In this document: piece after piece, positions 1-64,000 of the stretch
Layout: every line of letters begins with the position of its first letter
Position numbering within the stretch: position 1 is the first letter of the stretch
Assembly: GCA_964270895.1 (NCBI GenBank)
Contig: OZ185442.1
From: Podarcis filfolensis
Lineage: Eukaryota
DNA: 64,000 nt
Strand: one strand, 5' to 3'
The notes under the pieces: generated by a model
The model's database searches: none
What the model was told of the DNA's origin: nothing
What the model saw: only the letters and a program-made list of their open reading frames with translations
Made by a program: the position numbers and the translations under genes

Positions 1-703
1 TCCAAGCGGAGCCTGACACGTGTTTTACACAATGTATCTTAGGAACATAGGAAGCTGCCTTACGCAGAGTCAGACCATTGGCTCACCTAGATCCATACAC
101 TCTACACTGACTGGCAGCGGTCGTCTTGGGTTTCAGACTAAAGTCTTTCCCAACACTTCCTGTACAGTTTGGAGAAGGAATCTTTGGGGAAAAATGAAAA
201 CCTTTGTTGGGGGCGGGGGGGGGGGGAGAACATTTGTTAAGTGATATCTTCATGGGTACCTTTCACCTGCCATTTGTTCAATTTTTGATTATTATTTTTT
301 TAAAATGGCATTCCTCACCCCCTTCATGACTTTCAGTGCACGGTTTATTCCTGTCATAGAAAATTTGAAAATTTGCAATTCTATGGCTGCATTCAGAGCA
401 GACCTATTCAAAATAATAGATGTGCCTTAGGTCCCATCTGCACTACACTTCTGGTATAATATTTTTTTTTATTACTCTTTAATACAAGTCCAAGAAAAGC
501 CACATTGTCACATTACCAAATTACAATCCAATTAAAAAAGAGAGAGAGCCAATTATTCAAAAACCAAATTAATCAATTTGAAATGACTTCCCGTGTACTT
601 GGTTTCAGGTTACAAAGCTCTTATTTCTTCCTGCTTTCACAATCTTGATTAATCCAATAACAACAGTTCTGATTTTAATCCTGCACTGCACTTCTGAAAC
701 AGT

Positions 704-1026
704 AAAGGTAAAGGGACCCCTGACCATTAGGTCCAGTTGCTGACAACTCTGGGGTTGCGGCGCTCATCTCGCTTCCGGCTCATGTGGCCAGCATGACTAA
801 GCCGCTTCTGGCAAACCAGAGCAGCGCACGGAAACGCCGTTTACCTTCCCGCTGGAGTGGTACCTATTTATCTACTTGCACCTTGACATGCTTTTGAACT
901 GCTAGGTTGGCTGGAGCAGGGACTGAGCAACGGGAGCTCACCCCGTCGCGGGGATTCAAACCACCGACCTGCTGATCAGCAAGCCCTAGGCTCTGTGGTT
1001 TAACCCACAGCGCCACCTGCGTCCCT
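704..1026 (-). mobile_element. Sauria SINE, near full length
   Basis: tRNA-like head at the right end (revcomp gggacgcaggtggcgctgtgggttaaacc...), ACCTTT-type tail at the left end; 13-bp TSD cttctgaaacagt at 691-703 and 1027-1039. Confidence 0.85.
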
Positions 1027-1584
1027 CTTCTGAAACAGTCTCAAACCTTTTTAAACAGTCCGGGAACGATATTTTGCTTAGGTTGTTGAGAGCTGTTAGG
1101 AGACCCCTGTTTCCCCCATTGGTGAATGAATGAATGAATGAGAGAGAGAGAGGGCAAGGACACACCCAGCTGGGCATTCAAGAAGTAGGGACCACTCCCA
1201 CTACTGAAACGAATGTCCCGAGGAGAAAATGTGTGGCTAAGGAGAGGGTGTGGCCTGGGCAAAGACCTGAGAGCCAAAAAAAGAGGCTTGGAGGACTGCA
1301 TTTATTCCTCAGGCCAGATGCTTTCCTGGAACCTTCTGCAATTTGTGATCTGCTTTCAGCACCTGGGGAAAGTTGGCAGCAGGGTGAGCCTCCCACACAG
1401 GACTGCCCCTCAGTGGACCATCGTTAGTCTCAGCCTCAGCATGCGCCCGACCTCATTGATCACTGGCCTGGTCAGCATGCATCCATGTAGGCACAGGGAG
1501 TGGAAAAGGCTTGGGATCGTGTTTGTGAGTTGGGGTAAGGGGGAGAGAACAAGGGAGATGCAGACTTGAGCTCATTTCTCATGC

Positions 1585-1590
1585 TTTATT
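1585..1590 (-). terminator. Polyadenylation signal AATAAA of gene A
   Basis: tttatt on + strand, 25 nt past the TGA at 1616. Confidence 0.7.
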
Positions 1591-1615
1591 TGTGCGCTTC
1601 GTCTCTGAGCTGGCG

Positions 1616-9494
<7,879 letters not shown>

Positions 9495-9670
9495 GGCTGT
9501 CATGTCACTGCATGAGACCATGAAGGGCCTGTCTGTCAGTAGACCTGCGGAGGAGACATGCAGAGCGAATGGTCACAGACAGCCAAGGTAGTGTTTGTGG
9601 ATAGTGGGTAATAGGTTACAGTCACATCGTCCCACAAAACTGCAACCCTGCCTGGTTGTCCAGGCAGTGG

Positions 9671-9678
9671 TATTTATA
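9671..9678 (-). promoter_or_regulatory. Candidate TATA box of gene A
   Basis: TATAAATA on the minus strand, about 180 nt upstream of the ATG at 9494. TSS not verifiable from sequence. Confidence 0.5.
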
Positions 9679-10582
9679 AAATTTCAAACAAAGCATTTCA
9701 ATTTTCACCATTCATATACATCATTACCTCATTTCATGTTTAATACACATGCACCATAAGCAATGGCAATTTATGTTGATTAAGTTCTGATTCCCACCAT
9801 GTTCTGTTACATTGTGTTAGTATGCATGTTGGGTAGCCATTTGCACCATGTAGCAACTTACGTTCTAGCTTTGAGCTGTATCTTTGTGGTTCACATATTA
9901 GCTGTATTTCTGCCCCAATAGGGGGGCGGGGGGCAGTTGTGTGTGTGGCAACGTGCAAAATCATCAGTTTCATAAAGTAAAAGGCTACCATAACTTCTCT
10001 ATTAGAAGCAAACTCAAGGATTTACAGAGGTACACATTATCACATTTTTTGTGGCCCTTTGGGCCACCACCACAGGTACAGCAGGAATGGGGAGCCAGTG
10101 GCTCTCCAGATATTCTTGAACTCCTATTTCCACCAGCCCTTGCAGCCATTGGTAAGGGATGATGGGAGTTGTAGTCCAGCAATATAGTCACCATTCCTAG
10201 GATGTAGAGATACCTGAATTCACATTTCTGCCTAGGTGTGAAATTCACTGCGATACCTCAAGCCTCAAAGGGAGAAGGACACCAATTGTTGGCAGAGCAC
10301 ACAATTTTCAGAGCTTAGAAAGCCTGTTTTAACTAGTTCAAGTCCAACATGTCGAAAAAGGAACTGATTCCAGATTCCCACCATCCCTTTACAAAGCAAA
10401 CTAATTTGGTTCATGTTAAGTTCATAGTTCAAGGTCATCCAAATGATCCTTGACAATCCACCCCCCACCCCAATTCAGGATGTTACAAGTCAGCTCTCCA
10501 CATTTCCATATCAGTTTGTGAATTTTGTATGAACAAATCCTCACAAGAATTCAGCAGAATTTTAATGCAGACTTCTAATATA

Positions 10583-10848
10583 CACGCGGGTGGTGCTGTG
10601 GTGCTGATTGGAAGGTCAGCGATTCAACTCCCCGCGACGGGGTGAGCTCCCGTTGCTCAGTCCCTGCTCCTGCCAACCTAGCAGTTCGAAAGCACGTCAA
10701 AGTGCAAGTAGATAAATAGGTACCGCTCCGGCGGGAAGGTAAACGGCGTTTCCGTGCTCTGCTCTGGTTTGCCAGAAGCGGCTTAGTCATGCTGGCCACA
10801 TGACCCGGAAAAACTGCGGACAAACATCAGCTCCCTCGGCCAGTAAAG
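10583..10848 (+). mobile_element. Sauria SINE, truncated
   Basis: Matches the 704-1026 copy (ccccgcgacggggtgagctcccgttgc...catgctggccacatgacc). Confidence 0.8.
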
Positions 10849-13436
10849 CAATTTCCCCTGATAGACACATTTTTGCAAAGCAATTTACCCCAATATTGCA
10901 TTTTAATGTTATTTTTAAACTAGAAAGTATGAACACTTTTTTGTGAACACTTTACCCCAGTATTTGCATTCTCTTACTTTACTAGAGAAGTGCATTTCAA
11001 ACTTTGGAAAAGTGTGAATTTTGAAGTGCAAATCTGTTTTCACTTTTAAATTCAAACTGAATTGAATTTCCATCCAATTCCTAGGTACAATAGGAGGCGT
11101 TTTTGTCTCACCTTCCTTTCACATTAGGGGAAGCAGTCATAGCTGCTGTCTGGAGTAAGTCACCCTGAACTCAGTGGGTTTACATCTCTTTAAAAGGCAG
11201 GAAAGTGGGCAGTGTTTTACCAGGGATAGGTACGAAGAAAGAGGATTTCTTTCTGGTAAATAAGAGACAATTGTGGCATATTGTCCATCATCACCCAGCT
11301 GTCATTCAGAGGCATGTTCTGGTCTATATGGGATTTCAAAAAAAATATTTCTATAATGCCCTTCATTGAGAATACTAAAATAGATTTACTTGCATATATT
11401 TCCCAGCTGGATGGGGAACTCTGTGAGATTAAGGAAAATAGCTATCCTTTCAAAGGTGAAATCTCACATCACTCTTTTAAACACACACACACACACACAC
11501 AGTTCTTCTTGTGATAGGAAGAAATGGAAACTCAAGAAGAAGGGTATTAGTTGAACATCAGCTTGAAAGTAAAACATGCTTCTTTACCATAGAAACGTTT
11601 TATTTAAAATTACTATCTGGCATTTGTAGGCAGGTTACTTATCAATAGGTCTAACCAGAACTAAATGGGACAAAACCAAATGCATTCTGACATTTTATAG
11701 GCCATTCTGATGAGCACGAGAATAGAAAAACACGCATATTTGTAAGGAGCTCTCCAGTAGCCCCTTCTAGCAAAAGGTCACTTGCAAAAAAAATATATCT
11801 GATTGAAATCTTCGACAGCCCCCTTGCCCACAATCTTTCATGATGAACTGGGAAGCTTTGCTTCCAAACAAGGGCATCCTAGTCACCTTCTCTGGTAAGA
11901 TCTCAGAAGGATGACATCCATCTCTGAGAAAGATAAAGAGCGGTCCCACCTACCTGTCTGTGATACAACTGGAGGGTTTGGAGGAATGCTGTGACCTGAT
12001 GCCTGCTGACAACGCCTGGCTGGTTCTACTTTAATGAGCAGGGTGCTAAAGAGTATTCATCACCATGTGTGACTAGTTTTGTATCCAGCAGATTCCTTGA
12101 TGCCTTGGTCCGCACGAGTCCACCTTCAGAGCTCTTCCCAACTGCTGTATACTTTCCCGTCCCAACAGGGCCAACGCTTCTCTTCACGACTTGTGCCTGC
12201 ATCTGCCACATGCCTTTACAGGGCCTCAGACGCCTCATCTGCCATTGTTAATTTCTAGGCACTCCTCCTAATGAAGAGGTGTCAGCCTTTAATTATTATT
12301 ACAAGGATTTCCCCCCTCTTTGTTGGAGAAGGCTGCAAATTGAGCAATGGTCGCTGGGAAGGGCCTTAGAAAGAGAGAGATTAGTGTCAGCCTCCCCACT
12401 ATTGTTCCACGACAGGTCTTTGCCACTTTAGTTTTTAACTGGGTTGAAAAGCGTAAATGCACAGACCTGGTGATAATTTTCTGTCAAGCCCAAGGAACTG
12501 CGCAAGTTAAAAACACAGATCACGGGAATGGAACCTGCTTTGCGGAAAGTTGCTCACTTGGAAAGTTGTGGTTGGTTTCATTAATTCATTGTTCAGTCAG
12601 GCTGCTTTTAGCTCACCTTTCAGTCCAAAGGAACCCAATTTGAAATGCAGAGCCCAGCATTGCACAGAGCACCGGATCAGGGTGGGGAATTAAAGGGAAG
12701 GGAGCTCAGGGCACATTTCAGGGCTGGGACTTGTCAACTGTCCAAAGATACCAGGGCTAGCAGCCTATCTGACCTCACAACACTGCGGTCATGTTAAATC
12801 AAAGGAGCCCCAATTTTGCCACAATGGGCTTTAGGTGAATATGCCATGAGAAGCTGCCTGTCTCAGAGAAAGGGATGTAAAAAAGCACCGTTTTCTGTCC
12901 CACCCTGTCTGTCTCCGTCACATGCGTCACCGTTTCTGTTCTGCTGCAGTTTGTCTTCTGCCAGAAATTATGTTCTTTGTCTCGCTGTCAGCATAACTTG
13001 CTTAACTTACTCAATTTATGGAATTAAATATGTAAACAGTGAACATTATGCAATTTGTGGAACTGATTATATAAATTATGTAAGTTAAGTTACAGTTACA
13101 TTATTCCAACCCATTCATTTCAGTGCAAAGGAAACATGGCGGTGGCCAGGGTGGGTGTGGGTGGGACATAAACAATTACAGATTGTTTGCAGACTGAAAA
13201 TGATAACAGCTGTGATTTCTGATCATATTCAGTTGAATTAGTTCTGCTCTCAACATGGGACGTATAAGCAAACACTGGCAATTTCTGCACCTATTTCTGC
13301 TTCAGACTTGGCATATGTCCCGCCCCCCCCCCTTGTAGGGAACTGATCCAGCGGATAGTAGAGAGACATGACCAAAAGCACTCACTTAAAAAGCAAAATG
13401 TGCCCACCGGCCTGAATGTGAGGTAAGAGGCTTCAT

Positions 13437-13820
13437 ATAACCAACATCCTTAAAACTAATTAATGATGAAGGGGTTAAGAACATAGAGTTAGCTGTCCTG
13501 CCAGGCTTAGCTAGGTCACACACTCCACCTTGGGAAGGGTTATCCAGCCTTTGTTCTTTTCACTTTTTGCTTTTTGAACCATACCAAGAAGGAGGTCAAA
13601 GCTGGATGCTCCAGGAAATTCTATTTGAATATATGAACCAAGCTTAGACCATGTGGCTTTAGTCAGCCATCTTTGTGGTTTTATACAAATAATTTAGAAA
13701 TATTTACTACTTTGGAACCTAAGTTTATTACCTAAATTTTCTTTCTGCTGTACAAAAAAGCCCATGACTCTGACCTTTGAAGAGTTTGTAAGTAAATCAT
13801 TTCTAACTTACCACACATGT
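13437..13820 (-). mobile_element. Dispersed repeat, probably a decayed LINE ORF2 fragment
   Basis: Collinear similarity with 21829-22190; stop-riddled minus-strand frame. Family assignment is tentative. Confidence 0.45.
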
Positions 13821-16267
13821 GGTCTCTTTGTACAGTATGGGGGTGGCCTGCTGCTATATATGCCTGCATCTGAGTTACTGCAGAGATTCTAACAATGCTG
13901 GAGGCAGCAAAGGTAAAAAAATGGGCTGTACCATTGAGTTTTGTAAAATAGTAGAATATCTTTATAAATAGTGGCATGCCCAACTTGTTTCAGTTTTTTA
14001 AAAAAAAGTTATTTAGGGACACAGCAACACAGTTTTCCTATTAAGATTATGTCTTTTTTAAAAAATAGTTGCGCATTCCGGGGGGGGGGGTTGACCTTAG
14101 AGGGATGGGTGCCCACAGGAATTTTCCCAGTGGTGCACAGAGGAGTAAGTAAGTTAGGAAGCATACATACCAGCATCAGTGAATAGGTCTACAATTTATC
14201 TGATGGGTGGTGAGCTGGTGACAAGGCCTGGGTAGACTAAAGATTTTCCTGAAAACACCCAACATGCCAGGACAACAACACTGGCCCATATTTCAGGGTT
14301 ATGCTACCCTTCCTGAACCTGGTGCTCTCCAGATGTTTGGGCCTGCAACAAGGACATACTGGCTGGGGATGATGGGAGCTATCCAAAACATCTGGAGGGG
14401 GCAGCCAAGTTGGGCAAGGCTGGTGTAGACAACAGATGTCTAGATGGACCAATTTCTGACTTGGTACAAGGCAAATCCCTACATTCCTGTGGGTGGGGGC
14501 ACGCTTTCTATGGTCAAATGTATACACTCTTCTGCAGCTTTGTGTAGCCACCCACTCCTTGCCCCATCTGGAAGCTTGCTGTGCCATTTTAGACCTAGGT
14601 TCAGGGCAATTCCCTTGCACTGCCTTCTCCCTTAATTGCTCCCTTCCCTATGGCAGCAAAACTTTGGTTTCACAACCAGCCCAGACAGACTTCTTGCCAG
14701 ACACAAAGCATGAGCTAAGTGCAGTGGTGGTTGCGAGGTAATTGCAGCCCACGCCGCCCAAACAAGTCTGGATAGACCTCAGGCTCTAGAAAGGTCACAC
14801 CACCGAGGAAAGCAGCAGAAGGTATCTTTAGGGCTGGCACCCGGAACCACTGTCCCATCTACAAAATGGACAGGCCAGCCCTGCACATTCCTAGGGCATG
14901 AGTCTGACTTGATGGATCTCCCATGCACTGCTTTCTTATTTTCACATATGTTGTTCTAGGCATGGCTTAGAGGGCACAAAGCTGGGGCTGCCCTTGAAGA
15001 CTGTCTGGAAACTTGAAAATATTGCTGTGGCCCATCCTTTGACAGGCATAGGCCAATGAGAGTTTGTTACACCTGTCTTACAATGCTCTATTGACTACCA
15101 CTCCCCCCTGGATCCCATTCAAAATGGTGGCTTTGGCCTAGAAAAGTTTGAATGATTTGGGCTCATTCTGCCAGTGAAACATTCTCCTATATGAAGAGCA
15201 TCTCCCCAGCTCCAACATGCGCATTAAGATCTGCTAACAGAATCCGTTTTTTTCCTTTTTGCAGATCCAAGATTAGCATCTAGTAGAGCTTCAGTCATAA
15301 ATGTTCTCCATGAGTTAATTAGAAGGTGCCTTCTGGATCTGCTCCCAATGTCGGTGTGGCAGATGCCTACATCCTCTGCCTATATGGTGGAAGGTATGAA
15401 TGGTAATTCTACGTATGTGCATGCTACAGTACTGCCTATGTACTATGTACCCCTTTGGATGTCCCACAAAGGTGTTCAGGCCTGTACCTAGCACTTGCTG
15501 GTAGATAGAATAGTGCAGCTCTGTAGAGTTCTTTAAGCATGAATCACAGCTTCCTAGAAACAGCACCTATACTAGAAAGGCCACCTGGCCAGGAGTTCTG
15601 TCCCTTGGAGCTAGGGCTACCTAGGCTCACATGTGAGTCATAAAACAGTGACTCAGCACTTTTAAGCGCTGAGTAGCATAGGATGGGAATATCTAGGTTG
15701 TCCCATTACTTTGTAGTTCACTGTTGGCCATGACTACTCACCTGAACTTGCCATACATAGACTTAGAGAAGGTCATGGGGAGGTGACCCCCGGCATGGGA
15801 GCTAAAGTATTGTCAGCACTCCCAGATAATATATAAGGACCAAGGCCACAAAGGGTGAGTTGGACTCATGGTGCAGGCCGTGATGTTGACACCAGTGCTG
15901 CACATTCCACCTGTAAGGTGTTCAACCTGTTGCCTGCCCAAGAAGGGAAAGAGATTCTTGGGCAACAGATGGGGCTGTAAGATCTTTTCTGATTCCTGTA
16001 ATTGCTGCACTGCAGGAGTTTGGACTAGATGACCCTCGGTGGGTACCTTCCAAACCTACAGTTCTCTGGTTCTGTGATTCCTCTTGTGTTGTTCCTTATT
16101 TTCCTCTCCCTGCTCATAAAATCCATTAAAGTACAATGTTGGTGGTCTTCTTTGTCCACGTGAACTCCAAAAAACTTCTGCCTTAGGCATCAAGAACCTT
16201 TTTGCAGACCACCCCCTACCTTTCAGAGATCCCTCTCATGAGATGCACGATTGACACCATTTTGTGT

Positions 16268-16713
16268 CAAGACCTACATTGGCTCCCAGTACTTTTCCGA
16301 GCACAATTCAAAATGTCAGTGCTGACCTTTAAAGCCCTAAACGGCCTCGGCCCAGTATACCTGAAGGAGCGTCTCCTTCCCCGTCGTTCAGCTCAGACAC
16401 TGAGGTCCAGCTCCGAGGGCCTTCTGGCAGTTCCCTCACTGCGACAAGTGAGGTTACAGAGGGCCTTTTCGGTAGTGGTGCCCACCCTGTGGAACGCTCT
16501 CCCACCAGCTGTCAAGGAAATAAACAACTATCTGACTTTTAGAAGACATCCGAAGGCAACCCTGTATCGGGAAGTTTTAAAGGTATGAAGTTTTGTTCTG
16601 TGTTTAGCCTAATGTTTTACAATTTTTTATGTGTTGTAAGCCGCCCAGAGTGGCTGGGGAAACCCAACCAGATGAATGGGGTATATATAATAAAATTATT
16701 ATTATTATTATTA
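16268..16713 (+). mobile_element. L2-clade LINE 3' fragment
   Basis: ORF reads LHWLPVLFRAQFKMSVLTFKALNGLGPVYLKERL...RAFSVVVPTLWNALP, typical of the L2 ORF2 C-terminus; (TAT)n tail. Confidence 0.8.
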
Positions 16714-17269
16714 CCGCACACCCCCTCAGCAGCCATTTTGTGACGGATACTCGTGGCACTTCCTCAAAATTCCAAATGGGCCCCTAGGCCCCTGAAAGGT
16801 TGGCAACCCTTGTTTTGTGTGGTTGAGTTGTATATTATTGTATCCTTGAGGTTTTGTGTGATTTTCATGGCAAAGTTTTATTATAACGGCATTGTCATTT
16901 TATGCTTGTATGTTGTTCTCTGCCTTGTGCAAACTTGGTCCAGAAAGGTAGCTTAGTCGTATTAAAATAGATAAACCCTATTGCCACCCCGAGCTCATTG
17001 AGGACTGAGCATGCTCCATAAATGTGGAATGACAACTGCCTGTTGAGGGCAACACAACTGGGGCGAAGAGGGAATGGGATGAAGTGGCTAGAATCCTGAA
17101 GAGGGAGCACTCCACACATGGCAACATTTTCTTGTGGGTCCTTTTTGTACGTAAATAACCTTGAGGCACACAAAGCGCTAGGGAATCCAAGGAGAGGCAA
17201 TGCCACAGCACAATAGCGACCCCTCCCAATGGGTGGTAGAATATGGCAATAAATCTCGGCTTTCTTATC

Positions 17270-17275
17270 TTTATT
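17270..17275 (-). terminator. Polyadenylation signal AATAAA of gene B
   Basis: tttatt on + strand, about 40 nt past the TAG at 17317. Confidence 0.7.
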
Positions 17276-17316
17276 TTGAGATCAAGGTCCCAGGGCGGTA
17301 GCATCTCCCCATGGCA

Positions 17317-25643
<8,327 letters not shown>

Positions 25644-28458
25644 GGCCCTGCAGGGAGTAGATGCCACCTGCATGTGTCTGTCTTGTTGTTGGCGGTGCTG
25701 TTGGATCGAAAGCAGTTTATTGTCACCGAATTCATCACCCTTAAATCCAAGCTGGCCCCACCTTCCTTGACATTGTCTAGAAGCAGAAGGATCCAGTTAT
25801 GTGGGTTCTGCACCCGCCCACACAACCAGCCTACTGATGCTCAGCCCCTGGAATCAGGAGGAAGGAAACTCTTGACTGCGACCCTTGGTCCTGGCATCAT
25901 TCTTACTATGCCGGTCTGAGCTGGCTCCTCCAGCAGAGACTGAGGTTAAGGTGATTTTGCCATGCTTCCGAATGGCGAGCTGAATGATTCTAGCAACTTC
26001 TGGGCCCCCATGACTTTGCAGCTGTCTTGGCTTAAATACAGAAGAACGTCAACACTACCAGGTAAACACAGTCTGATCTACAACCCAGCTAAATTGAATT
26101 GCTTGCATTATATCTGAATTCTTTGGCTTCAATCCAGTTATCTTATCATCACCTGTGCTCCAGAGCAAGGCACTAATTACAAAGTGTGAGCATCAATTCA
26201 CACATCTGAATTTGGAGAGAAAGAAGGGACAGAGGCAGGGGGCCTTTAAAGACCACCCTAATAGCTTTCCCCATTGCTGCTACTGAAGTAGCACTACTGC
26301 CGTCAATGGGGTGTTGTGTTAATGGCCCTGCATCCCCATCCCAACTTAATGCAAAGGAGTAGGACTAGCCTTCTGCCAGAAGTGTGTCAAAGTTTCTTTC
26401 CGACTGGGAGAGACGTGTTCCACTGCTAAAAACAAGAAGCAATGCACAGCATTTGGAGGGTAAAAACCAGGAAAGACCCACACCCCATACATGAAGCCAC
26501 AACCTTGCAGAAAAGCTAGTTGGGTCTGGGTCTGAACAGTGCCTTGATGGGCAACCTCCTGGGAAACACATCTATGCTTCGCTGGGTTTCATAATGGAAG
26601 AAATGTAGGATGCAGAGGCGTCAGCGTCTCAAAAACATTGTGGGGGCCTGACATGATGTCCTGATGTCACGTGCATGACATCACACGATGTCCTGAGTTG
26701 CAAAGCTAGGGTGTGTGGAACTGAACGTGGTGGCAGCGAGGCCCCAGTGACTGGCTATCTCCATCCTCCCGCTCTTCCTGATGTGCAAGGAAAAGACGGA
26801 AGAAGCTGCCCCCAGCCAGCGGTGGCAGCAGCAGGAGGAGGAGCCACCGACTATTGAGCCAAACCACATCTGGCTCCGTGTTTGCCCTCTGAACAATGAG
26901 ACCCCCTGGCCACCTCAAAAAGAAAGAAAGAAAGAAACGTTGGGAGGGAACGCTTGCAAACCCTGAAAACACTTTTTAATCACTCTTTCTCAGCAGCTGA
27001 ATTAAAGATTACAGGGCAGGACATCTAAGGACTGTAGTCATTGCAGCGCTACTCAAGAGTAGACCCAAGGGAAATGAATGAGCCTAAGTTAGCATGTTCA
27101 TTAACACCAGCAGGTCTACTCTGAGTAGGACTAGCTTTGAATACCAGCCTAAGAGCCCCACACCATGGAAGCGCTAGTGGGACCCGTTGAGTGACAGCTG
27201 ATGAGTCAAACACGATTTCCAGAAAGGCCCACAAAGAAAGGAAAGGAAGAAGACATTAACTACAAACAGGGAAAGCTCTGAGCAAGGGGTCGGGATCGTG
27301 GGTGGGTTGAGGTCAGTCTTATAAATATCAAAATGCTGGAAGCAGAAAAGAGGATTCAATTCCAAAGCAAAGCTGAGATGAGACCCCCTCTCTTTTCAAA
27401 AAGACATTTTGCCCCTCCCTGTGAAAAATGGAGGGGGGGGAGCATTTCCCCATGAAACATTTTGGGAGGTGATTTGTCACTTCTGCAGTGGACAGGAAGC
27501 TGTCGGGAGAGCCTGGCACCGCTTTCCACTGACCACAAACCCCAAAATGCCTTGGGAGCGACACAAAGCGATGCAACATGCTATAACTCCCCAGATATCC
27601 CATGAAGTGCCTCTGGAAAGTGGCTGCAAAGAGAACTTTCTTCAGCTTTGAGTGGCAAAGGCTATTTCTTTAAATTATATCTATTTATACCCTGCCTTTT
27701 TCTCTGACAGGTACTTGAGGCAGTTTACGAATAAAAGAAAAACAGCTAAAAATATGGGGGTAGGGGAACAATATATATATTTTTAAAAAGAATGAAGCAT
27801 ATCTATTTAAAACATGCAGATATTTACAATAAAGACAGCACAGAACCAGCTGTTTCATGAAAAGCAGTCCATTCTCAAAAGCCTGTTGAAATAAGGTCTT
27901 CACCTGCCAGTGGAAGGACAACAAGGAGGGAGACAGCCTGACTTATCTAGGGTGGGAATTCCCAAGTTTGGGTGCAGCTACCAAGAAAGCCACTTCCCGT
28001 GTCCCTTCCAGTCATACCTGAGAGGGCGTCAGGGCTGAGACAAGAGACTCCCCTGAATATCTCAAAATCCAAGCAGGTTCACATGAGGAAATCTACGGCT
28101 TGTGGGATTAATTAGGCCCTCCAAGGCGTTCTGGCCATGCCATGCTAACCTGCCTACACCTAACTATAAATCTGAAAGTTAAAAAAACAACAAGGGAGAA
28201 ATATCCTAAGATTAAGTATAGTAAGAAACAACCTCCTCCTCAATATTTCAGATACCTCTCTCCCCCCTCACCACCACAACTTTTCAGAAGAGTTTCGTCT
28301 CCCGCCCTGACAAATGGTTGGAAAAAAAATTGGGGGACGTTTTTGTCACAGCTCTATTCCAAATATATCATTTGAAATTGCAGTAAAGGGATATGTCAAA
28401 ACTTTTGGCAGAAATCCATAAAAAATGCTGATTTTGTTTTATTTGTCAGAGATGCACT

Positions 28459-28604
28459 CAGTGGCGTAGCGTGGGTTGTCAGAACCCGGGGCAAGGCAAG
28501 TAATTTGCACCCCTAAGCCGTGGATTTGCGCCCCCTAACCCTAACCCCCAGATGTTGCGCCTGGTGCGGCCGGCCCCCCCTGCACCCCCCACGCTACGCA
28601 ACTG
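28459..28604. mobile_element. hAT-type MITE
   Basis: TIR cagtggcgtagcgtggg / cccacgctacgcaactg; perfect 8-bp TSD gatgcact (28451-28458, 28605-28612). Confidence 0.85.
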
Positions 28605-28924
28605 GATGCACTTCCATCGATGCAGCAGCCTCGATTATACAAGCAGCAGAAATATGCATTTGAAAGTCCTGCATTATCTCTAACTATCAGGTTGGCCTTT
28701 CCTGACCGCTCTACCCTCTTTTAAGCGAAAAGCAAGATTTTATATACAGTAAGACTGCACCTTACGCAGGCGTTACGTTCCACGCATTGCACCTAAAGCC
28801 AAAATCGCTTACGGTCAAAGCCCATTGGGTTCAAAGTCATTTTTCCTAGAACCCTGCCCCCTTCCAATCTCCCTGCCTTTTTCACCATGTGTGTAAAGTT
28901 AAATGCGCACAAGTTGCCATCTTA

Positions 28925-28957
<33 letters not shown>

Positions 28958-29226
28958 GTTTGGGATTATTCCAAGCGATAATTCAGTGTGAAATTACAGC
29001 AAATGTTTTGAATGCTTGAATTTCTCAAACAGTATTATTCTCTCTAAACTGCAGAGTTTTTCTTTTTGTAGAACAGGGGACGGAATCCAAGAAAGAAAAT
29101 GTCCCTGAACCCACTTTTGTTGCACTATGCCCCCTCCAGATAGCAATAATGATATGGTGGCATTGGAGAAGCATCTCAGAATAAAGAATAAAAGCAGAAT
29201 AAACCCACCACTAATGCACTACGGTT

Positions 29227-29315
29227 CATAGCTGTCAACTTTTCCCTTTTTTTAAGGGAAATCCTCTTATTCTAAATAGGATTCCTCGCAAAAAAGGGAA
29301 AAGTTGACAGCTATG
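29227..29315. mobile_element. 89-bp hAT-type mini-MITE
   Basis: Perfect 26-bp TIR catagctgtcaacttttccctttttt; 8-bp TSD ctacggtt / ctacggtg. Confidence 0.8.
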
Positions 29316-30866
29316 CTACGGTGTGTCAAGAACATGTTGCAAAATACACCCGCAAGAAAGCACTGGCCTGGACGGGCTCCTCAACCGTTCGCCTTGCTGC
29401 CTTTGGGTTTTCCCCCAACTCCTCACCTCACTCACACAAAGGCATAGTCACCTGCAGGTCCTGGGAGGAAAGAAGCACTTGCAGCCCCAGAGATTCGGCA
29501 GTAAGAAGATGCGTCTGCGGTTGCTGCCGCTGCTGCCTGGGCTATGAGTCAAATGTGCCTTATCTGCCCATCTTCCCTTGATCAATCGCCCTGTGTTTAT
29601 CCATCACACATGTTTAGACAAGGAGGGCAACTCCCTTGGGCTTCTTACCATGCGTAACTATCGGAGCAATCCTGCGCCTTCTGTTTTGTGTACTGGGATC
29701 TCCAAAGCACCTGCAACTGTTGTCAGGCTCCTTTTCTAGCGCTGCTTGGAATCAGGCCACCCGGAGAGAAAGATCTCCAAAAAGGTCTGCCTCCAGTTCA
29801 CAATTTGTTCCACCCTTTGCGCGGTATATATAGTTGCCCACATCTCCCTCTGTGATGCTATCCTGCCCTGCCAAACACTTTCTTCTCCTCCTGGTCCTGG
29901 TGATGCAGAAGAGCTAAGGTGACCATCACAGAAGCCACCGCCTTCGTCATTATGGGGAGGTTTTTTAAAAAAATAATCTAGGCATCTGAAGGCATCTAAC
30001 ATGATGACCGTTGTAACATCTCGTGGTTGTGTGAATTCGATAAGCAACCAGAGCACAGCAGGAAACGATGGCGGCTAGCTTGCCTTGACAGTCACACGAA
30101 TGTTTCCTGCTGACGCTGTAGAAAGGTGTTTAGGAAGCTGATGTGAGTTTTAATCTGTTTTTCAGTCTGTCGGCTTTTAAACTTTCCTAAAGTCTCAAAT
30201 AACTGCTATTAATTTTTCTTATTGGTATTTTTTAAAAAACCTTTTTTGTACACCGCTTTGAGGTCATTTTGAAATCAAGCAGTGTATAAATTTTATGAAA
30301 CGGATAAAAAGATAAATACGTATTTTAGTGGGGAAATAGAAAGAAGAGCCGGGATACGGGTGTTTTCAGTTGTTAGGTGGCGTATAACATCTGCATGAGA
30401 ATGACGATCTTTCCCCTGGATGAACCATGCAGCACATAGTATGCAGCCCATCTGCTCTGGGGTCCTATAGATGACGCACAAAGTGTTATGTGGGCTGTGG
30501 GAATTTATCTCAGTACAGCTGACAAAAAACCAGCAAGGTAAGGCAGTATTATTTTCCTCTCCCTGTCTGTAAATCTAGCTTGCCTTCTCAGATTGCACAT
30601 GCATTTCTGCATGCCCTGGCTAATGTATTTATTTGTTTGAAAGATTTATCTCCTGCAGATTCTACATCCCTGTGCTAGCATAATAAAATTATCCTCAACT
30701 GGGGATGGGCAAGTCTGCCCATTTTGATTTCTCTCGGTTTCTCATTCTTCTAATCTTAAATTCAGTTCTCCACACTTCCACACCTGTGTTTTATATATAT
30801 AGAGAGAGAGGGGGGGGGGGAGAGAGAGTCCCCACCAGCATTTTGGGCCAGTCACTGTCTTTCAGC

Positions 30867-31262
30867 TAGGGATGGGGGAGAAATTCAGTTCAGTTCACAT
30901 TTAAAGATGAATCTGCTTAATTTGTACTTCCTGGAGCAACATGCAAACCAAAGCACAGTCATCCTTTGAAATTCACATTTTCCCAAATTTTGCAATGCAC
31001 TTCTCCAGCCAAGAAAAGTGTTACGAAAATGCATATACTAGGGTAAATTTAACAATGCGTATATCTGTAACAATAACGTGGAAAATATATTAGGCGGAAT
31101 CGCTTGTAAAAAAAAATGTGTACAGTAGGAGGAATACACTAAATAATGCTGTCGAATTTTCTTGAGAAGGTTTTTTTTACAGAGTTCACTGACCAGTTTG
31201 GAGAACTGTACTTATGATTGCAAAAAAAAAAAAAAGAAAGAAACCGAGAGAAACTAAAACTG
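30867..31262 (+). mobile_element. Non-autonomous element with TAGGGATGG-type termini (multi-copy)
   Basis: Collinear with 41331-41743 and 57490-57920; fragments at about 2216-2420, 10860-11080, 20380-20500 and 61710-61760. Shared aattttgcaatgc..aaaatgcatata motif. Confidence 0.55.
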
Positions 31263-31332
31263 ATAGATAATGCATTTGGCAGGTTGGAGTGGGAGATAAA
31301 AGGGGAGGGGGAAGTACCATGTATATCATGAA

Positions 31333-32312
31333 GAAAAAAGTGACAAGTGGGGTGCCGCAGGGTTCTGTCCTGGGTCCATTGTTGTTCAATATCTTTATAA
31401 ATGACTTGGATGAAGGAATTGAGGGGATGCTCATCAAATTTGCAGATGACACCAAACTGGGAGGGGTAGCTAATGCCTCAGAAGAGAGAATCAGAATTCA
31501 AAATGATCTTAACAGATTGGAGAACTGGGCGCAAGCTTACAAAATGAATGTCAATAGGGACAAATGTAAGATTCTGCGCTTAGGCAGGAAGAACCAGATG
31601 CACAAAAAAAGGATGGGGGACACCTGGCTTACTAGCAGTTCATGTGAAAAGGATCTAGGGGTCTTGGTGGACCACAAGCTTCACATGAGTCAACAGTGTG
31701 ATGCAGCAGCAAAAAAAAGCTAATGCTATTCTAGGCTGCATCAACAGAAGTATAGTGTCCAGATCAAGGGAAATAATAGTCCCACTCTCTTCTCCCTTAG
31801 TCAGACCACACCTGGAATACTGTGTCCAGTTCTGGGCACCCCAATTTAAGAAGGATGTTGACAAGCTGGAAAGTGTGCGGAGGATGATGATCAAGGGTCA
31901 GGGAACTAAGCCTTACTGGGAATTGTTGAAGGAACTGTGTATGTTTAGCCTGGAAAAGAGGAGACTGAGAGGAGATATGATAGCCATCTTCAAATATCTG
32001 AAGGGCTGTCACATGGAGGAGGAAGAATGCTTGTTTTTTCCTGCTCTGGAGAGTAGGACTCGAACCAATGGCTTCACGTTGCAAGAAAGGAGATTCTGAC
32101 TAAAGATTTGGAAAAACTTTCTTACAGTAAGAGCTGTTCAGCAGTGGAACAGACTCCCATGAGAGGTGTTGGACTCTCCTTCCTTGGAGGTTTTTAAACA
32201 GAGGTTGGATGGCCATCTCTCATGGATGCTTTAGCTGAGATTCCTGCACTGCAGGGGGTTGGACTAGATGATGCTGAGGGTCCCTTCCAACTCTACAATT
32301 CTATGATTCTAT
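31333..32312 (+). mobile_element. CR1 LINE, 5'-truncated, RT C-terminal part
   Basis: VTSGVPQGSVLGPLLFNIFINDLDEG..KFADDTKLGG..HLEYCVQFWAP; +1 frameshift in the A8 run at 31711-31718; 3' (ATTCTATG)n tail. Confidence 0.92.
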
Positions 32313-32853
32313 GTTCTAATACTATGCTGCAAGATGTACTACAGCATGACGCTTGATTCTTTTAAATGTACTATAATATAATAGATGTATTTTCCTTACA
32401 TATAATCTTGAATATAATTAGTCAAAAAAGTTTTTGAAGTGCAGCAGCAGGGATCATTCACTTTGTAACCTGGCCACCCTCGTGACTTTTTTCAGGCCTG
32501 ATTTCCACTTTGCAATTGCAGTGCCTGCTTATTCAGTGTGGACACGCCTAGAACTACTGAGGCATTTTAGGGCTCCTGTGCCTTTCATTAGAAGCTTCCT
32601 CCATCTCCAATTGCCTCAGTGTGTCTGTGAATTCCTGATGAAGAGTGCCTTCATGAATTGCACACCCTGTGGAATTGCACTTCATGAATTGCACACCCTG
32701 TGGAATGCCCTCCCCTCAAATGTCAAGGAAATAAACAACTGTTTGATTTTTAGACAACCTCTGAAGGCAGCCCTGTATAGGGAAGCTTTTAATGTTTGAT
32801 AGGGAAGCTTTTAATGTTTGAATGGCTGGGGCAACCCTGTCAGATGGACAGCA

Positions 32854-32902
<49 letters not shown>
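32854..32902. repeat. (GTT)n microsatellite
   Basis: Direct reading; source of the poly-Q ORF at 32811-33029. Confidence 0.95.
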
Positions 32903-32903
<1 letters not shown>

Positions 32904-33942
32904 GATTAATGAGTTCCTGTGCTCTGCAGAAGGCTTAATTACCCATTTCCTTTTATTGTGAAGTAGCACTATTGTAGCAAAGCAGTACCTCCACAGGGCT
33001 TCAAAGTCTCCACTGTGAAAACAATTCAAAGCAAATGTGTTTCAAAGGATATCAACTGGAATAGGGAAAAGCCTATTATGGGTAGCATTGATTGACTAGT
33101 GCATGTGACAATCACCAACATGCTTCGCCCCACCTCCCAGTCTCCAGAGTTCTTTTGCAGCTGTTTTTATGACAACTGTTCATGAGGCTATTCTTTAATA
33201 CAGTAAAGGAAAAATATAAACGTAGATATGCTGCTTAAGTCGTGGCAGGGGGCCTTAGATGTGCTACTTAAAGAGGGGAAATCTGGATGGCTGAATTAGC
33301 ATCCAAACTGCTGTGTGAAAAGAATCAGGACAAGTTGCAAAGGATGTCTCACATAATGGTGAAGAACCCACTATAATCACATTCACGCTATACATTTAAA
33401 CAACACTGCTTTCCCCAAGGAATAATGGGAGCTGTAGTTTGCCACTCGCAGAGATACCATTCCCAGCACCTTACCAAACTACACTTCCCATAATTCTTTG
33501 GGGAAAGCCATGTGCTTTAAACTTGCTTTAAATGTATGGCAAGGATGGGAATGTTCTGTTTCTCTCCAGGATTGTGCAAAAGAGCAAATTTCTGAATCGG
33601 CTGGATGTGCTATTACACTTCAGCTGAAACAACCAAAAAAATGCAGCAACCACAAAAAGCTAATCTAATCATACTAACAAAGGCCAATAAACTATATTTT
33701 AATATAGGAATAATCCTTATACAAAAAACCCCCGCAATTACTTGGATTTAATTGCATGCTTGCATTGTGGATCATGTTATTAAAGACTGTTGGTTAGATT
33801 AGATTAAATCAACCCTTTTGCAATAAACAGCATAAACAGACATCAGGATCTTGAGAGTTGAGGAAGCAGCTCAAGACGAGCAATGATCAGGCAAAAATCA
33901 GTAGTACTCTCAGCTGTGTGAGAAGCAGCACTGGCTGGCAGA

Positions 33943-34052
33943 GTCTAGCTGCCATTTTAATTTCCCACAGTGCCCCTCTTTCCCACAAGGAGCGATGCTA
34001 CACAAGGGGCATTGTGGGAAATAAAAACAGCAGCTGAAGTCAACCACCCAGT
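33943..34052. repeat. Inverted repeat / probable small MITE
   Basis: agctgccattttaatttcccacagtgcccct versus aggggcattgtgggaaataaaaacagcagct. Confidence 0.55.
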
Positions 34053-34408
34053 GTAGCTCAGAATGTTAGGCCGGACTTTTTCATGTGGGAGCTGAGCAGA
34101 CATCAAGCCAGTATTTGCAATAGGGTGGTGCCACAGGGCTTTCCCTCCCTACAGCAGCCTCGCTGTCACTTACCTGGAAAGTAGGTGGTGGCGTGGCACT
34201 GAGGATGGAATTGCATAGGTGGACTGGCAGCAGTGCTGGACTGGCTGCACTGCTGCATCTGTGCAGCCTTGAGGTCAATGTCACCTTGCCCTGCCTCCAA
34301 ACTGTCCAGGTAAACAACAGTGACACAGCTGTTGGGAGAGCAGCTCTGCAGCATTGCCCCACCACACTGGCTGTTCCTATTGATACTGAAGCATATCTAC
34401 CACATGTA

Positions 34409-35056
34409 CAGTGCCGGATTTACGTATAAGCTAAACAAGCTATAGCTTAGGGCCACACTCTCTTGTTGTTGTTGTTTAGTTGTGTCCGACTCTTCATGAC
34501 CCCATGGACCAGAGCACACCAGGCACTCCTGTCTTCCACTGCCTCCCGCAGTTTGGTCAAACTCATGCTGGTAGCTTTGAGAACACTGTCCAACCATCTC
34601 GTCCTCTGTCGTCCCCTTCTCCTTGTGCTATACTCTCTTGTGGGGCCCAAAAAAAATTTAAAGGGAAAAAAAACCTGGATGTACATTTCCAAAATATAAG
34701 ATAAAAACAAATGAAATAAAACCTACATACAGCAACAGTGTTTTGTGTTGTGTCAGCTCTGATGATGTAAGTAATGGGCCTCGCCTGCTAGCCTGCTCCC
34801 TAAAATATCACTGGTTTGCTCATTTCTATATATAGGGTGCCTACATTCTGCATGAACTTTGCATTCTGCATGGACTTCTCAACAATTACTTTGATAAAAT
34901 ACCTATTAGGTCCATACATTACCATAAATTACCATATAGCATATATTCAACACAAAAAACAGTGACAATTTGTTGTTGAAAAAGGACACCCAGACCTATA
35001 AAGGGCCCTATTACCTTCAGCAGCTTAGGGCCTCATCAAACCGAAATCCGGCCCTG
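34409..35056. mobile_element. hAT-type non-autonomous element
   Basis: TIR cagtgccggattt / aaatccggccctg; 8-bp TSD cacatgta / cacatgtg. Second copy at 58958-59360. Confidence 0.85.
34466..34631 (-). mobile_element. RTE-BovB-type LINE 3' fragment nested in the hAT element
   Basis: Revcomp ends ..ggggtcatgaagagtcggacacaactaaacaacaacaac; 9-bp TSD actctcttg (34457-34465, 34632-34640); absent from the 58958 copy. Confidence 0.8.
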
Positions 35057-37234
35057 CACATGTGACTTTATGGTTGGTACACAGTTTGGATTTTATGCTG
35101 AGGATAAATAAATACACAAATCTGAAAGCTCTATCTGAAGATACATGTGGGGTGATACACTAAATGGTGGCAGGGAAGTGTATTTTTTAAATGTAAGATT
35201 TCCAGATTTTTGCTTCATGACAAGGAACTTTACACACGCCTGCACTACAAAGGAATCTGTTTTTGGGTGGGGGTGTGGAGTTAATAGGGTTGCCATATTT
35301 CAAAATGTAATATTCCTGACACCAGCAAAGTTGTTGAGCTTTTTAGGAACAAACCTAAATTGCTGAGCTTTTGGGGGCGGGGGAAACCTCCCTGCAAACT
35401 ACAGATTTTAAACTTTTGGAGCTGTTTCTGCTGCTTTTTGCATACCTCCAGGTTTCTCCCTGATATTTTGCCACTTCGGCAAAATCCAGCCCCCCCCCAC
35501 GTCACTTTTACACCCGGAAACCAGGAAGTGCCAGGAATTTTCCCGATGTGCAGCAAGCCTAGTTTTAAGATCCGTAACTATATTTATCTTTCAGAGGAAA
35601 TTTAGTCAAACTGAAAGAGAGTTTGTAATGCACGTCCACAATGCTGAGTACAGCGAAATCTGGATTTCACAAAGCCAGGAAATTAATTGAAGAATTTAAA
35701 TTATGAGACACTCCTGCCCTGTTACCTAAACTCTTTCCCCATTCATCACTTAGCCAGAGTGCAAATTAACCGATTCAACCCCTCACAATTCTCAAGCAAC
35801 CACCATAACTCCTCCACCCCATGTTGTTAGAATGACAGGGTGATCCACACCCTACTTGAAACTAAAGTACTTGGATTTCAGCAAATTCATCCCGCTTGAC
35901 GTCAGTGAGAGGAAAGGAGCTTCAAAACAAGTGCCAGTTTAGCTGGGCTCGATTATATATACCTGCTTGCTATTGTGTACCCTGCATAATTTATTCTCCT
36001 GGCAACCTATGTGAATCTGAGGCCACATCAGATTTAATTCAGATTGCAAATGGTGTTAGTTGTCATGAATTAATCCAGGTAGCACTGGGAGCTGTGATTT
36101 GGAGCTAGATGTTTTTGGGTTAGACATGACTACAGTCCCCAAAATTCCTGGGGAAAGCTAGGGCATTTAAAATAAATAAATAAATACAATTGTGATTCAA
36201 ATAAATGTAACAAAAACCCAATGGGTTGCTTGTTGTTGTTGTTGTTTTAAAAAATTAAAAGCAGCCTCCAGTGGCAATGATTTTGAGCAAAGTGGCAGGG
36301 AAGGCAGCTGCCACTCACCCTTTTCTTGCTGGCTATTTTCCAGTTAAAAACTTAAGCTTCTTTTAAGTACAGTTGTGGGCTTTCAGGTGTGTATTTACTA
36401 GAGGTGTGCACCAGCCACAACATTTGCCTTGAATCTGATTCTGTGGTGTTGAGAAGCAGCCTGTTCTGATTTGTATCTGCCATGCATCTTTCTGATTGGA
36501 TTCTGATTTGTTATGCAGGTCCAAATCAGATCTCTGAAATTCTCCCCATTGACTATAATGGGGAACCTAAAAACAGCTGTAACGTTTTTATTTTTGCAGA
36601 AGCAGATAAAATTTGCAGGCAAAAAAGAAGAAGAAGAAGAAGAAGAGAAGTGGAAAGAAAACAAATTGCTTGTACTGGTTTTTAAGAAAGTTATTGGAAA
36701 GGATGCCAATAGTTCGCTGCCCCGCTTTTCCAGGCAGAAGAAAAATGATCGGGGGGGGGGGGAGGACTCTTATTTACAGCAACATCCCTCTCCCAAATCG
36801 CTGTGGAGTACTCTGAGAAAATAATTCACTGAGATTAAAAGCTAGGCCTATCTGTCCAAACAAAATATTCCTTCCGTTCTCTCCCCCCACAAACTCAGTC
36901 AGCCTGGTTCTGCTTTTTAAAAAGACAGTTGTCATTTTATTTTAAATGGCAAAATGCAGCGTTTCTTAGTGGGGGTACTCAAGTCCACAGAGTCACAGGA
37001 ATTTAGGAAGTCCCTGATCTAACTCAAGACATCCTGTTAGTGCTACAGTCACCAAAATCATCCCCATTTCCCTTGTACTCAGACCAAGGCACACCTCTAG
37101 TATTTTCCTTGGCAAATAGGAACTTGCAATCTGACAAGGGGAAAAAGGAAAGTGTTTGAAGTTGGGCCAATTAAAGATCCGTCTTCACTGATCTTCCACA
37201 GCTTCCTGAGGTTATTATTATTATTATTTTATTA

Positions 37235-37388
37235 AATGGGACTTCTGTTACATCTGCATTAGATTCTGAATCTCATGGTTGTGGGTTCAAGCCCCACATT
37301 GGGCAAAAGATTCCTGTATTGCAGAGGGTTGGACAAGATGATCCTTGTGGTCCCTTCCAACTCTACAATGTTACAATTCTATGATTTG
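37235..37388 (+). mobile_element. tRNA-head SINE with CR1-type tail
   Basis: Box B-like gggttcaagcccc followed by gcagagggttggac..tcccttccaactctac..attctatgatt. Other CR1-type tails at about 16005-16080, 39770-39850 and 46255-46350. Confidence 0.6.
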
Positions 37389-40300
37389 CATGCCTCATAT
37401 TAGGTTGTCCCAAAGACATTTTGACCATGGGCGTTCCCCCCTTACAGCACTCTGAAATGGACTTGGAGCCGCAGTCACTGATTTTCTCTTTGCTCTCACT
37501 GAGTTCCATTTTGGCAGTCTAAAGAAAAGGATGTTGTCGGTGCCCGTGATGGAAGCTGCATGAATTTCCTGGCATGTTAATCATGCTCTGTTCAAGTGGG
37601 ACATTTAAGAGCGTTGCGGAGGTGGCAAGCTATCTCTTCATTCATTTGCCTTTGATAAGGGCAGCCAATCCAGTTCCAGCGCAAGCATTTTTGTGGTTCT
37701 GAGTCACTCATGGAACGTCCCGGTGAGCAGGGTGTGTGTCGAAAATGGACCCCCTCACCATGTTGCAACCATTTGCTCTTGTGAATCACGCTACGCCCAC
37801 AAGGGCATCGAGGGGTCATTGTGCTGAACTCATCCTTCCCATACATTGGTGTGGCTCGATAATTTCAAACGCTGGACTTAAGGATCTTAGGGGAAGCCCC
37901 CCTTCTTCATATGTTACTGGCCATTGCTTCCAAATGTTTTGAGCCAGCTGTGCTGCACTGGGGGTTCCTCCTGTTGTTCACTGGGAACCTGGGCTTGTTT
38001 TCCCCAAACCCTATCCTGATGACACCCCGACTCCCACAAGTGTAAAAAAAAGAAAGAAGAAGAAGGGTTTGTAGAGGCCGCGTGGGCGTAGTATTATAAG
38101 CCGGTAGCTGCCAGGAAAGTGTTGCAATGGAAGCTGCACAAAGGCCTTGCTTGGAGATGCTCTAATAACAGGGTGGCAAGTACCTTGGTTCTAATTCTCT
38201 CAACCCAGCTTCGCCCATTGGAGTCATCTGAATCACAGAGACCTGCCTGCAGGCAGAATGTGGAAGGCGCAGCATCCCTGCAAACACAGCCCCAGCACCG
38301 TAGGTGATGTGTTTCAGCAAGATATCGGCGTTGTCACCCGCATTCCTGGTATCAGCCTATCTACCTATATCTATTTATATAATATAGCTATGAGTTGTGG
38401 GGTTGGCATATATAAGTAAGTGCAATGCTGTTTTTCCTGAATAAGAGAATAGCAATGCACCTCCTATGCTCAAACATGTATTTTTATAAACAAACACATT
38501 GGGTAAGTTTTTATCAGTGTAGACCCGCTGAAATGAATTAGCCTAATTTAGGCATGCTCAGTAATTTCAATAGACCTAGTCTGAGAAGGACTATCCTTAG
38601 TGGGTACAACCCAAGTATTATAAAATGCTATAAGCCTCCAGTGTCAATTTCATTCATAATGAAATTGAACCCCAGTAAGTGCTAAAACTTTGGAGATTCT
38701 TACTGTTTGGCAAATTAGGGCAGGTGCAACAAGATAGGCAGACAGGATGACAGGCTGTATCTGATATGGTTGCTCTATGTTAGTTAACACTGTCCAATAA
38801 CGTAGGCCGTGCCGAGAAAAAATTAGATGCTGAGGAGGATGATAATTTGGCTAAACGCACAGCTGTTGACAGCAGGTATTCCCAGGCCACCCTTTTCATC
38901 CGAACAAAGCACTAGTCCAGCTCCTTGGCTGTGAAACAGGATTTTACCATCTTTAGCCACTCATTCCTAGGGAGGAGCGATTATCCTACTTTGCAAATAC
39001 GTATAAGCAAACCAAGCGTCTTAGCAAAGGGAATCTCTGCTGAGGAAACACAGCCAAGTCCTTCTTCGTTCTGGAGTCTTCATTTGCCTTTATTCCCCTT
39101 CTCATACTGAGCTCATGTGGCCACTGTGATCAAATTACAGGGGAGGCAGAGGGAACCCATCCAGTCCTCTTGCTCTTTGTGTGACATACATATTATTTCT
39201 TGAAGGGTGCAAGAGGGCCATAATTTGGGGGGAAATGGAGGAGTCACAGGGTGAAGCTTTTGGATCTTGTTAAATTCCCCTCTCTTCCTTCTCTTTCCTC
39301 CCGTCACTAAACCATAGTGTGGCAGGCTGTTCCTGCCACTGGTTGTTGGAGGTCCTGGTTTTCCATGGATACCAAGAGCAGTGATGCTTGCTGTGTCCAG
39401 TTCTGTGAAAAGTGGGTGTTCCTGGGATCACAGGCAGCACCCAGAAGAGGGTGAGCCTGTTCCGCATTGCAGTTGCTGTGACATCTCACCTCTTCCCAAG
39501 GCCGCTGGCAATGTGCAAGAGCCCATGGTGTCATCGGGACATGCCCACACAAGCTGCTTTTGGTCACTGAGCAAGCACATTTGCAATGCACTGTGTGAAT
39601 GGCCAGTGAGGCCAGAGGCCCTCTACATTTGCTTTCTGATGCAGTAGCCTGGAAGTGTCACAGGTGCGTCCAAAAGACTGCAATGGAATCAGAATCTCCA
39701 TCTTGCTCTGTTCCTGAAAAATAACAAAAAGTGGTGTTCCCTCCTCTTTTTCAGAACAGCCTATCCCAATTTAGAATCATAGAATTGTAGAGCTGAAAGG
39801 GACCGTCTAGTCCAAACCTCCTGCTATGCAGGAATCTCAGGTAAAGCATCCAGGACCTGACACCCTCCAGATGTTTTAGAATGTACCTTCTATTGTTTCT
39901 GAACATTGGCATGCTGGCTGAGACGTATGAGAGCTGGAGTCCAAGGAGCTCCACTATTCCACTCAAGACAATGCAGCCTAGCCTCTGATGCGGAGCCAGG
40001 AGCTGTGCTGCCATGTTTCCTTGAGTCCATGGCCGCGTGACCTCAGAATGTAGGCCAGGGGTAGAAGGCCACATTCCTTTCTAGGCACTCTTCCCGGGGG
40101 CCACATGCCAGGGTGGGCAGGGCCAAAGGCAAAAGAAGGAGCGACAAATGCAACTCTTACCTGCTATATTCACTCACATGCCCCTCTCTGCCCTCCATTC
40201 AGTCAAACAAGAGGAATTATCAAAGTTCAAAGACGCATCTCACCCAGTCAAGAACCCTCACTGGAGGGTGATAAGAGGAATAACAAAAAGATTTGTTTGA

Positions 40301-41330
40301 CTCTGTTTGGTTTCAATTTATATCATTTATTAGCTGTCGTAAAGTGGTCTTCCTTCTATCTCGGTTACAGGAGCCACTATGGAGAAATTATCTCAACATT
40401 CTATATTGAAGTATACTCTGTGGATGTGAGCTTAATCTGTAATATAAAGTATTTTCTCAGTGTGTTTTGATGCAGTGTGGATGACTGCATACGAGACTTA
40501 ACAGTTGTACGTGTTTTTGTCTTGGAAGACAATACTTTATGCTTGTTGTTGTTGTTTTTAAATCTATAAGTTTGTAATCATGCCATTTTAAAAAGTCATG
40601 GCTTCGCCCAACAAATCCTGAGAATCGTAGTTTGTTAAGGGTGTTGAGAATTGTTAGGAGATCCCTGTTCCCTTCACTGATCTACAGTTTCAAGATCAGT
40701 ATAACAGTCAGTCCCTTCTTCCAGGGGAAGTCTGGAAACTGTGGCTCTCAGAGGAGGCTGGTATGATGTCTCCTAACAGCTCTCAGCACCTTTAAGAAAC
40801 CACAGTTCCTACAATTCTTTGGGAAAGCCGTAACTGTTTAAAGTGGTATTGTGCTTCTTTAAATGTATTGTACAGACGGGGCCTGAGTGGGATGAGGGGA
40901 CAGGAAAGGCGTCAGTGTTTGCATGCTCCCCCGGCACAAAATTGCTCTCTAGATTATCAGCAGTTAATCAGTTAATTGAGAAATTTGCTTTCTTGAGGAT
41001 TCAGCAACATTCGCTCTGTTTCTCCTCACAAGCTGCAAAGCGCAACAAATTTCCTGGCAGGCTGCGGAAGGTGATGACATGTAGCATCTCGTTGAGATAT
41101 TTAAGAGCCATAAGTCATTGCACCTCAGATGTAGAATCAAGAGAGGCTTAGAAGCAGGACGGTTCATGTTGACTTTCCTTTTGTTCTCTAACTCCCACTG
41201 TTCTTTCATTCTATCTCTTTCGTACCCCATCTTTAAGAACAGGTTCTCCCACATCACCTAATCAACAAAAAGATAAGGCAGCAAACATGTTCACACTACA
41301 TAATAATCAAAAGGAGAAGAAGCCCCACAC

Positions 41331-41743
41331 TAAGGATGGGGATGAAGTTTGATTCAGCAGGCATTTAAAGGAGATCTTAGTCAATTTTCGCTTTCCAAAA
41401 GAAATGAACTGATAAAAACCAGCCCCTCTTTGAAATTCACACTTCTCCGAATTTTGCAATGCCAAATAACGTGTACGAAAAATGCATATGCTAGGGTGAA
41501 GTGCTTATAAAATTGCACACGTTGGTGAAAATAGCTTACTAGTTTGCATTATTTATGGGGAAACGGCAAAAAATGTATTAGGGGAAATTGCATACCAAAA
41601 TAAGAGATATCTGCACTAAAATGTTCCAGAATTTTCATGATGACTTTAAAAAGAGAATTGCAAACTGATGTGGAGAACTAAAACCGAGATTGGGACAATG
41701 AGTAACTGAAAGGGACAGATTCACTTCAGAGAACCAGTTCCTA
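41331..41743 (+). mobile_element. Copy of the TAGGGATGG-terminus element
   Basis: See 30867-31262. Confidence 0.55.
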
Positions 41744-41754
41744 GGGCAGGTAGG

Positions 41755-41935
41755 GCTTTAGAGGTCAATACCAGTACCTTAAGTGGGGCTTGGAGACAAA
41801 TTGGCAGCCACTGTAATTGGTACAGGATTGGAGCAATGTGTGCAAAACCACCTTGACTTCATAGCATCCTGGTGGCTGCATTTTGAACCAACTGCAATTT
41901 CAGAACTGCTTTCAAAGCCAGTTTCTGGACTGCCT
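41755..41935 (-). mobile_element. Decayed L2 LINE ORF2 fragment
   Basis: Minus frame LKLQLVQNAATRML*..HIAPILYQLQWLPICLQAPLKVLVLTSKAL. Confidence 0.7.
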
Positions 41936-42522
41936 TCATCACTGCCACCAACGACACCCGTGATGATGGAGCGCATGGTTAATTCTGTACCAAAATATGT
42001 GCTCTTTTACCAGCGACTGTTTCCGATTTTGTGTAGGTTTCCTGTCTCTGACTACCAGTCTTCCTCTTTGCCCTTGCTCAAAAGTGCAGGCCTGTAATTT
42101 GGCATACTTAACTGGCAGACAAGCTTGAAATGCATTGACTGTTAATTAATTTGTGGTCGGCAGTAATCTTACCCAGGCAATTAGGCTTTCATCTTGCCAG
42201 ATTGATAGATTTTACATGCTGCCCTGGGAACGTATGTGCCAAACCGATAATTGATTTGTGATGAAGCTTTGTAGTCTCTTTCTTTCCAGTTTTTTTGTTA
42301 TTAATAATGTTTTACTGTTCTTTCTTACCTTGTGAAACTGTAAGATGTGCCAGAGCTATACCTACATATACATTTATTTTTTTCTAACCGCTAAAGTGGA
42401 CTTTTAGATAGTCTATCATGCTCACAAGTATGCTTTTTAGCTATTCTTTTATTGGCTATCTAAAATTCTACCGTAACTCCTAGATTATATAGAAAAAGAT
42501 CTTTCCAACCAAAGCCCCTTTT

Positions 42523-42750
42523 ACAGTGGAACCTCGGTTCCCAAACAAAATCCATACCGGAAGCCTGTTTGGTTTCTGAAAACCAAAGCGTGGCTTCCCA
42601 TTGGTTGCAAGAGCTTCTTGCACTCAGTGGAAGCTGCGTTGCACGTTCGGGTTCTGAAAAATGGAAACGGAAGAATTTACTTCTGGGTTTTCGGCGTTCG
42701 GGAACCAAAATGTATGAGAACAGAGGCGTTCGAGAACGGAGGTCCCACTG
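42523..42750. mobile_element. Tc1/mariner (Tigger-like) MITE, second family
   Basis: tacagtggaacctcgg ... cggaggtcccactgta. Related element at about 62196-62447 (cagtcgtaccttgg / ccaaggtatgactg). Confidence 0.7.
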
Positions 42751-44640
42751 TACAGTTCGTCAAGCCTGAGCTCTGTTTTCGTGCTGGTTTTGACAACTGT
42801 ATTGAAAGCAAACCTGGATGTTGTAGTCTGACCACTGTCAGGTTGGGGTAGGGCTGATCCATCATCTCATGAGACTATTTGCAGGCTGTCCTTTAGTGAT
42901 CCTCTAGAGTCTAGACTAATTTTCACAGGGGGAATTAATATCTTCATCACTGAGCAGAGGGACCAAATTTTAAAATGTTAGCATCTCTCTCCAACTTGCT
43001 ACGATTAGGGTGGTTATATGTCTTACTTTATAGAGAACACTCCTCTGTTTGAAGGGTTGCCAGAGGACAGTTCTCTCTTGACAGAATCCTTTATATGAAG
43101 GGATGGATGTCTGGTCCAAATATGAGGACCATGAGAAAGAACCATGAGAGGGGAAAACAGAAGGGGCTTTGGGATTGCCAGTTCACAAAGAGCCCCTAGA
43201 TTGCAGGCTCAGCAGGAACACGAGTCACATGATTTCTGCCCCACTCTGGTGTACTGTATCGCTATTTAAATTATACAATTCTACATTTACATCTCTAAAT
43301 GTGATTTGAGGCTTGCAAATGTTATGCAAACCTGTGCCCTCTTTTATTTTTGGTGACGTGTTTCCTCATTTTGGGCGGTGCGTGGTAATTGCTAATTCTT
43401 AATTTGTCACCGTTCATAATTTCTTTTGCAGAGGCTGCAGGTTTTTTTATTATTATTTTGCATTGAGAGCTAGGTAGCCATATTGCACGTATTATTACTG
43501 CTGCTGCTGCTACTGCAAAATGCTTCCTCTTACCTTTCAAGGCCCCACACAGCTTGGAACCCAGGTATCCAAGGGAACATTTCCCAAACCAAACTCATAC
43601 ACTGAAAGCGCATGGCTTCCCTCTCCCCCCAAAGAATTCTGGGAACTGTAGTTTGTTAAGGGAGCTTGGAATCATAAATCTGTGAGGGCCTAACTGCGGT
43701 CCCCAGGATTCCTTTGGGAGGAGTGATGGTTGTTCAAGTAATATTGATGTGCTTTGGTGGTATGGATATGATCCAACTTGCCCACACATTAAAATTTGCT
43801 TCCAAAATCCTCTCCCAGGTGCCCCCGCCATCAGAGGGTGGCAAGATGGGTGGTGACTGAAAGGAGGGTTTCTTTTGTTGTTGTGTGGGATTTTCTGCTA
43901 GAGTTACTCCCTCTTATCTTTTAAGCTTTTATCTTTAAGGCACCATGAAAATACCTTTTTATTCTGATTTTCCCAGGCTTTTTAATTGCTGCTGTTTTAT
44001 CTCTGCTGGATTGTTTGTTTCTATAACGCCCTTCAGTAGAAAGGAAGGGAGGTTCTCAATGGCTGAACAATGACAGAAACATCATTGAATGTTGCCTCTA
44101 ATTATGTTGCCTCTGATCTGTTGTTGTTGTTGATTTATTAGTCGCCTTCTAAACAACCGTTTCGAGGCAATTTCTACATAATTCAAAGCGGTTTAAAATG
44201 GGGAAGCTCAGAAACCAAGAAGACCAAAACTTCAATAAAGAATGAGGGAATTTATAGTTTATCTGGGAGACCACTGTAAGCAGATGAAAGCATCAGCAGG
44301 GTTGAAATAACACTTGTAATGTAGCAAATATTGTGGACAAAATGGAGAGACATAAAATATGGATTACAGAACAATATGAAGTTGGAAAGGTTGACAATAG
44401 GACCCATGGAGGGGAAAGTGGGAAGTCCAGAGATTCGGAGAAATCTCTAAATATGAATATGTATTTTGTGTTGTTATAATTCTATACTTGTAAAATCAAA
44501 TAAAATTTATTATTTTTTAAAAGCAGTTTAAAATGCAAATACATTTAAAATATGACTAAAAGTAGGCACTTGTAGCAGAGGCTAGGGGAGCTGGCCCCTG
44601 GGGGCCGAGCCACTGGGCCCCCGCAATCAATGTCCTGGTT

Positions 44641-44880
44641 GGCTCCAGTGTGGTGTAGTGGTTAAGAGTGGTAGTCTCGTAATCTGGGGGACCAGGTTCG
44701 CGTCTCCGCTCCTCCACATGCAGCTGCTGGGTGACCTTGGGCCAGTCACACTTCTCTGAAGTCTCTCAGCCCCACTCACCTCACAGAGTGTTTGTTGTGG
44801 GGGAGGAAGGGAAAGGAGAATGTTAGCCGCTTTGAGACTCCTGAAGGGGAGTGATAAAGCGGGATATCAAATCCAAACAA
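44641..44880 (+). mobile_element. tRNA-derived SINE with L2-like tail, followed by (CTA)n(CTT)n
   Basis: Box A tggtgtagtggttaag, box B ggttcgcgtc, core gtgaccttgggccagtcac, tail ttagccgctttgagactcc. Confidence 0.75.
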
Positions 44881-46897
44881 CTACTACTACTACTCTTCTT
44901 CTTCTTCTTCTTCTTCTTCTTCTTCTCCTTCTCCGTGGGACTCACAACAAGAACTGTTCTGTGACCTGGGATGGTGGCTGTGGGTTCTCTTCCAGTTCTT
45001 GAAAGGGCCTTTCCTGTTTTATTTCTTTATTTCTCATCCTTTGCTCAAAGGAACTTGAAGTGGCATACACGAGATATCCCCCTACTCATTTAACCTCCAC
45101 AACAACCCTGTGAGGTAGGTTAGCTTAGGCTGAGAAGCAGTGACTGGCCCAGTGAACTTCATCACCAAATGGGGATTCAGCTGGGTGTGTGAAGTAAAGC
45201 ACAGCAAAGACTGTTTCAAGGGCAGAAAGTCACCTGTGGTAATTCACTGTCGTATGCCTGGGTCCTTCATGAAACAGTCACCTACAGATGAACGTCCATT
45301 ATGTAACAAGGGGTACCAAAGGCAGAAAGTGGAGCTGCAAAAAAATGCACTATGCTAAGAGCTGATGGGGGACTGAGTAGGAATATAAATGCCCTATAAT
45401 ACTTTGCATGTACCCCAGCCAATGTAAACTGCTTTGGAATTTCAGTTGTGGTTTCCCAGTGGAATTCCTTATCTTCTTGTGGTCCCTACCCTGCCTCAAC
45501 CTTTGTCCTGATGACTCCAGATGTTCCTCAAAGTAATCAAACTCCAGCAAGGTTCCCATCTGGATTCTCCAGGCAATATGGTGGGTGTGGCAATCCATCC
45601 ACAAATCAACCATGCGTGCCATTTGATAATATAATTTAACAGCCTAACTAACAGGTACTCTCAGGGAGTCTGTGATACAATGTGATGTAATTGCAGCCAC
45701 AATTAATTGGAGCCATTTTGTAAACGGCCTCAAAAATCTGGCTCTGCATGTTCTGGTATGATGGCACCACTCTTGGAACTGGGTAGGAACCCAAATCACT
45801 TTTGTCAACACGGAGGCTGTATAGGGAAAGGCTGTAGCTCAGTGGCGTTCAGAAGGTCCTGGATTTAATCCCCAGCATCTCCAAGCAGGGCTCAAGAAGA
45901 CTGCTGTAGACAATGCTTAGCTGGATGGACCAGTGGTAGCACCTAGCTCAGGATTGTCCCATGTTCCTCTCTTCATGCTTTCCCAACAGTAATGTGTTTA
46001 TCTGCCCTTGCTTATCCCTCAAGAGGTTGCAACTGTTGGCATATGCTTCCATGGGTTACTGAAGACACCACCCGCTTCCAGATGACCTGTTCATTGTGCA
46101 TTTATCCTGATTTGTTTGCACAAAGTTTGTGGGGAGGTTATACAATGCCTGCTGTTATTTATGAGTGAGGCATTTTTTGACGCAGTGGCTGCTAAACTGT
46201 CAACCTGTAAGTTTCATGGCTGAGTGGGGATTTGAACCCTGGTCTCCTAGGTCATAGACTCATAGAATCCTAGAGTTGGGAGGAACCATGAGGGTCACTG
46301 AGTCCAGCCCCCTGCAATGCAGAAATCTCAACTAGATCATACTTGACAGATGTATGACAGAGCATGCATGAGAGATGCACCACACTGCCTTCCATCCTGA
46401 ATGTTTTCATTCAAATACATGTATCTTCAGTTGTCTTGCTTTTCAGTGTTTCAGCTGATTAAGTTGTTGGCGTTCATCTGTCTCAAGAGACAATGGAGTG
46501 TGCCTCCAGGGGTGAAGTCAAACTGCTGCGTTAGCATCACCCAAGTGACCTCCTGGGGCACAAGCCTGGGCAGTGTGTAAGGAGGTTCTGGACTGCCCAG
46601 ACAGCAAGATCCCCCTCTGAGCCACACTGATGTGGTCCAAAGGAAAGCAGAGCAATGCGTTTGGCCCCAGCTTGACTGCAGCCATTGCTGGAAGTGAATG
46701 GCGCAAATTTAAATCAGTGTGATTGAAAGTTAATGTACTTTCTCAGTGCCACTTGGCCATGAAGCTCATTGGGTGACCTTGGCTCCCTCAATCCTTCATC
46801 TTACCCTAATTACTGGGTTGTTGTGAGGATAAAGGGATGGGGTGCTACAGAAAACCCTGTTCCTTGGAGGAAGGGTGGGATAAAGATGTACTACAGT

Positions 46898-49359
46898 AAA
46901 AAAAAAGTATTAGTGGAAGAGATACATAAGGACCAAGCTGGCTTTCTCCCAGGTAGACACTTGTCTGACAACACGAGGAACATAATTAACATTTTGGAGA
47001 AATTGCAAGTGAACATTAATATCAAAGCAGTTTTAATTTTCATAGATGCGGAGAAAGCCTTTGACAATATTTCTTGGAATTTTATGAAGAAAAGGCTAAG
47101 CTAATAGTTAATAATGTGCTGACAGAGGAATTTAAGATAGAGAAAGGGACATGACAAGGCTGTCCAATTTCCCCATTGCTTTTTATTTCGGTCCTGGAGG
47201 TTTTGTTAAATATGATTAGAAGGGACCGTTTGATTAAAGGTATTCAGGTCGGAGCCAAACAATACAAATTGAAAGCTTTTGCAGATGACCTAGTTTTGAC
47301 GTTACAGGAGCCAGAATCTAGTACGAAAAGGGTATTAGAACTGATTCAAGAATTTGGTCATGTGGCAGGATTTAAGCTGAACAAGTCAAAAACTAAAGTT
47401 CTTGAGAAAAACTTAACACCGATTGAGAAAGAGAGGTTTCAGAAGGAGACAGGTTTAACATTAGTTAAGAAAGTAAAATATCTGGGGGTTAATATGACTG
47501 CTAAGAACTTAAACTTATTTAAAGATAACTATGAGAAATGTTGGACAGAAGTGAAAAAAGACTTAGAAATATGGTCAAATTTGAAGCTTTCCTTGTTGGG
47601 TCGAATTGCAGCTATAAAGATGAATGTATTGCCAAAAATGTTATTTTTGTTTCAATCATTGCAAATTTTGGACAAGATGGACTGTTTCAAGAAGTGGCAG
47701 AGAGATATTTCTAGATTTGTCTGGCAGGGCAAGAAGCCCAGAATAAAATTTAAAATATTAACTGATGCAAAGGAAAGAGGCGGATTTGCCCTGCCAGACC
47801 TTAAGCTTTACTATGAATCAGCAGCATTCTGCTGGTTGTAAGATTGGCTGCTTCTTGAGAACACAGACATTTTGGACTTAGAAGGTTTTAATAATGTTTT
47901 TGGGTGGCATGCATATTTGTGGTACGACAAGGTTAAAGCACATAAAGCATTTAAAAACCATATTGTCAGGAAAGCATTGTTTAATGTCTGGATAAGATAT
48001 AAAGACTTACTTGAAAATAAAACCCCAAGGTGGTTGTCACCAATGGAAGCAAAGGCTCAGAAAAAGCTCAATATGGAGGCCAAATGGCTGAAATATTGGG
48101 AAATATTGGAACAAGAAGGAGACAAATTGAAATTGCAGAGTTTTGAGAAATTAAAAGATAAAGTGCGAGACTGGCTTCATTATTATCAAATAAGAGAGGC
48201 CTATAATTTGGACAAAAAAATTGGCTTCCAGGTGGAAAAATCAAAATTGGAAACAGAACTGTTAGATCCCAAAACTAAGATACTTTCAAGAATGTATAAC
48301 TTGCTGTTAAAATGGAATACGCAGGATGAAACGGTTAAATCTGCTATGATTAAATGGGCACAAGATGTTGGACATAACATTATGTTTGCTGACTGGGAAC
48401 AGTTGTGGACCACCGGTATGAAATTTACGGCATGTAATGCCCTAAGAGAGAATATTATGAAAATGATATACAGGTGGTACATGACACCAGTCAAGCTTGC
48501 AAAAATATATCATTTGCCCGATAACAAATGTTGGAAATGTAAAGAAAATGAAGGTACATTCTTTCACCTTTGGTGGACGTGCCCAAAGATTAAGGCTTTC
48601 TGGGAGATGATCTATAATGAAATGAAAAAGGTATTTAAATATACCTTTCTGAAGAAACCAGAGGCCTTTCTCTTGGGCATAGTCGGCCAATTGGTGCCAA
48701 AGAAGGATAGAACTTTCTTCATGTATGCAACAACAGCAGCAAGAATACTTATTGCAAAGTATTGGAAGACACAAGATTTACCCACCCTGGAAGAGTGGCA
48801 GATGAAGGTGATGGACTATATGGAATTGGCGGAAATGACTGGCAGAATCCGAGACCTGGGAGAAGAGTTGGTGGAAGAAGATTGGAAGAAATTTAAAGAC
48901 TATTTGCAGAAACACTGTAAAATTAATGAATGTTAAAATGATGTTGGATTGAAAATAAGTGGCATTAGCAACAAAGTTAATAAGAATATGCAAAAATGGA
49001 TTGATAATGGATGAAAATATAGAGTTATAATATGTTAAGATATAGAGTTAAGATAAATGAAAGAGGGTAAGGATTTGTTGATTTAATTATGTAAATGGGA
49101 ACACAAAAAGGGGAGGTGTGAGGAGGTCAAGGAAACAAGCTAATGAGTTTAAAGATACAAAAAAATGGATTTGTTTTTAATTTTTTCTTATTTATTCGCT
49201 TTTTTTGGCATTTTGTATTTTTATTTTTATTTTTTATTTTTTCTATTTTATGTATTTTTGTATGTTTTTTATTTCTTTCTTTTTATATGTTTTCTTTTTA
49301 TTCTGTAAACCTTTGTTTTTTGTAAAATCTCAATAAATATTTTTTTAAAAAAATAAAAA
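46898..49359 (+). mobile_element. L1/Tx1-clade LINE, 5'-truncated (RT to Cys-rich C-terminus, 3' UTR, A-rich tail)
   Basis: DQAGFLPGR..FIDAEKAFD..QGCPISPLLF..KAFADDLV..KYLGV..CWKCKENEGTFFHLWWTC. Internal deletion near 47097; stops near 47152 and at 47839-47841; 17-bp TSD taaagatgtactacagt (46881-46897, 49360-49376). Confidence 0.92.
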
Positions 49360-49372
49360 TAAAGATGTACTA

Positions 49373-49598
49373 CAGTGGTACCTTGGGTTACAGACGCTTC
49401 AGGTTACAGACTCCGCTAACCCAGAAATAGTACCTCGGGTTAAGAACTTTGCTTCAGGATGAGAACACAAATCATGCTCCAGCGGTGCGGTGGCAGCAGG
49501 AGGCCCCATTAGCTAAAGTGGTGCTTCAGGTTAAGAACAGTTTCAGGTTAAGAACGGACCTCCGGAACGAATTAAGTTCTTAACCCGAGGTACCACTG
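49373..49598. mobile_element. Tigger-like MITE
   Basis: cagtggtacc...ggtaccactg with TA flanks. Confidence 0.85.
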
Positions 49599-50998
49599 TA
49601 TTTCTGAAAAGGCACTGTGGTTGGGATTTGGAAAAGCTATTTGATTTGAATCAACTGATAGAAACCAGGTAATGAATCATTTTTTATAAATTTTATTTTA
49701 AACCTTCTGTTGGTAGACAGTCCTGTTGACAGGAAGCCTCCTGGTTGTTTAGTGCTTCTCCTGTGTCGATGCCTCTTACCCCGATCCGTCCGATTTGCTT
49801 GCCTCTCCAGTTTAGCAGCCCTGGAGCCAGCAATACACGCCTCAGCCGTTGCCTCACCTTTGCCATCCCTTCAGAGAGATGCCTATTGCCTTGGCTCATC
49901 TTTTGTTTGTGTTTGGTCTTAAGCAGACTTGGAGAAGAGGTAGGAGGGGTGGTGCGGCAGAATGTGGCCTCTCCTTAGCTAAGACATCAGAGTCACAAAG
50001 AGCAGCATTGTTGACAGGAGAGGAAGTGCACAGCTTCTTTCTGGAGCCCCAGACTTCCTTTTGTGTTGTGTTTCAAGGCACTTTCTGGGTTTTAAAGCTC
50101 CATGGCCCAGCAGGGATTGCTTTGTGGTTTTTTAAACCTGGCACTTTTCTTGGGAAAACCGGTATTTTACCGCTGAATCAGAGCATTTGGCAATTGCCAT
50201 TTGCTCCAGTTCAGTGGTAAAACATAGGTTCTCTCCGGGAAATCACTGGGACATCAAAACCCGCTCAGACGCAGGACTTTAAAGTGCGGACCTGTGCCTG
50301 GAAATTGTGTGGCACAAAAAGAAGTCTGGGTGAGCCTAAAGAACAAGCAAGGGGATGGTTGACCTTTCAGAGGAGAGGACATCATCCTGTGGTTCTGGAA
50401 AGCAGGGGGCAGGCAGAAGTGGTGGTCTGAGATGAAAAATCATGGCACCGATTTTCTTTTTTTTAAAAAAATAAATTTTTATTAGTGCTTATAGAGGAAA
50501 AAATACGAAACTTAATATTGAATATATTTTTTCCTCTTTTTTGGGGGGGGGGCAAACTAAGACTTTGATCTAAAGACAATACAAACATAAAGAGAAAGGG
50601 AAAGAGAGGAATAACGAAAGAAAGAGAAATAAGGAAAAGGGGTTAAGAAAGAGAGAGAAAAAAAATAAAATCCAGAAGCTATTGCACTAGTTTTCAAACA
50701 AGCACTGGAAAAAAGAAAACATCGCCTCTACCGATTCCAGGGCTACAGATTTGGGTGCCAGGTATCTGTCAGATATTTGCTTCAGCAGCCATCATTTGAC
50801 CTTTTACACTGAGTATTTAACAAGTAGGGACTAGAAATAGAATGCTTTGGCATATCCGCAGCTCCTAACAGGAGCTCTTCTGTTCAGTGCTCTAACCAAC
50901 TTGGACATGGGGAGAAGATCAAGGAGAAGAAAGAGGACACATTTTTTTCATTCTTTCCCACCTTCCTGGAACTTTTTCACTCTCTGCCAGACCCAAAT

Positions 50999-51160
50999 AG
51001 GGTGACCAGATGCAAAAGAGGACAGAGCTCCTGCACCCACATGAAATATACATAAAAGTTATCAATAAAATCAGACCTTAAAGACAAGCCTTTGATGTGT
51101 GTCTTCTACATACCTTTTAATGGCGCAGGAGAACTTCTCCTCTTTTGTGTCTGGTCACCT
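50999..51160. mobile_element. MITE with TAGGGTGACCA-type TIR
   Basis: gggtgaccagatgcaaaagagga / tcctcttttgtgtctggtcacc. Confidence 0.6.
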
Positions 51161-52531
51161 GAGATGCAAACCTGGATACCTTTGGTATCTTTGGCCCTCC
51201 ACTTGTTGTTGGGACACAGTTGCCATCATTCCTGACCAACTGCTGTGCTGACTGGGGCTGGTGACAGTTAAGAGTCTATCAACATCTGGAGGGCCAGTGG
51301 TTTGTCTTATTGCTATATAGCTAGGAAGGGGAAAAGTTTCTAGTGATCAGGAAAGGTGAAAGTGCACCCTCTTCCTGCAACCTGCCTGGTCTTGTGACCT
51401 GCCATCTTGACAGCAGTGCTGTCTGGATTTCCAGTATAGAGTGAGTGACCAAAGCATGGCATTTCCAGCGAAGAGGGCAAACCTATTCATTTTATTTAAA
51501 ACACATACACCCTGCCTTTCATCTGGGGAGCTGAAGGCAGCTGGCAACAAGGTAAAACACTGAATTCACAATTCAAAACAACCTTCCCAATTTCCAGAGG
51601 AGTTGCAGTGTGAGTCTTCTGCAACAGAAGCACCGGGGAGTCTTGTGGCATCTTAAAGACTATCAGTGAACAGATAACGTCAACACTGTCAGCTGAGGGG
51701 GGTCCGCTGGCTGCATCTTCAGGACGTGCTACATTTAATATCCAATCCAGCAGTCCTCTTTTAACCTGCTTTGAAAAGTTGACCATCGATATGAACTCAA
51801 CATCTAAAAGACAACTGTGTATTATAGATAAGATATTTAGTAATCCCCAGTTAGGTCAAACCAATATTATAAAACAAATCTGGGACTGTGAAATGGGAGT
51901 AGAATTTGGAAAGAGGCGATTTCTCCTGTTTATTCTTGCTTTGTATGAAATTCAATAAAAATATATATTTTAAAAAAGACTAACAGAGCTATCCAAACCA
52001 CCTTTCCTGAGGTGGGTGGGTGTATTGGGTAGAGGTCTCCTGCCCAGCCCTGCCAGTCTCTACCTGCGGAATCATGCCAAGCAGGTGAAAATTCCATTGG
52101 TGGGTTATCTGCTGGCTTCAGCCCTGGAATGGGGCATCTTTAGGGGTGGGGAGGGGCTGAGTCAGCCCAGGATTTGTTGAATCTTGAGCCAGCACCACTC
52201 CCATCTCATGACAACACTGGGACTGAACTGGGCTAAGTTACTGGGCTAAGTTACTCCAGGCTGGCCCAGTGACCTGCCTGACCCACCGCAGTCTTCTGAC
52301 CTTGGTGAAATGGACCGCAGTCCAGGAAAGCTTATGGCTTCGTGGTCCTTACCTTCTGACAGGAGTGCTTCAAGTTACTCAAGTCCACCTCCATCACCAT
52401 CCTTGATTTGCCTCCATCTCCCCGACACTTAACATTCGTTGGCTACGGAGCTTGCTCAGCCTTTGCTGGGTTAATTGGGAGGTTGCTGTTTTCTTGCTGC
52501 CCCCACCAATCTCCCCCTGACCCTGGAAGTA

Positions 52532-52788
52532 CCGTATTTTTTGCTCTATAAGACTCACTTTTTCTCTCCTAAAAAGTAAGGGGAAATGTGTGTGCGTCTT
52601 ATGGAGCGAATGCAGGCTGTGCAGCTATCACAGAAGCCAGAACAGCAAGAGGGATTGCTGCTTTCACTGTCCAGTGATCTCTCTTGCTGTTCTGGCTTCT
52701 GAGATTCAGAATATTTTTTTTCTTGTTTTCCTCCTCCAAAAACTAGGTGCGTCTTGTGGTCTGGTGCGTCTTATAGAGCGAAAAATAC
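52532..52788. mobile_element. Tc1/mariner-type MITE (same family as 5606-5866)
   Basis: ccgtattttttgctctataagac start; near-identical body. Confidence 0.85.
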
Positions 52789-54033
52789 TAATTTATTAAG
52801 AATTGTCTTCCTGCAAATCTTAGGGTCTCCCTGATACTCAGCAGCTGATGAACACCCAGGGGAAAACGCTTTTGAATTCCTTCCATGTGAAAAGGGAACA
52901 GTGGCAGTAATTAAGAGATAGACACATTAGAATCACAGCCTCATTCCTTTGATCTAGATAAGCAACTTGGATCACCGTCAAGGAGCTACACAAATCCCAG
53001 GCTCCAGACAAGTCTGTGCAGCCAAAATACTTAACACGGAAGCATCTGTTCAGGAGGCTTGAAATCATTTTTGTATCTCTATTAAGTCTGACTTTAGCAA
53101 CTGTTCAGGCGGAAAGATAAGGCTGAGCAGAAGCACTTGTAATGCAAATGTGCAGTCTGGCTGGTGTCTTTTACATTTGCGTTCCATATCTGATGGAAGC
53201 GAGGGCGCTTTAAGCTTTATTTGCGAAAACACCTACAGACAATCAGAAAACCCTCCTCGAAACCAGTAGCAATTCACATTTACCAATACAAAGGTTGTCT
53301 CCCTTCCAGTTCCGCTGTCTTTCAGCACCTCAGGCTTAGCTTTCAATGTAAAAACATCAATCAAATATTGAAATTTGGTTGGGAGTTTGTCTTCCTTTCC
53401 AAACTGTCACTTTCGCATTGCATATAGCGAATAGCGCAGTCCTTTGTACTCGATGTTAGTCCTCCTGAAAGTAGAACCGATAATATTAATGAACATTATT
53501 AAGTTAGGTCTCCTTTAATCTCAGAGATTTTACTGTGACTAAAACTTTTTTTGATACAACCCTATGTTTCTATAGATCACATAGGCTCTTGTTTATTTAT
53601 TATTGATCTGATGAATTCATAGCCCGCTCTTAAAGAGACGTTCTTTCCAAAGCACCTTACAAAAATATGCCTGAAAATGTAACCAATGAAATATAATTTG
53701 CAGCTTATTAAAGCATCTACTCCATTGTATTACTAAAAGCCAGCACAAATGTAATAAATAGCCCAGCATGATTTCACATGCACAAAAACCAGACCGTTAA
53801 CTCCATTTATACAGTTCAGCCTGTAAGTAGCTACTGAAGGTTTCTATGACAAAATAGAAACAACTATTTCAACTTCATTTCACAAATTAACCATGGAAAT
53901 AATCACTTATAAAAATGGCAGAAGGGAAGAGTTTACCCTAAAAGGCAGCATACAAATGTTTTATATAAATAAATTTAAGATCTATTGTATGCTGTAGCTT
54001 CTGAAGAGCACCAGTTTGGTGTAGTGGTTATAG

Positions 54034-54413
54034 GGATGTGGGTGGAGCTGTGGTCTAAACCACTGAGCCTCTTGGGCTTGCTGATCAGAAAGTCAGCAGT
54101 TCAAATCCCCGCAATGGGGTGAGCTCCCGTTGCTCTGTCCCAGTTCCTGCCAACCTAGCAGTTTGAAAGCACAGCAGTGCAAGTAGATAAATAGGTACCA
54201 CTGCAGTGGGAAGGTAAACGGCATTTCCATGTGCTCTGGTTTCTGTCACAGTGTTCCATTGCACCAGAAGCGGTTTAGTCATGCTGGCCACATGGCCCAG
54301 AAAGCTGTCTGTGGACAAACGCCGGCTCCCTTGGCCTGAAAGCGAGATGAGCGCTGCAACCCCATAGTCGTCTTTGACTGGACTTAACCGAAGGGGCCCT
54401 TTACCTTTACCTT
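54034..54413 (+). mobile_element. Full-length Sauria SINE inserted into an older tRNA SINE
   Basis: Head ggatgtgggtggagctgtggtctaaacc, (TTACCT)n tail, TSD ttatag. The host SINE box A (tggtgtagtggtta) is on the left and box B (gggttcaaat) on the right. Confidence 0.85.
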
Positions 54414-56794
54414 TTATAGTGTCAAACTAGAACCTGGGAGATCAGGGTTCAAATAACCACTCAGCCAAGAAGCTCACTGGGTGACCTTGAGCTACTCACT
54501 CTCCCTTTTAAATTAACCTATCTCACACGATTATTGAGAAGACAAAATGGGTGGTGGGAGGGATGTCATTTTGCATGTTTGAGGGGTGTCATTTTGCATG
54601 TCATTTTGAGCTCCTTGGCCCTGCCCCTCACCTTCCATGGATGCTTTTGCTTGGCTAAAATGTCGTTTTGAACTGTGGTAACGCCTCTGGTATGTCTGGA
54701 AGGATCCTAGAGTGATATGTATGTACATATGTTATATAGAAAGCTGTGGCTAGAATGCAACCTATTTCACAATGGTAAGGATCATACCCAACACTCTCTT
54801 CACTTTTGCCTCTAGCCCCACCCGCTGTCCCTGGCTACACCTGTTGCGGGTGTGATGCTGCACCCACCTGCTGCTGCCCCTCACAAGGACCTGTGCAAGT
54901 GTGTACAAAGCTGGGGGCCACAAGTGAGAATTAATGCATGCACGGACTACATGAGAGGAGGAGGAAGCTGACAGCCAGTGAATCTTCCTGGAGTGGTTGT
55001 AAGCAAGGAGGCAGTCTGGTGGGGGCTGGCTGAGGGCAAAATGAGGTTGGTGGTGGGGCAGAGCCCCATTTGCCCTAAAGAACCAGCCTCCACTGCTTAG
55101 CAGTGACTCTTCGCGCCAGGGACAGGGAACCTGTGGCCCTTCAAGATGTTGCTGGACTCCAGCTCCCATCATCCCTGAACATTGGTCACGCTGGCAGGGG
55201 ACAATGTGAGTTGAAGTGCAACAGCACCAGGAAGGCCTATCTCTGCTTCACAAGGTCTGCCGTATGTCGCTTCTACGGGAAGCCACCGAGAGGATGTCAA
55301 CAGCACGAGACATTATAGAATGGACGAGCTGCTAACCATTCAGAATTGTCACCTTGGGAGTTGAAAGCCACACCCAAGGAGTCACCAGAGGATCGTTTCC
55401 ATGCACATGGCCTAGCCTAACCTTTCCAAGGCACGTAGCCTCACCCTCAGCTTAAGTAGATGGAGTTTGTTATTATTAGGTGGCACATTGGAGGGAAACA
55501 CCTGGCATCGTAAGCGCTGTTGGAAAAGAGGTGGGTCCAGACAGGTTGTTCTTGAGATGATTCAAACTAGGCCTGATAGTGACACAATCATGTGTTTCAG
55601 TGCAGATCCAGGTTCTGAGGGGCTCTTGAACAAGGTGCCTCCCTCCTTGCCACTGTTGTAGGAACATAGGAAGCTGTCTTATATCAAGTCAGACTTTTGG
55701 TCTAGCTTAGTACACTGACTGCAGCTCTATGGGGTTTTCAGGCAAGGGGTCTACCTGGAGATGCTGGGGATTGAACCTGGGACCTCCTGCTTGCAAGGCA
55801 GATGCTCTACCACTGAGCTATGGCCCTTCCATCCATAGGGGGTCCCTGTGGCCACCCAGATCCTGTTGCTGCTGTGCATCCATCTGCCCTGTCAATCTGC
55901 TCCCCATCCTCACACCTGCTCAGCTTGCTGCATTTCCAGCACTGTGTCTAGTTGCGCAAGCCACTTTAGTTCTTTTGCAAAGGTTTAGGATTGCTCCCAA
56001 AGAAGGAACCTGTGTTCCAAAGCACACTGAGGAGTAATAAATCTTATTGGTTGGCACTTTTGAAAACCCCTTGTTGCATTCTTGCTAGTTTCTGTGCCTC
56101 CTTCCTGGCTGGGGCCTGTGTGTGACTGCACGTGCGCCTCAACTTCTGAGTTGTCGTCCAAAATATCTAGAGGGCACCAGGTTGGCAAAGGCTGCAGCGC
56201 AGCCTTGGGGGACATTGCCTAGATAGCAGCACCCCTGTCTGTGTGCATTGCTTGTTTGTCGAGAGAGTGCATTCCTGCCCCCTGGTGGCAACCCCTACCC
56301 TGGTGGAGGTACAGAAACTGCCTCTTCTCATGCTAGTTCAGAAGAGTTAAAGGTATATATAAATACAGAAGTTGAGCAATGACATGGAGTCATTAAGAGT
56401 GAATTGAACTTATGAGTTGCCTAACCAGATCACAGCAAAAAAGGCTGTGGTCCAGTGCTCTTTGTCTTCAAACGCCTTGGAAGCTTGCAACAGTGGTGGA
56501 CTTGGGTAATATGGCACCCTGTGGGAGGCCAACATTTGACACCCTCCGGCCTCCTTGCTGCCTTCCCAAATCAGGCTAAGTGAGGCGCTGGGCTTTGGGA
56601 AGGAGGCGCAAGGCTCTGGCAGGATCCTAGAGCCCTTCCACATCCTTCCCAAAGCTGGGTAAGTGATAACCAAGCTTTGGGAAAGAGGAAGGTGGACTCT
56701 AGGACTCTGTCAGAGGTTCATGCCTCTTCCTCAAAACCTGGCACCTTGCTTCCTGGGTTTTGAGAAGCTGCTCCCCCCAGCTAAACATCTAGTA

Positions 56795-57020
56795 CAGTGG
56801 TACCTCAGGTTAAGTACTTAATTCATTCCGGAGGTCCGTTCTTAACCTGAAACTGTTCTTAACCTGAAGCACCACTTTAGCTAATGGGGCCTCCTGCTGC
56901 CGTCGCACCTCTGGAGCACGATTTTTGTTCTCATCCTGAAGCAAAGTTCTTAACCCGAGGTACTACTTCCAGGTTAGTGGAGTCTGTAACCTGAAGCGTC
57001 TGTAACCCAAGGTACCACTG
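56795..57020. mobile_element. Tigger-like MITE
   Basis: cagtggtacc...ggtaccactg with TA flanks. Confidence 0.85.
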
Positions 57021-57489
57021 TATGTGCATACCACTCACACAGCCCTAAATCTGCCCCTGCTTGCAAGCAGGGCATGATCACAGCAGTTGTCTGCTGTTTT
57101 ATGCCCTGTTTCTGCTGAAACTATAAAACGGGGGGGGGGGGCTTTTTATGCCTAAGGGCCACATTCCCTTATAAGGAACCTTTTGGGAATGGGGGCACAA
57201 GCCGGTGGTGGGTAAGGCCAGAGGCAAAAGTGGAGCGAGGCGTCTTCACAGTTCAAGGACACGCTTCAGTCTGGCAAGGAAAGGATGCAGCAGGGGTGTG
57301 GCCTGGGAAGAGGCATGGCCTAGGGAGATTCCCAAGGGCTGGCTAAAGACCTCGGGACTCACATCTGGTCCATCCCCATGACAAGGTAGCCAAATTCTCC
57401 AGAGCTGTTTAAGGCAGGGATGTGGAGCCTTTGGCCCTCCAGGTGTTGGACTCCAACTCTTACCAATGTGCCCAATCACTAGGGTTGAT

Positions 57490-57920
57490 TAGAGATGGGT
57501 AAGAAATTCCATTCAGTTTGTATTTAGAGGCAAACTGACTGAATTTGAATTTTATGAAACAACACACAAACAAAGCACAGCCCTCCTTCACAATTCACAC
57601 TTTCCTGAATTTTGCTATGCCAAGTAGTGTGTTAAAAAATGCAGGCACTAAGGTAAAGTGTGCATATAAATGCACATATTAGTGGAAATAGCATACAAAA
57701 ATGCATTCAATGTGGGGAAATTGCTTTGCAGAAATGTGCATGTTAGAAAAAATTGTATGCAACAACGTGTATATTAAGGGAAATTTGTACTAAAGCGCTT
57801 CCGAATTTTCATGAGGGCTTGTTTTTGTTTTTAATTGCAAACTGTTGTGAAAATGTGGAGAGCCGAATTTAAGATTGGGAAAAAATGAGAAACTGAAATT
57901 GACCCATTTGCCTATCCCTA
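57490..57920 (+). mobile_element. Copy of the TAGGGATGG-terminus element with both ends
   Basis: tagagatgggtaagaaatt ... aaattgacccatttgcctatcccta. Confidence 0.6.
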
Positions 57921-58957
57921 GGGATGATGGGAGTCTGACAACAGGTGATCCACCCCCTGATATTTTAAGACTCCTTGTGTGTAGAATTGGAAAGGGAGTG
58001 TTAATGGAGCTGGAAAACAACAGTCCTAACAAAGGTAGGAAGTTTGCCTTTCGTCAGGCAGATTGGCTGATGGTGCTCAACAGCTGGACTTTTGAAAGAC
58101 TAGGAAATACCTGAAAGGTTTGCACCTCTTCCCCAACCCAGTCTAAGTTTGATGTGGTCTAGATGTCTTCATGAAAAAGGCAAACTTCCCTTTGAGATAG
58201 AGAAAGACACAGAGAGCTGAGCTTGAGCTCTGCAAGCATCATAGGGTGCCAGTGACTGTCTCTCTATGGACTTTGGCTGTCTCCTGGAGTGTTCAACCTG
58301 TGCTTCCATGATAGTCAACCCATATATTTGTAAATAAGTGAAAACATTATGACAAGCCTCCATCCAAAGGGGTTTGAGCATGGGCCAAGGTTGCACTCCA
58401 GGAGCTTCTCATCAGTTAGAGAAGTGGGATGAGCATAACAAGATGATGCCCTTGTTAAAGGCGTAGGAGCCTCTGTCAGGAACAAACAATCAGTGATGGG
58501 GAGAATATTTCAAAAGCATGTCAAGTGATCCACATGGGCAAGGCCTCTCAGTCTGCACTGCAACTAAGATCTAGCTATCTCCTGCATGTTCCAAGCACTT
58601 CCAGATTCTGAAGAGACATCACATACATGATCTAATTTTAATCCTTACAACAGTCCTGCAAAGGTGAGTCCACATCTTGTCCCCATATTGCAAATGGAGG
58701 AGCTGAGGCTGAGGCCCAAGATCAGTTTGTGGCGGAGATGAGAGCGAAACCATGGAATTCCTCATTTGCACCTTGGCGTCTTACCCAATGCACTTCATAG
58801 TTCCCAACAGGGAAAGATCTTCTTACGTTTTTAACTTGAACATCTCCAGCTGTCAGGGACCTTATTGCAGTCTCCAGTTGCAGTCAGAACATCCTTACCT
58901 TGGTGGATCAGACTTTGACACTTTTTAAAACTAGTTCTGCTTCTGTGCAGACTGACA

Positions 58958-59360
58958 CAGTGCCGGATTTACGCATAAACTAAACAAGCTATAGCTTAGG
59001 GCCCCACTTTCTTGGGGCCCCCCAAAAAAATTAAAGGAAAAAAAACCTGGATGTCCATTTCCAAAATATAAGATAAAAAACAAATAAAATAAAACCTACA
59101 TACAGCAACAGTGTTTTGTGTTGTGTATGCTCCTATGACGTAAGTAATGGGCCCCACCTGATAGCCTGCTCCCTAAAATATCACTGGTTTGCTCATTTCT
59201 ATATATAGGGTGCCTACATTCTGCATGGACTGGTTGCATCTAGGTCCATAAATTACCATATAGCATACATTCAACACAAAAAACAGTGACAATTTGTTGT
59301 TGACAAAGGACACCTGGACCTTCAGTAGCTTAGGGCCTCATCAAACCTAAATCTGGCCCA
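58958..59360. mobile_element. hAT-type non-autonomous element (same family as 34409-35056)
   Basis: cagtgccggatttacg start; collinear body; degenerate right end. Confidence 0.8.
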
Positions 59361-60827
59361 TCTAAAACAGGGATGGGGACACTTTTGGAGGCTGCATGCC
59401 AATAGTGGGTGGGACCAGAGGCAAGAGAGGGTGGAGCAAGGAACATAAATTTTACCTTTGCGCAGGAGGCTAGTTTCTACGCCCGCTCACACACCCTTCT
59501 CTGTCCGCCATCCAGGCAAGCAAAAGTAATTTGGACACAATCCAACCAAGCAAACACACTCAAGAATGTGAAGCAAGGCTGGTGAGGGGGTGTGGCCTGG
59601 GAAGGTAGGGTATTAATTTACAAGGCCCTGAACAACTTAGGTCCCGAGTACTGCTTTATATGCCAGCATAATCACTGAGATCGCCTTCAGGGGCATCACT
59701 GATGGTTCCCCAAGTTTGCGAGGCTTATCTGACAGCAGCAAGAAACTTTTGTGTCATTGGCACTGTCCTGTGGAATGTTGTGCCAACAGAGAATTCAGAA
59801 GGAGCCTTTGCTTTGAACCTGAAACGTTTTCTGCTCTGCCAAGTTTATGCAGTTGTTGGTGTTGCACTGTAAGCTCTGTGGAGAACTCCAGCTGATTTAG
59901 GGACAGTGCATTTTGTTAAGAGGACAACCTGTTGTGTTCCATCCGCACTAGTGGGAGTGACGACCAGGTTTGCATTGTTTTGGACTAATGCATGGATGTG
60001 AATGCAATTCTCCTTGTTGTTGCACTACTCCCAATGTTGCAATGCAGCTTTCAGCTCAAAAAAATTAATAATAATAAAAAGCACATTTTGTCAGAAAATA
60101 TGTTCTGAAACACATATTTAAATATATAGATGTTCCATAACAGTTGAGTAAACATAGAGTGGCACTGCTAGAGTGAACACCAAGTGTGGCAATAGTTGGC
60201 AGGATAATACTGATGAACAGCGGAGCTTATTGAATGGAAGATGCTAATGTTCTCTCAGAGCTTATGAAATGAGAATGGGACTGTTTCTTGGGGCTGCAGC
60301 CATGCATCCAACTGTATGCACATAAGAATTTGTGAATTAAATGGAAAGTATGAATGCAAAGCCAGGGTGGGTTTTTTCTTTAAATCAACATAATAAAGTG
60401 TATTAGTATACTGCATTTTCTTGGAAATCTCTTCTCTCTTAAAACAAGGTCATTCCACGGCCACATAGATTTCTCCAAACAGGGACACTGTGTCCTAAAC
60501 CCTGTCTTAATTTCTCCTCTTACAACCTTTCTCATTCACTCCATTATCTTATAACGCATACAAATACTGCCCCCCTAATACAACACAATGAGGAATGGGT
60601 GGTACAGCCAAACTAATGTTCATTTTCAGCAGAAAAAATAGCTTAGAGCCAGCCTTGGGTGGAGCTTGGCCAAACTTTGCCAAAGGTGGAGCATCCTTCA
60701 CCAGCAAAGGAAGGAAAAAATTGATGTGCAAGGGGGACAATTGATTGCCAGGGTTTTTTTCCTGAAGCTTTTCCCTCCCCTGATTTCAGGGTCTTTTGAC
60801 TGAAGCTTTTTCTTCCGTCGAGGTTCA

Positions 60828-63610
60828 TCACGAATTCTGATTGATCGTCTCCCGGATCCATGGCACGACACAGCACACTTTCGCATACACACCCGGGTTC
60901 CCTCTCTGTGCGCACACTTGTGTTCCCCAGGAAACCACACCTTCGAGTTGCCCGCCGCAGGTGAGTGGGCCCCCAGAGTCACCCTGCATGGAGAAATGGA
61001 AGAAGTTTTCAGCAGGTGCACGTCTCCATTCTGTGTCTTCCTCTACATGGTGCTACCTGAACTCAGTTAAATGGCCTGCTTTGTTTTGCATAACATAGCA
61101 AGCATACTTGGGTCTGTTATGTTCTCCAGGGGAGAGCCATTGCTCAGTGGCAGAGTGTAGTTTTGTGTGCTTGAGGTTTCACATTCAATCTGGTCAGAGT
61201 GGTTGGTGGGGCTGCTTACCTGGCTTCCCAGCGCCAAGGCCTATAACCAAGAGGGAGAGGGTAGGAAGGATAGTGCAGTGCAGGTGCAGGTGCAGTGCAG
61301 GTGTGACAGCGGAGACAATACAGTGCACCTCACTGACCTCCCTGCCATCTTGCCCCTCTCCTTCTTGGCTGCTAGCAGTGGCCTCCTGCTTTGGGGAAGT
61401 ACTAGAAGAAAAATAGTACTAGAAGAAGTTGTCCTCATCTGAATTTTGAATATGGTTCTCTGTGCAAAAATGTACAGTGGTACCTCTGGTTACGAACTTA
61501 ATTCATTCCAGAGGTCTGTTCTTAACCTGAAACCATTCTTAACCTGAGATACCACTTTAGCTAATGGGGCCTCCTGCTGCTGCCACGCAATTTCTGTTCT
61601 CATCCTGGGGCAAAGCTCTTAACCGGAGGTACTACTTCCAAGTTAGTGAAGTTTGTAACCTGAAGTGTCTGTAACCAGAGGTGTCTGTAACCTGAGGTAT
61701 CACTGTACCAAAATGTGCACTAAAATGCATATTTTAGGATAAAATGTGCACAAAATCTTCCAAAAGAAATAAGCTGCCTATACTGGCCCCTTAGTTTGTT
61801 TTGACCCTAGAGAAGAGGTTGAGCCTAGAGAAGAGGTCAGCAGCATACTGTCCTGTAGGTAACATCCACCCACCAAGGCCTTTTCTTTCTGAAAAGTTTT
61901 CCCCATTGACCCTTTTCTTTTGGAAAACCTACAAGTAAGTTGCGTGGCAAGGTGGGATTGAAGAGTGGGATTTGGTGGAGTGGGTGCACCTCTGGTGTCC
62001 ATCGGTTGCTGATCTCTGCCTTGGAGACCTAAACACAGATTTGCTATCAAATTGTGGGGGGGTTATTGGGTCGTTGTTTTTATTTGATGATATATTTTGT
62101 GGTTTTATATTAGGATTTTGTTCTGTGAGCTACCCTGAGACCTCTGGGTATAGGGTGTTATATAAATTCAATAAATGATAACAACAACAAAAACACAGTC
62201 GTACCTTGGTTTTTTAAACGCCTTTTGAGTCGAACGTTTTGGCTCCCGAACATTGCAAACCTGGAAGTGACTGTTCCGGTTTGCGAACTATTTTTGGAAG
62301 CTGAACATCCAGCAGGGCTTCTGTGCCTTCTGATTCGCTGCAGGACCTTCCTGCAGCGAATCAGAAGCTGCGCTTTGGTTTTTGAATATTTTGGAAGTCA
62401 AATGGACTTCCGGAATCAATTCCGTTCGACTTCCAAGGTATGACTGTAATAATAATAAATTCCATACATTAAAAATAAATAAATGCAGAGTGATGCAGAA
62501 ATGGGAGGGAACAGGCTAGTAAATGAAAATGTGTGAATCTGACAGGGACCAAAAACAGATTGATCTGTCCGTGCTTAAGACCCTAACCCTTTTTCAACCT
62601 CTCAAAAGGTGTAGTCTATCTTCACATCAGCCCTCCTCTCACCTGGCAAGAGTCTGTGCCTCCTTCCTGTACTCCAGCACACATCATGTATGGTGTAATA
62701 GCACCACGATACGCCATATTACACTGTGATGTGGGGACAACGTTGACATCTGCACACTGTAGCTGAGCTGGAAGCTGAGCTGGAAGAGATATGTAGAGCA
62801 CCGAAAGGTCAGTGGTAGTGGTGAAACAGAAAAAAAAAGTCCAAGCAGACAGAAAGGGATGCTAAAAAAAGACTTTGAAGAACACATTGCTGAAAACTTT
62901 AATACCAACGACAAGAAGTTCTTTAGATATGTTAGTATCCCTTCCCACCTTCTAAAGTTTGCAAGCTTACCTTGAGGAGATCTGATGGTACCCCAGCCTG
63001 AGACACTGCATACACTCCCGTCAGTAGGACTGCTCGTAGGTAGGTTGATAGTCCTTACAGTTTCGGAGAGTCTGGCACAGGGGCGAAGTCGGAGAAGCAT
63101 GAAATCCTTGTCATTTTGTCTCCGGTTGTACCCTGGGTACACTTTAACTTCAGCGATATCCAAGCACTGTTCTCCCTGTTCAACCCTCTTCAAGTTGTGC
63201 TTTCCTAAGCACACCTTCATTCTGTATGGGGGCACAAGGCAAATGCAAAACTGAACAAAAGAATAGATTGTGGATGAGCTGTGTGAATGCTGATCACAGA
63301 TCAATCTAGTTTATGCCTCTTTGTCTAATGTGCAGATTGCCAGGCTGCTAAAGTAAGGCTGTTGCTTGTCCCAGAGGAAGCATTATTTCCCCCTCCATGT
63401 CGCTGCATCTTGCTACAGCCTTCACTTACCCTGGTCTGGGTCTGCAGTGGGCTGCTGAGAGCACCCAACATGGATGCACTAAGCTTCCTCCACAATAAAT
63501 GTTCCAGTTGCCTCTGCGTCCGGTTACAATGGCCGCCTGGTAAGGTCTGGACTGTTGTGGACAAACATACCCTCCAATTATACGATCAGCTGTGCCTGGC
63601 TGGGCAAAAG
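60828..63610 (-). CDS. Gene C: kallikrein-related serine protease (KLK13/KLK14-like appearance), 5'-partial (signal-peptide exon lies beyond the window), 16 Cys
   Basis: Exons 63610-63430 (181 nt), 63221-62971 (251), 62779-62643 (137), 60983-60828 (156). GT-AG, phases 1,2,1,0. Translation: ..FAQPGTADR|[231 protein letters not shown]. Intact triad and Asp189. Confidence 0.93.
61475..61705. mobile_element. Tigger-like MITE in gene C intron 4
   Basis: cagtggtacc...ggtatcactg with TA flanks. Confidence 0.8.
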
Positions 63611-64000
63611 CTGCAACAAAACAAAGCAAAAACTTTGTGGTTATTTCCGTCGTGTTTTTTATACCAGTGGTTTGTTTCAGGAACTCGATTTCATGTAAGC
63701 TTAATGTGGGCAAGATTTTAAAAATTGTGAAATAATGAGAGATCCTGAGTTTGTAATCTTGCCTTAACACAGATTGGTGGACCACAGGATTTCTGCTAAA
63801 AGAAGGAACAGAAGAAGTTGCCTTGTACCAAGTAAGACCATTGGTCCATCAGTATTGTCTACACTGGTTGGCAGCATCTCTCCAGGATTTCAGGTGGGGA
63901 ACATTCCCAGCCCTACCTGGAGATGCTGGGGTTTGAACTTGGGACTTTTTACATAGAAAGAAGATGCTCCATCACTGACCTGTGACCCTTCCACATTCAA

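Follow-up and report, generated by a model that had tools for sequence, protein, structure and literature searches.

Gene C of the lizard Podarcis filfolensis is an intact, selectively conserved gene for a trypsin-like protease, and the five cysteines that its product carries beyond the usual kallikrein (KLK) set probably give the protein two extra cross-links. Our reading, to which we attach a probability of about 0.7, is that gene C belongs to a squamate KLK14-like clade whose members would bear a Cys50-Cys111 and a Cys66(67)-Cys82 disulfide on top of five usual bonds. It is a structural variant of a known protease family and not a new kind of gene. The window (the whole stretch of DNA that was analyzed, 64,000 nucleotides of contig OZ185442.1, assembly GCA_964270895.1) holds three trypsin-fold genes, all on the minus strand: A at 1622-8003, B at 17344-23985, and C at 60828-63610. 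It also contains runs of N at 2080-2215 and 22441-22582.

When joined with a local script, coding exons 2-5 of gene C give 241 codons in an open frame with zero internal stops, and their splice sites are AG acceptors and GT donors throughout (Table 1). The mature chain, as translated from the joined exons, is 231 aa long and has 16 cysteines. All four exon peptides match the Pfam Trypsin family (PF00089), with scores of 30-60 bits where the curated cut-off is 20.6, and the triad residues His57, Asp102, and Ser195 stand in AAHC, D-x-M-L-L, and GDSGGP motifs, respectively. Database searches were run for each exon peptide, with the Podarcis muralis protein P0002 and the Podarcis raffonei protein P0127 as proxies for the whole chain.

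Exon 2 supplies the propeptide FAQPGTADR and the activation site between Arg15 and Ile16 (IIGG), followed by Cys22, Cys42, Cys50, His57, and Cys58. Exon 3 continues with Cys66 (=67), the 70-80 loop with Lys70, Cys82, Tyr91, Asp102, Cys111, Asn122, Ser128, and Cys136; exon 4 with Cys157, Cys168, Cys182, Asp189, and Cys191; and exon 5 with Ser195, Cys201, Cys220, Cys232, and Cys233 before a C-terminus (...INQNS) that has no tail cysteine. Asp189 indicates that the P1 specificity of the product would be trypsin-like. In exon 4, another acceptor lies in frame 12 nt downstream of the first and is chosen in some orthologue models.

Table 1. Features of gene C within the window, with the basis of each assignment or a remark
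Feature	Position	Strand	Basis or remark
Coding exon 2	63430-63610	minus	Phase 1 start; translation, Pfam, trypsin/KLK6 alignment, AG/GT sites
Cys50 codon, TGT	63468-63470	minus	Codon check and alignment
His57 codon	63447-63449	minus	Exon 2
Coding exon 3	62971-63221	minus	Translation, ungapped trypsin-3 alignment, splice sites
Cys66 codon, TGC	63209-63211	minus	Trypsin numbering; residue 67 in chymotrypsin/protein C
Cys82 codon, TGC	63164-63166	minus	Codon check and trypsin alignment
Asp102 codon	63104-63106	minus	Exon 3
Cys111 codon, TGT	63077-63079	minus	Codon check and trypsin alignment
Ser128 codon, AGT	63029-63031	minus	Cys128 in all non-lacertid squamate orthologues
Coding exon 4	62643-62779	minus	Translation, Pfam, splice sites
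Asp189 codon	62652-62654	minus	Exon 4
Coding exon 5	60828-60983	minus	Translation, Pfam, Cys232/233 alignment
Ser195 codon	60975-60977	minus	Exon 5
Cys232-Cys233 codons, TGC TGT, adjacent	60870-60875	minus	Alignment to trypsin
Stop codon, TGA	60828-60830	minus	End of exon 5

Gene C is laid out as a KLK: its intron phases run I-II-I-0, and coding exons 2, 3, and 5 carry the His, the Asp, and the Ser. Introns 2-4 were phased within the window, and the phase of intron 1 (phase 1) was taken from exon 1 of the P. raffonei locus L001 together with the 2-base start of exon 2. An earlier note on this DNA had proposed that extra disulfides were acquired on a KLK exon-intron scaffold; as regards the scaffold it was right, for the phases, the placement of the triad, and the tandem cluster all agree.

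Residue numbers were assigned by aligning each exon peptide, with HMMER, to trypsins and KLKs of solved structure; the alignments are ungapped over the relevant stretches. Cys50 thus falls seven residues ahead of His57 in exon 2, and the residues from Cys66 to Cys136 listed above for exon 3 were placed by an ungapped match to trypsin-3 residues 47-124. The “KVCC” of gene C aligns with the “KVCN” of trypsin, giving Cys232 and Cys233. Trypsin numbering omits 68, so that the cysteine two residues ahead of Gly69, number 66 in trypsin, becomes 67 in chymotrypsin, thrombin, and protein C. The earlier note had listed cysteines at 50, about 66, 82, 111, and 233 and the loss of Cys128, and this list holds in full: the named codons are TGT or TGC on the minus strand, and position 128 is Ser. 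Its total of 16 is also the count for the mature chain, but as the lacertid state only, since other squamates have 17 or 18.

Orthologues were sought by a word search with the long ORF that holds exon 3, scored on the exon alone, and by a second search with the Sceloporus protein, to which cluster listings were added. Together these yielded orthologues from ~30 squamate genera, comprising lacertids, an amphisbaenian, a teiid, iguanians, a cordylid, a skink, anguimorphs, and six geckos, as well as, among the snakes, boids, pythons, vipers, elapids, and one colubrid. Such proteins go by “kallikrein-14-like” or “trypsin-3-like” in the databases and are ~255 aa long, made up of a signal peptide, a short propeptide, and the protease. 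The triad is present in all of them, and so are the five extra cysteines, bar in Gekko kuhli P0024, which is without 50 and 111.

Cysteine patterns were tallied in an alignment of 150 relatives. Cysteines at 50, 66, 82, 111, 128, 232, and 233 occur together in 53 models (53/53 full-length non-lacertid squamate models), and seven lacertid models have the same set minus Cys128 only; because so many models share it, the set is more than chance. Turtle, bird, and mammalian relatives have, of these positions, only 128 and 232, and the five-cysteine set is missing from turtle, bird, tuatara, and mammal relatives alike. The remaining odd patterns are gaps in fragmentary gene models. Conservation of the extra cysteines across squamates, as the earlier note envisaged it, is therefore borne out. 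Covariation within the pairs is borne out in part: Gekko kuhli P0024 is without exactly Cys50 and Cys111 and keeps its other 16 cysteines in the alignment, but this co-loss is a single event, in a record flagged UNVERIFIED_CONTAM that sits on a long branch as sister to the canonical Gekko japonicus protein.

In the tree, the squamate clade has a support of 100/99, and its stem is long, at 0.54 changes per site. With midpoint rooting, the gene C clade groups with the turtle and bird “KLK14-like” proteins, and mammalian KLK14 groups with the gene B clade. Because the squamate orthologues carry the cysteine set and the turtle, bird, and mammalian relatives have only 128 and 232, the set arose on the squamate stem and has been kept since. 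Total cysteines come to 16 in lacertids, 17 in most squamates, and 18 where a tail cysteine exists, and these tail cysteines lie at non-homologous sites (Trp237+9 in Pogona, +11 in geckos, and +13 in boids). Ser128 is common to Podarcis, Lacerta, and Zootoca, at ~95% protein identity, and its AGT codon is one base from TGT. To judge from these comparisons, the “16-cysteine” protein is a lacertid derivative of a 17- or 18-cysteine squamate protein.

Gene B adds a further layer to this history. It carries Cys82 without Cys66, as do its tuatara, tortoise, and alligator orthologues, and its C-terminus (...NRAADTC) ends in a cysteine, as does that of the tortoise protein (Chelonoidis). Being common to gene B, Cys82 is older than the other extra cysteines. 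Joint acquisition of the 66-82 pair, which the earlier note had supposed, is contradicted by this paralogue. Because Cys82 is present there without Cys66, it may stand unpaired or with another partner, for example, a tail cysteine.

The fold was predicted with an AF2 model built from P. muralis P0002:72-302, which differs at 2 residues from the product encoded in the window. The model has a pLDDT of 88 and a pTM of 0.89, with pLDDT 93-98 in the N-terminal barrel. Its top Foldseek matches are trypsins and KLK6 at a TM of ~0.9 (0.86-0.93 to trypsins and KLK6/KLK8), and the fold is a double beta-barrel. Cys66 and Cys82 correspond to model residues 55 and 70, which DSSP places in strands 53-56 and 69-78 around a 12-residue loop. 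This agrees with the claim of the earlier note that the residues near 66 and 82 lie on adjacent antiparallel strands, and the two cysteines are predicted to be cross-strand neighbors in the 70-80 loop hairpin. The C-terminal helix of the model has Cys232 and Cys233 as neighbors in its first turn.

Strands in the chymotrypsin fold follow the order beta3, beta6, beta5, beta4, and because of this order residue 66 should reach only residue 82 among the extra cysteines. Pairings 50-82 and 66-111 were considered and rejected, as the strands concerned are not adjacent. In the scheme that we favor, 10 cysteines would retain five of the six trypsin/KLK bonds (22-157, 42-58, 136-201, 168-182, and 191-220). 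Cys50-Cys111 would pin the beginning of strand beta3 to the linker between the two barrels, as the corresponding bond does in tPA, uPA, FXIIa, and HGFA, and Cys66(67)-Cys82 would clamp the two antiparallel strands that bear the 70-80 loop, as in APC-2Cys. The clamp would fix this loop covalently, instead of by Ca2+; since residue 70 is Lys and not Glu, trypsin-type Ca2+ binding by the loop would not be expected. The N-terminal barrel of a secreted, trypsin-specific KLK zymogen would then be cross-linked twice more than usual. Stabilization against autolysis and unfolding would be the plain reading of the extra bonds.

The Cys50-Cys111 bond is supported by the numbering shared with FXII, HGFA, tPA, and uPA, along with the joint loss in Gekko kuhli. 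That such a disulfide is known from these proteases, as the earlier note had stated, is documented for FXII, HGFA, and tPA (PMC4418343) and for uPA, where it is classed as a -RHstaple (PMC5830721). The two-disulfide scheme of that note survives insofar as both pairs are plausibly placed, but it leaves Cys232 and Cys233 without a partner. Cys233 is the fifth extra cysteine carried clade-wide and, in this scheme, has no partner. Because the cysteine count is odd (17), at least one cysteine should lie outside intramolecular bonds in most squamate orthologues; in lacertids Cys232 would also be freed, because Cys128 was lost. Lacertid Cys232 and Cys233 may be either free thiols, the two halves of a vicinal bond, or parties to an inter-chain bond.

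An unlikely yet live rival is that the extra bonds form but act as redox or allosteric switches: strained and reversibly reduced, they would modulate the 70-80 loop together with the activation domain, and Cys233 (with Cys232 in lacertids) would be a reactive thiol. It is live because the 50-111 bond of uPA is a strained, labile -RHstaple, which is missing in several crystal structures (PMC5830721). Bonds of this class typically join adjacent antiparallel strands or constrain beta-loops, and both bonds proposed here are of the cross-strand kind, which is often redox-labile (PMC5830721). The 67-82 bond of APC, moreover, alters exosite function and does not abolish catalysis, and an odd cysteine is conserved in the squamate orthologues. 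Set against this, conservation alone cannot separate a structural from a regulatory bond. At its most elaborate, the idea would make gene C a squamate KLK that evolved once, ~200 million years ago, and combined a 67-82 clamp and a tPA-type 50-111 bond with a conserved surface thiol (Cys233), serving as a redox switch or as a handle for a covalent partner and not as mere rivets; loss of Cys128 in lacertids would then have turned Cys232-Cys233 into a vicinal redox pair. We regard this last construction as doubtful.

Somewhat less probable is a different pairing, in which Cys82 bonds with Cys111 and leaves Cys50 and Cys66 free, or else joins a C-terminal or inter-chain cysteine, as suspected in paralogue B. 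Cys82 and Cys111 do lie at the same end of the neighboring strands beta5 and beta6, and Cys82 both predates Cys66 and co-occurs with a terminal cysteine in gene B and Chelonoidis; tail cysteines also recur in geckos, Pogona, and boids, and the total is odd in most species. However, Gekko kuhli lost 50 and 111 jointly and retained 66 and 82, residue 66 neighbors only strands beta5 (residue 82) and beta1 by established topology and DSSP, and the lacertid protein has no tail cysteine to offer.

The state of the gene itself is best judged against the sister species. No signal-peptide exon for gene C was found in 63611-64000, the rest of the window upstream. The DNA of the window is ~96.5% identical to P. 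raffonei chromosome CM049757.1 (locus L001), where a canonical exon 1 lies intact at L001:16612-16654, ~6.7 kb upstream of exon 2; it reads ATG...MKLLAFGLLLMSSG, then G/GTAAGG, a phase-1 GT donor. The canonical signal-peptide exon of gene C would by this comparison also lie ~6.7 kb upstream, beyond the window. RefSeq models of P. raffonei and P. muralis (version 1) have aberrant N-termini without a canonical signal peptide because they read the exon 1 stretch in another frame. The mature protein from the window shows no difference from P. raffonei P0127:72-302 and 2-3 residue differences from the P. muralis models. Compared with L001, 6 of 725 exon sites differ (6 synonymous, 0 non-synonymous), and the introns have diverged by 1.4%; since every exon difference is synonymous against this intron background, the comparison argues for purifying selection on gene C within Podarcis. 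A last alternative, that the lacertid copy is decaying toward a pseudogene and that its cysteines no longer serve any function in this genome, could appeal to the loss of Cys128 in lacertids only and to the non-canonical N-termini of the Podarcis models, but with the frame, splice sites, triad, and Asp189 all intact, only synonymous differences from P. raffonei, Ser128 held in common by three lacertid genera at ~95% protein identity, and exon 1 and its donor intact in L001, we reject it as very improbable.

Literature searches found no paper mentioning the cysteine pattern, even though public databases carry annotations of the genes, and a literature search on lizard kallikrein-14 returned nothing. 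Nothing on the cysteines of reptile KLKs was found in PMC8705180 or PMC3707919. A role in skin shedding or reproductive secretions is speculation by analogy with mammalian KLK14.

Among S1A proteases, added disulfides are a mark of functional specialization, as with 50-111 in tPA, uPA, and FXII and 91-245e in the snake venom proteases. Gene C may be regarded as an evolutionary experiment, in which covalent fixing of the 70-80 loop can be set against activity, exosite function, Ca2+ independence, and stability. Natural variants are at hand for comparison: the lacertids, which lost Cys128; Gekko kuhli, which lost 50 and 111; and paralogue B, which has Cys82 only.

Among known systems, gene C is closest to the KLKs, such as KLK14 and the Anolis cluster. 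It shares with them the S1A fold, five coding exons with phases I-II-I-0, a tandem cluster in one orientation, the Arg15 site, Asp189, Lys70, and the bonds 22-157, 42-58, 136-201, 168-182, and 191-220. It differs from them in the extra cysteines at 50, 66/67, 82, 111, and 233, in the lacertid loss of Cys128, and in a conserved basic insert of 4-5 residues in the 37-loop (GRRGNW). A three-gene cluster “KLK14 / KLK14L / KLKL” has been described in Anolis (PMC3707919).

The plasminogen-activator group (tPA, uPA, FXIIa, and HGFA) has cysteines at chymotrypsin positions 50 and 111, as gene C does. Its members are, however, multidomain mosaics in which Cys122 is an interchain cysteine and a 110-loop is inserted ahead of Cys111, and they are without the 22-157 and 128-232 bonds. 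In gene C, nothing but a signal peptide and a short propeptide precedes the protease, residue 122 is Asn, and Cys111 has no insertion in front of it. Membership of this group was rejected, as gene C has no kringle, EGF, or fibronectin mosaic domains and has Asn at 122; the 50-111 cysteine pair is convergent with tPA, uPA, FXII, and HGFA, and not inherited.

The snake venom serine proteases (KLK1/SVL lineage) are likewise members of the KLK superfamily in squamates, and they gained a single lineage-specific disulfide on top of those of trypsin. That extra bond is Cys91-Cys245e and goes with a C-terminal extension, whereas gene C has Tyr91 and no tail cysteine and lies on the non-toxin, KLK4-15-like side. 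As residue 91 is Tyr and the chain ends in ...INQNS, membership was rejected here too; gene C does not encode a toxin. Human trypsin-1 and mesotrypsin resemble lacertid gene C in being without Cys128, but they lost both partners of 128-232, whereas lacertid gene C retains Cys232 beside Cys233.

For the 66(67)-82 pair, the counterpart is man-made. Like gene C, APC-2Cys has one cysteine two residues before Gly69 and another two after Glu80, on the strands of the 70-80 loop. The length of this loop, Gly69-Glu80, is what we take to be the same in gene C and protein C. According to PMC6412604 and PMC6479968, which report Bae et al. (2007), the engineered Cys67-Cys82 bond runs “between two beta-sheets,” stabilizes the Ca2+-binding 70-80 loop, and alters exosite function without loss of catalysis. 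The APC-2Cys bond was introduced into a Ca2+-binding, vitamin-K-dependent protease, whereas the pair in gene C is natural, conserved across squamates, and set around a loop that has Lys70 and no Ca2+ site of the trypsin type. Gene C is, in this comparison, a natural and deeply conserved KLK that would join the convergent 50-111 pair of the plasminogen activators to a counterpart of the engineered 67-82 clamp of APC.

The basic insert in the 37-loop of gene C, the KLK14-like protease, is kept throughout the squamate clade of orthologues and is not present in the turtle, bird and mammalian relatives; it may serve as an exosite. The start of exon 4 carries a near-duplicate that creates two in-frame acceptors spaced 12 nt apart, and the orthologue models differ there by four residues (AQLP or equivalent). 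Upstream, at the Podarcis raffonei counterpart locus (L001), the canonical signal-peptide exon (MKLLAFGLLLMSSG) is undamaged, and two RefSeq models, XP_053255884.1 and XP_028597456.1, translate the DNA of this exon in a different frame.

Features of the three KLK-like genes and of the P. raffonei locus (window coordinates unless L001 is given)
Feature	Position	Strand	Remark
Gene A, third KLK-like gene	1622-8003	minus	
N run inside gene A	2080-2215		136 bases
Gene B segments (paralogue of C)	17320-17499 and about 19668-19916	minus	
N run inside gene B	22441-22582		142 bases
Near-duplicate at start of gene C exon 4	62768-62791		ctcagcttccag/ctcagctacag
Basic 37-loop insert, gene C exon 2	63500-63530		GRRGNW
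Candidate first exons of P. raffonei, lying upstream of where the window ends	L001:16533-16929		
Second signal-like first exon	L001:16891-16929		MFLSCCYLLILEM; employed by model XP_028597456.2

One squamate orthologue, P0024 from Gekko kuhli, has Arg at position 50 and Pro at 111, and retains all of the remaining 16 cysteines together with the catalytic triad. Its branch is more than three times the length of that of its sister, P0149 (Gekko japonicus), and its database record carries an UNVERIFIED_CONTAM flag.

Among the gene C orthologues, tail cysteines occur at three non-homologous sites (C-termini of P0179, P0009, P0010, P0148-P0150, P0022 and P0174), lying after Trp237 at +9 in Pogona, +11 in geckos and +13 in boids, the last position being Tyr in colubroid snakes.

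Gene A has the plain 12-Cys trypsin/KLK set and none of the extra cysteines of gene C. Paralogue B has Cys82, within SEQCITSAQ, and no Cys at positions 50, 66, 111 or 233. Its last residue, 17 residues past Trp237, is also Cys, and its Chelonoidis orthologue likewise ends in Cys. The presence of Cys82 together with a terminal Cys in gene B suggests a Cys82-tail disulfide, which would be reminiscent of the 91-245e bond of snake venom proteases.
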